NCBI GenBank assembly: GCA_944364615.1 | Contig: CALVWF010000010.1 | Span: 1,388 to 65,387, forward strand | DNA from: an uncultured Clostridia bacterium | GTDB lineage: Bacteria > Bacillota > Clostridia > Christensenellales > CAG-314 | Direction: 5' to 3' | DNA: 64,000 bases | Shown here: piece by piece, positions 1 through 64,000 of the stretch | Layout: each line of letters starts with the position of its first letter | Position numbering within the stretch: position 1 is the first letter of the stretch | Made by a program: the position numbers and the translations under genes | Notes under the pieces: generated by a model | Database searches by the model: none | The model's input: the letters and a program-made list of their open reading frames with translations, nothing else | Told to the model about the DNA's origin: nothing

Positions 1-2
1 GT

Positions 3-2981
3 GACACGGCAACAATTTCTTCCGCTGTGCCCCAACGTTTGGGCTATACCTTTATAGGTTGGTCTACAAATAAATATGCGGAAAGCGAGCAAGATATCGT
101 CCAAGACACGGTTGTATTTGCAGGAGGGGACATCGTACTGTATGCTGTGTGGCAGGGTAACGATTATACGGTAACATACGACCCCAACGGCGGCACGGGA
201 GATATATATTCCGATGTGTTTACGTACGGTACGGTAGGACTTCTTTCCTTAAACGCTTTTGAAAAGACGGGACACACTTTTGTCGGTTGGGCGCTTTCGG
301 AAAACGGCGCTGTAGTGTACGGCGACGGTGCAAAAATATCCGACCTCAGCACGGAAAACAACGGCAATATTACGCTTTACGCAGTTTGGGAACAGACTGT
401 GACGGTAATAACCTTTAATTCCGATACAGGTTCGCAAGTCAACGATCCGATTGCCGTTGCCTACGGTGAACATCTGTCGTCGGACGGAGTTGTTTCGCCT
501 GTCAGAACGGGATATCGATTTGCCGGATATTTCACGCAATCCGACGGTGAGGGTGAAATGATTTTCGATGCCGAACTGAACGTTACCGTTGTCGGCTATT
601 GGGATAAAAACGTCAAAGTGCTTACTCTTTATCCTTATTGGTTGCCTGTTACGTACACGGTCGTTTATATAAACGGACAGGAAATAGTGGCTGAGCAGGC
701 GGCAATATACGGGACTACTTTCAGTCTGTATTCTGTTGAAAGCCTTGCCATCACATCACCCGACGGCAGTCATTTTGCAGGTTGGTCTTCGATACCTTCG
801 GGACAAATCGCCGCTTACACGGACGGGCAAACTATTTCGACGGCGTTGACGCAGACGGACGGTGACAGGGTTTATTTGTACGCGGTGTTTGAGGCAAACG
901 AAACCTTTGCCGTAACCTATCATGCAAACGGCGGAAGCGGAGCGCCCGTAGACAACAACAAATATTTTGCGGGAGAAACCGTGTTTTTAAGCGAAATTCT
1001 TCCCGAACGAGAAGGTTATATTTTCGGCGGCTGGAGTTTCGATCCTAATGCCGATTTAGTCAACTTTCCTTTTGTGGACGGCAATTTTACGACCGATTCC
1101 TATTCCATGCCGGACGGAGGAATGTCGCTATATGCGGTTTGGGTTGCCGACGAGACGTTGCAATCACAGATAGACGGACTCAAAGGTCAAGCCGTGTCGC
1201 TCGCTGAGGCTATTACGGCGCTTCAAAATGCCGACAGCGAATATTCTGTTCAGCTCGAACAACTCGGAACCGAAATGAAGTCTGCGCAAGATGCGATTGC
1301 AATGCTGGATGACACATATGCTACTGACGAATCTCTTGCCACAGCAGTAAACGAACTTAAAGAACTTTTAACGCAGGCAGAAACAAATCTGGAAGAAAAA
1401 ATATCTCAGGTGCAAGCAAATCTTGACAGTGCGGTTGCGGAACTGAACACCTCTATTGAATCTAACAAAGCGGACATCGAAGAGAAACTTGCAGCGGTGG
1501 ACAGCGCTTACAAGGCGGCTGACATACTCATTAACAGCAGTATAGCCGAACTTCAGACGGAAGACGGCAGACTTGCGCAAAGTATTGCCGAACTGGACAG
1601 AGCATACAAAGCGGCAGATGCGGAATTGCAACAAGCAATAAATACCGTACAAGCAAATCTCGATACGGCTGTGGCTGAACTGAACACATCTATTGAATCT
1701 AACAAAGCGGACATCGAAGAAAAACTTGCTGCGGTAGACAGTGCTTACAAGGCGGCTGACATACTCATTAACAGCAGTATAGCCGAACTTCAGACAGAAG
1801 ACGGAAGACTTGCTCAAAGTATTGCCGAACTGGACAGAGCATACAAAGCGGCAGATACGGAATTGCAACAGGCAATAGACACCGTACAAGCAAATCTTGA
1901 CAGTGCGGTTGCGGAACTGAACACCTCTATTGAATCTAACAAAGCGGACATCGAAGAAAAACTTGCGGCGGTGGACAGCGCTTACAAGGCGGCTGACATA
2001 CTCATTAACAGCAGTATAGCCGAACTTCAGACGGAAGACGGCAGACTTGCGCAAAGTATTGCCGAACTGGACAGAGCATACAAAGCGGCAGATGCGGAAT
2101 TGCAACAAGCAATAAATACCGTACAAGCAAATCTCGATACGGCTGTGGCTGAACTGAACACATCTATTGAATCTAACAAAGCGGACATCGAAGAAAAACT
2201 TGCGGCGGTGGACAGCTCTTACAAGGCGGCAGACATACTCATTAACAGCAGTATAGCGGAACTTCAGGCAGAAGACGGCAGACTTGCTCAAAGCATTGCC
2301 GAACTTGACAGCGCATACAAAGCGGCAGATACGGAATTGCAACAGGCAATAGATACGGTGCAAGCAAATCTCGACAGTGCGGTTGCGGAATTGAACGCAT
2401 CTATTGAATCTAACAAAGCGGACATCGAAGAAAAACTTGCTGCGGTGGACAGCGCATACAAGGTGGCTGACATACTCATTAACAGCAGTATAGCGGAACT
2501 TCAGACGGAAGACGGCAGACTTGCTCAAAGTATTGCCGAACTGGACAGAGTATACAAAGCGGCAGATACAGAATTGCAACAGGCAATAGACACCGTACAA
2601 GCAAATCTCGACAGTGCGGTTGCGGAACTGAACACCTCTATTGAATCTAACGAAGCGGACATCGAAGAAAAACTTGCAGCGGTGGACAGCGCATACAAGG
2701 CGGCAGACATACTCATTAACAGCAGTATAGCCGAACTTCAGACGGAAGACGGCAGACTTGCTCAAAGTATTGCCGCATTGGAAACAGCCTACAAAGCAGC
2801 CGATGAAGCCATTTGGGCGGGAATAAATCGCGTACAGGAAAATCTGAATGCGCTGATTGCCGATAATGAAAAAACATCTTCAATTTACATGATTGTCAAT
2901 ATCGTTCTCGGCGTTGTTGCCGTTGTTCTGATGGGCGCGCTGGTGGTCAGATCCGTAAAAAATAAGAATTCGCAAGAGTAA
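3..2981 (+). CDS. Large surface protein, 5' partial: Listeria-Bacteroides (InlB B-repeat-like) domains, long coiled-coil repeat stalk, C-terminal TM anchor
   Basis: Frame is open from the window edge. Repeated 'GYxFxGW' and 'TLYAVW/YxVTYxxNGG' motifs, then 79-aa alanine-rich helical repeats, then a hydrophobic segment (IYMIVNIVLGVVAVVLMGALVV) followed by basic residues. Confidence 0.85.
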   Translation, partial: DTATISSAVPQRLGYTFIGWSTNKYAESEQDIVQDTVVFAGGDIVLYAVWQGNDYTVTYDPNGGTGDIYSDVFTYGTVGLLSLNAFEKTGHTFVGWALSENGAVVYGDGAKISDLSTENNGNITLYAVWEQTVTVITFNSDTGSQVNDPIAVAYGEHLSSDGVVSPVRTGYRFAGYFTQSDGEGEMIFDAELNVTVVGYWDKNVKVLTLYPYWLPVTYTVVYINGQEIVAEQAAIYGTTFSLYSVESLAITSPDGSHFAGWSSIPSGQIAAYTDGQTISTALTQTDGDRVYLYAVFEANETFAVTYHANGGSGAPVDNNKYFAGETVFLSEILPEREGYIFGGWSFDPNADLVNFPFVDGNFTTDSYSMPDGGMSLYAVWVADETLQSQIDGLKGQAVSLAEAITALQNADSEYSVQLEQLGTEMKSAQDAIAMLDDTYATDESLATAVNELKELLTQAETNLEEKISQVQANLDSAVAELNTSIESNKADIEEKLAAVDSAYKAADILINSSIAELQTEDGRLAQSIAELDRAYKAADAELQQAINTVQANLDTAVAELNTSIESNKADIEEKLAAVDSAYKAADILINSSIAELQTEDGRLAQSIAELDRAYKAADTELQQAIDTVQANLDSAVAELNTSIESNKADIEEKLAAVDSAYKAADILINSSIAELQTEDGRLAQSIAELDRAYKAADAELQQAINTVQANLDTAVAELNTSIESNKADIEEKLAAVDSSYKAADILINSSIAELQAEDGRLAQSIAELDSAYKAADTELQQAIDTVQANLDSAVAELNASIESNKADIEEKLAAVDSAYKVADILINSSIAELQTEDGRLAQSIAELDRVYKAADTELQQAIDTVQANLDSAVAELNTSIESNEADIEEKLAAVDSAYKAADILINSSIAELQTEDGRLAQSIAALETAYKAADEAIWAGINRVQENLNALIADNEKTSSIYMIVNIVLGVVAVVLMGALVVRSVKNKNSQE
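1410..2806 (+). repeat. Intragenic tandem repeat, 237-bp (79-aa) unit, about 5.9 copies
   Basis: Units start at 1410, 1647, 1884, 2121, 2358 and 2595 (GT[A/G]CAAGCAAATCT...), exactly 237 bp apart. Confidence 0.95.
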
Positions 2982-2993
2982 GGAGGGGACTCT

Positions 2994-4121
2994 ATGAGTG
3001 CATTTTTGCTCGGTTTTTTGGCAATTGAAGCACAGTTTATATGTACTGCCGCATTGATTACGGTATGTACTCTTGCGGGTGCGTATTATTATTTGATCGG
3101 TATAAAGAAACCGCACGGAAGGGAAAAATCCCTTTCGGATCTACCGCAGGAAAACTGTTTAAACGCAGAAAACCTTTCAACCGACGAAAGTTTATTCGAG
3201 GAGAAAAATACCGCATTGCCCATTTACGGTGACAAGACAATACGAGGAAGATACAACAAGTCGTTTACCGCAAAACTAATTATGTCCACAAATTCGATTA
3301 AGCAATATTACGCGGACCTTGCCAACGAACTTTTGTCTTATGACAAAGTACGCAATCGCATTTCGTGGACAAACTCAACCTTTTATATGGGCAGAAAAAC
3401 TCTTTCAAAATTCTCAATAAGAGGAAAGACGCTGTATCTGTATCTTGCATTGGAACCACGGCATTTTCAAGATTCCAAATTTTTCGCAACTGACGAGTCA
3501 TCCGTCAAAAAGTACGAAAACGTACCTCTTCGAGTGAAGGTCAAATCACGGCGCGGCACAAAGTTTGCAAAAGAATTGATAGAAATTCTAATGAAAAAAT
3601 TCGGTGCAGTGCGGGCTGAACAAACAGCGACACGGGTAAAGTTGTCTGATTTTCCGTACGACACGGTAAAAAATCTTTTGGCGCGCGGACTTATAAAATT
3701 AAAAACAGTTGACGGTCAGTCGGTTAGCGATTCGGATCGTTTGGTTTGGGCAGACTTCGAACGCCGCAAACAGGTGGCGGTAACGGAAGCAAAAGTTTTA
3801 ATTTCCGACGAAGTGGCAGTGTCATTGATTGACGATGGGGAGGATGTCGTTTGGACAAAACCGAAAGGTATAGTAAACATCGATACCCTTTCCGAAAACT
3901 ATCAGGCAAACGATACCGTCACATTGCAATCGCTTAAAGAAAAGAAACTTGTCGGAAACTCCGTAAATTTTGTAAAGGTGCTTGCGCGAGGCGTTCTGAA
4001 CAAGCCGTTGACGGTAAAGTTACACGAATTTTCTGTGGACGCGGTAAAAATGATTGTTTTGACAGGGGGTAAAGCCGTCAGATTAAAAACTGAAAAACGA
4101 GCGGAAGTCAACAAGATTTAA
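2994..4121 (+). CDS. Membrane-anchored protein with an uncharacterised central domain and a C-terminal ribosomal uL15-like (L18e/L15P) domain
   Basis: SD AGGAGGGG before the start and an N-terminal hydrophobic segment. C-terminal 'VNIDTL...VTLQSLKEKKLV...VKVLARGVLNKPLTVKLHEFSVDAVKMIVLTGGKA' matches the uL15 C-terminal pattern. Confidence 0.7.
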   Translation: MSAFLLGFLAIEAQFICTAALITVCTLAGAYYYLIGIKKPHGREKSLSDLPQENCLNAENLSTDESLFEEKNTALPIYGDKTIRGRYNKSFTAKLIMSTNSIKQYYADLANELLSYDKVRNRISWTNSTFYMGRKTLSKFSIRGKTLYLYLALEPRHFQDSKFFATDESSVKKYENVPLRVKVKSRRGTKFAKELIEILMKKFGAVRAEQTATRVKLSDFPYDTVKNLLARGLIKLKTVDGQSVSDSDRLVWADFERRKQVAVTEAKVLISDEVAVSLIDDGEDVVWTKPKGIVNIDTLSENYQANDTVTLQSLKEKKLVGNSVNFVKVLARGVLNKPLTVKLHEFSVDAVKMIVLTGGKAVRLKTEKRAEVNKI

Positions 4122-4337
4122 CAGATATTTAATGCTGATGTCACGGCGCTTCAGTAGAAACCTTGACTACTGTAAAACTTTCGTACAGTTGTAACTAAAA
4201 TCGCAAACGCAGTATTAAAAGCGGTGTGTTGTTTTGATCGTGTCCCACCTAAAAAGTGTAAAAATGCTGACAGCGTGTTGCCCTTAGGCTTAAAATCGGC
4301 AAAAACTCTGTTAACACTGCTTGTCCTAAATAGACTT

Positions 4338-4379
4338 AAACAGCCATTCTCTTTCCGGAATGGCTGTTTCTTTTTTTTT
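4338..4379 (+). terminator. Rho-independent terminator
   Basis: AAACAGCCATTC / GAATGGCTGTTT stem followed by a T-run. Confidence 0.85.
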
Positions 4380-4623
4380 CAATTATAAAAAACGCAATTT
4401 GCAATATCCGATAACGTTGACACAAGTTGCACGTTTCTATCTTGTATTGATGGTGTAAAAGGCGGCAAAGCGTAAATGCTTTCGATGTTTTAGGCACAAA
4501 CCTTATTGTTAAAAGAACAAACTTAAAAATCGCGCAATTATATTCACTTAAAAATGTTATTTTGCGCTTGAAATTTATATACTGTGGGGATATAATATTA
4601 AAAAGAATTTCAGGAGAAGAAGT

Positions 4624-5196
4624 ATGGCTAATACCAAAGAACGCAAAAAAATAATAAGAGAACTCTTGGACATAACGGACGAAGAATTTTCAGACGAAGA
4701 ACTGATACACAGACTCACCATGACGGAAATTACCAAAGGCTCAAACAAAAAGGATAAGCCGTCCTTCGGACAGCGTGCCGCGGATGCGGTTGCTCGCTTT
4801 GCAGGCAGTTGGGCGTTCATATTCAGTTTTATAGGCGTAATGGTCGTCTGGATGGTGGTAAATGCGGTTTTGGCTTCCGACGCATTCGACGGATATCCTT
4901 TTATTCTGTTAAACCTTGTGCTTTCCTGTATAGCGGCAATACAGGCTCCGCTTATCATGATGAGCCAGAACCGTCAGGAGGCAAAGGACAGGGAGCGCGC
5001 CGAGAGCGATTATCGCATAAATCTGAAAAGCGAACTTATTATAGATGACTTACACCGCAAGTTAGAAGAGGTGTTGGAAATTCAGCGAAAACTTTCCAAA
5101 CAAATAGACGAGTTGTCATCCTCCCGTGTATGCGATAAGTGCGCGGACGACAATGCAAATCCGTCTGCAAATAAATCCGAAAAGAAAGTGCAATAA
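4624..5196 (+). CDS. DUF1003-family membrane protein
   Basis: 'FGQRAADAVARFAGSWAFI', 'FDGYPFILLNLVLSCIAAIQAPLIMMSQNRQ' family motifs. Confidence 0.85.
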   Translation: MANTKERKKIIRELLDITDEEFSDEELIHRLTMTEITKGSNKKDKPSFGQRAADAVARFAGSWAFIFSFIGVMVVWMVVNAVLASDAFDGYPFILLNLVLSCIAAIQAPLIMMSQNRQEAKDRERAESDYRINLKSELIIDDLHRKLEEVLEIQRKLSKQIDELSSSRVCDKCADDNANPSANKSEKKVQ

Positions 5197-5674
5197 AGTG
5201 CATAAAGACAGGTTGGTAATGTAATCGGTTATGTAAGTCACAATATAAAGACAAAGCAAAAGTGGCGTCAGATGGCGTAAACAGCCTGAAATATACTTAC
5301 AGTGCAACGTCTTTTTCCGTCAGTTCGTGCCCGTTTATTTTCGTCAGGTCATCTTTAAGTTTGCCGATTGATTAATTGGCGGAAAGTCTTGCATGCGACA
5401 GGTAAAGACCGTTTTGCGCAATTTCGAACTATATAAAATGCAATACCGTCAGTTTTAGCGGCATTGAGAAAACCGTTTGAGCAAAACTCAAATGCATAGC
5501 GAAAATGCGAAAAGTCAATTGTATCGAGACCGTTTCAAGGGGAAAAACAGCGGTGCAAATATTTGTCAGGCATTTTTGCAGTATGAAATCCGTTTTGCCC
5601 GTAAGCAATACAAAAAACTCTTTCGATTTAACGTATAACGTCTGTAACGTTACGTAGTAAACTCAAAATCAACG

Positions 5675-5707
5675 AGGCTTGTCTCTTTAGTCGGACAGGC
5701 CTTTTTT
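5675..5707 (+). terminator. Probable terminator upstream of the arsR promoter
   Basis: AGGCTTGTC / GACAGGCCT stem (one G-U pair) followed by a T-run. Confidence 0.55.
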
Positions 5708-5926
5708 GCTATAACAGCAATTTACCGCTGAAAAGAGTGTGTTCGGGCAGTAAATCCCCGTTTAATAAAGCAGGCTTTACGATTAGCACTTACTTAAAAT
5801 GGCTAATAAACATTTCGGTTTCCGTAACAGACCAAACTCTGCGACATTAAAACTTTGACCGTAAATATAAGAGCAACATCTCATACGACATATATAAAAA
5901 AAATCATTTTTTTTGCATTGAAACCG

Positions 5927-5986
5927 TTGACAATCGCTGCGCTTTTGTATATACTGTATTTGAACATTTGAAGAACTGTTCAAATA
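5927..5986 (+). promoter_or_regulatory. Sigma-A promoter plus SmtB/CadC-type operator of the ArsR gene
   Basis: TTGACA(5927)-N17-TATACT(5950), immediately followed by ATTTGAA-gaactg-TTCAAAT (TGAA-N6-TTCA core). Confidence 0.8.
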
Positions 5987-6009
5987 TAATAGTGTTAGGA
6001 GGCCGTGGT

Positions 6010-6339
6010 ATGGAAAATCAGACGGATACAAACAGTATCAAAAACAGGCTTCCCGACGAAGAAACGTTGTACGATGTCTCCAACCTCTTTAAAATGTTCG
6101 GAGATAGGACAAGGGTAAAAATATTGAGTTGTCTGCAAATACGCGATATGTATGTGGGCGAACTGGCGCAGTCGCTCGATATGACCGATTCTGCCGTATC
6201 TCACCAACTGCGCGTGCTTCGTTCGGCAAAACTGGTGCGCGGAACTAAAGAGGGTAAAGAGGTAAAATACTCGCTTGACGACGACCATGTCACAAAAATA
6301 CTCGAATACGGGCTTACTCACGTAAACGAGGGAAAGTAA
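6010..6339 (+). CDS. ArsR/SmtB-family metal-responsive repressor
   Basis: 'FKMFGDRTRVKIL', 'SAVSHQLRVLR...V...KEGK...YSLDDDHV'. SD AGGAGG places the start at 6010. Confidence 0.93.
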   Translation: MENQTDTNSIKNRLPDEETLYDVSNLFKMFGDRTRVKILSCLQIRDMYVGELAQSLDMTDSAVSHQLRVLRSAKLVRGTKEGKEVKYSLDDDHVTKILEYGLTHVNEGK

Positions 6340-6341
6340 TT

Positions 6342-6363
6342 ACAGGGGTTGCACCCTGTTTTT
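6342..6363 (+). terminator. Short terminator-like hairpin after the ArsR gene
   Basis: ACAGGG / CCCTGT stem followed by TTTT. Confidence 0.5.
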
Positions 6364-6375
6364 AAGGCAAAACAA

Positions 6376-6391
6376 TTGAACATTTGCTCAA
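6376..6391. promoter_or_regulatory. Second ArsR/SmtB-type operator, upstream of HMA-cadA
   Basis: TTGAA-catttg-CTCAA. Shares the 11-mer TTGAACATTTG with the upstream operator (5960-5970). Confidence 0.65.
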
Positions 6392-6459
6392 AAAAGCAAC
6401 TAATCAAGCATAAAAATTGTTTGGTAACAGAGAATATCTGAAATACGGAGGTAGTGTTT

Positions 6460-6678
6460 ATGAAAAAGAATTACAGACTCGAGAATCTTGATTGCGCAAA
6501 CTGCGCCGCTAAAATGGAACGCGCAGTTGCAAAGATTGACGGCGTCGACTCGGTAAGTATAAGTTTTATGGGACAGCGTATGTCTATCGACGCTGACGAG
6601 TCTCGTTTCGACAAAATTATGGACGATGTAGTAAAGGCGTGTAAAAGGGTAGAGCCTGACTGTAAAATCATCAGGTAA
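6460..6678 (+). CDS. Stand-alone heavy-metal-associated (HMA) domain protein
   Basis: 'LENLDCANCAAKME' CxxC motif. SD GGAGG. Confidence 0.9.
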   Translation: MKKNYRLENLDCANCAAKMERAVAKIDGVDSVSISFMGQRMSIDADESRFDKIMDDVVKACKRVEPDCKIIR

Positions 6679-6703
6679 CCTGTGTTGTTTTAAGAGGGCT
6701 TTT

Positions 6704-8656
6704 ATGAAATATTCAATGAGTAAAAGGGAAAGAAAAAATCTGATACGCATTGTTGTGGCATTTGTTTTGTTTGTTGTCATATTCGCAACCGACAAAATTC
6801 TGCAAGGCGGACTCGGAGGCGTGTTCGGCGGTGCGGCGTCGTGGGTATTTCCTTTTTGTCTTTACCTTGCGGTATATCTTATAATCGGTTACGACGTTCT
6901 GTGGAAAGCGATACGGAATATTTGTCACGGGCAGGTATTCGACGAAAACTTTCTGATGTGCGTTGCAACGCTCGGCGCGTTTGCTCTTGCCATTTACAGG
7001 GGAGCGACAGGACAGGAAATAGAGGGCTTCGACGAAGCCTGCGCCGTTCTTCTTTTTTATCAGGTAGGAGAATGGTTTCAAAGTTACGCCACGGGAAAAT
7101 CGCGTAAATCTATTTCCCAACTTATGGATATCCGTCCCGACTACGCAAATGTCATACGGCAGGATAACAGCGTCGAAAAAGTTGATCCGTCCGACGTCAA
7201 AGTCAACGACATTATTTTGGTAAATCCCGGCGAAAAGATTCCTCTTGACGGTATAATTACTGAAGGCTCCTCCGCGCTGGACACAAAGGCTCTTACCGGC
7301 GAATCGTTGCCGCGTGAAGTGCATACGGGCGCAGAGGTTATAAGCGGTTGCGTCAATCTGACTTCGCAGATCAAAGTCATGGTCACAAGAGAGTTTTACG
7401 ACTCTACCGTATCTAAAATTCTCGAACTTGTGGAAAACGCTTCGGAACAAAAATCAAAGGCGGAAAACTTTATTACGAAATTTGCAAGATACTATACGCC
7501 CGTTGTTTGTGCGGTGGCTCTTTTGCTTGCAGTTATTCCGGGATTAATTACAAACGACTGGTCCACATGGGTTTACCGTGCGCTGAGTTTTCTTGTCGTA
7601 TCTTGTCCCTGCGCGCTTGTAATATCCATTCCTCTTTCATTCTTTGCCGGAATAGGCGCTGCGTCGAAGTACGGCATACTTATAAAGGGATCGAATTATC
7701 TCGAACAATTCAACCGTGCCAATACCTTCGTGTTCGACAAGACGGGAACGTTGACTAAGGGAAATTTTGCAATCGCAAAAATCTCACCTGCGGAAAACGC
7801 AACCGAAATACTTCGTCTTGCAGCAATTGCCGAGCAGGACTCCAATCACCCTATAGCAAGATCCGTTGTTGCCCATTACGGCAAGCAAACGGAAGGCGGA
7901 TATACTTTGACTAATGTTGCAGGAGCGGGAATTATAGCAGAAAATGGCACTGACACAATTTACTGTGGCAACGAGAAACTTATGGTGCAGAACGGCATAC
8001 CGTTTGAAAAGGAAACGGGGGTAGGCACTGTTGTATATGTTGCCCGAAACGGCAAATTTGTAGGATCCATTCTGATTGCCGACCAACTGAAAGAAGAAAC
8101 AAAGCAGGTGATAAGCGAACTCAACGCTATGGGAAGCAAGACTATCATGCTGACAGGCGACAACGAGGCAATAGCAAAAGACGTTGCGGAACAAGCGGGA
8201 CTCACTGGATATAAAGCGTCGTTACTGCCACAGAATAAAGTCGAGGAAGTACAGCAACTTCTTGCGCTGAAAAAACAAAAAGACGTGCTTTGTTTTGTAG
8301 GAGACGGAATCAACGATGCTCCCGTTCTGATGCGCTCCGATATAGGTATCGCCATGGGCGGCGTGGGCAGCGACGCGGCAATCGAGGCTTCCGATATCGT
8401 GCTTATGAAGGACGATCTAAGAGGAATTTCCTTGGCGAAACGTATTGCCAAAAAGACAATGGCAATAGTGTATGAAAATATAATATTCTCTATTGCGGTA
8501 AAAGTGATTATCCTTATACTTTCCGCATTCGGCATTGCCAACATGTGGCTTGCAGTATTCGGCGACGTGGGAGTAGCAGTTATTGCAATTCTCAACGCAA
8601 TGCGTGTTAACAGCAAATACGACAAGCCTTGCGCCGATAAATCGGTCTGTAAATAA
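6704..8656 (+). CDS. cadA: Zn/Cd/Pb-type P1B ATPase lacking the N-terminal metal-binding domain
   Basis: LTGES, CPC, DKTGT, SNHP and GDGIND motifs, with a C-terminal 'DVGVAVIAILNAMR' helix. Confidence 0.9.
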   Translation: MKYSMSKRERKNLIRIVVAFVLFVVIFATDKILQGGLGGVFGGAASWVFPFCLYLAVYLIIGYDVLWKAIRNICHGQVFDENFLMCVATLGAFALAIYRGATGQEIEGFDEACAVLLFYQVGEWFQSYATGKSRKSISQLMDIRPDYANVIRQDNSVEKVDPSDVKVNDIILVNPGEKIPLDGIITEGSSALDTKALTGESLPREVHTGAEVISGCVNLTSQIKVMVTREFYDSTVSKILELVENASEQKSKAENFITKFARYYTPVVCAVALLLAVIPGLITNDWSTWVYRALSFLVVSCPCALVISIPLSFFAGIGAASKYGILIKGSNYLEQFNRANTFVFDKTGTLTKGNFAIAKISPAENATEILRLAAIAEQDSNHPIARSVVAHYGKQTEGGYTLTNVAGAGIIAENGTDTIYCGNEKLMVQNGIPFEKETGVGTVVYVARNGKFVGSILIADQLKEETKQVISELNAMGSKTIMLTGDNEAIAKDVAEQAGLTGYKASLLPQNKVEEVQQLLALKKQKDVLCFVGDGINDAPVLMRSDIGIAMGGVGSDAAIEASDIVLMKDDLRGISLAKRIAKKTMAIVYENIIFSIAVKVIILILSAFGIANMWLAVFGDVGVAVIAILNAMRVNSKYDKPCADKSVCK

Positions 8657-8674
8657 TTTTAATATACTTCTTAC

Positions 8675-8726
8675 TTGACTTAAATAGTTTTATATAGTAC
8701 TATATCGGTACCGTATAAAACTATTT
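8675..8726 (+). promoter_or_regulatory. Promoter with nested palindromes (probable MarR operator)
   Basis: TTGACT-N17-TACTAT. 13-bp inverted repeat AAATAGTTTTATA / TATAAAACTATTT encloses the 14-bp palindrome ATATAGTACTATAT and CGGTACCG. Confidence 0.7.
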
Positions 8727-8917
8727 TTTTTTACAGGTACGTCGCAATAGGAAGCAACGTCATTTTAAATAAGATGCGAGTGCTATGTGTTACAAATTAC
8801 GATGAAGGTCGATCGGCGTCAATACATTAAGTCGTGCAACAGGCGTTTTATGATTATTAAACTTACAAATTCTTTTAAAACAATCAAGGATTAAAACTAT
8901 TTACGAGGAATTTCAAT

Positions 8918-9355
8918 ATGAAAGAAAGACAGGGCGGTTTTCTTATATCGAAAATAAAGGCGATAGGAGGGCGCAGATTTGACAGAATATTGCAGCAAAA
9001 GAATATCGATGCCTTCAACGGCGCGCAAGGCAAGATTTTGTATTTGTTGTGGAACAACGGGAAGATGACCGCCACGGATATTTCACGCAAAAGCGGTCTT
9101 GCAAAGACTACAATTACTGCAATGCTTGCAAGAATGCACGAGCAGGGACTTGTGAATTTTGCGGAAAATTCCTCTGACAAGCGCAGCGTTTTTGTCAGCC
9201 TTACGCCTGAGGCTTTGAAGATGAAGGAGCAATACGACGACGTGACAAGGGAAATGGAAAATATTTATTATAAAGGATTTACCGATGCCGAAGCGGAACA
9301 GTTTGAAAGTTTTCTCAAACGTATACTAAGTAATTTGGAGGAAAACGATGAGTGA
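8918..9355 (+). CDS. MarR-family regulator (resembles the radical SAM 'mobile pair' regulator)
   Basis: 'GGFLISKIK...IDAFNGAQGKILYLLW', 'DKRSVFVSLT' winged-helix pattern. Confidence 0.85.
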   Translation: MKERQGGFLISKIKAIGGRRFDRILQQKNIDAFNGAQGKILYLLWNNGKMTATDISRKSGLAKTTITAMLARMHEQGLVNFAENSSDKRSVFVSLTPEALKMKEQYDDVTREMENIYYKGFTDAEAEQFESFLKRILSNLEENDE

Positions 9356-10235
9356 AGAAATAAAAACAGGGTTTGTAAAGGTAAAAAGCGTGCTTACTAA
9401 GTCTGATCTGCCCATTGCAGGATATTCAGTCAATCCTTACATAGGTTGCACGCACGCCTGCAGGTATTGCTATGCTTGCTTTATGAAGCGGTTTACCGGA
9501 CATGCGGAGCCTTGGGGAACATTTCTGGACGTAAAGTATTGGGACAAAATAAAGAACCCCCGAAAATACGACGGTCAGACAATGATCGTTGGCTCGGTTA
9601 CCGATGCGTATAATCCTCAGGAAGAACAGTTTTGCCGCACTCGTGAATTTCTCGAAGAGATGCAGGGAAGCAATATAAATCTGATCGTAACGACAAAATC
9701 CGATCTTGTCGTTCGCGATCTTGATCTTATAAAAACTTTTCCGTCGCCATTGGTAAGTTGGTCGATAAATACTCTCGACGAAAAGTTTAAAGAAGACATG
9801 GACAAAGCGGTGTCTGTACAACGCAGAATCGCGGCAATGAAAAAGTGCCATGACGAGGGAATACGCACAACCTGTTTTATTTCTCCTATTTTCCCCGAAA
9901 TAACGGATGTGTTCGCCATCATAGACAAAATAAAAGATTTCTGTGATTACATCTGGTTGGAAAATCTCAATCTGCGCGGAAATTTTAAAGCGGATATATT
10001 GAATTATATTGCGGAAAAGTATCCTGACCGCAAGTCGCTTTATCAGCAGATTTACACCAAAAACGATGTAACGTACTGGGAAATTTTAAACAGACAGGTA
10101 GAAGAATATGCTACAAAAAACGGACTTATGTACATAACAGACAAAGAACCGTTTTTGCGCGATCCCAACGGGAAACCCGTCATAATCAATTATTTTTATC
10201 ATTCGCAGATAAAACAATCGGCTAAAAGACAGTAA
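9348..10235 (+). CDS. Radical SAM protein, SplB-like (resembles 'radical SAM mobile pair protein B')
   Basis: CxxxCxxC (CTHACRYC), 'NPYIGC', 'GSVTDAYNP', 'WLENLNLRG'. Confidence 0.8.
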   Translation: MSEEIKTGFVKVKSVLTKSDLPIAGYSVNPYIGCTHACRYCYACFMKRFTGHAEPWGTFLDVKYWDKIKNPRKYDGQTMIVGSVTDAYNPQEEQFCRTREFLEEMQGSNINLIVTTKSDLVVRDLDLIKTFPSPLVSWSINTLDEKFKEDMDKAVSVQRRIAAMKKCHDEGIRTTCFISPIFPEITDVFAIIDKIKDFCDYIWLENLNLRGNFKADILNYIAEKYPDRKSLYQQIYTKNDVTYWEILNRQVEEYATKNGLMYITDKEPFLRDPNGKPVIINYFYHSQIKQSAKRQ

Positions 10236-10734
10236 ACCGAAAGAAATAATCTGCCCGCTGTTCTCGTTGTTCTGGGGAATAATTGCAGCAATATTTGTGT
10301 ATTTTTTGTTTCAGCCTCTCGACAGTCTTGTCGACATGGCGGTGAACAACGACCCGTTCTTGTTTTTTTTGCCGACAAATAAAAGCGGTGCTGACAAAAA
10401 CACCGGGTGTGTTACTTATTCTTTGTTGTTGACTTTTGTTTTGACGTGGTATGCTTTGCACGGCAGTATTAAATGTTTAATTTTATTGCACGTGGCACTA
10501 AAAAAAGCGCGGTAATCGGTGCCAACCGACTTGCTTTGTAAACTTAGTGCGCGCCTTTTGAATGGCGAATGTGACTGCGTTACTTGACACTTGCATTAAA
10601 AATGTGCCACAATATAAGCACCGTTGTAAAATCGTGACAAAAGGTGACGAATTGCATGGAACATTTATGCAGTTGCTGCGTTTTGCGCATTGTTGGGAAA
10701 GCAACGGTCAGAATCCGCTTTAAAAGAGGCTTGA

Positions 10735-11529
10735 ATGAATACGACTGTAATTACCGTTTTAGGGTTTTTAGTGATTTTTCTTGCCACAACGCTGGGAAGT
10801 TCGGTAGTGTGGTTTTTCAAAAAAGACATTTCGGAAAAAATAAACACCGTGTTTTTGGGCTTTGCGTCGGGAATAATGATTGCGGCGTCCGTCTGGTCGC
10901 TGATAATTCCCGCCATCGAAGGAGCAACCGAAAGTTGGGGCAGTTGGAGTTTCCTTCCTGCCGTAATCGGATTTATTGCGGGCGGACTGTTTCTGGTGCT
11001 TATAGACCGTATTGTTCCGCATTTTCACAGCGGTACAAACGAAGAAGAAGGTCCGCACGCTCCCGCACTGTCCAAGTCTATGAAGATGTTTCTTGCCGTA
11101 ACTATACACAACATTCCCGAAGGGCTTGCCGTGGGATTTGCCTTCGGAGCGGCGGCTACGTCGGGAGAATATGCCGCATATATTTCAGCGCTTGCGCTTG
11201 CAATAGGAATGGCGGTGCAAAATTTTCCCGAAGGCGCTGCGGTGGCATTGCCGATGAAATCGGTTACCGGCAGCAGACTGAAGTCTTTTCTTTACGGAAC
11301 GGTAAGCGGTGCGGTGGAGCCCGTTTTTGCCGTTGCGGGATTTTTTCTTGCGTCTCAACTTGCGCTTTTGCAACCGTGGTTTCTTGCATTTGCGGCGGGA
11401 GCGATGATTTTTGTGGTTGCCGAAGACCTTATACCCGATTCTCACCTTGCTTCCCATCCGCATCTCGGCACATGGGGAGTAATGATCGGATTTGCGGTAA
11501 TGATGGGTCTTGACGTTGCTTTGGGTTAA
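10735..11529 (+). CDS. zupT: ZIP-family metal transporter
   Basis: 'TIHNIPEGLAVG' and 'QNFPEGAAVALP' motifs, multiple TM segments. Confidence 0.88.
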   Translation: MNTTVITVLGFLVIFLATTLGSSVVWFFKKDISEKINTVFLGFASGIMIAASVWSLIIPAIEGATESWGSWSFLPAVIGFIAGGLFLVLIDRIVPHFHSGTNEEEGPHAPALSKSMKMFLAVTIHNIPEGLAVGFAFGAAATSGEYAAYISALALAIGMAVQNFPEGAAVALPMKSVTGSRLKSFLYGTVSGAVEPVFAVAGFFLASQLALLQPWFLAFAAGAMIFVVAEDLIPDSHLASHPHLGTWGVMIGFAVMMGLDVALG

Positions 11530-11599
11530 AGAGCATTTAAAACATCGTCTTTACAAACAGTTAAAAATCGTGTACAATTATGTACAGGGGTGAAGTGTT

Positions 11600-11965
11600 A
11601 TGCGCATACGCGAATCGGAAGAAATGTATCTTGAAACAATATTGTTGCTCAAACGTGAAAAGGCAAACGTGCGCTCCGTCGACGTGGTGGAAAAACTCGA
11701 CTACGCCAAATCCAGCGTTTCCCGCGGAGTCAACCTGCTTGTAGACAAAGGTTACATCACACTCGATCACAACAGCGGTGACATAGACTTTACCGAAACT
11801 GGCAGAAAAAAGGCGGAAAGTATCTACGAGCGTCATCGCGTTCTTACGCAAGCATTGGAAAAAATAGGCGCCGACCCCGTGCTCGCCGAAGAAAACGCAT
11901 GCCGTATCGAACACGTAATTTCGGAAGAATTGTTTGAGATTATCAAAAATTTTGTTCGTAACTGA
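11600..11965 (+). CDS. DtxR/MntR-family metal-dependent regulator (short form)
   Basis: 'ESEEMYLETI', 'ERHRVLT', 'AEENACRIEHVIS'. Confidence 0.9.
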   Translation: MRIRESEEMYLETILLLKREKANVRSVDVVEKLDYAKSSVSRGVNLLVDKGYITLDHNSGDIDFTETGRKKAESIYERHRVLTQALEKIGADPVLAEENACRIEHVISEELFEIIKNFVRN

Positions 11966-12326
11966 CGTGTGTTTGACGGCAAAACGCAAAAACTCCACCC
12001 GCTTGCTGTGGGTACTGTAAAGACAGTAAAGGTAATTAATATTTACGTATCGACAACATATGGCAAATACGGAAGGTCGCCCGAGGCGCCCTTTTTTTTG
12101 TTGCAAATGAAAAGGCTGAATGTCTGTTTTTGTCGGATAAATATACAATGTGCGGTTAAAGTGTCCCAATTTCAGTTGTACAGCGCGGCATTGCGTTTTT
12201 GTACAAAGCAGAGGTGTGCTTGTCGGTTGCCTTTTTTTGACAAAAGGTATATAATATTCGTTACGGTCGGAAGTTTTGTCGGGATTGCAAGAGTGAAATT
12301 TCAGTATATAAACTGTCGGAGGTTAA

Positions 12327-13178
12327 ATGGAAACAGTAAAAAACGTAACGCTGGACGAAGAAAGAGCATTGTACGGAAAACATGATCTGTTGGTAAGCAA
12401 CGTGTCTTTTGACGGCCCCGCTGACGGTGAAAGCGCATTAAAGGAATGTCGTAATATTACCGTGGAAAAATGCTTTTTCAACCTGCGCTATCCTATGTGG
12501 CATATACACGGGCTCAAGGTAACGGACAGCGAACTGACTGTTGCTTGCCGTGCGGCATTGTGGTATTGTGAGAATGTGGAAATCGACAACTCTCAGATGC
12601 ACGGGATAAAGGCTTTGCGTGAGTGCAAGAACGTCACAATCGGAAATTGCGACATAGTTTCTCCCGAATTCGGTTGGTCGGTAAACAACATTCATATGAC
12701 CGATTGTACCGCCCAAAGCGAGTATTTTATGTTGCGTGCGGAAAACCTTGTGTTTCGTAACGTCAGATTCAGCGGAAAGTATTCATTTCAGTATATCAGA
12801 AACGCTCGATTTGAAAACTGTGTGTTTGACACCAAGGACGCATTCTGGCATGCCGAAAACGTAGTTGTAAAGGACAGTATCGTAAACGGAGAGTACCTTG
12901 CATGGTATTCGGACAAATTGACTTTTGTAAATTGCACATTGAGCGGTACGCAACCACTATGTTATTGCAAAAATCTCAATCTTGTAAACTGTCAGATGAA
13001 CAACGCAGATCTGTGCTTTGAAAAATCTTACGTCAATGCGGAAATAACTACGCCCGTCATCAGCATCAAGAATGTTTACGGCGGAAAGGTTTGTGTTCCC
13101 GAAGTCGGGCAGATAATTTGTGATGACGAAAATGCCAAAGGGCAAATTGTCGTTTCGCAACGCAGACTTGCGGTGTGA
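12327..13178 (+). CDS. DUF3737-family beta-helix protein
   Basis: 'ERALYG', 'GESALKE', 'GKYSFQY', 'KDAFWH', 'GEYLAWYS', 'GTQPLCYC' pattern. Confidence 0.8.
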   Translation: METVKNVTLDEERALYGKHDLLVSNVSFDGPADGESALKECRNITVEKCFFNLRYPMWHIHGLKVTDSELTVACRAALWYCENVEIDNSQMHGIKALRECKNVTIGNCDIVSPEFGWSVNNIHMTDCTAQSEYFMLRAENLVFRNVRFSGKYSFQYIRNARFENCVFDTKDAFWHAENVVVKDSIVNGEYLAWYSDKLTFVNCTLSGTQPLCYCKNLNLVNCQMNNADLCFEKSYVNAEITTPVISIKNVYGGKVCVPEVGQIICDDENAKGQIVVSQRRLAV

Positions 13179-13335
13179 TTGACGTCGTAGTATTTAACTT
13201 TTCTTTGTGCAATGCGATTTTTGACAAACGTAGTGCGATTTTTGCAAAAGCAACCGTTAAAGTCTGCAATCGCCGTACTGCAATTACAGCAGGGCAGAAA
13301 ACAATTTATTAAGTATAAACGGAGATAATAATTAT

Positions 13336-15063
13336 ATGTTCAGACCCAGATATCTTTCATTGACAATTACGTCTGTAGTGTTGGCAATAGCCGTTATTTT
13401 GGGCTGTTGCGTACTGGTTACTCCCGGTGCATCAAGCAATCTTGACGGATTCAGCGCACAAAACGCTTTGTCGCATTTGAAGGTCATCGCTTCCGAACCT
13501 CACTCGGTATTTGACGCCGAAGCGCATGAGAAAGTGCGTCTTTACATCAAACAGACTCTTACTGACATGGGGCTTACCGTTGAGGAGCACAACTGGAACA
13601 AGGAAGATCTTGACTTTAAAGGAGACCTTGCCGAAGACGGTACTTTGGACAAGACCAAACCTATACCTTACGATGTAAAAAACCTGTGGGTAACTATCCC
13701 GGGCAAGAGTGAAACGGGCGTGCTGCTTATGGCTCACTACGATTCGAGAGGACACGCCGCGCGTGACGGCGAAGAAGGCGGTTCTTACGGTGCGGCTGAC
13801 GACGGATTCGGTGTCGTGACATTGCTGGAAATAGCAAGACTTTACGCAGACGCCGACCCCGACAAACTGGAAACGAGCATTTACATCTGCTTTACCGACG
13901 CTGAAGAAACGGGAATGTTCGGCGCGACGTTGGAATCCATGCAAAACGACATAGTTAAAAATAAGGTTAACTTTGTCGTCAACGTCGAGGCGCGCGGAGT
14001 AAGAGGTCCCGCGTACATGTTCGAAACAAGCAAAAACAACGGCAAGGTAATAGACCTGTATGCCAAGGCGGATCTTCCGATGACCTATTCCGTTGCCACG
14101 GCGGTGTACTCGGTAATGACCAACTTTACCGACTTCACCCCCATGCTGGAAATAGGTAAGGCGGGTATAAATTTTTCCACCCTTGACAACATCAATTACT
14201 ACCACGTTCCCGCCGACAACGTTTCAAACATCAATGTTAACAGCATACAACATTACGGAAGTCAGATTATTCCCGTTTTGAACGAATACACATCCAATGC
14301 CGCGTACGCCGATATAAATTACTTTAAAGATACACAGGACGCGGTGTTCTTCAACATTTTACCGGGAGTGCTTGTGCGTTACTCGGAAACACTTGCGAAA
14401 GTGCTTGTTTTCGTAGGCATTGCAATTTACGCAACCGCAGTTGTACTGTTGGCAAAACAAGGCAGACTCAACGGTAAACGCGTTGCCGTTGCTCTGGCAA
14501 TTGTATTGGCAACGGTTATCGGCGCGGCAGTTGCCGGATTTGCCGTGTCTTACCTGACCGCTTTGGCAGTAGGTCACAAATGGAATCTTACCAACCTGCG
14601 TGTTACGGCGTCAGGTATACCTTTTGCATTGTCCCTTGCGATAGTGCTGGGATTGGCGTTGTGGTTCTGCCTGAAAAAGTTTAAAAAGCACAACAATTCC
14701 GCAACGGAATATCTTGTCGCGGGAGCGGGCTGGAATATGTTGTTTGCTACAGTTACCGTATTTGCGTTGTCGGGAACATCTTTCCTGTTTTTCTGGCCTG
14801 CGTTTTTCGCGTCGGTGGCTTTGCTTGTCAAGGCGTTGACTGCAAATGCCGTAGCGGGACATATAGTATATTCGGTAACAAACGCATTTACGTTGCTTAT
14901 CTTTGTTCCGTTGATATATTCGCTGTTTATTGCTGTTACAACGGGAGGTTTGCTTGCGCTGACATTGCTTTTGGCATTTGCGCTTTCGGTGGTTTTGCCT
15001 TCGGTATTTTTGCAAAAAGACATAAATACAGTTTGCGAAATTCCCGTTTCTCAGAATTCCTGA
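13336..15063 (+). CDS. Membrane-bound M28-family metallopeptidase
   Basis: 'AHYDS', 'GAADDGFGV', 'DAEETG', 'EARG', 'YYHVPAD', followed by multiple C-terminal TMs. Confidence 0.85.
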   Translation: MFRPRYLSLTITSVVLAIAVILGCCVLVTPGASSNLDGFSAQNALSHLKVIASEPHSVFDAEAHEKVRLYIKQTLTDMGLTVEEHNWNKEDLDFKGDLAEDGTLDKTKPIPYDVKNLWVTIPGKSETGVLLMAHYDSRGHAARDGEEGGSYGAADDGFGVVTLLEIARLYADADPDKLETSIYICFTDAEETGMFGATLESMQNDIVKNKVNFVVNVEARGVRGPAYMFETSKNNGKVIDLYAKADLPMTYSVATAVYSVMTNFTDFTPMLEIGKAGINFSTLDNINYYHVPADNVSNINVNSIQHYGSQIIPVLNEYTSNAAYADINYFKDTQDAVFFNILPGVLVRYSETLAKVLVFVGIAIYATAVVLLAKQGRLNGKRVAVALAIVLATVIGAAVAGFAVSYLTALAVGHKWNLTNLRVTASGIPFALSLAIVLGLALWFCLKKFKKHNNSATEYLVAGAGWNMLFATVTVFALSGTSFLFFWPAFFASVALLVKALTANAVAGHIVYSVTNAFTLLIFVPLIYSLFIAVTTGGLLALTLLLAFALSVVLPSVFLQKDINTVCEIPVSQNS

Positions 15064-15083
15064 AAACAAATGTCTTTGAATTT

Positions 15084-15120
15084 AAAAACACGTCGCCTGA
15101 ATAAAGCGACGTGTTTTTTT
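15084..15120 (+). terminator. Rho-independent terminator
   Basis: AAAAACACGTCGC / GCGACGTGTTTTT stem. Confidence 0.85.
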
Positions 15121-15443
15121 TACTTCCATATGTTGTGAAAGTATTCGTACTTATTGCCGTTTTGTTTTAATACTTTTATATATTTAACAACTTTATTTTC
15201 TCAACATATTGAAATAGTGGCAGTTTTATGTTATAATTTAGCAAAATCTAATATGATTTGCGTCAAGGTTTAAATTTTTCGGTTTAAATATTTACGGTAA
15301 TAAATGTTGTCAAAAAAGTGTTGATACACATTGAATTTAAAAGAATTATTGCGGACTACGTAACGCGCTGTGTATCTCGGAGTATTTTTGTAAAAATTTT
15401 GTTTTGTCAGCGGACGTTCGGAAATTGCATTAGGGGAGAGAGT

Positions 15444-16520
15444 ATGGTTCTGTTTTTAAATTTGAAGAGTTTCTTTAAGTCCGACAAACTGCTGTCTGCG
15501 GTGTTTTCCGTAATGATGGTCGTTTGTCTTGTAGGTGCGCTTTTCGGCATAAATTACGTGCAGTGTACCGTGGATTTCTACAACGAATACGAAACGTCCA
15601 ACAAACAGTACACCGTATATACCAACGGGCAGGACGCAGCACATTGCGTCAGGACATTCCTGAACGAATACGCAGACCAGACCGACTACGTCTACGCGGA
15701 AATTCCGTTGCAGTTGGAGGATCAACCCGTAAAATTGCAAGCCATTGCACATCTTTCAGACAGGCAGTTTGCAATGCTCTCCGTTTCTTACGGCACGCCG
15801 CTTAGCATGAGTGACATTTCGGAGGGCGCGCCGAAAATCATGCTTGACGCCGTTTATTTCGACATTTCCTTCCTCGGACAAACAGTTGCGGCAGGCGGTA
15901 CCGACTGCCGTGTAGTGGGAATGGGCAGCGGCAATTATTCTACGTTTTTTTCCATTTCGGATATGACAGCGGTGGAACGTATCTCTATTGTTATGATGTC
16001 TCCCGTGTACAGCGACGAAACACGGGAGGAGTTTACCCGATATCTTTCAGAAACGTTTGAAGGAATGAGGGTGGTTGCGCCCGACAACGTCAACTTCATG
16101 AGTATATTCGACTTTGCTCCGATGCTGTTGCCTACGGTGGTTTTAGTGTTTTTGGGTTTTGTAAATCTGGCGTTTTTATATGTGTATTTTATAAAAATCC
16201 GCAAGAAACAGTATGCCGTGTTCAGGCTGAGCGGAGCAAGCGCATTGAATGTGTTTTTAATGTTTGCGGGTGAAATACTGACGTTGTTTACAGGTGCGTA
16301 TCTGATTTCCGTTGCGGGGTACAAGGCGTTGGCAGCCTTGTTTTTCGACGGTACGTCTTCCATTGAAAGTATGACGCTTTCGGGAATAGCGGTGTTTGAC
16401 AGTATGAATTTTCTTCGCTATCTTGCAGTTTATCTTTCATTGGCGGTATTGTTTGTAGTGGCATTTATCGGTCCGTTGTTGAAAACCGTAAGGTCGGACA
16501 TCGTGGTCAGGGAGAGTTGA
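15444..16520 (+). CDS. FtsX/MacB-like ABC permease
   Basis: One TM, an extracellular domain, then three TMs with 'RKKQYAVFRLSGAS'. SD GGGGAG supports the ATG at 15444. Confidence 0.75.
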   Translation: MVLFLNLKSFFKSDKLLSAVFSVMMVVCLVGALFGINYVQCTVDFYNEYETSNKQYTVYTNGQDAAHCVRTFLNEYADQTDYVYAEIPLQLEDQPVKLQAIAHLSDRQFAMLSVSYGTPLSMSDISEGAPKIMLDAVYFDISFLGQTVAAGGTDCRVVGMGSGNYSTFFSISDMTAVERISIVMMSPVYSDETREEFTRYLSETFEGMRVVAPDNVNFMSIFDFAPMLLPTVVLVFLGFVNLAFLYVYFIKIRKKQYAVFRLSGASALNVFLMFAGEILTLFTGAYLISVAGYKALAALFFDGTSSIESMTLSGIAVFDSMNFLRYLAVYLSLAVLFVVAFIGPLLKTVRSDIVVRES

Positions 16521-16521
16521 T

Positions 16522-17850
16522 ATGAAGTTGATTTTTTCTTTGTTCAGCAGAAGACTGTTTTTAAATATTTTGGTAGCGCTGCAGATTTGCGCGTCCGTGG
16601 TGTTTGGAATGATCGCGTTGTCTGTGATGCAGAATTACCGTTTCTATTACGACGTCACCTCTTCGCTATCCGACTCTTACTTTTATTCGCCGGGCGACGA
16701 AGCAAGTTACTACGACGAAAACTCTGCGGTAATAAGATACCTCAACGACGAAAAAATAGAACTTTCACGGGTGCAGACGAATTCTTGGCTTTCCGGCTAT
16801 GACCCAACTGTCGAGGATCCTCTTCGTTCGTGGTTGAATTGCTACTATACCCTTGACAATATTTACATTGTGGGCCCTGCCGTGTCGGAAATGATGTCCG
16901 CTCAACTCAAATCGGGCAGGTGGTTTACAGACGGTAAAGAAGACGGGGTAATAGAATGCGTCATTGTAGGCGATGAACGCCTGTTCCCGATAGGTACGGT
17001 TCTTGATTTGGGCGAGTTTCGTTTCGTCAAGCCCGACGAGGACTCTTCCGAACCCGGCGGCTACGTCATTGCAAATAAAGTCAGATTGCGCGTAGTGGGA
17101 AGTTGCGGTACAAGCGCGGAAGCGCTTGAAATGTCCGCTTGGACTACTCCGCCCGAAGCAATGGAACTGAGTATGTTGTTCGAAAGTCTCAACTACGGTT
17201 CCGACAACTTTTTCGAAAGTCTTTCCGCGCCGTACAAAAGCAGTAGCGACTCCGATGACAAACCCGAATTGTCGGTAATTTGTTCCTCTGCGGCAATGTA
17301 TGACAGCGTCATAGGCGCTCCGGAAAATGCTTCAAGTGTAAAAAGAGCGGTTTTTTCATTTACGGAAAACGTAACCGAACAGGAAAAGCAACAGATAATT
17401 GCAGTAATGAAAAACGAAGCAAGCGTCATTGCTGTCGAAACGCTGAGGGAAAACCAACTGAAAGCGTTCAACGCAACGTTGTTGCAATATCTGCCGTTGC
17501 TGATGTGCTTTACCGTGCTTGTAGTGGTAGGGGTGATCGGAAGCGCTATTCTCAATATGTCTGACAACAGAAGGGTGTTTCAATCGTGCTTTATCTGCGG
17601 AATGAGCGTAAGGCAAGGCTGTTTGTCTGTATTGGCTTATACGGGCATTCTGCTGACTGTTGCCGCAATGCTGACTGTGGTGAGTTGGACATTGCTGTCC
17701 GTCGCGCGCGTCGTTCCTTGGGCGCAGATGTATTTTAACGGCAACTGCGTATTGTTGGCAGTGGCGGTGTTTGTCCTGTCCGCATTGCTGATGTTTATCG
17801 CAAGTGTACCCATGCTCAAAAAATATTTTTCTGACGGAGCGGAAATATGA
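16522..17850 (+). CDS. FtsX/MacB-like ABC permease
   Basis: Same topology, 'RRVFQSCFICGMS'. Translationally coupled to the neighbouring genes. Confidence 0.7.
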   Translation: MKLIFSLFSRRLFLNILVALQICASVVFGMIALSVMQNYRFYYDVTSSLSDSYFYSPGDEASYYDENSAVIRYLNDEKIELSRVQTNSWLSGYDPTVEDPLRSWLNCYYTLDNIYIVGPAVSEMMSAQLKSGRWFTDGKEDGVIECVIVGDERLFPIGTVLDLGEFRFVKPDEDSSEPGGYVIANKVRLRVVGSCGTSAEALEMSAWTTPPEAMELSMLFESLNYGSDNFFESLSAPYKSSSDSDDKPELSVICSSAAMYDSVIGAPENASSVKRAVFSFTENVTEQEKQQIIAVMKNEASVIAVETLRENQLKAFNATLLQYLPLLMCFTVLVVVGVIGSAILNMSDNRRVFQSCFICGMSVRQGCLSVLAYTGILLTVAAMLTVVSWTLLSVARVVPWAQMYFNGNCVLLAVAVFVLSALLMFIASVPMLKKYFSDGAEI

Positions 17851-18521
17851 TTGAATTAAAGGATATAAGCAAAAGTTACAACTACAACAAATCCAACGAA
17901 ACAGTGGCGTTGCATTCGGTAAATCTTAAAATCGACAAAGGAGAAATGGTGGCGGTAGTTGGACCGTCGGGGGCGGGCAAGTCTACATTGTTGCACGTTA
18001 TAGGTGCATTGTGCACCATACAGTCAGGCAGTTACACCTTTGACGGAGAAGACGTTTCGGCAATGTCCGAAAACAAAAGAAGCAGATTCCGCAACGAAAA
18101 AATCGGTATCGTAATGCAAAATTTCGCGTTGGTGGAGGAGTACACGGTAGCAGACAATGTTGCCATTCCGCTGTATTTCCGCAAAGGCGTCAAAAACAGA
18201 AGGCAACTTGTGGCGGACGCAATGCAGAAAACGGGTATATACGACCTTAAAAACAAATACGCCTACCAGTTGTCGGGCGGAGAAAAACAGCGTTGCGCGA
18301 TTTCCCGTTGTCTTTGCCAAAATCCGCAGGTGATACTTGCCGATGAGCCAACGGGACAACTCGATTCGGCAAACGCCGCAAATATAATGGACATCTTCGA
18401 GCGACTGAACAATGAAGGCATGACTGTAATTGTAGTAACGCACGACGAAAACGTGGCAAACAGGTGCAAACGAATTGTGCATATTAAGGACGGTCAGGTG
18501 TTGAGCGATGTTGTCAGATGA
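17847..18521 (+). CDS. ABC transporter ATP-binding protein (LolD/MacB type)
   Basis: GPSGAGKST, LSGGEKQR, ILADEPTGQLD, VTHD. Confidence 0.93.
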   Translation: MIELKDISKSYNYNKSNETVALHSVNLKIDKGEMVAVVGPSGAGKSTLLHVIGALCTIQSGSYTFDGEDVSAMSENKRSRFRNEKIGIVMQNFALVEEYTVADNVAIPLYFRKGVKNRRQLVADAMQKTGIYDLKNKYAYQLSGGEKQRCAISRCLCQNPQVILADEPTGQLDSANAANIMDIFERLNNEGMTVIVVTHDENVANRCKRIVHIKDGQVLSDVVR

Positions 18522-19203
18522 AATTTTAAGCGTCGTGAACGTCACGCACAGATACAACGAAAGGGAAATACCTGCTCTGTCCGACATTTCATTTACATTG
18601 CGCAAAGGGGAAATGCTTGCCGTGACAGGTGCGTCAGGCGCCGGCAAAAGCACTTTGCTTAAAATTGCGGGCACATTTTTAAAGCCGACTGCGGGTGATG
18701 TAAAGTTCGAAGGCGGTATTCTGCCTTACGCTCTGTCGCAGTCGCGACTGCAAAAGTTCAGACGGGAGCAGATAGGTTTTGTCGAACAGGACTTTGCTCT
18801 TATTGACGTCCTCACCGCCGGTGAAAATATTATGCTTGCAATGCAACTGGAAGGCTGCGTAAATTACAGGTTTCTTTTCGATGTTACATCGCATCTCGGT
18901 TTAGACAAGTGTCTTGACAGGTATCCTTACGAACTGTCACGCGGCGAACAACAGCGTGTGGCTATTGCAAGAGCGGTCGCAAAAAAGCCGTGTTTGCTTA
19001 TTGCCGACGAACCGACGGCAAATCTTGACAGATCCAACGGTGAAAAGGTAGAAGAACTTTTGTGGGAAATAAATCTGAGGTACGGTCAGACAGTAATATT
19101 TGCCACGCACGACAAAAGTTTTGCAGACAGGGCGACTAAACGACTGACCCTTTCCGACGGAGTCGCCGTACTTTCGACAAACAGAAAAGCAAACGGCAGG
19201 TAA
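18508..19203 (+). CDS. Second ABC transporter ATP-binding protein
   Basis: GASGAGKST, LSRGEQQR, IADEPTANLD, ATHD. Confidence 0.92.
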   Translation: MLSDEILSVVNVTHRYNEREIPALSDISFTLRKGEMLAVTGASGAGKSTLLKIAGTFLKPTAGDVKFEGGILPYALSQSRLQKFRREQIGFVEQDFALIDVLTAGENIMLAMQLEGCVNYRFLFDVTSHLGLDKCLDRYPYELSRGEQQRVAIARAVAKKPCLLIADEPTANLDRSNGEKVEELLWEINLRYGQTVIFATHDKSFADRATKRLTLSDGVAVLSTNRKANGR

Positions 19204-19206
19204 ACG

Positions 19207-20898
19207 ATGAAATGTAAAATTGCTTGGCGTGAAATGGGAAAAAGCAAGGGCTTTTTTATAATGTGCTGTGCGGTTGCGTTTGTCGGAAGTACACTTGCGT
19301 ATTACGGTATGCGTGTGCTTTTGTCCGCTTACGCTTTGACGCCTTCGGCAGGCAACGCCTACGATTATAAGAACTTTTTTCTTATGGAAGGATGGTTTAT
19401 ATTTGCCATGTCCTTCCTTTTATGTTGCGAAATTTTATTGTTGTCGTTCTTATCGTTGCCTGACGGTTATATGCGTAACGTCGGAGTATTGAAAAAACTC
19501 GGAGCGGATACGGATTATTTTACCGTGTTGCTGTCGGTGCAGTTGATTACGCTTGTTGCTCCCGCTTTGACTGCGGGTATTGCAGTGGGGGAAATTTTAC
19601 TAAAATTTTGCCCCGACTTGCTGACGGGTAGAAGTCTGCCCCTTGCAAAGGCGTTTCCCGCAGTGTGGCGTGTAGTGGTGCTTTATATACTTGCCGTGTT
19701 GCTTATTGCAGTATTGTCCGCGGTGCGTTGCAGTAAGGGTAAACAACCCGGTGTGCGCAGATTGCCATTGGTCAGACTTAGTAAGAAAACAAAAGGGCTT
19801 TCCGTCCGTTTGGGAGCGGTGGCGTTTTTAAGACGCAAAAGATCGATTTTTTCTCAATTGCTTTTGTGCTTTGCAATGGTATTCTTTATTTTGTTTGAAG
19901 GGTGCACGGTGTATTTTGACTTTCTGGACAGGAACTTTTATAGGAGCATATACGACTACTCTGTGACAGTGGACGGTACCGACGGCACAACATTTGCAGA
20001 GGTTACAGACATCGTAAAAAAAGCCGACGAATATGTTTTGTGGAGGCAGTACAGAACTACGGTAAGCGTTGGAGCGTCGGATATCGTTACACGCGCCGAC
20101 GCGCAGATAATTGTGCTGTCCGACAAAGATTTTAAACAACTTGCATTGTATGCGGGCGCGGATGCCGACAGTGCTCAGGCATTGCTGCAAAACTACGTTT
20201 ACGGCAAGGAAACTTTTGACAAGGTGCCCGTTGTGGAGAACCCGTCGACGAACGAATATTTTCTGAACAGTGATTTTAAGTTTAAAATAAGTGCGTATTT
20301 AAGTGACGTACCACAAAAATTCGTGTCAGGTCAAGAAGATTTGTTTGTGTACAAACTGTTTTTTAAGCAGTCGGAGTTTAATTTTATGGGAGACGCCGAC
20401 ATATATACGGCACGTTTTTCCTGCAATGACCTTCAATTTTTGCGTCAATTGACGGACGAATTGCAAGGCTTAAAGGGCGTTGTGCTGACCGATATCGCCG
20501 AAAAATATCGGTCTACTGAAGACATTGCGGTACTCAATGCGGTTTTACCTGCTTTGCTCGTTGCCTTTGTTCCTTTGCTTGCTCTGTCCGTGTTGCTGTT
20601 TTTCCTGCGCGACGTAAAGTCGCTGCGAGAAGAATGTCGCATTTTACGTTCTCTCGGAATAAGCAATTTCGCATTGACAGTAAAGACAATGACGGAGTAC
20701 CTTTTGACGGCAACGCTGATCCTGATTATTACGTCTGCGCCGTCGTTGGCGCTTTTGAGATTTGCGCATTTTTCCGCATTGGGAAACGCGGTACGATTTT
20801 TTGTGCCGTGGCAGGGTTTTGTTTTCAGTGCTCTGTTTGTTTACGGCATTGCCGTAATTGTCTCTTTGATGTCCGCATCAGGCAGAAAAGTCCGTTAA
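19207..20898 (+). CDS. ABC permease with duplicated FtsX-like halves
   Basis: 'VGVLKKLGA' and 'CRILRSLGIS' repeated motifs, each flanked by TM clusters. Confidence 0.7.
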   Translation: MKCKIAWREMGKSKGFFIMCCAVAFVGSTLAYYGMRVLLSAYALTPSAGNAYDYKNFFLMEGWFIFAMSFLLCCEILLLSFLSLPDGYMRNVGVLKKLGADTDYFTVLLSVQLITLVAPALTAGIAVGEILLKFCPDLLTGRSLPLAKAFPAVWRVVVLYILAVLLIAVLSAVRCSKGKQPGVRRLPLVRLSKKTKGLSVRLGAVAFLRRKRSIFSQLLLCFAMVFFILFEGCTVYFDFLDRNFYRSIYDYSVTVDGTDGTTFAEVTDIVKKADEYVLWRQYRTTVSVGASDIVTRADAQIIVLSDKDFKQLALYAGADADSAQALLQNYVYGKETFDKVPVVENPSTNEYFLNSDFKFKISAYLSDVPQKFVSGQEDLFVYKLFFKQSEFNFMGDADIYTARFSCNDLQFLRQLTDELQGLKGVVLTDIAEKYRSTEDIAVLNAVLPALLVAFVPLLALSVLLFFLRDVKSLREECRILRSLGISNFALTVKTMTEYLLTATLILIITSAPSLALLRFAHFSALGNAVRFFVPWQGFVFSALFVYGIAVIVSLMSASGRKVR

Positions 20899-20957
20899 AA
20901 CGTTGTGCCGTTGGGCGCGATGTGATATAATTTCCCTATTACGGAGGACGGTGCAAA

Positions 20958-22856
20958 ATGTTTTTACCCGTGACGCAAGCGGAACTGGGATGTCAGGCTG
21001 ACATTGTATATGTGATAGGGGAGGCGTATGTCGATCATCCCTCTTTCGGTCATGCAATAGTTTCAAGGGTTGTAGAACACGAAGGCTTTAAAATAGCAAT
21101 TTTGCCTCAACCGCAAAGCGACGCGGATTATATGCGGTTCGGTGAACCGCGCTACGGATTTTTTGTGACAAGCGGTGTCGTGGACAGCATGGTCAACAAT
21201 TACACCGTTGCAAAAAAGAGACGCGCGAAAGACGTTTACAGCGAGGGCGGCGAAACGGGCAAACGGCCCGACAGATGTGTGGACGTGTACTGTCACAATC
21301 TCAAACGGCTTTTCCCTGACAGTACTGTGGTTATAGGCGGTATCGAAGCCTCTTTAAGACGGTTTGCGCATTACGACTATTGGGCGGACAAGGTGTTGCC
21401 CGGAATACTTGTTTCTTCAGGTGCTGACCTGCTGATTTACGGAATGGGCGAACGCACGTTAAAGGAAATGTGCAACTCATTGAAACGTGATATACCTCTT
21501 AAAGGGCTCAGGGATTTAAGAGGTACTTGCTACTGCGCCGAGTACAAAGATTTTTCGAAAAAACTGCTACGTGAAATAGAAAAGGGTGAGGCATTGTTCT
21601 GTCCCTCTTTCGAAAACGTATCATCGGACAAGAAAGAATATGTCAAGGCTTTTAACATTCAGTGCCGTAACAACGACGCCTTTGCGGGACACACCCTAAT
21701 ACAGAAACACGGCGACAAATATATTGTGCAGAACAAAATGCAGTTTCCTTTGACGGAAAAGGAAATGGACGAAGTTTACTCATTGCCGTATGAAAGGACA
21801 TATCACCCGATGTACACAAAGGGAGTGCCCGCAATAGAAGAAGTAAAATTTTCTCTCACATCAGTAAGAGGCTGTTTCGGCAATTGCAATTATTGCGCCA
21901 TTACTTACCACCAGGGAAGAATAGTGCAGAAGCGCAGCAAAGACAACATTGTGGCAGAAGCGCAGAAACTCATTGCCGAAAAGGATTTTAAAGGTTACAT
22001 TCACGATGTAGGCGGACCTACCGCAAACTTCCGCAACCCTGCTTGTTCCAAGCAACTGAACCGAGGAGTATGCACCGACCGCAATTGTATAGGCTGGGAA
22101 AAATGTCCCGCGCTGGAAGTTTCGCACGACGAGTACATCGACCTTTTGCGTACATTGCGAGGTCTCGAAGGAGTAAAGAAAGTTTTCATCCGTTCGGGAA
22201 TACGATTCGACTACATAATGTACGACAAGACGGACAGATTTTTGCGCGAACTTGCGGAACACCACGTCAGCGGACAGTTGAAGGTTGCTCCCGAACACGT
22301 TTCCGACAACGTTTTGCGCAGGATGAACAAGCCTTCTTTTTCCGTTTATCTGGATTTCAAGAAGCGGTTCGATGCAATAAACGAAAGATTGAAAAAGAAA
22401 CAATATCTTGTTCCTTATCTTATTTCTTCCCATCCGGGGTGTACGCTCGACGACGCAATAAGCCTTGCGCTTTATCTTAAATCCATCGGCTACATGCCCG
22501 AACAGGTACAGGACTTTTATCCCACGCCTTCCACAAAATCCACCTGTATGTATTACACCGAACTGGATCCTGACACGATGGAACCTGTTTACGTTCCGAA
22601 GACAGCCAAGGAAAAAATGATGCAGAGGGCGTTGATGCAGTACCGCAAAAAGTCCAATTACCGTATAGTAAAGGACGCGCTTACGGAAGCGGGAAGAACC
22701 GATCTTATAGGATCGGGCGAACACTGTCTTATAAGACCGATGCGTGAAGAACGGGCGTCGGCAAAGAGTATTCACGGTAAGACGGCAGGCAAAAGTGCAC
22801 ACAAATTTACACAACGTGAAAGCAAAAACAAAACTCGCAATTTCAAACGCAAGTAG
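20958..22856 (+). CDS. YgiQ-family radical SAM protein
   Basis: 'AYVDHPSFG', 'RGCFGNCNYC', 'HDVGGPTAN', 'SGIRFD', 'EQVQDFYPTP'. Confidence 0.9.
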   Translation: MFLPVTQAELGCQADIVYVIGEAYVDHPSFGHAIVSRVVEHEGFKIAILPQPQSDADYMRFGEPRYGFFVTSGVVDSMVNNYTVAKKRRAKDVYSEGGETGKRPDRCVDVYCHNLKRLFPDSTVVIGGIEASLRRFAHYDYWADKVLPGILVSSGADLLIYGMGERTLKEMCNSLKRDIPLKGLRDLRGTCYCAEYKDFSKKLLREIEKGEALFCPSFENVSSDKKEYVKAFNIQCRNNDAFAGHTLIQKHGDKYIVQNKMQFPLTEKEMDEVYSLPYERTYHPMYTKGVPAIEEVKFSLTSVRGCFGNCNYCAITYHQGRIVQKRSKDNIVAEAQKLIAEKDFKGYIHDVGGPTANFRNPACSKQLNRGVCTDRNCIGWEKCPALEVSHDEYIDLLRTLRGLEGVKKVFIRSGIRFDYIMYDKTDRFLRELAEHHVSGQLKVAPEHVSDNVLRRMNKPSFSVYLDFKKRFDAINERLKKKQYLVPYLISSHPGCTLDDAISLALYLKSIGYMPEQVQDFYPTPSTKSTCMYYTELDPDTMEPVYVPKTAKEKMMQRALMQYRKKSNYRIVKDALTEAGRTDLIGSGEHCLIRPMREERASAKSIHGKTAGKSAHKFTQRESKNKTRNFKRK

Positions 22857-23030
22857 AAAAGACATCGTTGATTGCGCTAAAACAAGCGGGCAACCGAATG
22901 TCTGAATGTTGCTATTTGTATTGTATCAGTTACGATCGGAGTGCCGATTTTATTTACGTTTTAAAAGACCAAGATACATAAGCGCGATTGAAATTTATGT
23001 GCGTAAAGGTAAAATTTTCGGAGGTAAGTC

Positions 23031-23705
23031 ATGGTAAACGTATTGCTTAATTATTACAATTTCCACGAAGACTGGGCATATAAAAATCTGTCGCCCTACA
23101 TCAGACCTGAATGTAAAGTCACAATTGTGCCTTACGCTTACAGAGATTACGAGGTGGCGTGTGACGCCGACTGGCAAAAACTGTACGGTCCAGACGGCGA
23201 AAAGTATCCCAATATAATTGCGCCATTCCTTGCATACGGAATAAGTGAAAAAAATATAAAGTGGGTGAACTTTTTTACCGATGACGGAGAATCTTCGCGC
23301 AGGAAAATAAGCAGTGCGGACATTTTGTTGTTTACGGGAGGACTTCCCGAAAAGATAACTCAACGTTTGCTTGAAAAAGGCATTACCGACGCAGTAAAAA
23401 ATTTCAAAGGCGTGTTGATGGGGGTATCGGCGGGCGCAATGTTTCAGTTGGAACGTTACCACATAACTCCCGACGAAGATTACGACAGTTACGGAATTTA
23501 TCACGGCATAGGATTGCTTGACGGATTTGATCTGGAAGTGCATTACACTCATTCGGAAATACAGCAACAGTGCACACAGCGCGCGTTAAAAGAATTGAAA
23601 TTGCCTGTGTATGCAATGTATCACTGCGGAGGTTTGCTCATTGCCGACGGACATATTACCGTAATGGGAGACGTGGACATTCACATAAACAAAGAACGCG
23701 GTTAA
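23031..23705 (+). CDS. Class I glutamine-amidotransferase-like / peptidase S51 family protein
   Basis: 'LFTGG', 'GVSAGA' nucleophile elbow, 'EVHY'. Confidence 0.75.
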   Translation: MVNVLLNYYNFHEDWAYKNLSPYIRPECKVTIVPYAYRDYEVACDADWQKLYGPDGEKYPNIIAPFLAYGISEKNIKWVNFFTDDGESSRRKISSADILLFTGGLPEKITQRLLEKGITDAVKNFKGVLMGVSAGAMFQLERYHITPDEDYDSYGIYHGIGLLDGFDLEVHYTHSEIQQQCTQRALKELKLPVYAMYHCGGLLIADGHITVMGDVDIHINKERG

Positions 23706-24108
23706 AGTCCGCTGTAAGACAACCGACGTTTGGTCACGGTTTGTATTTGCCGTACGTTGTTGACGGAATTAGGTGACTAAACGTCGCCTTTTGCTATTAT
23801 TGAATGCGGTTATATTTGCGCGACTCGACGGGAGGGAATGTCTGATGTCATTTCCGTATTTAATTGCCGTATTCTGTAAAAGATTATAATGCGTTCTGAA
23901 GGGTGCAAACTTCGGCATGAATTTAATGTATTGCCGTATGTACTGTGTCGCGGAATGCGCAACGCGTACGCGTCGGCATCATTGACAGTCTGTTGCCTAA
24001 CAGTAAAATAAACTGAAAGCATTTTTTTTGACCCGTAGTGTTGTTTTTTAAATATGAGTATGATATAATTTTTTCACGATACTAATGTGAAGGGTGGGAG
24101 TATACCTG

Positions 24109-24963
24109 ATGAAAACAAAAATTACTGCAGACAGCACATGCGATCTTCCTGTCGATCTGCAACAAAAATACGATGTTACGATAATGCCTTTGTATGTTTC
24201 GCTGGGCGAAAAAAATCTCGTGGACGGCGTAAGCATTTCCCCTGAAGATATCTACGAGTACTACGCCGATACTAAGAAACTTCCCAAGTCTGCCGCGCGC
24301 AGTCAGGCGGATTACTTCGATTTCTTCAAGCAGTTTACCGACGATGGGTACGCAATAGTGCATTTCTGCGTGTCGGAATCCATGAGCGTTTCCTACCACA
24401 ACGCGCTCGAAGCGTCCAAACAGTTTGACAATGTTTATGTGGTCAACACCGAAAGTCTGTCTACGGGTATGGCGTTGCAGGTGCTTTACGCCTGCGATCT
24501 CGTCGCGGAAGGCGCAACCGCCGAAGAAGTGTTTACCAAGGTCAAAAAGCGCATACCCGCAGTTCAGGCATCCTTTATACTGAACAATCTCGAATTTTTG
24601 TACAAGGGCGGAAGATGTTCTTCGCTTGCCTATCTGGGGGCAAATATGCTGGGAATAAAGCCGAGCATAGAAGTGCACGACGGAGCAATGGGCGTGGGCA
24701 AAAAGTATATCGGCCGTTTTGCGAGATGTCTGCGTAAATACGTTGAAGACACATTTGAAAAGTTTGACAATCCCGACAAGCGCAGATGTTTCGTCACACA
24801 CACCAAGATGGATCCCGAACTTGTGGAGCAGGTTGTGGAAATGGTAAAGCAAAAAGGTATCTTTAACGAAATACTCGAAACGACTGCCGGATGTACGATA
24901 ACAACACACTGCGGCGAAAGCACGTTGGGTGTTCTGTATATAAACGACGGCGGGGAAAACTAA
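24109..24963 (+). CDS. DegV-family fatty-acid-binding protein
   Basis: 'ITADSTCDLP', 'VVNTESLSTG', 'LYKGGRCS', 'KPSIEV', 'THCG'. Confidence 0.92.
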   Translation: MKTKITADSTCDLPVDLQQKYDVTIMPLYVSLGEKNLVDGVSISPEDIYEYYADTKKLPKSAARSQADYFDFFKQFTDDGYAIVHFCVSESMSVSYHNALEASKQFDNVYVVNTESLSTGMALQVLYACDLVAEGATAEEVFTKVKKRIPAVQASFILNNLEFLYKGGRCSSLAYLGANMLGIKPSIEVHDGAMGVGKKYIGRFARCLRKYVEDTFEKFDNPDKRRCFVTHTKMDPELVEQVVEMVKQKGIFNEILETTAGCTITTHCGESTLGVLYINDGGEN

Positions 24964-24993
24964 GCCGACATTCATTTCATACTGTTTAAAAGT

Positions 24994-25025
24994 AAAGCCT
25001 TGCAGAATAAAATGCAAGGCTTTTT
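24994..25025 (+). terminator. Rho-independent terminator
   Basis: AAAGCCTTGCA / TGCAAGGCTTT stem. Confidence 0.8.
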
Positions 25026-25192
25026 CATTTACATACGCCGACTTGCAAAGCGTAAAAATTTCAAAAGCGTGTATCTTTGGATGTGTTTTTTTTCGATATG
25101 TGTTATAATGCAATTGCGGTAATTACAGACATCGGTTTTGTAATCATCGAAAGAGCAGATTATATTTCGGTAAACTGTTTTTTTTAAATTTT

Positions 25193-25222
25193 CCAACAAA
25201 AATCAAAAACCGTGTGTTTAAT
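25193..25222 (+). promoter_or_regulatory. Putative ECF-sigma promoter (copy 1)
   Basis: CCAACAAAA-N12-GTGTTTAAT, repeated with identical spacing at 27473. Confidence 0.6.
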
Positions 25223-25282
25223 AGTTGCAAACAGACAATTTATTGACACATTTACAGTGTAGCGACATTGGGGGAGAGCAAT

Positions 25283-25810
25283 GTGAACAGGGCTAAACTA
25301 AATAAATGTGTGTTACGCATTAAAGAGGGCGACGAACAGGCATTTGCCGAAATGTACGAAGCCACACGAAGAGGAGTCTTTTCTTACGTTTATTCCATAT
25401 TGCGCAATTTTGCCGTAGCGGAAGAGATAATGCAGGACACTTACATTAACGTAAAATTGAAGATAAGTACCTACAAGGAAGACACAAATTTTACGGCGTG
25501 GTTGTTGCAGATAGCCAAAAATCTGTCCTACAATTATCTGCGTAAAAGTAAACGTGAAACAGTTTCCGACGAAGCGGTGGTGAAAGCGGGCAAAAGTTAC
25601 TCTATACCCGATGAGGGGAAACCTGTAATTTCCGCAATGCGAAAGGTGCTCGGTCAGGAAGAGTTGCAGATAGTACTTTTGCACGTCGTTTCCGGCTACA
25701 AGCACCGTGAAATAGCGGAGTTTTTAGGCAAACCGCTGGGAACAGTGACCTGGACTTATAAAAATGCCGTCAGAAAAACCAGAGAATATCTTGAAAAGGA
25801 GGAAAAGTAA
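25283..25810 (+). CDS. ECF-type RNA polymerase sigma factor
   Basis: Regions 2 and 4: 'AEEIMQDTYI', 'FTAWLLQIAKN', 'GYKHREIAEFLGKPLGTV'. GTG start after SD GGGGGAG. Confidence 0.92.
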   Translation: MNRAKLNKCVLRIKEGDEQAFAEMYEATRRGVFSYVYSILRNFAVAEEIMQDTYINVKLKISTYKEDTNFTAWLLQIAKNLSYNYLRKSKRETVSDEAVVKAGKSYSIPDEGKPVISAMRKVLGQEELQIVLLHVVSGYKHREIAEFLGKPLGTVTWTYKNAVRKTREYLEKEEK

Positions 25811-27127
25811 TTGAAAAACAGAGATTTGTTCAAAAAACTCAATAAAGAATTCGATGAAGTTGTTCCTCCTATGTCGCAAAGGGTAAAGGAAGAGCCCATC
25901 AAAGTTGCCAAACAGGCAAAAACCGCTCAGACCGTTGCACCCGAAAAGACACAACGCAACGGCAGATTTTCCTTTACGTTCAGAGCGGTTGCCGTCGCAT
26001 GTTCCCTTTTGATCGTATTTGTGGCGTTGGCGGTAATAATTCCCAACGTAGGCTATAGGCAAAACGATACGTTTGTTTCCATGAAGATAAATCCCGAATT
26101 TTCATTAGTCGCCGACAGTAAAGGCAAGGTGGTAAACGTAGCGGCGGTAAACCGTGACGCGGAAGTGGTAATTTACGCTTTGAAAGAGGAAGGGCAGACG
26201 ATTGAAGACACCGACATCGAAGAGGCATTGGGACGTCTTGCTACCGTTTCCTATCGACTGGGCTACCGTGCCGACGGACAGATCAGTATTTCCGCGGTAA
26301 GCGTCAGAGGGGATGAGGCAACGGATGAAATATGTCGCTCGGCAAAGGCCGAAGTGGAAACATCCCTTGCCGACATTGCGCAAGTTACCGTCGACGCAGT
26401 GCGCGAAAGCGTCGAAGAACTGAAACAACGCGTTCAGACATTTGCCGACGACGTGCAAGACGATTTGCAATCGCTTGTTTCGGCAATGGCACGGCGCACC
26501 GATTATTTCGGCGAACTTGCCAAGCAGTTTGTGCAGAGCGGATTTGAAAGAGCGAAAATATCTCTTGCCTATACCGCCGATCTGCTGGAAAGTTACATCG
26601 ACACGCTGGAAATTCGTCAGCAGGCTATGTTCCGTTTGGAGGAAATAAACGACGCGATTTCGCAACGCAATTTGTCCTATCGGCAAGGAATACTGTTCAC
26701 GATAGTTTACGACGGATGGGATCTCGCCCAATATATAAGTTACGGCAACGAGGCGGACGAACAGACTGAGGCATTGTACGCTGAGTTTAACGCTCAGTTG
26801 CAGTTTATGGAAAAGGCAGGTCTTGTCGCTACCGAAACTCAGTATATTTCGGACAGGCTGCTGTATTCCGCGGTGGATTTTCAATCATTGCGTGAGGCTA
26901 TGGACAAAATCGAGCGGTTCGTGTGGGATATTGCCGACACTTTATCCTCGGAATTGCAGTCGTTGATCGATCTTACGGTATCCACATTGCTTGCCGGTTT
27001 CAGCGACGAATGGTCTGCCTTGTCGCAATCGGCCGAACAGGTGACTAATGCCGACAGTTACGTAAGCAGTATGTCACAACTTGTCGTTAAAGAATACCAA
27101 TTGCGCAAATCGCTTTATAGCAACTGA
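25811..27127 (+). CDS. Anti-sigma factor with an RsgI-like extracytoplasmic domain
   Basis: Directly follows the sigma gene. Short cytoplasmic N-terminus, one TM, then 'VSMKINPEFSLVADSKGKVVNVAAVNRDA'. Confidence 0.75.
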   Translation: MKNRDLFKKLNKEFDEVVPPMSQRVKEEPIKVAKQAKTAQTVAPEKTQRNGRFSFTFRAVAVACSLLIVFVALAVIIPNVGYRQNDTFVSMKINPEFSLVADSKGKVVNVAAVNRDAEVVIYALKEEGQTIEDTDIEEALGRLATVSYRLGYRADGQISISAVSVRGDEATDEICRSAKAEVETSLADIAQVTVDAVRESVEELKQRVQTFADDVQDDLQSLVSAMARRTDYFGELAKQFVQSGFERAKISLAYTADLLESYIDTLEIRQQAMFRLEEINDAISQRNLSYRQGILFTIVYDGWDLAQYISYGNEADEQTEALYAEFNAQLQFMEKAGLVATETQYISDRLLYSAVDFQSLREAMDKIERFVWDIADTLSSELQSLIDLTVSTLLAGFSDEWSALSQSAEQVTNADSYVSSMSQLVVKEYQLRKSLYSN

Positions 27128-27133
27128 ACAAAT

Positions 27134-27163
27134 GCCCGCTGTAAAAATGCGGGCGTTTTTTTT
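27134..27163 (+). terminator. Rho-independent terminator
   Basis: GCCCGC / GCGGGC stem followed by a T-run. Confidence 0.75.
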
Positions 27164-27472
27164 ATGCTGTTTTTTGCTTTAAAAATCGCAACTGTACGAT
27201 TTGCGTTTTATGAGGTAATTGCGTAATACTCGGTGTAAAAAGTAAAAATTGTGTTTGTGTTGCGAGGTGACGTCACATTCCGCTTCTATTTCATCGATGA
27301 GTGTATTTCGGACGGTAATTGCCCGATTCGGGCGCAATAAAAATAAAGGCGTATCTTTAAAAGCGTTTGTTAAATGTCACAGCGTTGAAATCGATTTACC
27401 TGTTTTTGAAGGTAAAATTTCAAGTTTTGCGTGGCGTCGGCTCAAATAAAATTTAAAAATTTTCTGAAATTG

Positions 27473-27502
27473 CCAATAAAACCTGATTTTGCCGTGTTTA
27501 AT
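27473..27502 (+). promoter_or_regulatory. Putative ECF-sigma promoter (copy 2)
   Basis: CCAATAAAA-N12-GTGTTTAAT, 63 bp before the lipoprotein start. Confidence 0.6.
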
Positions 27503-27565
27503 GGGTGAAAATACGTTCAAAGTGTTGCAGCAAGTGGCACAGAGAACTTAAAAGGAGATAATACC

Positions 27566-28945
27566 ATGAAAAAGACAGCAATGATTTTGGCAGTAGTGAT
27601 TTTGTCTTTAAGCGTTCTTGCGGTAGCCACAGGTTGCAATCCGACTGAAGCGCAGGCAGAAAGTTACGTTGTGGTGGACATAAACCCGTCGGTGGAGTTC
27701 GTGCTGGATTCAGACAATAAAGTTTTGTCCGTCAAAGCGGTAAACGAAGATGCACAGGTAATGCTGTACGGCGAAAAAGGTATAATAGGACTTAGTGTAG
27801 AAGACGCATCCCGTCGTATTGCCGAACTTGCGGTTGAATACAAGTACGTAAAGGAAGACGCAACGATAAGCGTCACCGTTACGGGTAAAAATCACAATAC
27901 CGAAGACAGCATTTACGCTCATATCGAAGCGGGATTCCTTCCGGTGTTCGACAAGACGGACCTCGAAGTTGCTCTTACCAGAACAGCCAATATTATGTAC
28001 GAAAAACGTCTGGAAATGCTTAAACAGCGTTACCCCGACAACGCCGACATTCAGGCAATGGATTCTGCGAAGTTGCGCCTTGTAGACGCAGCGATGCTTG
28101 CGGATTTCTCACTTGACCTTGAAGAAGCGGCGGCTATGACAAACGAGCAACTTGCCGCGGTTGTGTCAGAGGCTCACGAAAAATACAGCACGATGATACG
28201 TGCGGTAGCGGAAACTGTTTATGACGCAGCGGTGGCAACCTATGAAAATGCAGTGCAGACAGCGTTGGACAGTGCATATATTACCGTAAGTCTTGTCAAC
28301 GGTACGAGATATTCCGCTTTGCGTGCGGCACACCGCAGTATACTGACAATTGCCGAGGCGGCGGAAAAGTTGGCGCAACTGACGGGAATTACCGACGAAC
28401 AGATAGAAGAAATCGGACGTCAACTGCAACTGGAAGGTGAAAAACTTACTCAGTTTGTGGAAGAAGTAAAGAATCAGGGCAGTCAGTCTGTTGTGGAAAG
28501 CGTCAATTATGTTGTAGACAGAATGTATGCCAATATGACCGACAGCGAAAAAGAAGCGTGGGATCAATACGTTGAAAACGCTCAGGCAACGCTCGATCTG
28601 TACAGACAGGAAATAGAAGAAATTGACAGTAGCGTCAAGTCACAGTTGAAGGCAGCGCTGGCGCTGGTGGAAGGATTTACCGGACTGGATTTCAGCGAAA
28701 TAAACACCTTTGCCGATTTCTATAATCAGGTACTGGACGCAATGGAAAACAAGATTGCCGAACTGGAACAGTGGTTTGAAGAAAATCTGACGGCGGAAGA
28801 GAAGCAAAAGGTAGCCGAATTGCAGGAAAAAATGTCCGACACAATAGAAAAAGCGGAACAGACTCTGAACAACGCTATCGAGCAACTCAGACAGGAAGCG
28901 GAAGAATTCTTCACAGCCAAACAGCAAGAAAGATTGTCAGCCTGA
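27566..28945 (+). CDS. Lipoprotein with an RsgI-like domain and a helical C-terminal region
   Basis: Signal peptide with lipobox ...VATG-C24, then 'YVVVDINPSVEFVLDSDNKVLSVKAVNEDA'. Confidence 0.75.
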   Translation: MKKTAMILAVVILSLSVLAVATGCNPTEAQAESYVVVDINPSVEFVLDSDNKVLSVKAVNEDAQVMLYGEKGIIGLSVEDASRRIAELAVEYKYVKEDATISVTVTGKNHNTEDSIYAHIEAGFLPVFDKTDLEVALTRTANIMYEKRLEMLKQRYPDNADIQAMDSAKLRLVDAAMLADFSLDLEEAAAMTNEQLAAVVSEAHEKYSTMIRAVAETVYDAAVATYENAVQTALDSAYITVSLVNGTRYSALRAAHRSILTIAEAAEKLAQLTGITDEQIEEIGRQLQLEGEKLTQFVEEVKNQGSQSVVESVNYVVDRMYANMTDSEKEAWDQYVENAQATLDLYRQEIEEIDSSVKSQLKAALALVEGFTGLDFSEINTFADFYNQVLDAMENKIAELEQWFEENLTAEEKQKVAELQEKMSDTIEKAEQTLNNAIEQLRQEAEEFFTAKQQERLSA

Positions 28946-29132
28946 ATACAACATTCCCTCCCTGAAATATTCAAGTTGTATTACGGCAACAATATACCGA
29001 CTCTTGGGCGTAAAGTGGTGTACGTCTGCTCTCCCCCTCTCAACGTAATGTAAATTACGAGTAATTATTCGTTTAAACCACTTTAAACGGACACACGCTC
29101 GTTCCGGCAGGAACGGGCGTGCGTTTTTATTA
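28946..29132 (+). ncRNA. Candidate structured 3'-UTR or small RNA with C-rich loops, ending in a terminator
   Basis: Stems at 28945-52/28975-82, 29011-19/29077-85 and 29021-25/29043-47. Terminator stem at 29094-105/29110-121 followed by a T-run. Confidence 0.45.
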
Positions 29133-29221
29133 TATGGCAAACGATCGGTCGTTTGTGCTGAATTACAGAACGTGACAGTCTTTTCCGTTTCAGGCAGTAC
29201 TGCGTTCTGTCGGTTAGTTTG

Positions 29222-29692
29222 TTACAGCATCAGTTTCATTTCGTCCAGTTTGTCTTCCTGGTAGTTGAGCAGTTTTTGTGCGACGTCGGTAATTTTTTTG
29301 TCGATGTTGTCCCAGTGTCGCATCATCACGTAAAGGTCAATGATTCCGTTGAGAGTACCTTGCATCATCATTTTCGCGACGTTGGTATTTCCGCTGTTGA
29401 CTGCCATTTTGATTTTTATCGAAACGTCAGCCATCATCTGCGCCCACTTTAAGGATGTAACTTCCCACTGATTTTTTTCCGCAACGTTTTCGATGTCGGA
29501 AATGAAAGTGTCGTATTTGTTGACCTGTTTGCGTAACATTCCCTTAAAAGTTTTGTCCTCTACGTAGGGCAATAGCGATTCCACCGAATGCTTTGCCATT
29601 GTAACGTTGCCGTACAATGCGTTGAGCGCTTTGCGATCCGTTTCGGCACAATTTTCATCGGTCATTGTCTCTGTCGTCTTCGTCTTCTTCAT
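29222..29692 (-). CDS. Hypothetical helical (possibly ferritin-like) protein, probably sporulation-related
   Basis: SD GGAGG before the ATG at 29692. Four-helix-like pattern. Sigma-G-like promoter upstream. Confidence 0.65.
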   Translation of the reverse strand: MKKTKTTETMTDENCAETDRKALNALYGNVTMAKHSVESLLPYVEDKTFKGMLRKQVNKYDTFISDIENVAEKNQWEVTSLKWAQMMADVSIKIKMAVNSGNTNVAKMMMQGTLNGIIDLYVMMRHWDNIDKKITDVAQKLLNYQEDKLDEMKLML

Positions 29693-29829
29693 CGTAATCC
29701 TCCGCGATTCCGTCAAACCATGCGTTTCGGCATGTTTCGTAGTTGCTGTAATATTCTTTGCAACGATCTTTAAGTGCCATTTTTTTCAGTCCTCCTTTGT
29801 TTTATGAGGCAAGTCTGAGCCTTTGTGTA

Positions 29830-29858
29830 TAGTATCGGCGTTATTTGCTTTTATATTC
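29830..29858 (-). promoter_or_regulatory. Forespore sigma-G/F-like promoter
   Basis: GAATA-N17-GATACTA on the minus strand. Confidence 0.6.
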
Positions 29859-29987
29859 GTCACTTTACGGAAAACAATGTGTGAGTTTTTTTGAAATGTG
29901 CCGTCACAGGGTGTTTTTAATCAAATCGCCGCGCAATTTTGTTTTAAACGTTTGACAAAAGACTGTATGTAGTGTAATATATATTTC

Positions 29988-30060
29988 GGCCGCATAGAAA
30001 GGGTATTTAAGTTTCTTCGGAACACCCTTTATAGCGAGTCTCTGATACGGGAGGTTAAGC
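29988..30060 (+). ncRNA. Probable L21 leader (ribosomal protein autoregulatory element)
   Basis: Upstream of rplU. AAGGGT...ACCCTT hairpin followed by GCGAGTC and the SD. Confidence 0.55.
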
Positions 30061-30063
30061 AAA

Positions 30064-30372
30064 ATGTACGCAATTGTATTGACAGGCGGTAAACAGTACA
30101 AGGTTACTGAAGGTCTTGTTTTCGAAACGGAACTTCTCAATGCCAAAGAAAACGACACAGTAAATCTTGAAGTGCTTATGGTTGCTGATCAGGACAAATT
30201 AGTTGTCGGTGAAGAAGCCAAAAAAGCAACTGTTGAAGCGGTTGTTGTTCAACACGGCAAGGGAAAGAAGATCAACATCTTTACCTACAAGGCTAAGAAG
30301 AACATCCGTAAGCGTCAGGGCCACAGACAGCCTTATACCAAGTTGAAAGTTACTGCAATCAAACTTGGCTGA
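30064..30372 (+). CDS. rplU: 50S ribosomal protein L21
   Basis: 'MYAIVLTGGKQYKV', 'GHRQPYTKLKV'. Confidence 0.98.
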   Translation: MYAIVLTGGKQYKVTEGLVFETELLNAKENDTVNLEVLMVADQDKLVVGEEAKKATVEAVVVQHGKGKKINIFTYKAKKNIRKRQGHRQPYTKLKVTAIKLG

Positions 30373-30376
30373 TATT

Positions 30377-30709
30377 ATGACAGACATCAAGATAACAAGA
30401 GACAACAACATGTCCGTTACGGAAGTGGAGTGTAAAGGTCACACGGATTACGCCGAAGCAGGCGAAGACATAGTGTGCGCCGGTTTGTCCACTTTGGTGC
30501 AGTCGGCTTTGCTCGGATTGTTGCAGGTTGCGGCAATCAACGTAAAGTACGAGCGTCAGCCTGACATCGGATATCTCAAGTTTACTCTGCCCGACAATCT
30601 TACGCACCGGCAGCGGCATGACGCCGACGTGATTTTGAACACGATGCTGTGCGGATTAAATGATTTCTACACAGAGTATTCCGATTACATTTATTTGGAG
30701 GTAATTTGA
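30377..30709 (+). CDS. prp: Ribosomal-processing cysteine protease Prp (YsxB)
   Basis: '[19 protein letters not shown]' His/Cys motif. Lies between rplU and rpmA. Confidence 0.92.
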
Positions 30710-30710
30710 A

Positions 30711-30992
30711 ATGTTTATAATGTTGCAACTGTTCGCCCACAAAAAAGGTATGGGCAGTACGAAGAACGGCAGAGACAGCGAAAGTAAACGTTTGGGAGCC
30801 AAGCGCGCAGACGGTCAGATCGCACGTGCGGGCAACATTCTGGTAAGACAACGCGGAACACACTTCCATCCCGGCAACAATGTCGGTATCGGCAAGGATG
30901 ACACTTTGTACGCCCTCATCGACGGCGTTGTAAAGTTTGAACGCAAGGATAAGACCAGAAGACAGGTTTCCGTTTATCCCGTTGCTCAATAA
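30711..30992 (+). CDS. rpmA: 50S ribosomal protein L27 with a Prp-cleavable N-terminal extension
   Basis: 'MFIMLQLF|[21 protein letters not shown]'. Confidence 0.98.
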
Positions 30993-31008
30993 TCAGGTAT
31001 AAATTTCG

Positions 31009-31035
31009 GGGGTTGCTATTCTGCAACCCCTTTTT
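31009..31035 (+). terminator. Rho-independent terminator
   Basis: GGGGTTGC / GCAACCCC stem followed by a T-run. Confidence 0.85.
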
Positions 31036-31050
31036 ACTACGGTGATCAGC

Positions 31051-31890
31051 ATGATTTACACAACAGACAAAAGTATAGTTTTAAAGGACTTTGACAACTT
31101 CAACGCCAAGGATATTTTGGAATGCGGTCAGATATTTCGCTACAAATTGAATGACGACGGCAGTTACGATGTTTTTTCTCGCGACAAGCACGCGAACGTG
31201 TCTGACGTAAAGGACGAAATTGTAATACATACCGACGATGTGGATTATTTCTACAATTTCTTCGACCTCGACACCGATTACAAGGCGGTTTGCGACAGAT
31301 TGTCCGCAAGAAGCGAAATACTTAAACAGGCGGTGGATTACGGCAAGGGAATAAGAATACTCAATCAGGATCTGGAAGAAATGTTGTTTTCCTTTATAAT
31401 CTCCGCAAACAACAATATCAAACGTATTCAGTTGATAGTGGAACGTCTGTGCAAAGCATTGGGCAGCAAGACCGATTTCGGTTACGCGTTTCCTACGGCA
31501 AGTCAGATGGCGGAGGCAAGCGTTGAGATGTTCAAGGAACTGGGCGCAGGATACAGGGCGGAATATCTGTTTGACACTGCGCAACGTCTAAACGACGGGT
31601 ACGACCTCGAACAACTGCGCACGATGAACACCGACGAGGCGCGCAGACAGTTGCTGTCCTTTAAAGGGGTAGGTCCAAAGGTTGCAGACTGCGTATTGTT
31701 GTTCGGTCTTAAAAAACAGGATGTGTTTCCCGTCGATACCTGGATAAAGAAGGTTTACCACAACTATTTCGAACAGGGACACAGCGACCGTGACATAGCA
31801 GGTTACTTTGTGTCGCAATTTGGCGAAGACGCCGGTTTGTGTCAACAATATTTGTTTTATTTCCAGAGAAAGTATGGACAAACAAAGTAA
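31051..31890 (+). CDS. 8-oxoguanine DNA glycosylase (OGG1-like, HhH-GPD)
   Basis: 'ILECGQIFR', 'GIRILNQD', 'ISANNNIKRI', 'GVGPKVADC', 'FPVDTW'. Confidence 0.88.
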   Translation: MIYTTDKSIVLKDFDNFNAKDILECGQIFRYKLNDDGSYDVFSRDKHANVSDVKDEIVIHTDDVDYFYNFFDLDTDYKAVCDRLSARSEILKQAVDYGKGIRILNQDLEEMLFSFIISANNNIKRIQLIVERLCKALGSKTDFGYAFPTASQMAEASVEMFKELGAGYRAEYLFDTAQRLNDGYDLEQLRTMNTDEARRQLLSFKGVGPKVADCVLLFGLKKQDVFPVDTWIKKVYHNYFEQGHSDRDIAGYFVSQFGEDAGLCQQYLFYFQRKYGQTK

Positions 31891-31940
31891 AATAGAGTAC
31901 AATATTTAAATCAATATAAAACAATTCGGAGGCTTTTTAT

Positions 31941-32879
31941 ATGAACGCTAAAAGAATCGCCATGTTTGTCGACGTCGACAATTGTGCATTGGAATACCTG
32001 CACTACGAAAACGTTCTGTCACAGGTAAAAGCGGAAGGTGATGTGGTATACGGTAAATTGTACGGATTGTCCGACAAGAAGCACAAGGAAATTCTTCAAG
32101 ACGCCGAAGCGAACGGATTTGAGACATGCCGTGCGATGCGTATCAAGAAAAGAGGCGCTAAGGTATTTGACAACCGTATAGCGATAGACGTTGTCACTAC
32201 GGTCTTTACTATGGACATCGACGCAGTGGCAATTGTGTGCGCACCTGCCGACATGGTATATCTGTACAGTTTCCTGCGCAAGAACGGTGTGGAAGTGTAC
32301 GCATGCGACAATGCGGACGAACCCAGCATGGGATTTGTGGACGTTACAATTGACCTTGGCAAGGTGGAAGAAATCAAATTGCCCAAGACCAGAAAGGCTC
32401 CCGCTGTAACAAAGAAGACGGAAACGGATGCCGAAAGCGTTGCCGCACCCGAAACTACTCCGGAAGAGTCCGTTCACAGCATTGTGGACGAAGCACAGGA
32501 ATTGCTCCGTCAGATAGAACAACTGCGCAAGGAAGAACAGCAGTTTGCCGAACAGCACGCAGAAACGCCCGTTCAGACGCAGGCGGAAGAAACGGCGGTT
32601 GCGCAGGTTGAAGAAAGTGCAGAGCCCGAACAGGCGGAGCAGACGGAACAGACGTCACCTGTCGAAACCGCGGTTGCGGAAGAAACTCCACTGCAGACCG
32701 AGGAAGTCGCGCAACCGATTGAACAGCCTCAGCAACCCGCTCAGACGCAGGTGGACGCCGATCAGGAAAACGACGACGATCTCATCAGAAAAATAGAACA
32801 ACTCCGTTCGCAGAACAACGACGACGACACCGAACTGGTGGACAAGATCAAGCGTATACTCGACGGAGTGGACGACTGA
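31941..32879 (+). CDS. NYN/LabA-like domain protein with an acidic low-complexity C-terminal tail
   Basis: 'IAMFVDVDN', 'IAIDV', 'LRKNGVEVY', then an E/Q/T/P-rich tail. Confidence 0.7.
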   Translation: MNAKRIAMFVDVDNCALEYLHYENVLSQVKAEGDVVYGKLYGLSDKKHKEILQDAEANGFETCRAMRIKKRGAKVFDNRIAIDVVTTVFTMDIDAVAIVCAPADMVYLYSFLRKNGVEVYACDNADEPSMGFVDVTIDLGKVEEIKLPKTRKAPAVTKKTETDAESVAAPETTPEESVHSIVDEAQELLRQIEQLRKEEQQFAEQHAETPVQTQAEETAVAQVEESAEPEQAEQTEQTSPVETAVAEETPLQTEEVAQPIEQPQQPAQTQVDADQENDDDLIRKIEQLRSQNNDDDTELVDKIKRILDGVDD

Positions 32880-33001
32880 CGAAACTCTTTACGGCAACGG
32901 TACGACCGTTGCCGTTTTTTTTGCGTCTAAACACTGGCGGGTACGTGTCGAGTGCAAACGCAATGCAAATTTAAAAACCGAATGTTTACGCCGGTTTGAG
33001 G

Positions 33002-33030
33002 TAATATTGCGCATATGTGCGCCGTACAAT
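33002..33030 (+). promoter_or_regulatory. Mother-cell sigma-E-like promoter
   Basis: TAATATT-N14-CGTACAAT, close to the B. subtilis sigma-E consensus spacing and motifs. Confidence 0.55.
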
Positions 33031-33036
33031 ATCAAT

Positions 33037-33498
33037 ATGAGAGTTACGGTAAAAAACTTTATAGTTTCCATGTGCGTGATGGTTGCGCTGCTTGTGTTTG
33101 TACAGATATTGGACAACAGCCTGTCGGTATCTGCGTCACAGGGGCAAAGCATAAGAGTTATAGTGACCGACATCAATGACAGGGCAGTACACAACGCATT
33201 GGTGACGGTGGAAAGCCATGGCGGTTTTTATACCGACAACAACGGTTATTCGCCGGTGATACGTCTTGACGGTGTCGAAAACAGTTACGACAAATCCATT
33301 ACCGATTGGTACACAGTAACGGTCACCGTCAGTATAGAAGGTTACGTAGACACGGTGGTGCTGAACTGCGTTGTTTACGCGCAGCAGACGCGTACGCTCA
33401 ACGTGCGCATTTATCCGGTGGACAGTTCGGAATTGTCGGTAGTGTGTTACGTGGAAAGTCCTCCCGACAGTTATCTTCAATCATTATTTGCAAAGTAA
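33037..33498 (+). CDS. Exported or membrane-anchored hypothetical protein with a beta-sandwich (carboxypeptidase-regulatory-like) domain
   Basis: N-terminal hydrophobic segment, 'NALVTV...TDNNG', 'EGYVDT', 'YVESPP'. Confidence 0.6.
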   Translation: MRVTVKNFIVSMCVMVALLVFVQILDNSLSVSASQGQSIRVIVTDINDRAVHNALVTVESHGGFYTDNNGYSPVIRLDGVENSYDKSITDWYTVTVTVSIEGYVDTVVLNCVVYAQQTRTLNVRIYPVDSSELSVVCYVESPPDSYLQSLFAK

Positions 33499-33527
33499 AA
33501 AAAACGCCATTTATACGGCGTTTTTTT
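33498..33527. terminator. Bidirectional terminator
   Basis: A-run-CGCC / GGCG-T-run between convergent genes. Confidence 0.75.
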
Positions 33528-33557
33528 GTTGCACGTTGTGCTAAATTTTATTGTCAT

Positions 33558-35312
33558 TCAGACCGTCTGCTCCGTCTGCTCGGTTTCCGTTACCGTTGCT
33601 GTAGTGAGCGCGTCATCTTTTGGTATGTCAATTTGTTTTTCCTGTTCTTTTAGAATGTAAACCGCGCTTTCGTACGGGCGCAGAGTGCGGGCAACGGGTG
33701 TTTGCGCGCTGTTGGGATAGTTGGAAGTAAGCAGTGTATATCTTTCCGCATCTTTGACGGCACGCACTTTTTGCGGTTTAAGTGAAAAGTTGTTTACCAC
33801 CAGTATTTCGTCGCCGTTGTAACTGCGTTTGTACATCCACAGTTTGCTTTTGAGGGGCGCAAGATCATGATACGTACCGAATGTGAATACGTCGTGCTCC
33901 TTGCGAAGTTGTATAAGTTTGCGGTAGTAGTTGAGTACGCTGCTTTGCTCGTTTTCCTGTTGCGCTACGTTGATTTGGGTATAGTTGGGGTTGAGCGCAA
34001 GCCACGGAGTTCCCGCGGTAAATCCGCCGTTTGCTCCGCTGTCCCATTGTACGGGGGTGCGTGCGTTGTCGCGCGAACAGTAGGAAATGCGTTTCATCGC
34101 TCCTTTTTTGCCGAAGATCTTTCGCATTGTGTTGTAACTGCGTATGGATTCCACGTCGCGGTACATCTCTATATCCTGCATTTTTGCCGATGTCTGTCCG
34201 ATTTCCTGCCCCTGGTAAATAAACGGCGTTCCGCTGAGCGTAAGCAGGATAGTGCCCATCATCTTTGCCCCTTCTTCACGGTATTCGGTTGCCGAACAGT
34301 ATCTGCCTACTATACGCGCCTGATCGTGATTTTCCCAATACAGCGTATTCCATGCCTTGTTATATAGTCCGTCCTGCCACTTTGCAATCGTCTTTTTGAG
34401 TCGCTTTAATGAAAATTTGCGTACAAACTGTTTTATACCGAAATAGTTGTCGGCGTTCATATGTTCAAACTCGAACACCGTGTCCAGCAAAGGATTTTCG
34501 CCAGAAGTGTATTTGAGCGCCGTGTCGACGTCTATCATTACGCTTTCGCCCACGGTAAAGGCGTCGTATTTACTGAGAACGTCCTCTTGAAGTTGGCGGA
34601 GCAGAAATTCTATTTTCGGTCCGTTCAGGTAGTGTTCCCTGCCCGTCAGAGCAATGCGCTTTTTACCGTCGGGAAGTCCTTCGCGTTTGGACAGCAGTGT
34701 AATGACGTCGCAACGGAAACCGTCCACACCTTTTTTCAGCCAGAAATTGAGAACGTCTTTTACCTCTTCCAATACACGAGGATTAAAGTAGTTGAGGTCG
34801 GGCTGATTTTTGTCAAACAGGTGCAGATACCACTGTCCAGTCAGTTCGTCGTATTGCCAAGCGGTGCCCAGAAAGAAACTCGTCCAGTTGTTGGGCGGTT
34901 TTTTGCCGTTTTTTCCCCGTCCGTCCCGCCAGATATAGTAGTTCCTGTAGGGATTGTCCTTACTCTTTCGGCTTTCTTCGAACCACCTGTGTTTGTCGCT
35001 GGTGTGATTTATCACCAGATCCATTATTACCTTTATATTGCGGGCATGCAGCAATTTGACCATTCTGTCGAAATCCTGCATCGTGCCGTATTCCGGATTG
35101 ATGTTTTTGTAGTCGCTGATGTCGTAACCGTAATCGGCGTTGGGGGAGCAGTACAGCGGGCTGAACCAGATTGCGTCTATGTTGAGACTTGCAAGGTAAT
35201 CCACCTTTGAAATAATGCCGGGAATATCTCCTATACCGTCGCCGTTCGAGTCGCAGAAACTGCGCGGGTATATCTGATAAAAACAGGCTTTTTTATACCA
35301 TTGATTTTTCAT
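33558..35312 (-). CDS. GH13 alpha-glucosidase / oligo-1,6-glucosidase
   Basis: 'YQIYPRSF', 'DLVINHTSDKH', 'GVDGFRCD', 'TVGE', 'ENHDQAR', 'RDNARTP'. Confidence 0.93.
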   Translation of the reverse strand: MKNQWYKKACFYQIYPRSFCDSNGDGIGDIPGIISKVDYLASLNIDAIWFSPLYCSPNADYGYDISDYKNINPEYGTMQDFDRMVKLLHARNIKVIMDLVINHTSDKHRWFEESRKSKDNPYRNYYIWRDGRGKNGKKPPNNWTSFFLGTAWQYDELTGQWYLHLFDKNQPDLNYFNPRVLEEVKDVLNFWLKKGVDGFRCDVITLLSKREGLPDGKKRIALTGREHYLNGPKIEFLLRQLQEDVLSKYDAFTVGESVMIDVDTALKYTSGENPLLDTVFEFEHMNADNYFGIKQFVRKFSLKRLKKTIAKWQDGLYNKAWNTLYWENHDQARIVGRYCSATEYREEGAKMMGTILLTLSGTPFIYQGQEIGQTSAKMQDIEMYRDVESIRSYNTMRKIFGKKGAMKRISYCSRDNARTPVQWDSGANGGFTAGTPWLALNPNYTQINVAQQENEQSSVLNYYRKLIQLRKEHDVFTFGTYHDLAPLKSKLWMYKRSYNGDEILVVNNFSLKPQKVRAVKDAERYTLLTSNYPNSAQTPVARTLRPYESAVYILKEQEKQIDIPKDDALTTATVTETEQTEQTV

Positions 35313-35500
35313 ATAGCGCTCCTTGTGTTGTTTAAAGTAATTATATCACAGCAAAGGGTGCGTTTCAACAATAATTTTCACTTTTTTTGTTTGCCAACAG
35401 TACACAATAATTGCAATGTATGGTAAAATTATCAGGACAGTAAATACTTAAAGTCTGTGTTCCGCATGAGGTATGGCGGAAATTTTTCGGAGGTAAGACA

Positions 35501-36892
35501 ATGAGTGTTAAAGTAAATTACAACAATATGATGCAACACGTTCTGGGCGACAAGGGTATCGGCGACGACGAACTCAAGCAGTCGGAACAGTTTGCCGCAG
35601 CCGCATTTGCCAAGGTGGAAGAGGGCAGAGGCAACGATATGCAGGGTTGGATGGACAGCCCGTACGATCAGGATGAAGTCGTTCGCTCAATCGTCAAAAA
35701 AGCGCAAGAAATACGCAATTTCGACGCTTTCGTAGTGCTGGGTATAGGCGGTTCCGCTCTGGGTCCAATTGCGGTGTTTCAGGCGTTGAAACATCTGTAC
35801 TACAACGAACTTCCCAGAGAAAAGCGCAACGGTCCCCGTTTCTACGTACTGGACAACGTTGACCCCGAACGCATGAGCGCATTGTTCGATATAATCGACG
35901 TGGAAAATACTGTGTTTAACGTAATCACCAAGTCGGGCGCAACAAGCGAAACCATGAGTCAGTATCTCATCATAAACGACCTGTTGAAAAAACGTCTGGG
36001 CGACAAGGCAAACAAACACATAATTGCCACCACAAGCAGCAGTAAAGGTTCTTTGATAGGTCTTGCCAAAGAACAGGGCTACGACACATTTTATATTCCC
36101 GAAGGCGTGGGCGGACGTTTCAGCGAACTGTGCCCCGTAGGATTGTTGCCTGCCGCAGTGGTAGGTATCGACATCGCGAAAATGCTGGAGGGCGCGAAAT
36201 ACATGGATCAGTTGTGCCGCACTCCAAATGTTTATTCAAATCCCGCATTGATGAGCGCGCTGTTGCAATACCTTTCCATGAAAAAAGGTAAAAACATTTC
36301 CGTTATGATGCCGTACGCCGACAGTCTCAAATATATAGCGGACTGGTACTGCCAGTTGTGGGCGGAATCGCTGGGCAAGGCAGTGGACAACGACGGCAAT
36401 ACGGTAAACGTCGGACAGACTCCCGTAAAAGCGCTGGGCGTAACCGATCAGCACAGTCAGGTACAGTTGTACGCCGAAGGACCCTTCGACAAGGTGATCA
36501 CATTTATCGAAGTGGAAAACTTCCGCAGTAAATACGTAATTCCCGGCGGACTCGAACAGTTGCCCAACGTAAGTTTCCTCAGCGGAAACACATTAAACGA
36601 TCTTATGGCAAAGGAACTGTACGCCACAAGATACGCTCTTACCAAGCAGAAGAGAAGCAACTACACCATAGTGCTCGACAAGGTGGACGAATTTAATCTG
36701 GGCGCATTGCTTTACCTGTTCCAGATGCAGACCGCTTACTGCGGAGCGATGCTCAACATCAACACTTACGATCAACCGGGAGTTGAAGAGGGCAAAAACG
36801 CAACTTACGCCCTGTTCGGCAGAAAGGGCTACGAGCAGAAAGCCAAGGAACTTGCCGAAGCCGTTGCCGACAGCGACAAATACATTATTTAA
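35501..36892 (+). CDS. pgi: Glucose-6-phosphate isomerase
   Basis: 'GIGGSALG', 'TKSGATSET', 'VGGRFS', 'DQHSQVQLY', 'DQPGVEEGK'. Confidence 0.96.
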   Translation: MSVKVNYNNMMQHVLGDKGIGDDELKQSEQFAAAAFAKVEEGRGNDMQGWMDSPYDQDEVVRSIVKKAQEIRNFDAFVVLGIGGSALGPIAVFQALKHLYYNELPREKRNGPRFYVLDNVDPERMSALFDIIDVENTVFNVITKSGATSETMSQYLIINDLLKKRLGDKANKHIIATTSSSKGSLIGLAKEQGYDTFYIPEGVGGRFSELCPVGLLPAAVVGIDIAKMLEGAKYMDQLCRTPNVYSNPALMSALLQYLSMKKGKNISVMMPYADSLKYIADWYCQLWAESLGKAVDNDGNTVNVGQTPVKALGVTDQHSQVQLYAEGPFDKVITFIEVENFRSKYVIPGGLEQLPNVSFLSGNTLNDLMAKELYATRYALTKQKRSNYTIVLDKVDEFNLGALLYLFQMQTAYCGAMLNINTYDQPGVEEGKNATYALFGRKGYEQKAKELAEAVADSDKYII

Positions 36893-36932
36893 AAACAAAT
36901 TACTGTAATCAAACTTTAACGAGGTACGGAGA

Positions 36933-38183
36933 ATGTTTGCTAAAACCCCCACAAAGGGAATGAGAGACTTTTTGCCTGAGGAATTCCGATTCAGACAAAA
37001 GGTACTTGAAATTATTCAGAACACATATGAAAAATACGGATTCAGCCGTATCGCCACGCCCAGCGTCGAAAACATCGAACTTTTGTGTTCCAAGCAGGGC
37101 GGCGACAACGAAAAGTTGATATACAAAATATTGAAGCGCGGGGAAAAACTGGAAAAAGCCACAGACGGCCAGCAGTGCGACCTCGGTCTGCGCTACGACC
37201 TTACCGTACCGTTGGCAAGATTTTTTGCCAACAATCAGGGACAGTTGCCGTCGGTATTCAAGGCAATGCAGATGGATTACGTATGGCGTGCCGACCGTCC
37301 GCAGAGAGGCCGTTTCCGCCAGTTTATGCAATGCGACATCGACATTCTGGGCGAAGAGAGCAACATCGCGGAAATAGATTTGATAGTGGCGACGATGCAG
37401 GCACTCAAAAACCTCGGGTTCAACGGAGTGACCGTCAAGATCAGCGACAGACGTCTGCTCACCGCAATTGCCGAAAAGTGCGGGTTTGAAAAGGAATTGC
37501 ACGACAAGGTGTTTATTATACTGGACAAACTGGACAAAATCGGTATAGGCGACGTAATGCAGGAAATCGAGGAGATTGCTCCCGGCAAATCGGTTGCTTT
37601 TGTGGATATGCTCAATCGCATAATAAACAGTGACAACCCGTTGCAAAGCGCGATAAACGAACTGGGTGAAACGTTGCCTTCGGCGGTAGCCGACAATCTC
37701 AGACAGATAATTGCAGTCGTCAACAACACGGTTTCCAACGGCAGGGTAGTATTCGACGTTACGTTGGTAAGAGGTATGGGCTACTACACCGGTACCATTT
37801 ATGAAATAAGTCTGGACGGACTTGACATTTCGGCAGGCGGCGGCGGACGTTACGACGAAATGATAGGAAAAATTACCGGTACCAAAGTGCCTGCATGCGG
37901 ATTTTCCATCGGATTCGAACGCATTGTACTGTTGTTGTCGGAAAGAGGGGTCAAGATAGGCGAGAAACGCCATGCAACGGCGCTTGTCATACCTAAAAAA
38001 TGTACCGACAAACAGTATTGCGACATAATGGACTACGCTCAGCATCACCGTGAAAACGGAACGGAAGTATCCGTCGTAAAACGTATTAAAAACTTCGCAT
38101 TCCAACTTAAACAGTTGCGCGAACAGGGATTCGACGCAATATACGAATTTAAGGAAAACGGAGAATTGGTGAAAATAGATTGA
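36933..38183 (+). CDS. hisS: Histidine--tRNA ligase
   Basis: 'KGMRD', 'LRYDLTVP', 'GRFRQFMQCD', 'LVRGMGYYTG', 'GGGRYD', 'GFSIGFER'. Confidence 0.96.
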   Translation: MFAKTPTKGMRDFLPEEFRFRQKVLEIIQNTYEKYGFSRIATPSVENIELLCSKQGGDNEKLIYKILKRGEKLEKATDGQQCDLGLRYDLTVPLARFFANNQGQLPSVFKAMQMDYVWRADRPQRGRFRQFMQCDIDILGEESNIAEIDLIVATMQALKNLGFNGVTVKISDRRLLTAIAEKCGFEKELHDKVFIILDKLDKIGIGDVMQEIEEIAPGKSVAFVDMLNRIINSDNPLQSAINELGETLPSAVADNLRQIIAVVNNTVSNGRVVFDVTLVRGMGYYTGTIYEISLDGLDISAGGGGRYDEMIGKITGTKVPACGFSIGFERIVLLLSERGVKIGEKRHATALVIPKKCTDKQYCDIMDYAQHHRENGTEVSVVKRIKNFAFQLKQLREQGFDAIYEFKENGELVKID

Positions 38184-40702
38184 AAAAAGAACAGTTACCC
38201 GACAACAAAGACGACAGCCTCGAAAACAACGGGCAAGGTGCGTTGAATAAAAAGAAGTTGCGCAACGTTCCGGACATTTCGTTAGCGGAACGTTTTGACG
38301 TGCCCTTTAATCAAGGGCTGACCGCTCTTCAGGTCGAACAGCGTACGGAAGAAGGATACGTCAACGTCGATACTACCAAAAAAGGCAAGAGTATCGCACG
38401 CATAGTGTTGGGCAACATTTTTACGTTTTTCAACATCATTTACATTCTGATAGCCTCTGTACTGATTGCCTACGGACAGTTCAGCAACAGTATGTTTATA
38501 CTGATAATAGTCGTCAATACGGCAATTGCAATCATTCAGGAAATAAAGGCTAAAAAGACGCTGGACAAACTTAATCTCGTCACCGTGCCTCACGTGACTG
38601 TTGTGCGTGACGGCGAACGCAGGGAAATAGGCGTGGACGAACTGGTGCTTGATGACATAATCATTGTGGAAAACGGCGCGCAGATAAGTGCCGACAGCAT
38701 TGTGGCGGAAGGTATGGTGGAAGTAAACGAGTCCATTCTCACCGGCGAAAGTGAAGGCGTTACCAAACGCCCGGGAGATACGTTGTTTGCGGGAAGTTTT
38801 GTCGTGTCGGGCAAATGCAGTGCCAAAGTGGACAAGGTGGGCAAATTTAACTACATTGCCAGTCTTACCGGGCAGGCACGCAAATACCGCAAGCCCAATT
38901 CGCAGATACTTCGCGCGCTGAAAAGCGTTCTGGTTTTTGTTGCAATAATCATTATTCCCACGGCAGTGTGTCTGTGGACGATAAATTACAAGGCATTTAC
39001 AGCCAATCCGCCGTCGGGACAGGATGTGTTTATAGCCACCTTGAACAAAACGGCAGGATCGATAATTTCAATGATACCTGCGGGGCCTTTCCTGCTTACA
39101 AGCGTCGCTTTGGCGGTATCTTTCGTAAAACTTGCCAGACGCAAGACAATGGTGCAGGAACTCTATTGTATAGAAATGCTTGCACGCGTCGACTGCCTGT
39201 GTCTTGACAAGACGGGTACAATCACCGACGGCACAATGCGTGTGGTGGAAACCGTCGATCTGCGCACCGGAAACAACAGCCTGACTTTAAAGGAAATAAT
39301 GGGCAGTATGAACAGTGCTTTAAAGGAAGGCAACATGACGGGAAAAGCGCTTAAAAAGTATTTCGGTTCTCCGAGAAATCCCGTTCTCGAAAGCGTAATG
39401 ACTCTTCCCTTCAACAGCACGCGAAAGATGTCTGCTGTCGCATTCAAGGGAAACGGTACGTATTTTCTCGGCGCGCCCGAATTCGTTTTGCGCAACAGCA
39501 ATTCAAGAGTCAACGACCTTGTGGCAAAATATGCCGAGCAGGGATTGCGTGTGCTTCTGTTGGCTCATTCTTCCACCGGCGTTTCGGAAGACGGTAAACT
39601 ACCCTCCGTTCGCCGTCCCATTGCGGTAATAGTAATCGAAGATACAATACGTTCCGACGCCGAACAGACAATAAAATGGTTTAAAGGCAACAACGTGGAA
39701 GTAAAAGTCATCAGCGGCGACAACCCTATGACTGTGTCGTTTATAGCGGGCAGAGTGGGAGTGCCCAATGCAAACCGTTACATCAGCCTTGAGGGAATGA
39801 GCGACAAAGAGGTGCTGGAATGTGCCTGCGAATACACGGTGTTCGGTCGTGTAAGTCCCGATCAGAAAGCGTTGCTTGTCAAAGCGCTTAAAAACAGCGG
39901 CAAGACCGTTGCAATGACCGGTGACGGCGTAAACGATATACTTGCGATGAAACAGTCAGACTGTTCTATAAGCCTTGCCGGCGGTAGCGACGCCGCAAGA
40001 AACGTGGCGCACCTGATACTTATGAACGACAGTTTTTCCGCACTTAAAGACGTTGTAGCGGAGGGCAGAAGGGTCGTAAACAATATTCAGAGCGCGACGT
40101 CGATGTATTTTATGAAGACGATTTACATCATCTTTATAAATCTGATGCTGATTGTGTGCAATCTTGCATTCAATCTTGTGATGACAACTCCCTTCGAAAG
40201 TATACAGATAATGCTTTTGGAAACGGTGATAGTGGGAATTCCCACAACGCTGCTGGCATTGCAACCCAATCACGAGATCATCAAGGGAAACTTCCTTGCC
40301 AACGTGATGAGGCGTGCAGCCCCCAGTGCATTGACGTTTATTATAGGAACGGTGTCCCTTTACGTAATGCGTGAAACGTTAATGCCCGATATGTCGCTTA
40401 CCGCATTGTCCACGCTTATTGCACTTACCTACACGGCAGGGGGACTGTCATCGCTGTTCCAGGCATGCAAACCCTTCAATCTGTGGCGCGGCGTTATGTT
40501 CGCAATCGTTGCTGTGGTTGTGGTGTTTGCTATAGTGCTTTTCCCCGATTTCTGGCACTACGACACCGACCTTTCGCTTGCCGAATGGTTGTTGCTTGCA
40601 CTGGAACTGGTGGCTATATGGCCTTTGACTACTATATCTTACAGACTGTTTGCAATACGTTTGCCCCGAGATAAAAAACGCAGGTCGGCACGTAATGCTT
40701 GA
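38180..40702 (+). CDS. P-type cation-transporting ATPase (CtpE-like)
   Basis: 'LTGES', 'DKTGT', 'GAPE', 'ISGDNP', 'FGRVSP', 'TGDGVND'. Confidence 0.9.
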   Translation: MKKEQLPDNKDDSLENNGQGALNKKKLRNVPDISLAERFDVPFNQGLTALQVEQRTEEGYVNVDTTKKGKSIARIVLGNIFTFFNIIYILIASVLIAYGQFSNSMFILIIVVNTAIAIIQEIKAKKTLDKLNLVTVPHVTVVRDGERREIGVDELVLDDIIIVENGAQISADSIVAEGMVEVNESILTGESEGVTKRPGDTLFAGSFVVSGKCSAKVDKVGKFNYIASLTGQARKYRKPNSQILRALKSVLVFVAIIIIPTAVCLWTINYKAFTANPPSGQDVFIATLNKTAGSIISMIPAGPFLLTSVALAVSFVKLARRKTMVQELYCIEMLARVDCLCLDKTGTITDGTMRVVETVDLRTGNNSLTLKEIMGSMNSALKEGNMTGKALKKYFGSPRNPVLESVMTLPFNSTRKMSAVAFKGNGTYFLGAPEFVLRNSNSRVNDLVAKYAEQGLRVLLLAHSSTGVSEDGKLPSVRRPIAVIVIEDTIRSDAEQTIKWFKGNNVEVKVISGDNPMTVSFIAGRVGVPNANRYISLEGMSDKEVLECACEYTVFGRVSPDQKALLVKALKNSGKTVAMTGDGVNDILAMKQSDCSISLAGGSDAARNVAHLILMNDSFSALKDVVAEGRRVVNNIQSATSMYFMKTIYIIFINLMLIVCNLAFNLVMTTPFESIQIMLLETVIVGIPTTLLALQPNHEIIKGNFLANVMRRAAPSALTFIIGTVSLYVMRETLMPDMSLTALSTLIALTYTAGGLSSLFQACKPFNLWRGVMFAIVAVVVVFAIVLFPDFWHYDTDLSLAEWLLLALELVAIWPLTTISYRLFAIRLPRDKKRRSARNA

Positions 40703-40762
40703 TAAATCGAAGCCTGCGTATCTGTTTTGTGATGCGCAGGCTGTTTCATTTTCGGAGTCACA

Positions 40763-42649
40763 ATGTTACTTCAATTAAAAAACGCCGTTTTTCATTACGG
40801 AGACAATCTTCATCCCGTTTTCAGCAATGTCAATTTAGAAATAAACGAAGGGGACAGAATAGGGCTTGTCGGCGACAACGGAATAGGCAAAAGCACTTTG
40901 CTCAACTGTATGTGCGGAGTGTACCGACTGGCAGAGGGTGAGTTGTACAGAAAAAACAACAGTACGATAGGATACCTGAAACAAAATGCCGACTTAGTTT
41001 CCTCCCGAACCGTTTACGAAGAACTGTCTTCGGTCTTTGACGACTGCAAGAAAGTACTTTCGGACATTCACGACGTCAGTCGGCAGTTGTCTTCCGCCGT
41101 CTGGCGCGAGTACGATGTGCTGTCGCAAAAATATCAACGGTTGCTGGATGTCGCCAACGCCTGCGAGGCGTACGACGTGGACGTAAAGGTGGCGACCGTC
41201 ATCAACGGAATGGGGCTGGGCTCATTTACGGACAGTGTGGTGGACACTTTGTCGGGTGGCGAAAAGACCAAGGTCGCATTGTGCAAACTGCTGTTGTCTC
41301 GTCCCGACCTCATGGTGTTGGACGAACCTACCAATCACCTTGACTACAAGACGTTGGACTGGTTGGAAGATTTTTTAAGTCAGAGCAAATGCGCTTTCGT
41401 GGTAGTTTCGCACGACAGATTCTTTCTCGACAGACTGTGCAACAAAATTTGGGATGCAAACGACGGTCTGTACTGCTACAACGGCAACTACACATCGTTT
41501 GTCCGACAAAAGGATTTGCGCCGTTCCACACTGCAGAAACAGGCTGACAAGCAACAGAAAGAAATAGACAAACTGACCGATTATATTGCGCGAAACAAGG
41601 TGCGTGCGTCTACTGCCAATATGGCGAAATCACGCGAAAAACAGTTGGAAAAAATTCAGCCCGTAAAGTTGGTTGCAAAGGACGCGTTGCCGCCGCTGTT
41701 CCGTTTCGAATTTACCGTACAGCCGGTAAAAGACGTTCTGACGGTCAAGGATTTCAGCGTAACTTTCGACAAACGTACGGTACTTGACTCGCTTAATCTG
41801 CACATAACCCGAGGGGAAAAAGTCGCGCTTATAGGACTCAACGGAACGGGCAAGTCCACATTGCTTCGCCGTATAGCGGGCGGCTTTGCCGCAGGACAGG
41901 GTAAAATAGTGCTCGGCGCAAATGTACGAATGGGATTTTACGACCAGGAAAACCTCAATTTGCAACCGCAGTTGAGAGTTCTCGATCAATTGTGGTTTGA
42001 CAATACGCGTATGAGTCAGACGGAAGTGCGTTCGCTTCTTGCCAAGGTACGCCTCGGCGCGGACGACATTGACAAGCACGTCGGCGATCTGTCGGGAGGC
42101 GAAAGGGCAAGACTTGCTCTTGCAATGCTTATGGCGAAAGACAACAACTTTCTCGTGTTGGACGAACCTACCAATCACCTTGATTTGTCTTCGAGAGAAT
42201 CGCTGGAAAACGCGCTTGTGGAATATCAGGGCACAATACTGTTTGTGTCTCACGACAGATACTTTATCAACAAAATAGCGGGCAAGGTGGACGTTTTGCA
42301 GGACGGCAGAATAACTGAGTACAGCGGCAACTACGACAGTTACCTTCAACAGTCCCGAAAGGAAAAACAGCAGGCGGAATCGGCAAACAACGTCACGCCC
42401 GTCGTCACGAAGGGATACCGTTCGCCCAAACAGCGCGCGTTGGAAACAAATTTAAAAGCACGACTAAAAGCCGTCGAACAAAGCCTTGTGGAAATGGAAC
42501 GCGAAGAACAGAAACTCAATGCCTTGCTTGTGGAACAGGCAGCCGACTACAATCTTTACAGACAAACGGCGGAGCAGTTGGAACAACTGGAACAAAAGTA
42601 TCAAAAGGCAATGGAGGAGTGGGAGCAATTATCCCTGCAGTTGCAGTAA
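40763..42649 (+). CDS. ABC-F family ATPase
   Basis: Two NBDs (GKST, LSGGE, DEPTNHLD twice), a linker, a C-terminal coiled coil and no TM segments. Confidence 0.92.
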   Translation: MLLQLKNAVFHYGDNLHPVFSNVNLEINEGDRIGLVGDNGIGKSTLLNCMCGVYRLAEGELYRKNNSTIGYLKQNADLVSSRTVYEELSSVFDDCKKVLSDIHDVSRQLSSAVWREYDVLSQKYQRLLDVANACEAYDVDVKVATVINGMGLGSFTDSVVDTLSGGEKTKVALCKLLLSRPDLMVLDEPTNHLDYKTLDWLEDFLSQSKCAFVVVSHDRFFLDRLCNKIWDANDGLYCYNGNYTSFVRQKDLRRSTLQKQADKQQKEIDKLTDYIARNKVRASTANMAKSREKQLEKIQPVKLVAKDALPPLFRFEFTVQPVKDVLTVKDFSVTFDKRTVLDSLNLHITRGEKVALIGLNGTGKSTLLRRIAGGFAAGQGKIVLGANVRMGFYDQENLNLQPQLRVLDQLWFDNTRMSQTEVRSLLAKVRLGADDIDKHVGDLSGGERARLALAMLMAKDNNFLVLDEPTNHLDLSSRESLENALVEYQGTILFVSHDRYFINKIAGKVDVLQDGRITEYSGNYDSYLQQSRKEKQQAESANNVTPVVTKGYRSPKQRALETNLKARLKAVEQSLVEMEREEQKLNALLVEQAADYNLYRQTAEQLEQLEQKYQKAMEEWEQLSLQLQ

Positions 42650-42699
42650 ATTTTTAAAAACTGTTTACAACGTAACAAAAAATATTGTATAATGTAAAA

Positions 42700-43410
42700 A
42701 TGAAAATTGTTCTTATTACGGGAGCGTCACGAGGTATAGGCGCGGAAACGGCAAGGGTGTTTGCGGAAAACGGCTTCACCGTACTGATAAATTACAACAA
42801 ATCGGAGCAGAACGCCCGTCTGTTGCAGGACAGTCTGGTACAGAGGGGGTATGACGCGCATCTTCTGCGCGCAGACGTTTCGGACACGGCGCAAGTGGAA
42901 AAAATGTTTGCCGAAATACAGCGTTTTTACAAAAAACTGGACGTTGTGGTAAACAATGCCGGAGTTGCGCTGTACAGTCAGATACAGGATGTTACGGACA
43001 GTCAGTACGACGAGGTGATGAACGTCAACTGCAAGGGGATGTTTGCCGTTTGCCGTGAAGCAAGCAAAATGTTTTTGAAGCGTATGCAGGGAAGCATTGT
43101 CAATATATCTTCCGTGTGGGGGCTTAAAGGCGCCGCTTGCGAAAGCGTTTATTCCATGAGTAAATTTGCCGCGGTAGGTCTTACGTTGTCTTTGCATGAA
43201 GAACTGAACGATTCGGGCATATGCGTCAATTGTGTGTGTCCGCCCATCGTGCGTACAGAGATGACGTCGCATTTGTCCGACGAGGACGTAGCGGAGTTTA
43301 CTCTGAGGTTCGGTGTTCCTCTTATAACGGCGCGACAGGCCGCGCAAAAGATATACGAAGTCGCTCTGTCGGGGGAAAGCGGAAAAATAACAGACAATTT
43401 CGGAGGTTGA
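42700..43410 (+). CDS. SDR oxidoreductase (FabG/YmfI-like)
   Basis: 'TGASRGIG', 'NNAG', 'YSMSK' catalytic motif. Confidence 0.9.
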   Translation: MKIVLITGASRGIGAETARVFAENGFTVLINYNKSEQNARLLQDSLVQRGYDAHLLRADVSDTAQVEKMFAEIQRFYKKLDVVVNNAGVALYSQIQDVTDSQYDEVMNVNCKGMFAVCREASKMFLKRMQGSIVNISSVWGLKGAACESVYSMSKFAAVGLTLSLHEELNDSGICVNCVCPPIVRTEMTSHLSDEDVAEFTLRFGVPLITARQAAQKIYEVALSGESGKITDNFGG

Positions 43411-43416
43411 ACAAAT

Positions 43417-44379
43417 ATGTTGTGGTACCAGGTATTACAGATAGTTTTGGCGGTACTTGCCGTATTACTTGTACTTTATATTGTCGGAGCGAACATTGTC
43501 GCTTACGGTGTGCTGAAAAAGATAATCAAACCGAAAAAACGCAGTCTTGAAACTTCGAGGGGACAGCAGATCAAGGAAACGGGACTGGATTTCGACCAAC
43601 TGGAAAAGGAGTGGGACAGACATCCTTTTACGGTAAAAACTGCTGACGGACTTACATTGAACGGCATCTACATATTGAATTCAACGGAAAGTAAGCCTGC
43701 AAAAGTGGCAATAGTAGTGCACGGACATACTGCCAACTACATGCACTCTTACAAATACGCAACGATTTTTGTCAAGTCGGGATACAATGTGGTGATGTAC
43801 AACAGCAGATATTTCGGTGATTCCGAAGGAGAATTCGATACGCTGGGACAGCGCGAGTCGGAAGATCTTTCTCTGGTAATCGATTTTGCACGCAGTCAGT
43901 TCGGACAGGATTGCTACATCGCTTTGCACGGCGAATCCATGGGGGCTGCAACTGTATTGCTGGAAACGGCTGTCAGATCGGACATAGCCATGGTAGTGGC
44001 GGATTGTCCTTTTTCCAACAGCGAAAAATTGTATTACGATCTGATGAAGAAAAAGACGCCATATCCGGTAAGTTTCTTGTGCAGGCTTACCTCGTTGTAC
44101 GGAAGAAAATACGGCTACGACCTTTATAAGGTCAATCCGATAGACGCAGTGAAGAAAACCGATATACCCATTTTGCTTATACACGGTCAGGCGGACGACT
44201 TTATACCTCCGTATCACAGTCGTTCTATGGCGGCGGTTCTGCGCAATCCGGAAAGCAAACTTGTGGAATTTCCCGCGGCGAGACACGCATGCAGTTTTTA
44301 TACGGACAGCGCGCGCTACACCGAAGTTGTTTCGCAATTTGTCAAACGTATCGAACAATTAAGTTATAAAGGAGAATAG
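43417..44379 (+). CDS. Membrane-anchored alpha/beta hydrolase
   Basis: N-terminal TM, 'HGESMG', 'IHGQADDFIP'. Confidence 0.88.
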   Translation: MLWYQVLQIVLAVLAVLLVLYIVGANIVAYGVLKKIIKPKKRSLETSRGQQIKETGLDFDQLEKEWDRHPFTVKTADGLTLNGIYILNSTESKPAKVAIVVHGHTANYMHSYKYATIFVKSGYNVVMYNSRYFGDSEGEFDTLGQRESEDLSLVIDFARSQFGQDCYIALHGESMGAATVLLETAVRSDIAMVVADCPFSNSEKLYYDLMKKKTPYPVSFLCRLTSLYGRKYGYDLYKVNPIDAVKKTDIPILLIHGQADDFIPPYHSRSMAAVLRNPESKLVEFPAARHACSFYTDSARYTEVVSQFVKRIEQLSYKGE

Positions 44380-44383
44380 TTTT

Positions 44384-46060
44384 ATGGTAAAGGTTTCTCA
44401 GTTGAAGTATGAAAGACCGGACAAAGAAGAGGTAATAACGTCACTCAAAAAATTCAAGCACGACTTTGACAGCGCATCGTCAGTAGGAGAGTTTTTAAAG
44501 GTACATCAACGGTACAAACAGTTCTGTCTGGATCTTTACACAAATATAAGCCTTGCGGAAATACGTTTTACGCAAGATACGCGCGACGAATTTTTTGCCA
44601 AGGAAAAAGATCACCTCGACGAAATAGTGCCGGAAATAACCGTTTACAGTGCGGAAATTGCCAAGTGCTATCTCAACGGCAAATTCCGTGCGGAGTTGGA
44701 AAAAGTATTCCCTCTTGTAATGTTTAAGAATCTTCAGTTACAGGCGGACAGCAACAGTCCTCTGATTGTTGAAGACAAGGTGGAACAAAACAAACTCGTG
44801 ACCGCCTATACCAATCTTATGAGCAACGTCGTGGTGGATTTTAACGGTGAAAAACTTCCTCTCAGCGGACTTGCCAAATACTATTCCTCTCCTGACAGAG
44901 AAATTCGCAAACAGGCTTACGTCAAGTTGGGCGAAGTGCTGGTGGAAAAGGGCGCTCAGTTGGATGAAATTTACGACAAACTGGTGGAAATTCGCACCCG
45001 TATGGGACGTAAGATGGGGTTTGACAACTTCTCTCCCTTGGGATACATGATGATGCAGCGCAACTGCTACGACAAGCAGGATATAGCCAAATTCCGTGCT
45101 AACGTAAAGAAATACATTGTTCCTCTTACAGTCAAGATCAGAAATAAAGTCGCCGAAAAGATGGGCTGGGACAAGCAGTACCTTTACGACTTCAACGTAT
45201 TTACCGAGGAAGAACCCAAACCGTACGGAAGTGCGGAGGAAATATTCCGCAAAGCCTCTGAAATGTACAACGAAATGTCTCCTGAAACGGGCAAGATTTT
45301 CGACATGATGGTGGATTCGGAATGTTTCGACTATATGAGCCGCGAAGGCAAGTGGGGCGGCGGTTACTGCACGACATTGCCCAAGTACAGATTGCCCTTT
45401 ATACTGTCCAACTTCAACGGTTCGGCGGGGGACATTGACGTGCTGACTCACGAGTTCGGACACGCCTTCGAGGCTTACAAGGAATTTGACATTGACAGCA
45501 GTTTCCTGTCATCCATTTCAATGGAAACGGCGGAAGTTCACTCTATGTCTATGGAATTTCTTGCTTATCCTTGGCTGGACAAATTTTTCAAGGACAAAAC
45601 GGAGGCCTACAAGTTCTACCACATCGGAAGCGCCGTTACATTTATTCCCTACGGTACGATTGTCGATTACTTCCAGCAAAATTGCTACGACAATCCGGGA
45701 ATGACTCCTTCTCAGCGCAACGAAATGTTCAACATGATGGAAAAGGAATTTATTCCTTATATGAGTACCGAAGGTTTGCCGGGAATCGAAAAGGGCAGAA
45801 GATGGCAACGCCAGGCGCACATTTACGAAAGTCCCTTCTATTACATCGATTACTGCCTTGCGCAGTTTACGGCATTGCAGTTCCTTGCGCTGTCGCAACA
45901 GGATTACAAGTCTACATTTGACAAATATGTCAAGTTTGTAAGTCTCGGTTGCACCAAGTCGTTTGTAGAATTGCTTAAAGACTGCGACTTGTACAGTCCG
46001 TTCGAAGAACAGTCCTTCAAAATCGTCGTAAAAGCAGTGGAAAAAATACTTTCGCTTTGA
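44384..46060 (+). CDS. M3-family oligoendopeptidase
   Basis: 'HEFGH' zinc motif, 'AEVHSMSME', 'PFYYIDY'. Confidence 0.92.
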   Translation: MVKVSQLKYERPDKEEVITSLKKFKHDFDSASSVGEFLKVHQRYKQFCLDLYTNISLAEIRFTQDTRDEFFAKEKDHLDEIVPEITVYSAEIAKCYLNGKFRAELEKVFPLVMFKNLQLQADSNSPLIVEDKVEQNKLVTAYTNLMSNVVVDFNGEKLPLSGLAKYYSSPDREIRKQAYVKLGEVLVEKGAQLDEIYDKLVEIRTRMGRKMGFDNFSPLGYMMMQRNCYDKQDIAKFRANVKKYIVPLTVKIRNKVAEKMGWDKQYLYDFNVFTEEEPKPYGSAEEIFRKASEMYNEMSPETGKIFDMMVDSECFDYMSREGKWGGGYCTTLPKYRLPFILSNFNGSAGDIDVLTHEFGHAFEAYKEFDIDSSFLSSISMETAEVHSMSMEFLAYPWLDKFFKDKTEAYKFYHIGSAVTFIPYGTIVDYFQQNCYDNPGMTPSQRNEMFNMMEKEFIPYMSTEGLPGIEKGRRWQRQAHIYESPFYYIDYCLAQFTALQFLALSQQDYKSTFDKYVKFVSLGCTKSFVELLKDCDLYSPFEEQSFKIVVKAVEKILSL

Positions 46061-46101
46061 TTTTCAGTTGAATGGTATCTGAAAATTATACCACGTGATA
46101 C

Positions 46102-46167
46102 AAAAAAACGCTTTATCTCAATTTGCCTTGCAAAGCGCACGGGCGAAAAGATAAAGCGTTTTTTTCT
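46102..46167. terminator. Long bidirectional inverted repeat between convergent genes
   Basis: AAAAAACGCTTTATCT / AGATAAAGCGTTTTTT. Confidence 0.7.
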
Positions 46168-46212
46168 ATTCGTTCACTTACGAATAGGTGACGTTTGGCA
46201 AACTAAGTTTTT

Positions 46213-46650
46213 TTACAGTTCTATTTCCGGAAGTATATGGGGCAGAGGCAGCATTTCCGTAGGAAGATAGGGCAAAGGAGCGGGTATTCTGCTCAGTCTG
46301 TCCAGCAACTTTTCTATGTGCTGCTGTTTTTCTTCTTCAGGCATCTGATTTATTTTTTCTATTTCACGGTAAACGCGCACATTGTTAGTGACCACTATAT
46401 GTTCTGCGTCCGTTTCCTTTTTTACAGTTTCGGCAATTTGCTGTTTGAGTTGTGCGTATTGAGACTTTGTCGTGACGTTTTCGGTGTCTATCGCTACAAC
46501 GCACAACTTGCCGTATTGCAGTACCTGTGCCTTTTTAACGTGTTCGATGTTGTTTATGAGTGTCTCTATATTTTCCCCCGCATTTGCCATTACAGGCGTC
46601 AGAAGCGTAAACATCGCTATCAGCGCAAACATCATAAGTATTTTCTTCAT
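46213..46650 (-). CDS. YhcN/YlaJ-like sporulation protein (secreted)
   Basis: 'IEHVKKAQVL...VVAID...IAETVKK...VVTNN...YREI' pattern. Signal peptide present. Confidence 0.6.
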   Translation of the reverse strand: MKKILMMFALIAMFTLLTPVMANAGENIETLINNIEHVKKAQVLQYGKLCVVAIDTENVTTKSQYAQLKQQIAETVKKETDAEHIVVTNNVRVYREIEKINQMPEEEKQQHIEKLLDRLSRIPAPLPYLPTEMLPLPHILPEIEL

Positions 46651-46678
46651 AGCATTTCTCCTTTTGTTTGTTCTGTGG

Positions 46679-46707
46679 TAGTTTAGGTAATTGTAGACTT
46701 TTTATAC
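46679..46707 (-). promoter_or_regulatory. Forespore sigma-G/F-like promoter
   Basis: GTATA-N17-TAAACTA on the minus strand. Confidence 0.55.
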
Positions 46708-46766
46708 ATTTATTTTACAATTTGTTACAGTGACGCTGTTGTACTGTTTAGCGGGAGGTGAGTGAC

Positions 46767-46949
46767 ATGCAACAGATTTTACCGCTTGTTACCGTGTGTG
46801 CAACTTTGCTTGCCGTATGTCTTGCCTATCTGACTTACGTATTTGTCAGACACTTAAAAAAGGCTCGTCGTAACAAAACGGAACAGTATGTTTACGAAGA
46901 CGAAGAGGTGCTTACCGTCGATCTGTCTCAACTTAAACGTAAGTCGTAA
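46767..46949 (+). CDS. Small single-pass membrane protein (60 aa)
   Basis: Strong SD GGGAGGTG. One TM followed by a basic and then acidic tail. Confidence 0.6.
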   Translation: MQQILPLVTVCATLLAVCLAYLTYVFVRHLKKARRNKTEQYVYEDEEVLTVDLSQLKRKS

Positions 46950-47021
46950 AGGGTATTGACTACACGGCGTTTAAATGGTATAATAAACGGGAATTTTATT
47001 GTATCGGGAGGTACTGAAGAT

Positions 47022-47681
47022 ATGAAGAAAAGTGAAATTGCAGGTATGATAGACCACACTCTGCTGAAACCTGCCAAGAAAAGCCAGATACGTCAACTGT
47101 GCGAAGAAGCGTTAAAATACAGTTTTGCGTCCGTTTGCGTTCAGCCAGACTATGTAAAGGCTTGCGCCAAGTTGCTCGAAGGTTCGAATGTAAAAATTTG
47201 CACCGTTATAGGATTCCCTCTCGGGGAAAACACGACGGCAACTAAAGTTTTCGAGACCAAAAACGCTATAAAGAACGGCGCAACGGAAATAGATATGGTT
47301 TTAAATCAGTCATGGGCTAAAGGCAACGAATGGAAAAAGGTGGAAAAGGAAATCGCCTCGGTTGTTAAGGCAGCGGCAGGAAAAACCGTCAAGGTCATTC
47401 TGGAAACGTGCAACCTCAACGACAAACAGATTGTCAAGGCATGCGAAGCGTCCGTAAACGCCAAGGCCACATTCGTAAAGACAAGCACAGGTTTCGGTTC
47501 GGGCGGAGCAAAGGCTGCCGATGTAGCGCTCATGAATTCCGTCGTCGCCGAACACGGACTGAAAGTTAAAGCGAGCGGCGGAGTTCGTACCTACAAAGAC
47601 GCGATGGACATGATTGCAAACGGCGCTTCCCGTATCGGAACAAGCAACGGTATTGCAATAGTGGAAGGTGCGGAAGACTGA
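47022..47681 (+). CDS. deoC: Deoxyribose-phosphate aldolase
   Basis: 'IDHTLLKP', 'TVIGFPLG', 'EIDMV', 'KVILET', 'FVKTSTGF', 'KASGG'. Confidence 0.97.
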   Translation: MKKSEIAGMIDHTLLKPAKKSQIRQLCEEALKYSFASVCVQPDYVKACAKLLEGSNVKICTVIGFPLGENTTATKVFETKNAIKNGATEIDMVLNQSWAKGNEWKKVEKEIASVVKAAAGKTVKVILETCNLNDKQIVKACEASVNAKATFVKTSTGFGSGGAKAADVALMNSVVAEHGLKVKASGGVRTYKDAMDMIANGASRIGTSNGIAIVEGAED

Positions 47682-47782
47682 CGGCATTTTTAATTAAAAA
47701 CAGCGTTAAAATTGTTGCAATTGAATGACTGTTGTGCTATCATATAGGCGGTTGGAACAACCGACCGAAATTTAATATTTAC

Positions 47783-47897
47783 ATTCTTTGGGGCGTGGTG
47801 CAATTCCACACCGATAGTTAAAGTCTATGAACAACCTTTGGGTTGCCGAGCAGGTGAAATTCCTGCACCGACAGTACAGTCTGGATGGGAAAAGAAT
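47783..47897 (+). ncRNA. FMN riboswitch (RFN element)
   Basis: GGGGCGTGGTGCAATTCCACACCG...GGTGAAATTCC...CCGACAGTACAGTCTGGATGGGAAAAGAAT, lying upstream of an ECF S-component gene. Confidence 0.95.
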
Positions 47898-47946
47898 CGT
47901 AATGATACAGTCTTGCCTTTACAAGGCGTTTGAACCGTGTCATTTT

Positions 47947-47976
47947 GCCCCGATTTTTTCGGGGCATTTTCTTTTT
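47947..47976 (+). terminator. Riboswitch expression-platform terminator
   Basis: GCCCCGA / TCGGGGC stem followed by a U-rich tract, between the aptamer and ribU. Confidence 0.8.
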
Positions 47977-48006
47977 CTTGTACTCACAAGAATAAAGGAG
48001 AGTATC

Positions 48007-48732
48007 ATGAAACAAAACAAATCACCCGTAACCGCAAACGAAAGGCAGCCTTTCTTTTCAGTGGGCAGTATTACGGTAATTGCCATTCTGACGGCGATTT
48101 CACTTATACTTTATCTTTTTGTAAAGTTCCCGCTGCCTTTTATCTTCCCTTCGTGGTTGGATTTCCAGATTTCCGATTTGCCGGCATTGCTGGGCGGATT
48201 TGCCCTCGGTCCTGTGGCGGGTGCGGTAATAATCGTGCTTAAATGTTGTCTTAAAATGCTGTTCGGACTGTCATCTACCGCGAACGTAGGCGAGTTGGCG
48301 GATATACTTGTAGGTATTGCATTCGTCGTTCCTGCGGCTATAATTTACAGCAAATTCCGCTCCAAGAAAAGTGCAATAGCGGGGCTTGCAGTGGGAACGG
48401 CAAGCGCAGTTGTCGTATCTGTTCTTGCAAATGCGTTTGTGCTCATTCCTTTCTATACCAAGAGTTTCGGCATGGAAGCCATTGTGGGAATGGTGCAGGC
48501 GTTGTATCCCAACGTAAACGGCGACAATTTCCTTACTTACTACCTGCCATTGGCGGTCGCTCCCTTTAACATTCTGCGTTGCGTTCTGAGCGGTGTGCTG
48601 ACCTATCTCGTTTATAAACCGTTGTCAAAGGCTTTGCACTGGAACGGCAAGGTACATCAGAAACCTTCCGACGCGGACAACGGCGACAACAAGTCCGATG
48701 CCACAGGCGTCGATTGCACGGACAACAAATAA
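48007..48732 (+). CDS. ribU: ECF transporter S component for riboflavin
   Basis: SD AAGGAG. 'FPSWLDFQISDLPALLGGFALGP', 'VGELAD', 'PFN'. Controlled by the FMN riboswitch. Confidence 0.88.
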   Translation: MKQNKSPVTANERQPFFSVGSITVIAILTAISLILYLFVKFPLPFIFPSWLDFQISDLPALLGGFALGPVAGAVIIVLKCCLKMLFGLSSTANVGELADILVGIAFVVPAAIIYSKFRSKKSAIAGLAVGTASAVVVSVLANAFVLIPFYTKSFGMEAIVGMVQALYPNVNGDNFLTYYLPLAVAPFNILRCVLSGVLTYLVYKPLSKALHWNGKVHQKPSDADNGDNKSDATGVDCTDNK

Positions 48733-48795
48733 TTACCGTTTGTTCCGTCGTATTTTGTGTATATAAGTTTTCCTTGAAATAGTTGGTTTGACAAT

Positions 48796-48820
48796 ATGCG
48801 CCCGAATTTTTCGGGCGCAT
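48796..48820 (+). terminator. Hairpin after ribU
   Basis: ATGCGCCCGA / TCGGGCGCAT, perfect 10-bp stem. Confidence 0.7.
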
Positions 48821-49515
48821 GTTGTTTGTTGCGAAGTTAAGTCTTATTGCGGTACTAACGGCAAAAGATCGAATCGGCTTCTTCTGCGTACAAAGAAAAT
48901 TGTTTGCCGTGTAGTTACGGTTGTGATTTGAGTGCAGTGCCGATGGGTATGGTTATTATATGCCCGACTGTACAAACCGTACGGCTAAGGTTTTCAGACA
49001 GTATCAGCGTTAAACTGCAAGTAAGCAGTTCCTTCTGCGGAAGTCTTGATGTGCGCTCATGCAAGCGGTGGGGCGTGTCAACCGTGCGGCGATGATTTGT
49101 TCGCAAGTTTAAATTGCAGGCGGACTGGGGCTTGTAGCCGACTGCATCAATCTTTAATGTGAGGGACGGCCGCGCTTTTGCGGCGCATATGAAATTGCGT
49201 TTACTAACGTAGGTACTTTATCTTTTGCCTGCAGACAGATGGCATGGACGTCTGACGGTACGTTGTGTTTTGCCTTTACGTTCAAATAATACAGACAGAT
49301 TGTCCTGCGTACAATACGGTATTGACGTATCGGCGCAGCATTGCCGTGGTGCATGTTCTCTGTTTCAGCATTAGCGGTCAGTTGCTTGCCAATTGTCGTA
49401 TTTAGTTGTAAAATATAACCGTAATGCGAATTATTTACGGTTTTTAATATACTATTTCACACATAGTAATATGTAAATCACGTCATTTGACTTATATTCA
49501 GCAGAAGGAGTAACA

Positions 49516-49929
49516 ATGAAATACATTTCCCACAGCGTTGAACAGACAATGGACATTGCGGAAAAGTTTGCCGAAACATTGCACGGCGGTGAGACTGTGC
49601 TGTTAAAGGGCGATCTGGGTGCGGGCAAGACGCATTTTGCCAAAGGTGTGGCGCGTAGTTTAGGCGTGGATGACGTTGTGACAAGTCCCACGTTTACTTT
49701 GCACAATTCTTACGGCGGACGGTTGACACTCAATCACTTCGACTTTTACCGTATAGACGACTGCGAAGAAGTTGCCATCCTCGGGCTGGACGAATTGTTC
49801 AGCGTTCCGGACGCCGTTGCTCTTATAGAGTGGAGTGAAAATGTTGCCCGTCTTTTGCCCTCAAAGGTAATTACCGTAACCGTTACAAAACTGGGCGACA
49901 ACGAAAGGGAGATAGAAATAAAACGATGA
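49516..49929 (+). CDS. tsaE: tRNA t6A biosynthesis ATPase TsaE
   Basis: 'LKGDLGAGKTHF', 'VTSPTFTL', 'HFDFYR', 'IEWSE'. Confidence 0.95.
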   Translation: MKYISHSVEQTMDIAEKFAETLHGGETVLLKGDLGAGKTHFAKGVARSLGVDDVVTSPTFTLHNSYGGRLTLNHFDFYRIDDCEEVAILGLDELFSVPDAVALIEWSENVARLLPSKVITVTVTKLGDNEREIEIKR

Positions 49930-50489
49930 ATATACTGATTATAGACACAACGACAAAAGACCTTATAGTGGCGGCGGTCAGCAACGGCAAAGTTACCGAC
50001 GGCACTGTCCTCAACAACGGCACCCATCACCTTGAAAGGCTGTGCGACTGTGTGGACTCCACTTTGCACAAGGCGGGACTTGTCCTGCAAGATCTGGATT
50101 GCATTGCCTGTGCAGTAGGACCCGGCAGTTTTACCGGTATCAGAATAGGTATTTCCGCCGTCAAAGGGTATCAGTGCGCGCTGGATATTCCCGTCGTCGA
50201 AATAAACGTTCTCAACGCTATGCAGTTCGGAAAAAATGTCAGCGGAGCCGTGATTGACGCCGGCAACGGTTACTATTACGGCAAATACGACGGGTTTGAC
50301 TGTATTGTTTCTCCCTGTCTCATCGCTTACGACGATGAGCGCGTAAAGGGCTGTCAGATAATGGGAAACTGTTACTTGCTCGAAGCGGAAGTGGCGATTG
50401 CGTTGCACAAGGCGCAAACGGGACAGTTTGCGGACAAGCTTACCCCCGTGTACATTCGTAAGAGTCAGGCGGAGGAGTTGCGCAAATGA
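49926..50489 (+). CDS. tsaB: tRNA t6A biosynthesis protein TsaB
   Basis: 'ILIIDTT', 'GPGSFTGIRIG', 'PVYIRKSQAE'. Confidence 0.93.
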   Translation: MNILIIDTTTKDLIVAAVSNGKVTDGTVLNNGTHHLERLCDCVDSTLHKAGLVLQDLDCIACAVGPGSFTGIRIGISAVKGYQCALDIPVVEINVLNAMQFGKNVSGAVIDAGNGYYYGKYDGFDCIVSPCLIAYDDERVKGCQIMGNCYLLEAEVAIALHKAQTGQFADKLTPVYIRKSQAEELRK

Positions 50490-50926
50490 TAAAGGTGCTT
50501 GACGAAAGTTACGCTTCGGACATTGCGCGACTGGAAGGAAGTTGTCTGGGAGAACAGGCATGGACGGAAAGCTGCATCCGACAGGAGTTTTTAAACACCT
50601 TTTCGACATATGTTGCATATTGTATAGAAGACAATGTGGTGGCAACTGCCGGAGTGCGTGTGATAGGCGACTGCGCGGAAATAAACAATGTTGCGGTTGA
50701 CGCTCGTTACAGACGGCAAGGAATAGCATTCGCGCTTATGCGGTGGCTTGTCGATTACTGCAGACAATGCGGAGCCGGGATAATCAGTCTCGAAGTGGAC
50801 GTTTCCAATATTGCCGCAATTGCGCTGTACGTCAAGACGGGATTTGCAATTACCGCTTTGCGCAAAAACTTTTACAGTCACTCAGACGGTCACAGCGACG
50901 CTTACACAATGCAGTTGACGTTGTAA
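50486..50926 (+). CDS. rimI: Ribosomal protein S18 alanine N-acetyltransferase
   Basis: GNAT motifs 'NVAVDARYRRQGIA', 'LEVDVSN..AIALY...GF', 'RKNFY'. Conserved position after tsaB. Confidence 0.85.
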   Translation: MIKVLDESYASDIARLEGSCLGEQAWTESCIRQEFLNTFSTYVAYCIEDNVVATAGVRVIGDCAEINNVAVDARYRRQGIAFALMRWLVDYCRQCGAGIISLEVDVSNIAAIALYVKTGFAITALRKNFYSHSDGHSDAYTMQLTL

Positions 50927-50948
50927 CAGTTTCCGATAAGGGGTTGAA

Positions 50949-51665
50949 ATGAATAATACTACGGGTACTAATGAAGAGAAGGGCGATGTCCTTCTCTTTT
51001 TGCATGGTTGGGGATGCGACGGAACCATATTTAAAGGATTGGCAAGTACTTTCAAGGGAGTACGCTGTCTTACTCCTGATTTCAGAGGGTTTGGATGCAA
51101 TCCTCCTCCTGACAGACCTTGGACGATTGAAGATTATGCCCGCGACGTTGCCGATTATTTGGAACAACTGCATTGCGGTAAAGTTACGGTAATAGCGCAC
51201 AGTTTCGGATGCCGTGTCGCAACCGTGCTTGCGGCAGAGTATCCTCGGTATGTAAAGGCAATGCTGTTTACGGGCCCCGCCGGATTCAGACGGTTCAGCC
51301 TGAAACGTTGGCTGTCGGTAACTGAATACAAGTTCAAAAAAAAGTTGTGCGCACTCGGAATATTGCCGTTTCGCTGTCTGGAGCGTTACGGAAGCGAAGA
51401 TTATCGCAACGCTTCCCCCGAAATGCGTTCCACGTTTTTAAAAGTTGTCAATAGCGACGTGTCGAAATATGCTTTAAAAATCAAATGCCCGTTGCTGGTT
51501 ACGGTTGGCAATAAGGATGAGGCAACGCCGTTGTGGATGGCAAAACGCTACTGCAAACTGGTTGCCGACAGCGCTCTGGTAATGCTTGACGGCGATCACT
51601 TTGCCTTTTTGCGCGACGGAAGATTTGTTGCCGTTGCCCATTCTTTTGTAAGGGGAGTAAGATGA
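50949..51665 (+). CDS. Alpha/beta hydrolase
   Basis: 'LHGWG', 'DFRGFG', 'AHSFG', 'GDHFAF'. Confidence 0.88.
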   Translation: MNNTTGTNEEKGDVLLFLHGWGCDGTIFKGLASTFKGVRCLTPDFRGFGCNPPPDRPWTIEDYARDVADYLEQLHCGKVTVIAHSFGCRVATVLAAEYPRYVKAMLFTGPAGFRRFSLKRWLSVTEYKFKKKLCALGILPFRCLERYGSEDYRNASPEMRSTFLKVVNSDVSKYALKIKCPLLVTVGNKDEATPLWMAKRYCKLVADSALVMLDGDHFAFLRDGRFVAVAHSFVRGVR

Positions 51666-53146
51666 CAATATTTACAATCGCGGGTACCGTCACGCTGTTG
51701 CTGTGTTCTCTGCCTGCGGTGTCGCATCTTCAGCAATGTGCCTATCGCACGGACAAGAGTTATTTTAAAATATTTAAAAGCGGGTATTTTGTCTTGCTGT
51801 GCGTTGTTCAGACAGCGTCGTTACTGTTGTTGTTTTTGGCAGACAGAAATGCGGGCGACGGGATGTGCGTCCTGTTACTGTGCGTCGTTGCGGTGCTGAC
51901 GTCGCGTGCCAACCGTAAAAGCAACAAGCCGTTGAAGTTTACCGCACGGGTTATCAGATTACTGTCGGTACAGACGTGTCTGTACTGCGTGCTTTGTATA
52001 TTAGTGGGCGTCTGTTATGTTGCGGTATTCCTTCCCGTCATTACTGCAATCGCGTCGTTAGTGTGTGTTCCTGTGGAAAAAGCAATTTCGTCAAAGTACT
52101 TAAAATCCGCCCTGGCAAAACTGAAAGATTCTCCTGCCGTAAAGATTGCCGTCACAGGCAGTTACGGCAAGACAAGCGTCAAAAATATCCTCAGCCAACT
52201 GCTGGGCTGCGATGCAACGCCTTTCAGTTACAATACTCCGATGGGTATTGCGCGCTATATCAACGACGGTGATTTCAGTCGTTCGCAATATATAGTGCTG
52301 GAATTCGGCGCAAGACACAGAGGCGATATATCGAGGCTGTGCCGTATTGCATCTCCCGACATATCCGTTATAAGCGGTATTACCGCTCAGCACCTGGAAA
52401 CTTTTAAAAGTATAGACGCAATAATCGATGAAAAGGGCAGTGTGATAGACTTTACTTCTCCCGACGGTTTTTGCGTAATAAACGGCTACAGCGATTTTGT
52501 AGATTCTTATGCCGACAGGGGCAAATGCCGTAAGGTTTTTACAGGAAAAGACGGGCTGCGCTTTACGGTAAACGGAACGGACGGCAGTGACAAATTAGTG
52601 TTCGACGTTTTTGACGGCGACAGAAAAGTGTCCTTTTGCAGTCCGTTGTTAAGTCTTGCAAGCGTGGAAAATATTGTATGCGCGTTGCAGGTGTGCAGTC
52701 TTCTCGGACACGACATCGCAGACTATACGGGCAAGGTGGCGTCGCTAAAACAGATACCGCACCGTATGGAAGTGATACACGCTCCGCAATTCACAGTCAT
52801 AGACGATTGCTACAACGCCAATATCAGAGGAGTGGAAAGTTGCTGCAAAACCCTTGAGTTGCTCGAAGGCAACAAAGTTGCCATAAGTCAGGGAATAGTG
52901 GAAGGCGGCAAAGATCAAAGCAGGTTGAACGTAGAATGCGGCAAACTCTTGGGCGGGTGTTGCGAATACGTTATCGTTACGGGAATAAACGGAAACGATA
53001 TTGCCTGCGGAGTAAGCAGTGTAAAGGGGAAGACGCTTTTTGCCGATACGCTTAGCGAAGCGGTTACTCTTGTGGGACAGTTGCCCTGTCAGGTCAGATA
53101 CGTGCTGTTCCAGAACGACATACCAACGGACGCCACTAAATTGTAA
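51662..53146 (+). CDS. MurF-like Mur ligase with an N-terminal membrane region
   Basis: 'VTGSYGKTSVK', 'SYNTPMG', 'LEFGA', 'HRME', 'IDDCYNAN'. The first ~130 aa are hydrophobic. Confidence 0.8.
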   Translation: MTIFTIAGTVTLLLCSLPAVSHLQQCAYRTDKSYFKIFKSGYFVLLCVVQTASLLLLFLADRNAGDGMCVLLLCVVAVLTSRANRKSNKPLKFTARVIRLLSVQTCLYCVLCILVGVCYVAVFLPVITAIASLVCVPVEKAISSKYLKSALAKLKDSPAVKIAVTGSYGKTSVKNILSQLLGCDATPFSYNTPMGIARYINDGDFSRSQYIVLEFGARHRGDISRLCRIASPDISVISGITAQHLETFKSIDAIIDEKGSVIDFTSPDGFCVINGYSDFVDSYADRGKCRKVFTGKDGLRFTVNGTDGSDKLVFDVFDGDRKVSFCSPLLSLASVENIVCALQVCSLLGHDIADYTGKVASLKQIPHRMEVIHAPQFTVIDDCYNANIRGVESCCKTLELLEGNKVAISQGIVEGGKDQSRLNVECGKLLGGCCEYVIVTGINGNDIACGVSSVKGKTLFADTLSEAVTLVGQLPCQVRYVLFQNDIPTDATKL

Positions 53147-53155
53147 GGAGATATT

Positions 53156-54226
53156 ATGAACGTTTTGATTGTATACGGCGGAAAAAGTTGCGAACACGAC
53201 ATTTCCGTTATAACAGCCTGTCTTGCACGGGGATATTTTGTCAACCACAATGTGATCGGGTGCTATCTCGACCGTGACAACAATGCTTTTTTCGTGTCGG
53301 AGATAACTCCTCAGCAACATACGGGCAAAAAGTTTACAAGCCGTATTACCTTTGTTTTGGGGCAACGTTGTATAGAAATACGCAACAAAATCGGCAAAAA
53401 GCGCATACATATAGACTGCGCCGTAAATTGCTGTCACGGCGTCAACGGCGAAGACGGCGCAGTGGCGGGACTGTTGCAGTTGTGCGGTATTCCCGATGCC
53501 GAAAGCGGTGTGCTGTGTTGCGGAAGCGCAATGGACAAATACCTTACGAAACTGACTCTCCGATCGCTGGGTATAAACGTCGTGGACGGAGTTCTGCTTA
53601 CTGACGACAATCTTGACAAAGTGTTGCAACTGGGTTTTCCGTTGATTGTCAAACCGTCGACACTTGGTTCGAGTATAGGTATAGGCGTAGCGCATGACGT
53701 CGAGCAACTGGAACACTGTATTTCCGTCGCACGTCAGTTTGACAACAGAGTACTTGTGGAAAAGGCAATAGAAAATTTTACGGAAATCAACTGCTCCGCA
53801 ATGACGGTAAAAGGACAAATAGTCACAAGCGCAACCAACTTTCCTCTGTCTGCAAATGAGATACTGACTTTTGCCGACAAATACCTGAACGGAAGCAAAG
53901 GAATGGCGGACGGCAAAAAGCACGTCACTGACGTTTATGACGCTGAAATTAAGCGGATTACCGAAAAAATATACCGTGAAATGGGTTTTAGCGGAGTTAT
54001 AAGAGTGGACTTTATTGCAAGCGCCGACAAACTGTACGTCAACGAAATAAACACTGTACCCGGTTCGCTCGCCTACGGTATGTGGAAAGAAGTGTTCAGC
54101 CCCGCACAATTCGGAGACAATCTGTTGCAGGAAGGACTGGCGACTTACAACGGCAGACAAAAACTTACCTACCGTTTCCGCTCTGACGTGTTGACAAGAT
54201 GCGCCGGCAGCAAGGTCAAAGGCTGA
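53156..54226 (+). CDS. ddl: D-alanine--D-alanine ligase family protein
   Basis: 'YGGKSCEHDIS', 'HGVNGEDG', 'MDKYLTK', 'VKPSTLGSSIG', 'NEINTVPG'. Confidence 0.88.
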   Translation: MNVLIVYGGKSCEHDISVITACLARGYFVNHNVIGCYLDRDNNAFFVSEITPQQHTGKKFTSRITFVLGQRCIEIRNKIGKKRIHIDCAVNCCHGVNGEDGAVAGLLQLCGIPDAESGVLCCGSAMDKYLTKLTLRSLGINVVDGVLLTDDNLDKVLQLGFPLIVKPSTLGSSIGIGVAHDVEQLEHCISVARQFDNRVLVEKAIENFTEINCSAMTVKGQIVTSATNFPLSANEILTFADKYLNGSKGMADGKKHVTDVYDAEIKRITEKIYREMGFSGVIRVDFIASADKLYVNEINTVPGSLAYGMWKEVFSPAQFGDNLLQEGLATYNGRQKLTYRFRSDVLTRCAGSKVKG

Positions 54227-54298
54227 CTGCCTTTAATTACTCATACAGATACGATGATGCTTCGGTCGGAAAAACTGAATATTAAAACCGTATGTAAC

Positions 54299-54329
54299 AA
54301 AAAGCGTCCCTTTTGCGGGACGCTTTTTG
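54299..54329. terminator. Bidirectional terminator
   Basis: AAAAAGCGTCCC / GGGACGCTTTTT. Confidence 0.8.
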
Positions 54330-54423
54330 AAAGGAGTAAAATGTACTGCAAGTTGTGCCGTAAAACAGGGGTTGGACTTAATGGCGCAATACAGTAAAAC
54401 ATTATCGTAGGACAGTAACGCAG

Positions 54424-54597
54424 TCAGCAGACGGGCGCGCTGCTCCTTTGTGCCTGTGCGCTTGTTTCGGACATTCTCTTTTGAAATTTTTTAAGCAATG
54501 TCTCCCTGGGAGCAAAAAATTCGCTTGCCTTTACTTTGTCACCTTCGTCAAACAGTTTGCGTGCTATTTTATCCAGATCGTATTCGCGACAGTTCAT
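54424..54597 (-). CDS. Unannotated 57-aa small protein (MNCREYDLDKIARKLFDEGDKVKASEFFAPRETLLKKFQKRMSETSAQAQRSSAPVC)
   Basis: Strong SD (GGGAGG, 7 nt before ATG). Ends about 95 nt before a bidirectional terminator. Absent from the ORF track because it is under 60 aa. Confidence 0.6.
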   Translation of the reverse strand: MNCREYDLDKIARKLFDEGDKVKASEFFAPRETLLKKFQKRMSETSAQAQRSSAPVC

Positions 54598-54693
54598 TTG
54601 TTTTCCTCCCTTCTTTCTGATTAAATTCTAACACACTATATGTGCGACAGTATGTCAACTTTAAAAAATTATTTGCTTAAATTTGCACTTAAT

Positions 54694-54723
54694 ATTGACA
54701 ACAGTTTGTCAATTTATTATAAT
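54694..54723 (+). promoter_or_regulatory. Consensus sigma-A promoter overlapped by a perfect palindrome
   Basis: TTGACA(54695)-N17-TATAAT(54718). ATTGACAA-cagt-TTGTCAAT palindrome. Confidence 0.8.
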
Positions 54724-54742
54724 TTATTACAGGAGGTAAATT

Positions 54743-55648
54743 ATGCAGATTCCCGTAATAGTAGGTATTTTGACCACATTGCTGTCCAATTCCGTTTGTA
54801 CCGCCGAGCAACTTGCGGAAAAGTACGAAATTTCCAAACGTACAGTTTACCGTTATCTTGACGTGTTGAGCGAATCGGGCGTTCCGTTGATGGTGCGCCA
54901 CGGAAGAAACGGCGGTTGGAGTATCATTGAAAATTACAGATTGTCTTCCATATATTTTACCAAGGAAGAGTACAAACGCGCCTTGCTTGCCGTAAAAAGT
55001 TTTTCCTTGCAGGACGCCGTCACGCGTTCGGTCAGCGACAAACTGTCCGGCATTAACAGGGACAACAACAGTACCGGCAGTTCGGAAAAACTGATAGTGG
55101 ACGGATCTTCTCTCGAAGGATTGCAGGGGAAAATTGCTTTACTGCAACACGCGCTGGAAAACAATTTTACCGTGTCTGCCGAGTACCACAGCAAAGAGGG
55201 CGTTACAAAGCGCGTAGTGGAACCGTACAGCATGATTCTAAAAGAAGGTGCGTGGTACGTTTATTGTTACTGCCGATTGCGTAACGATTTCCGCTATTTC
55301 AAAATTGCCCGTTTTGCACAGTTGCATGAGGAAAGCGAAAGGTTTATTCCGCGGTGCTTTTCCGTGGATGTGTCTTTGCTTAGCGGCGTTTCGCGTCGTG
55401 CGGAATATGCCGACGTCATTTTGTCTGTAAGCAACAGCGCTTTGACGGAAGTGGAAGAATGGCTGGGAACGGAACACGTCGCTAAACTGGGCGAGGACTA
55501 CGTGGCGAAAGCGCGTCTTCCCATTGATGATTATCTTGTGGGAAAGTTGCTGTCTTTCGGCTCTAAGGTAAAAGTGGAAAGCCCGGAAAACCTGAAAACC
55601 AGGTTGCTTGACGCATGCGAGGCGGTTCGTGAGGTTTACGGCGGTTAA
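54743..55648 (+). CDS. YafY-family HTH-WYL transcriptional regulator
   Basis: N-terminal wHTH 'LAEKYEISKRTVYRYLDVL', 'RVVEPY...AWYVYCYCRLRNDFRYFKIAR' WYL motif, and a C-terminal WCX-like region. Confidence 0.92.
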   Translation: MQIPVIVGILTTLLSNSVCTAEQLAEKYEISKRTVYRYLDVLSESGVPLMVRHGRNGGWSIIENYRLSSIYFTKEEYKRALLAVKSFSLQDAVTRSVSDKLSGINRDNNSTGSSEKLIVDGSSLEGLQGKIALLQHALENNFTVSAEYHSKEGVTKRVVEPYSMILKEGAWYVYCYCRLRNDFRYFKIARFAQLHEESERFIPRCFSVDVSLLSGVSRRAEYADVILSVSNSALTEVEEWLGTEHVAKLGEDYVAKARLPIDDYLVGKLLSFGSKVKVESPENLKTRLLDACEAVREVYGG

Positions 55649-56676
55649 TGCCGTCTTTTTGCCGGTTCAGTTATTCGGTTCAACACTTCCGCCGTTCCGT
55701 CTATGTGCATTTGCTTTTGCGAGGCAATGTAGTTACGACGGTTTTCGTAAACCTGAGTTACGGCTCGGGCAAGTTGTTCGGGAGTGCAGTTTTCCGACAG
55801 CGTTGTTCCGCAGTTGCGGGAACGGAAATATTCGGCATTGACTTTCTGTTCTCCTCTGGAACATTTTTCCAACGGCAAAACCACAAACGGGATGTTGAGT
55901 GCAGTCAGTTCGCACAATGTGTTGCTTCCCCCTCGCGTTACCGCAACGGAAGTTGCAGCAAAGATGTCTTCTATGTTGTTGACAAATTGCTCCTGGTGTA
56001 TATACGGACTGTCTGCGCTTTTGTTTTTTCCGCTAAGTACGAATATGTCGAATTTGTCGTGCAGCAACAGTGCCGTTTCTACGGCAAGTTGATTGAGTGC
56101 GGCGGCTCCGAGACTTCCTCCCGTAAATAATATCACAGGTTTTTTGCCGTTAAGACCCATTTGTGACAACCCTTTTTGTCTGTCGCCTTTGTACAGTTGC
56201 GGACGGATTATTGCGCCGCACACGTCGGCTTTGCGGTGGCAGGGAAATGTTGACAGTACTTTGGAACAAAAGGGTATGGCAATTTTGTTTGCAAGTCCCA
56301 TTGTCCCGTCGCTTTCGTGTATTATTGAGGGAATTTTCAGCAAACGTGCCGCAATTATCACGGGAAGACCTACGTATCCGCCTTTGCCGAACACGACGTC
56401 GGGAGCAATGTTTTTTAAAATTTTACGGCATTGGGCTATGCTTTTTAAAAGTCTGTAAGGTAGCAGTAAGTTGGAAAGTGTGAATTTCCGTACGAATTTA
56501 CTCGCCTTAAAGGTGTGAAATTCTTTCACCTTTCCGTTTTTCACAAGGGGCAGTATGAGTTGCTTTTCCATACCGTCCGTACCTACGTAGTGTTTTTCCC
56601 CTTCCAGCAGGTTTATCAATGCTATGTTGGGGGTGACATGACCTGCCGTTCCTCCCCCTGTAAATACAATCTTCAT
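55645..56676 (-). CDS. murG: UDP-GlcNAc:lipid I N-acetylglucosaminyl transferase
   Basis: 'FTGGGTAGHVTPN', 'GKGGYVGLP', 'HESD', 'GGSLGA', 'TRGGSNT'. Start position approximate. Confidence 0.9.
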   Translation of the reverse strand: MKIVFTGGGTAGHVTPNIALINLLEGEKHYVGTDGMEKQLILPLVKNGKVKEFHTFKASKFVRKFTLSNLLLPYRLLKSIAQCRKILKNIAPDVVFGKGGYVGLPVIIAARLLKIPSIIHESDGTMGLANKIAIPFCSKVLSTFPCHRKADVCGAIIRPQLYKGDRQKGLSQMGLNGKKPVILFTGGSLGAAALNQLAVETALLLHDKFDIFVLSGKNKSADSPYIHQEQFVNNIEDIFAATSVAVTRGGSNTLCELTALNIPFVVLPLEKCSRGEQKVNAEYFRSRNCGTTLSENCTPEQLARAVTQVYENRRNYIASQKQMHIDGTAEVLNRITEPAKRRH

Positions 56677-56806
56677 ACTGTATTGTATTGCCATATCGGC
56701 AAATTTTACACTGTTTGAAGTAATTTGTGCGTCAGATTTTAAACTCGGTATTGACATGAGTCGGCATTGATAATATAATGATTTAAGTTACGATGAGAGG
56801 TGCTCT

Positions 56807-57703
56807 ATGAAAAGACAAAAATTTGCCTGCGGTAATACGCAGTTGGAATTGTACACATGGGATGACGTAAAAGACGCCAAAGGTGTAGTCAAAATAACTC
56901 ACGGTATGGCGGAACATTCTGCAAGGTACGACGACTTTGCCCGTTTTTTAAACGCCAACGGCTACATAGCGGTGATGAACGATCTGCGAGGACACGGTCT
57001 GACAGCGCAGCCCGACAGTCTCGGATACGCCGACGGGGATATGTTTGCCGACAATGTAAAAGATCAACTGGAAATCGTGGATTACTGTAACCGCACCTGC
57101 AAATTGCCCGTCTTTTTAATGGGACACAGTTACGGCAGTTTCGTCACGCAACGCGTGATACAGCACGATCCCGACGTAAAGGGATATATTCTGAGCGGAA
57201 GCAACTATATCAAAGGTTTGCAGTATGACCTGTGCGGACTGATCGCCAAGAGAATGGCTGAAAAGAAGTCGGGTGCCTTCCCCGCCGAAACTATTGCCAG
57301 ACTGTCTTTTTCCAAGTACGACAAGAAGTTCGGAGGCAAAAACAACTGGCTGAGCAGTGACGCCGAGAAGGTGGAAAAATACAACAGCGACCCTATGTGC
57401 GGTTTTGTTTGCAGCGCCAACTTTTACAAGACGTTTATGCGTGGAATAAAACCCCTGTACGACAAAAAGGAGTTTGACGACAGTGCTTTCCACAAACCGT
57501 TGCTCATTCTCTCGGGACAGCAGGACCCCGTGGGGGAATTCGGTAAAGGAGTTACAAAACTGTACGAATTTTATCTGCGCATCGGATTCGATTGCGTTAC
57601 CTTACGCCTGTACCCTGAGGGACGTCACGAAATGCTTAACGAAGTCAATAAAGAGCAGGTTTATCTCGATATACTTCAATGGCTCAACGGCAATGTCGGC
57701 TGA
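56807..57703 (+). CDS. Lysophospholipase-like alpha/beta hydrolase
   Basis: 'HGMAEHSARY', 'DLRGHG', 'GHSYG', 'GRHEMLNE'. Consensus TTGACA-N17-TATAAT promoter upstream. Confidence 0.9.
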   Translation: MKRQKFACGNTQLELYTWDDVKDAKGVVKITHGMAEHSARYDDFARFLNANGYIAVMNDLRGHGLTAQPDSLGYADGDMFADNVKDQLEIVDYCNRTCKLPVFLMGHSYGSFVTQRVIQHDPDVKGYILSGSNYIKGLQYDLCGLIAKRMAEKKSGAFPAETIARLSFSKYDKKFGGKNNWLSSDAEKVEKYNSDPMCGFVCSANFYKTFMRGIKPLYDKKEFDDSAFHKPLLILSGQQDPVGEFGKGVTKLYEFYLRIGFDCVTLRLYPEGRHEMLNEVNKEQVYLDILQWLNGNVG

Positions 57704-57766
57704 CATTGTTATATTTTAAATGAACGATGTTTGTTGCGTTTTGCACACACGGATGCTATTAAAATC

Positions 57767-57798
57767 AAGCGGACGATTTATTCGGTCCGCTTTTTTTT
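57767..57798 (+). terminator. Rho-independent terminator
   Basis: AAGCGGAC / GTCCGCTT stem followed by a T-run. Confidence 0.8.
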
Positions 57799-58019
57799 GT
57801 TTCGCGCCTGCAGGCTGAGGCTGACAGTCGTTGCATATTTATACATTGCATTTAAATAAAAATACAAATTTATGTATAAATATTTAATAAATATTTTTAC
57901 ATCAAATATTTTAGACTTTTTGATTAAAATATGCTGTATAAATATAAAAATAACTATTGCAATGAAGGTTTAAGTGTGGTATAATTATACTTACAGACAG
58001 CAAACGTAGGAGGAAGGCT

Positions 58020-59984
58020 ATGGGTAAAACTTATCAAGCCAAAGATATACAGGTTCTGGAAGGGTTGGACGCGGTTCGTATGCGTCCCGGTATGTACATC
58101 GGTACTACCGGCAACAAGGGATTGCATCATTTGTTGTGGGAAATAGTAGACAACGCTGTGGACGAGGCCACCAACGGCTACGCCACCAAGGTAGAGATTG
58201 TGTTGCACAAGGATGGCAGCGTTACCGTTTGTGACGACGGAAGAGGCATTCCCGTCGACATCCATCCGCAGTTGAAAATTAGCGGTGTGGAGGTGGTTTA
58301 CACACAGTTGCACGCCGGCGGTAAGTTTAACAACGAAAACTACGCTTATTCGGGAGGATTGCACGGCGTAGGCGCGTCGGTGACCAATGCTTTGTCCGAA
58401 TGGCTGACCGTTCAGGTTGCCAAGGACGGCAAGTTGTACGAGCAGCATTTTCACAGCCCCAAGGACGAGGCTACGGGCAAGATTTTAAGCGGTATTCCCG
58501 TTGCTCCGTTAAAGGAAATAGGCGTCACGGACAAGCACGGTACGAAGGTGACTTTTCTTGCGGACGCAAGAGTGTTTAATCACATACAGATGAGTTACGA
58601 CGTTATTTCCAAACGCGTCAAGGAACTTGCTTTTTTGAACAAGGGAATAGAGTTTGTTCTGACGGACGAAAGAGGAACGGACGAAGACGGAGGAGTGCTG
58701 ACCAACACTTACAAGTATGATGGAGGACTGAAAGACTTTGTGCTGTATCTCAACGAAAACAAGGCTCCTCTGCACCTCACTCCCATGTACTGGAAGGGGC
58801 AAAACGAAGTGCTGACAATGGAATTTGCCTTGCAGTACACCAGCAATTACACTGAAAACTTTCTTTCCTACGTCAATAACATACCCACCACGGAGGGTGG
58901 AATGCACGAGACGGGATTCAAGTCTGCAATGACCAAGGTGTTTAACGACTACGCGCGTCAGAACAATCTTATAAAACCTAAAGAAGACAATCTGTTGGGC
59001 GAAGATTTCCGTGAAGGTATTACCGTGGTGATGTCCGTCAAGATGGCAAACGTTCAGTTTGAGGGACAGACCAAGACCAAACTGGGAAATATAGAGGCTA
59101 AAACGGCGTGCGAAGCGTTGGCGACGGAAGCGTTTACCACATTGCTCAACGCAGATCCCAAGACAGCCGAAATAATTATCAAGAAATCCATTGCTTCCGC
59201 AAAGGTCAGGGAGGCCGCACGAAAAGCAAAGGAAGTCACCCGACAGAAAAACAGCATTTTCAATTCCACGCTGGTAGGAAAACTGGCAAGTTGTACCGGT
59301 CGCGATCCCAAGCAAAACGAACTGTTTATCGTGGAAGGCGACAGTGCGGGTGGCAGTGCAAAACAGGGACGTAACAGAAGATTTCAGGCAATACTTCCCC
59401 TTAAAGGAAAGCCGTTGAACGTGGAACGCAAGCGTATAGACCAGGTGTTGAGCAATGACGAAATACGTTCTATAATTTCCGCTCTCGACACGGGTATAGG
59501 GGAAGAAGATTTCAATATCGAAGATCTCAAATACGACAAAATAATCATATTGTCCGATGCCGACCAGGATGGCGCGCACATCCGCGCAATTTTGCTCACG
59601 TTTTTCTTCCGTTACATGAAAGAACTCATTACCGAAGGACACGTCTATATCGGTATGCCTCCGCTTTACAAGGTCAGCAAGAAGGACAAGGTCAGGTATG
59701 CCTACGATGATTTCGAATTGCAGCAGGTAGTGCAGGAATTCGGCAAAGGCTACGAATTACAGCGTTACAAGGGACTGGGTGAAATGAATGCCGAGCAGTT
59801 GTGGGAAACTACCCTGAATCCCGAAACACGCACTCTTATGAGAGTTACTATTGAAAATTTCAGCGAAGCGGAAAGAATGGTCACAACGCTTATGGGCGAT
59901 CAGGTGGACGCGCGCAAGGCTTACATTACTGAAAATGCCGACTTCAACAAAGACAACGACGCTCTGTTCGAAGAGTTGGTATAA
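58020..59984 (+). CDS. parE: Type IIA topoisomerase B subunit, probably ParE
   Basis: 'VRMRPGMYIG', 'GGLHGVG', 'VEGDSAGGSAK', 'DADQDG', 'RYKGLGEM'. Paired with an A subunit that lacks a GyrA-box. Confidence 0.75.
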   Translation: MGKTYQAKDIQVLEGLDAVRMRPGMYIGTTGNKGLHHLLWEIVDNAVDEATNGYATKVEIVLHKDGSVTVCDDGRGIPVDIHPQLKISGVEVVYTQLHAGGKFNNENYAYSGGLHGVGASVTNALSEWLTVQVAKDGKLYEQHFHSPKDEATGKILSGIPVAPLKEIGVTDKHGTKVTFLADARVFNHIQMSYDVISKRVKELAFLNKGIEFVLTDERGTDEDGGVLTNTYKYDGGLKDFVLYLNENKAPLHLTPMYWKGQNEVLTMEFALQYTSNYTENFLSYVNNIPTTEGGMHETGFKSAMTKVFNDYARQNNLIKPKEDNLLGEDFREGITVVMSVKMANVQFEGQTKTKLGNIEAKTACEALATEAFTTLLNADPKTAEIIIKKSIASAKVREAARKAKEVTRQKNSIFNSTLVGKLASCTGRDPKQNELFIVEGDSAGGSAKQGRNRRFQAILPLKGKPLNVERKRIDQVLSNDEIRSIISALDTGIGEEDFNIEDLKYDKIIILSDADQDGAHIRAILLTFFFRYMKELITEGHVYIGMPPLYKVSKKDKVRYAYDDFELQQVVQEFGKGYELQRYKGLGEMNAEQLWETTLNPETRTLMRVTIENFSEAERMVTTLMGDQVDARKAYITENADFNKDNDALFEELV

Positions 59985-59999
59985 AGGAGATACTACCAG

Positions 60000-62504
60000 A
60001 TGAAGCAGATGGATATATTTGATTTGCAAAATAAAGACGTAGAGAAGTTGCAGGACGGCAGTAATCTTATTTCCAAGCCTATGGAACTGGTGATGCACGA
60101 GTCCATGATGCCTTATGCCGAACACGTAATTTTAGACAGAGCGTTGCCGCGTGTGGAAGACGGTCTGAAACCCGTTCAGCGCCGTATACTTTATTCGATG
60201 TACGAACAGGGAGTAACTCCCGACAAGCCTTACCGCAAGTCGGCGCGTATTGTCGGTGACTGTCTGGGCAGATACCATCCTCACGGCGACTCGTCGGTAT
60301 ACGATGCGATGGTAAGAATGGCGCAGGACTTTTCGATGAACTGTCCTCTGATAGAAGGACAGGGAAACTTCGGCAACATTGACGGCGACAGTGCCGCCGC
60401 AATGCGTTACACCGAGGCGAGGCTTTCTCCGATTGCTCTCGAACTGTTGAAAGACATCGACAAGGACACCGTTCACTGGTCAAGAAACTTTGACGATACC
60501 ACCAAGGAACCGGATATGTTGCCGGGAAGATACCCCAATCTTCTGGTAAACGGTGCGAGCGGTATAGCGGTAGGTCTTGCCACAAACATTCCTCCTCACA
60601 ACCTTGCCGAGGTCATCGACGGCGTTATAGCGTACATCGACAACAAGAACATAACCTTGTCCGCAATGATGAAGATAATCAAAGGACCTGATTTTCCGAC
60701 GGGCGGTTACGTAATATGCGGCGACGGACTCAGACAGGCTTACGATACGGGTAAAGGCAAAGTGCTTATACGAGCAAAGGTTCACATAGAAGTCGCGCCC
60801 AACGACAGACGCAACATCGTCATTACCGAATTGCCTTACAACGTCAATAAGGCCGATCTGCTGATAAAAATCGCCGCCCTCAAAGAGGAGAAGAAAGACC
60901 AACTTGCAGGCATTTCGGAAATAGTGGACGAAAGCGACAAAGAGGGAATGCGCGCCGTCATCAAACTGCGCAAGGATTGCGACGCACAGTCTATACTCAA
61001 CATTTTGTACAAGTACACTTCGTTACAGACTACCTTCGGAATCAATATGGTTGCCATTGCCGACGGCAAACCGCAGTTGATGGGATTGCTGGATATTATT
61101 GCCTACTATACCGACTATCAGCGGGAAGTGATTTTGCGTCGCAGCAAGTTCGAACTGGAACAAGCCAAAGCAAGAGCACACATATTAGAGGGGTTGGTCA
61201 TAGCCGTCAAAAACATCGACGAAGTAGTCAAGATAATCAAGGAAGCCAACAGTACCACGGACGCCAAGCAGAAACTGCGTCTTGCGTTCAATCTGTCCGA
61301 GCGTCAGGCTCAGGCGATACTGGATCTGCGACTGGCACGCATTACCCGTCTGGAAGTCAGCAAACTGGTCAACGAGTTGAAGGAACTGGAAACTCAGATT
61401 GCAAGATTGCTTGTAATAATCAATTCCAAGACCGAACAGATGAACGTAATCAAGTCGGAACTTACCGCCATCAAACGCAACTACAAGACCAAGCGTTTCA
61501 GCGAAACCGTGGCGGACGAAATGCAGATAATCGTACACGCGGAAGACGATGAAAAACCGGTGGAAAATGTAGTCGTTGCAATTTCCGCAGGCAATACAGT
61601 CAAACGCATACCTATCAAAAACTTCAATCTTTCCAATAAAGACAGCGTCAGTTCCAATCTTACGGATATGCTGACGTGCGCGTGCGAAACGCTCACCAAC
61701 AGCAATGTTATGCTGTTTACAAATTACGGCAACTGTTATCAGACGGACGCGAGCAACATCCCCGAAACAAAGTACCGTGACAAGGGCAACGCTTTGTCGC
61801 AGATATTCAAAGACGTGCAGATGGGCGAATACCCCGTAAAACTTTTCGCCATGAGTCACGACAAGATGCCTCAGGGAGAAATTCTTATATTTACGCGTCA
61901 GGGAATGGTAAAGCGTTCGCCGTGGGAAGAATACAACCTGTTGAAGAGTTCCTTCCAAGGTTACAAAGGCAAGGAAGGGGACGAAGTGTTCCGTGTAGAA
62001 CAGGCTGTGGAAGGTTCGCAGATATTTTACGTTACCAACAAAGGCGGATGCACAAGATTCGACACTGCCGAAATACCGTTGCAGGGACGTGTGGCAGGCG
62101 GAGTAAAATGTATTACTCTGGGTGAAGGCGAGTACGTTGTGTTTGCAGGTCAGATTGTTCCCGACAAGGGCGAAGTGCTGATGATTACCAACAAGGGTTT
62201 CTGCAAACGCCTTCCCGTAAAAGATATAACGCGTCATGCCCGTAACTGCAAGGGGGCAAAGGGTATAGAATTCGGCGCGCAGAACGGAAGTTCGGTAGTT
62301 TATGCCGAATATGTAAAGGGCAATTCCTTCAACGTCGCTTTGCTTGACAAGGCAAACGCATTTGCCGTAACAAGCACCGAAGTCGCCGTCGAAAGCAAAA
62401 ACACCAAGGGCAAACTGCCTAAGGGCAGAAAAGCGGTAAACGTAGAAAAGGCGGTGGCCTATCTCACTGCGCCCGACAGCCGTTATCTCGGCGAAGACAA
62501 TTGA
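60000..62504 (+). CDS. parC: Type IIA topoisomerase A subunit, probably ParC
   Basis: 'DGLKPVQRR', 'YHPHGDSS', 'AAMRYTE'. No QxRGGxG GyrA-box at the start of the C-terminal domain. Confidence 0.75.
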
Positions 62505-62518
62505 AATTGAAATAGTTT

Positions 62519-62553
62519 AAACGTCACAATCGGCAGATTGTGACGTTTTATTT
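62519..62553 (+). terminator. Rho-independent terminator
   Basis: AAACGTCACAATC / GATTGTGACGTTT stem. Confidence 0.85.
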
Positions 62554-62690
62554 TACCTTTAAAACACGCCGTTGAGTGCTTTTGGAACAGACAGTGGTTG
62601 CTCAGTGGCATTTTTTTTGTCTTTGACGCAGACTGTTTTTGCGGTAGCGGGCATTTTAATGTAATTACCGTTACGTTAAATGCATCTGGG

Positions 62691-62719
62691 TAATATATGC
62701 CCGTTTGATTACATATTTT
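62691..62719 (+). promoter_or_regulatory. Sigma-E-like promoter of the polysaccharide deacetylase gene
   Basis: TAATATA-N14-CATATTTT. Confidence 0.5.
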
Positions 62720-62826
62720 ATACTGTCACATATGGTGCAAAAGTAGATATTTTTCGACACAAAACATTGATTTTCAGTATTGCGGTTGAGTTATAATTGC
62801 AACCGTGCTGTAAATGGGGAGGAAAT

Positions 62827-63570
62827 ATGAAAAAGATTTCTGCCGTTGCGGTATGTCTCGTATGCGTCATTATAGCATGTGTCGCAGGAGGTTACTCTTC
62901 CGTTTTTGCCGCTCAGCGCAAGATACCCGTGTACTGCGTGAACAGACAGGACAACAAAGTTTCCATCAGTTTTGACGCCGCGTGGGGAGCGGACAAGACA
63001 AGACAGATAATGGATGTCTGCGAACAGTACAACGTCAGGGCAACATTTTTCCTGGTGGGATTCTGGGTGGACAAATATCCCGAACTGACCAAGGAAATAC
63101 AGCAACGCGGCTTCGAGATAGGCACGCACAGTATGACGCACCCGCAAATGAGCAAGTTGAGCCGTGAAAACGTCATAAAGGAACTGTCGGAAAGCGCGGA
63201 CAAAATAACTAAATTGACATCAGTCCCAGTTACGCTGTTCCGTCCGCCCTTCGGTGACTACAACAACCAGTTGATAGAGTGCGCCGAGCAGTTGGGACTT
63301 TACGCCATTCAATGGAGCGTGGACAGCCTTGACTGGAAGGGGCTGGACGCAAGGAGTATTGCCGAGCGTGTACAGAAAATGAAGTCGGGAGATATAATTT
63401 TGTGTCACAACAACAGCGACCACATTGTGGAAGCGTTGCCGTTGATATTTTCCGCAGCCGAAAGCAAAGGCCTTACCTTTGTGCCCGTAGGCGAACTTAT
63501 TTACAAGGAAAATTTTACCGTTGATCATACAGGTAAACAATCTGCACTGTTAAACGGAGAAGGTACATAA
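62827..63570 (+). CDS. Polysaccharide deacetylase (PdaB-like, sporulation)
   Basis: 'SFDAAWG', 'ATFFLVGFW', 'EIGTHSMTH', 'LFRPPFG', 'WSVDSLDW', 'IILCHN'. Confidence 0.9.
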   Translation: MKKISAVAVCLVCVIIACVAGGYSSVFAAQRKIPVYCVNRQDNKVSISFDAAWGADKTRQIMDVCEQYNVRATFFLVGFWVDKYPELTKEIQQRGFEIGTHSMTHPQMSKLSRENVIKELSESADKITKLTSVPVTLFRPPFGDYNNQLIECAEQLGLYAIQWSVDSLDWKGLDARSIAERVQKMKSGDIILCHNNSDHIVEALPLIFSAAESKGLTFVPVGELIYKENFTVDHTGKQSALLNGEGT

Positions 63571-63582
63571 AGGAGAAGTATT

Positions 63583-64000
63583 ATGAACAACACACAAGTA
63601 ACGAGTAATTACGCAACGCTGTCAGGCAAGATCGTAAGTCTGCCGCAATTTTCTCACGAAGTCTACGGCGAAAAATTTTACGAAGTTATGCTTGAAGTAA
63701 AGAGATTGTCGCAGTCGGTGGATCTCATTCCCGTGTCGGTGTCCGAGCGTCTTATGACGGAAGGTCTGATTCAGTTGGGCAAGGAAATCACGGTTACGGG
63801 ACAGTTTCGCAGTTACAACAAAACGGTAGATGACAAAAGTAAACTGATGCTTACTGTATTTGCACGTGACATTACGGAAATATCCAGCGAAGTAAATCCC
63901 AACTGTATTCAGTTGGAAGGCTATATCTGCAAACTGCCCGTATTTCGTACGACGCCCTTTAACCGCGAGATATGCGACGTATTGCTTGCCGTCAACAGAC
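63583..64000 (+). CDS. ssb: Single-stranded DNA-binding protein, tandem-OB clostridial type (3' partial)
   Basis: SD AGGAG. 'FSHEVYGEKFY...RLS..DLIPV...GQFRSYN...LTVFA...LEGYICK.P.FRTTPFNREICD'. Runs off the window end. Confidence 0.8.
   Translation, partial: MNNTQVTSNYATLSGKIVSLPQFSHEVYGEKFYEVMLEVKRLSQSVDLIPVSVSERLMTEGLIQLGKEITVTGQFRSYNKTVDDKSKLMLTVFARDITEISSEVNPNCIQLEGYICKLPVFRTTPFNREICDVLLAVNR

Follow-up and report, generated by a model that had tools for sequence, protein, structure and literature searches.

A bipartite motif conserved in uncultured gut Clostridia is probably the recognition sequence of an ECF sigma factor that is encoded with an RsgI-type anti-sigma factor and a lipoprotein

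Which promoters does an uncharacterised ECF sigma factor of an uncultured gut Clostridium recognise, and how far can this be read from the DNA around its gene? Within the window, the 64,000-nt stretch of DNA analysed here, two elements of the same build occur on the plus strand: CCAACAAAA-ATCAAAAACCGT-GTGTTTAAT at 25193-25222, ahead of an ECF sigma factor gene, and CCAATAAAA-CCTGATTTTGCC-GTGTTTAAT at 27473-27502, ahead of a lipoprotein gene. Their common form is CCAAYAAAA-N12-GTGTTTAAT. A preliminary description of this locus had proposed that both are copies of one bipartite motif, that this motif is the recognition sequence of the sigma factor and that the lipoprotein gene is its target. The motif itself is real, as 17 of 18 box positions are the same and the gap measures 12 nt at both sites, with unrelated gap sequences. 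Around the two copies we distinguish the following elements.

25101-25109, plus strand: candidate housekeeping-sigma promoter of the extended -10 type, TGTTATAAT, read from the sequence
25178-25192, plus strand: A/T-rich tract, UP element-like, aligning with 27458-27472
25193-25201, plus strand: -35 box CCAACAAAA of the putative sigma-operon promoter
25202-25213, plus strand: 12-nt gap, sequence not conserved (at most 0.31 bit per position, 29 sites)
25214-25222, plus strand: -10 box GTGTTTAAT of the putative sigma-operon promoter
25227, plus strand: G predicted as transcription start, fifth nt past the motif
27458-27472, plus strand: A/T-rich tract upstream of the putative lipoprotein promoter, with AAAAATTTT kept in a same-genus relative
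27473-27481, plus strand: -35 box CCAATAAAA of the putative lipoprotein promoter
27482-27493, plus strand: 12-nt gap of the putative lipoprotein promoter, sequence not conserved
27494-27502, plus strand: -10 box GTGTTTAAT of the putative lipoprotein promoter
27507, plus strand: predicted transcription start G for the lipoprotein gene, deduced in the way described for 25227

With up to 3 mismatches allowed, these two sites were the only matches in the window, and a search of the whole genome with up to 2 mismatches returned a single further match besides the pair. By an independent-base estimate, a second site with at most one mismatch is expected by chance at about 5e-3 per genome, and at about 1e-5 on the same strand within 5 kb. 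The likeness of the two sites reaches past the boxes: an A/T-rich stretch, TTTT..AAATT, precedes the motif, and a conserved block, yGnAA, follows 4-8 nt after it. Duplication was rejected as the origin of the similarity: the sites precede non-homologous genes, their gaps and flanks are unrelated, and the boxes alone are kept.

The genes at the locus, and the terminator between them, are these.

25283-25810, plus strand: ECF sigma factor gene (GTG start at 25283 preferred over TTG at 25268; the start aligns with orthologues)
25811-27127, plus strand: candidate membrane anti-sigma factor gene, its start abutting the sigma stop codon
27130-27163, plus strand: intrinsic terminator downstream of the anti-sigma gene (GCCCGC/GCGGGC stem and a run of eight T)
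27566-28945, plus strand: lipoprotein gene, the putative target (lipobox ATGC, Cys24; SEAL/RsgI_M domain with Asn-Pro)

The sigma factor, 175 aa in length, has regions 2 and 4 only and passes the family models expected of an ECF protein, namely Sigma70_r2 (PF04542, 51.6 bits, cutoff 24), Sigma70_r4_2 (PF08281, 27.1 bits, cutoff 25.7) and TIGR02937 (65.6 bits, cutoff 42.9). None of the NCBIfam equivalog models reached its cutoff for this protein, the best being SigY with 88 bits against 194, and the closest solved structure is that of SigW (E 1e-12). The anti-sigma candidate begins with a short cytoplasmic segment, crosses the membrane with a single helix and continues with an RsgI_M (SEAL) domain that contains Asn-Pro and with a helical C-terminus; RsgI_M (PF23750) scored 46.9 bits, and in 11 orthologues N94 and P95 hardly vary. 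A search for the RsgI_N domain, up to E 0.01, gave no match. The lipoprotein matches the same RsgI_M model with 68.3 bits (C24, N40 and P41 invariant in 11 orthologues), and its modelled N-terminal domain resembles the SEAL structure of B. subtilis RsgI, 8T9N (E 1.3e-5, target TM 0.64-0.77). C-terminal to SEAL follow about 320 helical residues, for which a model of moderate quality (pLDDT 68.5) found no significant PDB match. Full-length paralogy of anti-sigma factor and lipoprotein was rejected, as profile comparison found homology only over SEAL and about 50 further residues.

The motif is close to exclusive to this locus. A weight matrix trained on the sites of other genomes only, which avoids circularity, placed the window sites first and second among about 3.4 million positions of the 1.69-Mb genome, so that the genome-wide scan suggested by the preliminary description came out in its favour; the scores were 30.5 and 29.6 out of a maximum of 30.8, compared with at most 23.3 in the reversed genome. 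An extended matrix returned 48.1, 41.9 and 35.4, followed by 17.3, with no control site above 14. A third candidate site lies on another contig before a gene encoding a HAD hydrolase (TTGTATAAT, with a perfect TATAAT). A site on contig 11 at 21205, TTAACAAAA-N12-TTGTTTAAT, before a membrane protein gene, did not rise above the reporting threshold of 14 with the extended matrix. The match at position 47717 of contig 3 is regarded as a chance match reflecting a protein motif, because it lies inside a rhodanese-like reading frame, as it likewise does in one relative (G008). A search of the literature returned nothing relevant on CAACAAAA as a motif of sigma factors.

Across 16 related genomes from five genera, (C/G)CAAYAAAA-N12-kTGTTTAAT stands before the orthologous ECF sigma and lipoprotein genes alike, amounting to at least 33 sites, and at every locus examined the motif lay with the orthologous sigma module. 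Over 29 aligned sites, the C, A and A at positions 2-4 and the A at positions 6-8 of the -35 box are invariant or nearly so, the -10 box reads G, T, T at positions 3-5 in 29/29, and a TTT is conserved at about -12 to -10 from the motif start. Information per position is about 1.8-2.1 bits in the boxes, a value partly set by site choice because the pattern that gathered the 33-site set fixes part of the boxes, as against at most 0.31 bit in the gap. The collecting pattern also fixed the gap at 12 nt, the length found before both genes of each module examined, and the related genomes are not independent samples. Independent of the choice of gap are the pattern scans of 82 family genomes against a reversed control, in which the exact pattern gave 10 matches vs 1, all at these loci, and the relaxed pattern 33 vs 1, frequently in pairs on one strand with about 2 kb between them. 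In one genome (G014) the lipoprotein gene and the sigma gene lie on separate contigs and the motif still precedes the lipoprotein gene; the sigma reading frame of this genome has a TGA, yet its motifs are kept.

Conservation by itself does not name the binding factor, and the motif might be a repressor operator or an RNA-level element and no promoter at all, the more so as AACAA and TTGTT form a weak inverted repeat across the boxes in some sites. However, this repeat is not kept, since CCAAT faces GTGTT in the 27473-27502 site and the columns that are conserved lack symmetry; moreover, the motif follows the orientation of the gene at 33/33 sites, genomes with short leaders have no room for a separate downstream promoter, no other promoter candidate for the lipoprotein gene follows the terminator, and no Rfam family matched the leaders. 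We consider this explanation hardly credible. A symmetric transcription-factor site was rejected likewise, the boxes not being mutual reverse complements and their orientation always following the gene.

The reading of the motif as a promoter is specified further by its distance from the coding regions, which ranges from 9 to 60 nt for sigma and from 24 to 91 nt for lipoprotein genes. In six genomes of one genus (g12) the sigma start codon follows the motif after only 9-20 nt, in two others after 34-35 nt. Because leaders are as short as 9-15 nt in some relatives, the motif must itself contain the -10 element. The arrangement AAY-N16-kTGT equals that of a mapped ECF promoter, tGTTAC-N16-CGTC, whose CGTC occupies -13 to -10 (PMC3397946). 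The predicted +1 is 10 nt after the fourth base of the -10 box, as in that promoter, and is a purine in 28/29 aligned sites. The position on the fifth nucleotide after the motif also agrees with the 5-8 nt guessed earlier. Around the predicted start site of the lipoprotein gene, the block GGGT(A)GAAAATAC is kept in the same-genus relative, which has one inserted base; this relative is Candidatus Limihabitans stercoravium. As to the -35 box, CAAC occurs in 19/29 sites and CAAT in 10/29, the lipoprotein site of the window having AAT. At the right distance (N16), the -10 box reads kTGT(TTAAT) where an ECF-type -10 would have CGT or GTC: the G and the T are invariant, yet the C of either is absent.

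A further question is whether the sites could be housekeeping-sigma promoters with TTTAAT as their -10 element, CCAAYAAAA being an activator site that overlaps the -35 region. TTTAAT indeed equals TATAAT at 5/6 positions, the third site has the perfect hexamer, and in other genera the orthologues of the HAD hydrolase gene have ordinary housekeeping promoters. Yet at 17-nt spacing the -35 position reads CAAYAA, a 1/6 match to TTGACA, and a consensus promoter scan called a housekeeping-type promoter at neither site. The conserved TG directly adjoins the hexamer and is outside the extended -10 register. In genomes with leaders of 9-15 nt, transcription beginning about 7 nt beyond TTTAAT would lose part of the ribosome-binding site or begin after it. 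The module is also without a conserved activator gene, and its boxes are asymmetric, unlike a dimer site. Altogether, a housekeeping origin of the motif appears very improbable. A candidate housekeeping promoter of a different kind, that at 25101-25109, precedes the ECF-type promoter by about 90 nt, with TGGTATAAT at the equivalent place in the same-genus relative, and could provide basal expression of the sigma operon.

If the motif is an ECF promoter, it may still be read mainly or also by another sigma factor. The genome has only three ECF sigmas, and the likeliest competitor is a paralogous ECF on contig 9, 36% identical to the window sigma. Its module has the same layout, with TTAGCAAAA-N12-CTGTTATAT before the sigma gene and a CCACCAACAATA-type CCAACAATA-N12-CTGTTGTAT ahead of the lipoprotein gene, and the -35 box CCAAC is common to both modules. 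Cross-recognition is possible because the paralogue uses such similar promoters. Against a shared promoter, each module has its own -10 variant, which is kept at both its promoters, before the sigma gene and before the downstream lipoprotein gene, in several genomes with two modules. In the paralogous modules it reads TGTATAT in one relative (G007), CTGTTGTTA in another (G008) and CTGTT(A/G)TAT in the source genome. Among the -10 variants of the modules are TGTTTAAT, TGTATAT and TGTTGTAT. The matrix of the window module gives the paralogue promoters less than 14, compared with 42-48 for its own, and the motif accompanies the orthologous sigma module at the loci examined. In the g12 clade, GCAAC replaces CCAAY alongside a changed helix in sigma region 4 (TVTSKYKRS vs TVTWTYKNA). 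This co-location and co-variation suggest that the motif belongs to the adjacent sigma factor and not to the paralogue, and we regard reading by another sigma as improbable. Among seven other sigma-like genes scanned with NCBIfam (SigE, SigF, SigG, SigK, a SigH-like gene and two ECFs) there was no SigI; outside this set stand the contig-9 paralogue and a ninth sigma-like gene, on contig 3, which from its sequence we take to be SigA.

The motif before the sigma gene is thus very probably the sigma factor's own promoter. For the lipoprotein gene, the terminator at 27130-27163 is relevant: it is strong (fold energy -16.4 kcal/mol, z-score -3.1) and separates the gene from the anti-sigma gene, which means that the lipoprotein gene needs its own promoter. 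Together with the retention of the motif on a separate contig in G014, this supports the proposal that the lipoprotein is a target. The candidate promoter before the HAD hydrolase gene on the other contig probably belongs to the regulon as well, which then looks tiny, consisting of the sigma/anti-sigma operon, the RsgI-type (SEAL) lipoprotein and probably the hydrolase.

The circuit is of an ordinary type, as autoregulation of an ECF sigma factor combined with control of a neighbouring gene is a textbook principle. Autoregulated ECF promoters are known for SigW, SigM, SigX and SigV of B. subtilis. Tt-RpoE1 of Thermoanaerobacter, a group 4 sigma-70 factor, is autoregulated from the promoter tGTTAC-N16-CGTC (PMC3397946). 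The module shares with such systems a constant spacing of its two boxes, 16 nt lying between the -35 and a four-base -10; the -35 ends in AAC in those systems and in AAC or AAT here, with T in about a third of the sites in place of a strict AAC. Also shared are a motif before both the sigma operon and a neighbouring envelope gene; a co-transcribed membrane anti-sigma factor; and a small regulon. It differs from known ECF promoters in the -10 box, kTGTTTAAT instead of CGTC or CGTA, and in the -35 box, where known promoters have TGAAAC or GGAAC and then a T-rich stretch, and this one has (C/G)CAAY and then AAAA. E. coli sigma-E has Asn, not Asp, in region 2.4, which reads KNYL, and the window sigma likewise has Asn at this position, where many ECFs carry the Asp of DxxR. 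In Tt-RpoE1 this Asp reads the G of CGTC (PMC3397946), and the Asn of the window sigma fits an atypical -10. Promoters of sigma-E read GGAACTT and GTC (PMC6648896). They resemble the promoters here in the GT core of the -10, the T before it and the A/T-rich sequence after it, but have GTC in place of GTT; the -35, the phylum and the type of anti-sigma factor differ too, and by our count the spacing here is about one base longer.

The anti-sigma factor points to a further comparison. SigI-type promoters are unlike the promoter described here, and our sigma factor, of 175 residues, is a canonical ECF whose region 4_2 is normal and which lacks the special C-terminal domain of SigI. In SigI-RsgI signalling of Bacillus and Clostridium thermocellum, the central (SEAL) domain of RsgI undergoes self-cleavage at Asn-Pro (PMC10556640, PMC10328401). 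The anti-sigma factor of the window similarly has a SEAL domain with a conserved Asn-Pro beside the membrane, and the genome encodes an M50 site-2 protease, so that release of the sigma factor would likely follow the RsgI route. Unlike in SigI-RsgI, RsgI_N was not detected, and a SEAL domain is present in the main putative target, the lipoprotein, as well.

Taking these lines together, the identification of the motif as the sigma recognition sequence agrees with every comparative test made: the motif is kept in 16 genomes, nearly exclusive in 82, ECF-like in geometry and accompanied by module-specific -10 variants. The explanation that we favour, with a probability of roughly 0.8, is that RNA polymerase carrying the ECF sigma of 25283-25810 reads both copies. 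It would recognise (C/G)CAAY followed by AAAA as the -35 element and, beyond 12 nt of arbitrary sequence, kTGTTTAAT, in which the initial four bases would stand in for the usual CGTC, and would start transcription from G25227 and G27507. The first copy would drive the sigma/anti-sigma operon as positive autoregulation, added to the likely housekeeping promoter about 90 nt upstream, and the second copy the lipoprotein gene behind its strong terminator. In the resting state, the co-transcribed anti-sigma factor presumably holds the sigma factor at the membrane, with an extracellular SEAL domain that, by analogy with RsgI, would be self-cleaved. Once the ectodomain dissociates, the site-2 protease would cut the remaining membrane stub and free the sigma factor, which would then increase the expression of its own gene and of the SEAL-domain lipoprotein gene; in this genus, expression of the HAD-family hydrolase encoded on another contig would probably be increased as well.

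These results provide a candidate recognition sequence together with predictions of the start sites and of nearly the whole regulon for an uncharacterised clade of ECF sigma factors in uncultured gut Clostridia. They also link a canonical ECF sigma to an anti-sigma factor of the RsgI type, self-cleaving by analogy, and to a lipoprotein with the same domain. As closely related promoter variants are paired with paralogous sigma factors in single genomes, such variants could serve for studying how cross-talk is avoided among ECF sigmas, or as orthogonal expression parts. More speculatively, and we think this rather unlikely, essentially the only output of the sigma factor besides itself might be a lipid-anchored copy of the SEAL domain of its own sensor, making the module a self-contained feedback device. 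If so, loss of the anti-sigma ectodomain would induce a lipoprotein that has this cleavable domain too. The lipoprotein would either compete with the sensor for one envelope partner or ligand and reset the pathway, or else replace a lost envelope tether. The clade, comprising sigma, anti-sigma, sigma-dependent promoter and lipoprotein, would then represent a family of two-gene envelope sensors whose promoters are kept apart mainly by their -10 boxes.

Two near-identical copies of a bipartite motif, CCAAYAAAA-N12 followed by a -10 box, precede the ECF sigma operon and the lipoprotein gene of the window, as the preliminary description had noted: 17 of the 18 box positions are equal, both gaps measure 12 nt and are unrelated in sequence. 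A window search allowing up to three mismatches returned these two sites only, and an anchored comparison of the copies extended the likeness to an upstream A/T-rich tract and a short downstream block. The locus contains the following features.

25101-25109: housekeeping-type extended -10, TGTTATAAT; the ECF-type promoter follows after ~90 nt
25193-25222, + strand: first motif copy, CCAACAAAA-ATCAAAAACCGT-GTGTTTAAT
25283-25810, + strand: ECF sigma factor, 175 residues, downstream of the first motif copy, matching Sigma70_r2, r4_2 and TIGR02937
25811-27127, + strand: membrane protein (candidate anti-sigma), 438 residues, its start adjoining the sigma stop codon; short cytoplasmic N-terminus, one transmembrane helix, RsgI_M (SEAL) domain
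27130-27163: strong intrinsic terminator 3' of the anti-sigma gene, -16.4 kcal/mol, then eight T
27473-27502, + strand: second motif copy, CCAATAAAA-CCTGATTTTGCC-GTGTTTAAT
27566-28945, + strand: lipoprotein, 459 residues, Cys24 in the lipobox, RsgI_M domain at its beginning (68.3 bits)

The sigma scored 65.6 bits against TIGR02937 (cutoff 42.9), and none of the equivalog models reached its cutoff (best SigY, 88 of 194 bits). Because it is aligned with the starts of orthologues, the GTG at 25283 is most likely the sigma start. The second motif copy lies ~310 nt past the terminator and 63 nt upstream of the lipoprotein gene; the ~275 nt between terminator and lipoprotein promoter (27166-27440) hold no conserved reading frame and are unalignable with the same-genus relative, the chicken-gut MAG Candidatus Limihabitans stercoravium. 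Anti-sigma and lipoprotein are the only RsgI_M proteins of the whole genome, profile comparison confined their homology to this domain, and both retain the Asn-Pro self-cleavage site of RsgI (PMC10328401, PMC10556640). The lipoprotein model (pLDDT 68.5) matched the B. subtilis RsgI SEAL structure 8T9N (E 1.3e-5) and also C. thermocellum RsgI2; its remainder is helical and gave no significant match in structure comparison.

An orthologous sigma, 49-78% identical, is present in the same-genus relative and in members of three further genera. In these genomes the motif stands upstream of both the sigma and the lipoprotein genes, with the same boxes, a 12-nt gap and unrelated gap sequence. Even where the two genes lie on separate contigs, in the related genome G014, the lipoprotein gene keeps CCAATAAAA-N12-GTGTTTAAT. 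The three-gene module recurs in a fifth genus, g12, whose sigma is 41-48% identical; there the box reads GCAAYAAAA, not CCAAYAAAA. We compiled 33 sites from 16 genomes, every one on the strand of the downstream gene. With two near-duplicate genomes dropped, information content is ~1.8-2.1 bits per box position and never above 0.31 bit in the gap; since the collecting pattern preset the gap length and some of the box sequence, the profile partly reflects how the sites were selected. A further conserved block, yGnAA, follows 4-8 nt past the motif. On G014 contig 102 (~18184-18704; stretches L009/L036) a TGA interrupts the orthologous sigma frame, which matches in two pieces, with both motif copies of that genome intact; this could be a pseudogene or a MAG assembly error.

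The scans of genome and family are free of this collecting bias. The whole genome (1.69 Mb, 14 contigs, 45% G+C) contains, at up to two mismatches, a single site beyond the window pair, on contig 5. A matrix built from other genomes' sites only ranked the window sites first and second (30.5 and 29.6 of 30.8), the reversed genome reaching 23.3 at most. When flanks were included, the top scores were 48.1, 41.9 and 35.4, the next was 17.3, and no control site exceeded 14. Among 82 family genomes the exact pattern gave 10 matches (control, 1), each at a sigma or lipoprotein locus; the relaxed pattern gave 33 in 22 genomes (control, 1), often as same-strand pairs ~2 kb apart. Sigma matches at E up to 1e-38 came from 16 genomes, 15 of which have the relaxed motif; the remaining one, G020, carries the TGTATAT variant. 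Motif-like matches at contig 3 47717-47746 and in a stretch of the related genome G008 (L051) were rejected: both lie within a rhodanese-like gene and are due to its conserved protein segment ..ILVYCRSG.., a useful example of a false positive in motif scans.

The spacing agrees with that of an experimentally defined ECF promoter, tGTTAC-N16-CGTC, with CGTC at -13 to -10 (PMC3397946): in the motif, likewise, 16 nt separate the Y of CAAY and the -10 box. Applied to the motif, this register puts +1 at the fifth base past it, a column where 28 of the 29 sites have a purine, and predicts starts at G25227 and G27507. In six g12 genomes only 9-20 nt separate the motif end from the sigma start codon, too short a distance for a core promoter of its own; the -10 must therefore lie within the motif. 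At the shortest distance, 9 nt in G048 (L080 503-541), the transcript of the sigma gene would have almost no leader and would lack a ribosome-binding site. A housekeeping-promoter scan called neither window site; CAAYAA occupies the place expected for TTGACA. Of the genome's other sigmas, those scanned are SigE, SigF, SigG, SigK, one ECF and a SigH-like protein; in addition, a sigma-like gene on contig 3 is read as SigA and contig 9 carries an ECF paralogue. To our knowledge, none of the consensus promoters of the genome's other sigmas resembles the motif. In g12 the C-to-G change of the -35 box is accompanied by a different region-4 helix, which, as one evolutionary event, lends the assignment weak support. 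In Tt-RpoE1 the Asp of the DxxR motif reads the G of CGTC (PMC3397946), whereas all sigmas of this clade have Asn at that region 2.4 position, which fits an unusual -10. The view put forward in the preliminary description, that the motif is the sigma's recognition sequence and the lipoprotein its target, has the support of comparative evidence.

Paralogous modules of sigma, anti-sigma, promoter and lipoprotein coexist with the window-type module in several genomes, each with its own -10 variant at both promoters (ATGTATATT and TTGTATATT in G007, CTGTTGTTA twice in G008). The source genome has one, and two further candidate sites.

Contig 9, ~75000-78150, minus strand: paralogous module of ECF sigma (36% identical), membrane anti-sigma and lipoprotein
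Contig 5, 64666-64695 (L003 1501-1530): third motif copy, CCAACAAAA-N12-TTGTATAAT, extended matrix 35.4
Contig 11, 21205-21234, minus strand: TTAACAAAA-N12-TTGTTTAAT, ~100 nt upstream of a small membrane-protein gene

The contig 9 anti-sigma lacks an RsgI_M domain; its promoter pair reads TTAGCAAAA-N12-CTGTTATAT and CCAACAATA-N12-CTGTTGTAT, and cross-recognition with the window module is possible. The contig 5 site, 27 nt upstream of the gene for a HAD-family hydrolase, itself located behind recF, is kept in the same-genus relative; in other genera the orthologous genes lack it and are preceded by ordinary housekeeping promoters. The hydrolase is a reasonably likely genus-specific third target, and the site may be a dual promoter, since the -10 box also matches TATAAT perfectly. 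The contig 11 site combines a perfect -10 box and the conserved downstream block with a deviating -35 box, and possibly marks a weak target or a shared one. G054 has a third motif copy (L076 2498-2527) between the anti-sigma and lipoprotein genes, upstream of an extra small gene (MAKTKKKNN...); the regulon therefore differs among species.

Basal expression of the sigma operon probably comes from the element at 25101-25109; the same-genus relative has TGGTATAAT in the matching place, then a conserved ACnGACATC. By analogy with RsgI, the SEAL domain of the anti-sigma is probably self-cleaved. Once the ectodomain dissociated, an M50 site-2 protease encoded in the genome would be able to free the sigma, which would then amplify its own expression and induce the SEAL lipoprotein.

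Follow-up and report, generated by a model that had tools for sequence, protein, structure and literature searches.

A 3'UTR element complementary to the ribosome-binding site of a sigma factor mRNA suggests an RNA brake on ECF-type sigma/SEAL anti-sigma modules of gut Clostridia

The 3'UTR of a SEAL-domain lipoprotein gene from an uncultured Clostridia bacterium contains a C/U-rich stretch that is the perfect complement, over 11 nt, of a nearby sigma factor gene's Shine-Dalgarno (SD) region. The stretch is predicted to be exposed, and matches of the same kind, each with a sequence of its own, recur in distantly related lineages. Together, these features suggest an RNA brake on the sigma factor. 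We regard it as probable that the 3'UTR carries an anti-SD element that exerts negative feedback on translation of the sigma factor.

The window, that is, the whole stretch of 64,000 nt that was analyzed, belongs to contig 10 of a 1.69-Mb genome in 14 contigs. Among the genomes compared, the sole genus-mate is Candidatus Limihabitans stercoravium (Clostridia). The gene row around the 3'UTR consists of the following features.

23031-23705: S51 peptidase gene, the first in the conserved gene row.
Ending at 24963: DegV gene, between the S51 peptidase and sigma genes.
25283-25810, + strand: gene for an ECF-type sigma factor of 175 aa with a GTG start (Pfam Sigma70_r2, 8e-14; Sigma70_r4_2, 3e-06).
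25811-27127, + strand: gene for an RsgI-like (SEAL-domain) membrane anti-sigma factor (Pfam RsgI_M, 5e-12).
27134-27164, + strand: intrinsic terminator after the anti-sigma gene, read from the sequence as GCCCGC...GCGGGC followed by T9.
27566-28945, + strand: gene for a SEAL/RsgI_M-domain lipoprotein, to which the studied 3'UTR belongs (Pfam RsgI_M, 1.3e-18).

Homologues of the sigma factor begin at the aligned position that matches the GTG start at 25283. The translated anti-sigma factor contains a transmembrane segment and a KINPE motif, and the lipoprotein has a signal peptide, a VATGC lipobox and a DINPS motif. The spacer between the anti-sigma and lipoprotein genes is 438 nt long. The 187-nt stretch under study (28946-29132) runs from the stop codon of the lipoprotein gene (28945) to a strong terminator at 29094-29130, and the gene beyond this terminator is convergent. 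The order of a sigma gene (Sigma70_r2 and r4_2) followed by a gene for an RsgI_M membrane protein is kept in more than 15 loci, and in the sister species gene order and flank synteny are retained. Elsewhere in the window, an ordinary known element, a full-length FMN riboswitch (RF00050, 102.8 bits), is situated at 47780-47900 on the + strand and overlaps the start of an ORF beginning at 47827.

Two copies of a bipartite motif mark candidate promoters of the sigma factor.

25193-25223, + strand: candidate sigma-dependent promoter P1, upstream of the sigma gene, identified by its motif CCAACAAA-N15-GTTTAATA.
27473-27503, + strand: P2, upstream of the lipoprotein gene, the second copy of the motif, CCAATAAA-N15-GTTTAATG, with the same spacing as P1.

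Both strands of the 1.69-Mb genome were scanned with the pattern C[CA]A[AC]YAAA-N10-18-GTTTAAT[AG]. The motif CCAAYAAA-N15-GTTTAAT, which we take to be unlike the described SigI promoters, has exactly two copies in the genome, 5' of the sigma gene and 5' of the lipoprotein gene. It also precedes the sigma gene and the third gene in lineages L005, L010, L011, L049 and L053. Within this genome, the conserved motif seems to define a regulon of two promoters. Because the sigma and lipoprotein genes are both situated behind this rare motif, the 3'UTR most likely belongs to an mRNA of the sigma factor's own small regulon, a dependence read from the motif. On the + strand between 28600 and 29100 there is no promoter-like site and no third copy of the sigma motif. 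The stretch thus has the layout of a 3'UTR-derived sRNA, positioned between stop codon and terminator and lacking a promoter of its own. Written as [CG]CAAYAAA-N15-GTTTAAT[AG], the motif is found in L059 and L126-L132 as well, and some lineages have GCAACAAA as the upstream half. In L131 (about 327-333), the -10-like GTTTAATA ends a few nucleotides before the ATG, so this mRNA may be leaderless. The sigma homologue of L129 aligns from an ATA codon (about 332) located behind a good SD, which is a possible non-canonical start.

The 3'UTR was folded as a 196-nt sequence. The predicted structure has an energy of -55.9 kcal/mol and is more stable than shuffled sequences (z = -4.0). This stability comes mostly from the first stem-loop and the terminator, because the middle fragment on its own is not significantly structured (z = -1.5). 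The elements of the 3'UTR are as follows.

28945-28982, + strand: stem-loop 1, an 8-bp stem AATACAAC/GTTGTATT (28945-52/28975-82) with the 22-nt loop AUUCCCUCCCUGAAAUAUUCAA, present in the minimum free energy (MFE) and centroid folds.
29012-29085, + strand: outer stem of 9 bp, TAAAGTGGT/ACCACTTTA (29012-20/29077-85), around the CU-rich region, predicted by both the MFE and the centroid fold when the full 3'UTR is used.
29027-29037, + strand: candidate anti-SD element UGCUCUCCCCC within the loop CUGCUCUCCCCCUCUCA (loop 2), an 11-nt perfect complement of the sigma SD.
29094-29130, + strand: intrinsic terminator closing the 3'UTR, whose 12-bp stem contains 8 GC pairs and carries a 4-nt loop, with a T run behind it; the MFE fold includes it.

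The strong closing terminator had been noticed in the initial annotation of this DNA, which also placed loop 2 in a hairpin inside the outer stem. The arms of that hairpin, TACGT/ACGTA at 29021-25 and 29043-47, are present in the sequence and the 9-bp outer stem exists, but the 5-bp inner hairpin is not part of the MFE fold. The structure around loop 2 is not robust; the outer stem is lost when the isolated fragment is folded, and it is not predicted for the sister species. The CU-rich core itself (29031-43) is about 90% unpaired in the ensemble. A search of 28946-29132 against Rfam returned no family at the gathering threshold nor at E values up to 10, and the only match nearby was a weak antisense one to SurA (E = 2.6, 13.8 bits against a threshold of 100). 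A repeat or mobile element was rejected, as a short-word BLAST search of the whole genome with the 3'UTR and the two spacers gave only chance 14-19-mers. Also rejected as coding was a 67-aa ORF on the minus strand (28937-29140), for which the alignment with the sister species consists only of short blocks separated by indels of about 28, 16 and 11 nt.

The predicted target of loop 2 is situated directly upstream of the sigma start codon.

25270-25280, + strand: SD region of the sigma gene, GGGGGAGAGCA, ending 2 nt before the in-frame GTG at 25283.

The letters confirm the pairing described in the initial annotation: TGCTCTCCCCC (29027-37) matches the reverse complement of GGGGGAGAGCA exactly over 11 nt. 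Neither pairing word occurs a second time in the 1.69-Mb genome. There is no similarity flanking the 11-mer, so an origin by duplication was rejected. The sigma SD is predicted to be displayed in the 8-nt loop of a CAUUG/CAAUG hairpin. A genome-wide target ranking, one of the checks proposed along with the annotation, was performed by comparing the 17-nt loop 2 with the approximately 1,495 translation start regions that a crude gene caller delimits in this genome. The sigma start region ranked first, with a duplex energy of -25.3 kcal/mol, compared with a mean of -9.4 kcal/mol (sd 3.6). The margin is small, since the runner-up reaches -23.8 kcal/mol. The start region of the lipoprotein gene itself is absent from the top targets. 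No theme unites the others near the top, among them those of membrane proteins, a MutL-like protein, an ABC permease and a methyltransferase.

The annotation had put the naive expectation for such matches at about 0.03 for an 11-mer and 0.008 for a 12-mer, which proved too optimistic. When random 187-nt segments from this genome were examined and all words counted, 22% had two or more matches in reverse complement, each at least 11 nt long and no more than 6 kb away on either side, and 12% had one of at least 12 nt in the same range. Because 22% of random segments match in this way, the length of the match alone proves nothing in the window.

A second pairing had been proposed for stem-loop 1, with the following partner.

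23830-23841, + strand: 12-nt partner of loop 1, GGGAGGGAATGT, with a 14-codon ORF behind it at 23845-23889.

The 8-bp stem is real, and ACATTCCCTCCC (28951-62), a word that is unique in the 1.69-Mb genome, does complement 23830-41 over 12 nt. The C-rich stretch of the loop (28955-63) has a mean unpaired probability of 0.87. The partner, however, is not the SD of any gene of annotated size, having only the 14-codon ORF behind it, and a match of this length is within chance expectation. A portion of about 200 nt of the spacer between the S51 peptidase and DegV genes, which includes 23830-41, is missing from the sister species, and stem-loop 1 is likewise missing there. With loop and partner both lacking in the sister species, and only a 14-codon ORF behind the partner in the window, the claim that loop 1 covers an SD is unsupported. 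Loop 1 also found no outstanding target among the approximately 1,495 start regions. A similar loop, CCCUCCCAGAAA, occurs in L057. The stretch that holds the partner (23790-23990), which the sister species lacks, occurs once in the genome and folds strongly, at -58.7 kcal/mol per 201 nt. Within it, GGAGG and 9 nt precede the ATG of the 14-codon ORF (MSFPYLIAVFCKRL, 23845-23889); the one SNP seen in another strain is synonymous. Short-word BLAST against the whole genome showed that the stretch is not a repeat.

Close relatives provide a view of how the element of loop 2 changes over short distances. A DNA search in 60 relatives aligned only the coding part, and only in the one genus-mate. The 3'UTR of the sister species is mostly unalignable; what is kept is GTAAAGTGGTGTAC, followed by a CU-rich tract, ACUCUCUCUCU, and then AACCACT. 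The sigma SD of the sister species, GAGGGAG, can pair with CUCUCUC of this tract over 7-8 bp, and a change from G to A in the SD has its counterpart in a change from C to U in the tract. In lineages L011 and L080, whose proteins are 88% identical, AAUCUCUCCU is kept in both while the neighboring sequence diverges. This word is the complement of the sigma SD AGGAGAGAUU over 10 nt in L011 and 11 nt in L080. In L095, related to L049 at 63%, the anti-SD is another 9-nt word, and AUUCCCUCU pairs with AGAGGGAAU. In L049, as in its 89% relatives, a duplex of about 13 bp with a bulge is found; a search of a genome collection for relatives of the L049 genome returned none. Four of the closest sigma homologues (L077, L079, L082 and L083) show no clear complementarity.

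Both members of the L011/L080 pair also have a hairpin GUAAUU-GGGG-AAUUAC with a G4 loop in the sigma 5'UTR (about 1128-1143 in L011) and a hairpin CCAACAAU-CCCCCUAU-AUUGUUGG with a C5 loop in the 3'UTR (4543-4566 in L011). A loop-loop contact between them, besides the linear pairing of 10-11 nt, is possible.

The comparison was extended to loci that contain this type of sigma gene with one or two SEAL-domain genes, taken from metagenome assemblies and species-representative genomes. Removal of near-duplicates left 29 lineages. For each, we took the 100 nt past the point where the last SEAL gene stops and searched them for the longest perfect Watson-Crick complement to the region around the cognate sigma start (positions -25 to +8). 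Inspection of the first 19 lineages preceded the choice of 9 nt as the minimum length. A cognate complement of at least 9 nt is present in 7 of the 29 lineages, and all seven sequences are different. They are listed with their positions relative to the sigma start.

Window (discovery locus): 11 nt, -13 to -3.
L011: 10 nt, -13 to -4 (11 nt in its relative L080).
L095: 9 nt, -16 to -8.
G301: 9 nt, -6 to +2, AU-rich and situated over the start codon rather than the SD.
L127: 10 nt, -24 to -15, inside a terminator stem and the weakest case.
L130: 9 nt, -5 to +3.
L135: 11 nt, -8 to +2, complementary to the stretch from SD to start codon and exposed in the loop (22 nt) of a hairpin with 7 bp.

The remaining lineages, about three quarters, show no clear complementarity. 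Complements of at least 9 nt arise at a background rate of 1.46% when all start regions of this genome are used (a single genome, with genes called crudely). The rate is 0.74% for 812 non-cognate pairs and 2.3% for 1,553 further 33-nt windows taken from these sigma loci. Of 55 offsets, the one at the sigma start region scores highest. When the window is left out, 6 of 28 lineages remain, which corresponds to a binomial p of 2.8e-6 at the 1.46% background and, by our own estimate, to a p of about 6e-5 at the within-locus rate of 2.3%; none of 100,000 shuffles reached 6 of 28. Overall, we place p for this count at about 1e-5 to 6e-5. The last nine lineages, collected once rule and threshold had been fixed, contributed three of the cases (3/9).

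An energy-based permutation test gave p = 8e-5 overall and 1.1e-3 without the window. An earlier energy test restricted to the first 19 lineages gave marginal values, with p = 0.024 for all of them and 0.097 once the window was left out; it took the exact-match statistic and further lineages for the signal to become clear. The enrichment is confined to the reverse-complement orientation, with 7 cases, whereas the direct, reverse-only and complement-only orientations have 1 each. Covariation of loop and SD across related genomes, another check proposed in advance, is therefore seen in cognate pairs at 7/29 against 0.7-2.3%, and in the pairing orientation only. C-rich heptamers free of G are present in 12 of these 29 3'UTRs, compared with 6.5% of gene-downstream regions. 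A secondary excess of 3'UTR complements was observed about 240 nt upstream of the sigma start (index -7 of the 33-nt windows, about -256 to -224) in 4 of 28 lineages, namely L077, L082, L081 and L127. A/T runs of neighboring terminators pairing with the 3'UTR terminator are a possible source of this excess.

The mechanism that we propose is as follows. Active sigma factor would transcribe two units from like promoters, the sigma/anti-sigma operon and the lipoprotein gene with its 3'UTR. The 3'UTR would end in the strong terminator and present the unpaired C/U-rich segment CUGCUCUCCCCCUCUCA, which would form 11 consecutive base pairs with the sigma mRNA's SD. The acting form may be the whole mRNA or a processed 3' fragment protected by the terminator. 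Pairing would block binding of the 30S subunit, and possibly create a substrate for RNase III, so that synthesis of the sigma factor would be damped in proportion to its activity. The outcome would be negative feedback at the RNA level on a positively autoregulated sigma factor. That the region is transcribed, that the RNA is stable, that the pairing takes place in the cell and that its effect is repression, we infer from the sequence. A feedback loop of this kind had been put forward in the initial annotation. For loop 2 it is backed by the shared promoter motif, the target rank and the complements in 6 of 28 other lineages, while loop 1 drops out of it.

Across lineages, the anti-SD feature would be gained and lost, or re-matched, one lineage at a time. 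Whether ECF-type sigma/SEAL anti-sigma modules of this mostly uncultured order of gut Clostridia repeatedly evolve such an mRNA-to-mRNA brake, with the 3'UTR of the last regulon gene re-matched to the ribosome-binding site of the sigma gene, is a broader claim that we judge to be evenly balanced.

A close known counterpart in mechanism is the icaR 3'UTR of Staphylococcus aureus, in which a 7-nt UCCCCUG motif is sufficient to block the SD UAGGGGG; the pairing blocks the initiation complex and makes an RNase III substrate, and may operate in cis or in trans (PMC3868564). As in icaR, loop 2 is a C-rich motif in the 3'UTR of a Firmicute that is complementary to a G-rich SD. The target of icaR is the SD of its own gene, whereas here it is the SD of the sigma factor that probably transcribes the mRNA. 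The sigma SD and the 3'UTR are not on the same mRNA in the window, where the terminator at 27134-64 and the promoter copy at 27473 intervene; the target is normally on a separate transcription unit, and lineages with two genes, such as L135, fit the same-mRNA feature of icaR. The complement found here is also longer (11 nt), and there is no sequence homology.

Firmicute sRNAs of the RsaE/RoxS type bind G-rich SD regions through unpaired C-rich loop motifs that are followed by a terminator (PMC6158497). The 3'UTR described here similarly displays an unpaired C-rich motif in a loop ahead of a terminator, but it has no Rfam match and its sequence is lineage-specific rather than conserved. It has no promoter of its own, so the element is part of an mRNA 3'UTR, unlike RsaE/RoxS. 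In Rhodobacter sphaeroides, the 3'UTR-derived sRNA UdsC binds the 5'UTR of rpoHII (PMC9779115). The circuit logic is similar, and this too is RNA from the 3'UTR of a protein-coding mRNA directed at the 5'UTR of an alternative sigma mRNA, although in an alphaproteobacterium, with another sigma family and without the C-rich anti-SD logic. Sigma/anti-sigma modules of the SigI/RsgI type use an autoproteolytic SEAL domain (PMC10328401, bioRxiv 10.1101/2023.06.27.546760). The anti-sigma factor and the lipoprotein described here share the RsgI_M/SEAL domain and its N-P motif, but the sigma factor differs in having ECF-like r2 and r4_2 domains. A literature search found no paper on RNA-level control of SigI/ECF-SEAL modules.

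The element also resembles enterobacterial envelope-stress sRNAs in that RNA output of a regulon would feed back negatively on the response. Negative feedback of this kind is exerted by CpxQ, which is cut from the 3'UTR of a regulon mRNA (cpxP), and by the sigmaE-dependent RybB, MicA and MicL. These sRNAs act through Hfq on porin or lipoprotein mRNAs and not on the ribosome-binding site of the sigma factor itself.

Among the alternatives, it is unlikely that the pairing is real but has another effect, either as a 5'-3' contact in read-through or two-gene transcripts that stabilizes the mRNA or activates translation, or as an RsaE-like C-rich regulator or sponge of many G-rich SDs. Where the module has two genes, as in L135, one mRNA carries both the sigma start region and the 3'UTR, and the icaR interaction may itself occur in cis or in trans (PMC3868564). 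The two C-rich motifs of the window, the C-rich motifs in 12 of 29 lineages and the several other start regions that score nearly as high for loop 2 would suit a regulator of many targets. Against these points, the SD or the start codon is covered in six of the seven strong cases, which predicts occlusion rather than activation; the complement tracks the sigma sequence of each lineage and not a generic SD, and the remaining top predicted targets are functionally heterogeneous.

We consider it quite improbable that the complementarity is due to chance, in an ordinary 3'UTR whose hairpins and terminator are incidental and whose C-rich match to an SD is accidental and without a regulatory function in this bacterium. 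The finding was picked post hoc, C-rich tracts can pair with any SD, and random segments yield comparable matches at the rate given above. The small margin over other start regions and the many related lineages without the feature point the same way. Chance does not readily explain why the best of 1,495 targets is the very sigma gene that shares the promoter motif, why cognate complementarity is enriched 10- to 30-fold elsewhere, with independent sequences and in the pairing orientation only, or why the CU tract is retained in the sister species.

A DNA-level inverted repeat around the sigma module, for instance a protein-binding or recombination site, is very hard to credit: complementary words do bracket the sigma/anti-sigma/lipoprotein cassette, and perfect matches fit a function in DNA or RNA equally, but the left word is situated between promoter and start codon, so that a mobile unit would lose its promoter, flank synteny is retained in the sister species, similarity does not extend past 11 nt and there are no repeat copies elsewhere, G-U pairs or bulges are needed in L005, L049 and L135, and the 3' words fall in RNA loops that are predicted to be single-stranded.

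Sigma factors of the ECF and SigI-like kinds switch on their own genes, and the only restraint on them known to us is that of their anti-sigma proteins. If the anti-SD reading is true, the 3'UTR would provide a second layer of control, proportional to output, and a dedicated RNA arm of negative feedback that needs no separate sRNA gene. We know of only a handful of cases of 3'UTR-mediated anti-SD control so far, in staphylococci and bacilli; it would be extended to the sigma circuits of uncultured gut Clostridia and might represent a general, evolutionarily labile design principle for autoregulated alternative sigma factors. The lineage-specific co-variation offers a ready set of natural compensatory pairs, and the comparison of regulon 3'UTRs with regulator start regions can be applied to other regulators.

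Further observations were made on the 3'UTRs and neighbors of the module. In L044, L046 and L047, three species of one genus, an identical 31-nt block, TCAAGCCATAACCTAATCCCACACAACTTACA, follows directly after the stop codon, and the terminators are completely different. The sigma gene is unlinked in these species, and the pairing to its start region is only weak. In L008 (7982-10506) and L080 (9846-10247), HSP20 (and HSP90) genes are located 3' of the SEAL-lipoprotein gene. The L008 lipoprotein gene has a sigma-type promoter and no adjacent sigma gene. The HSP20/HSP90 neighbors in two distant lineages are a hint that the module could be connected with heat or envelope stress.
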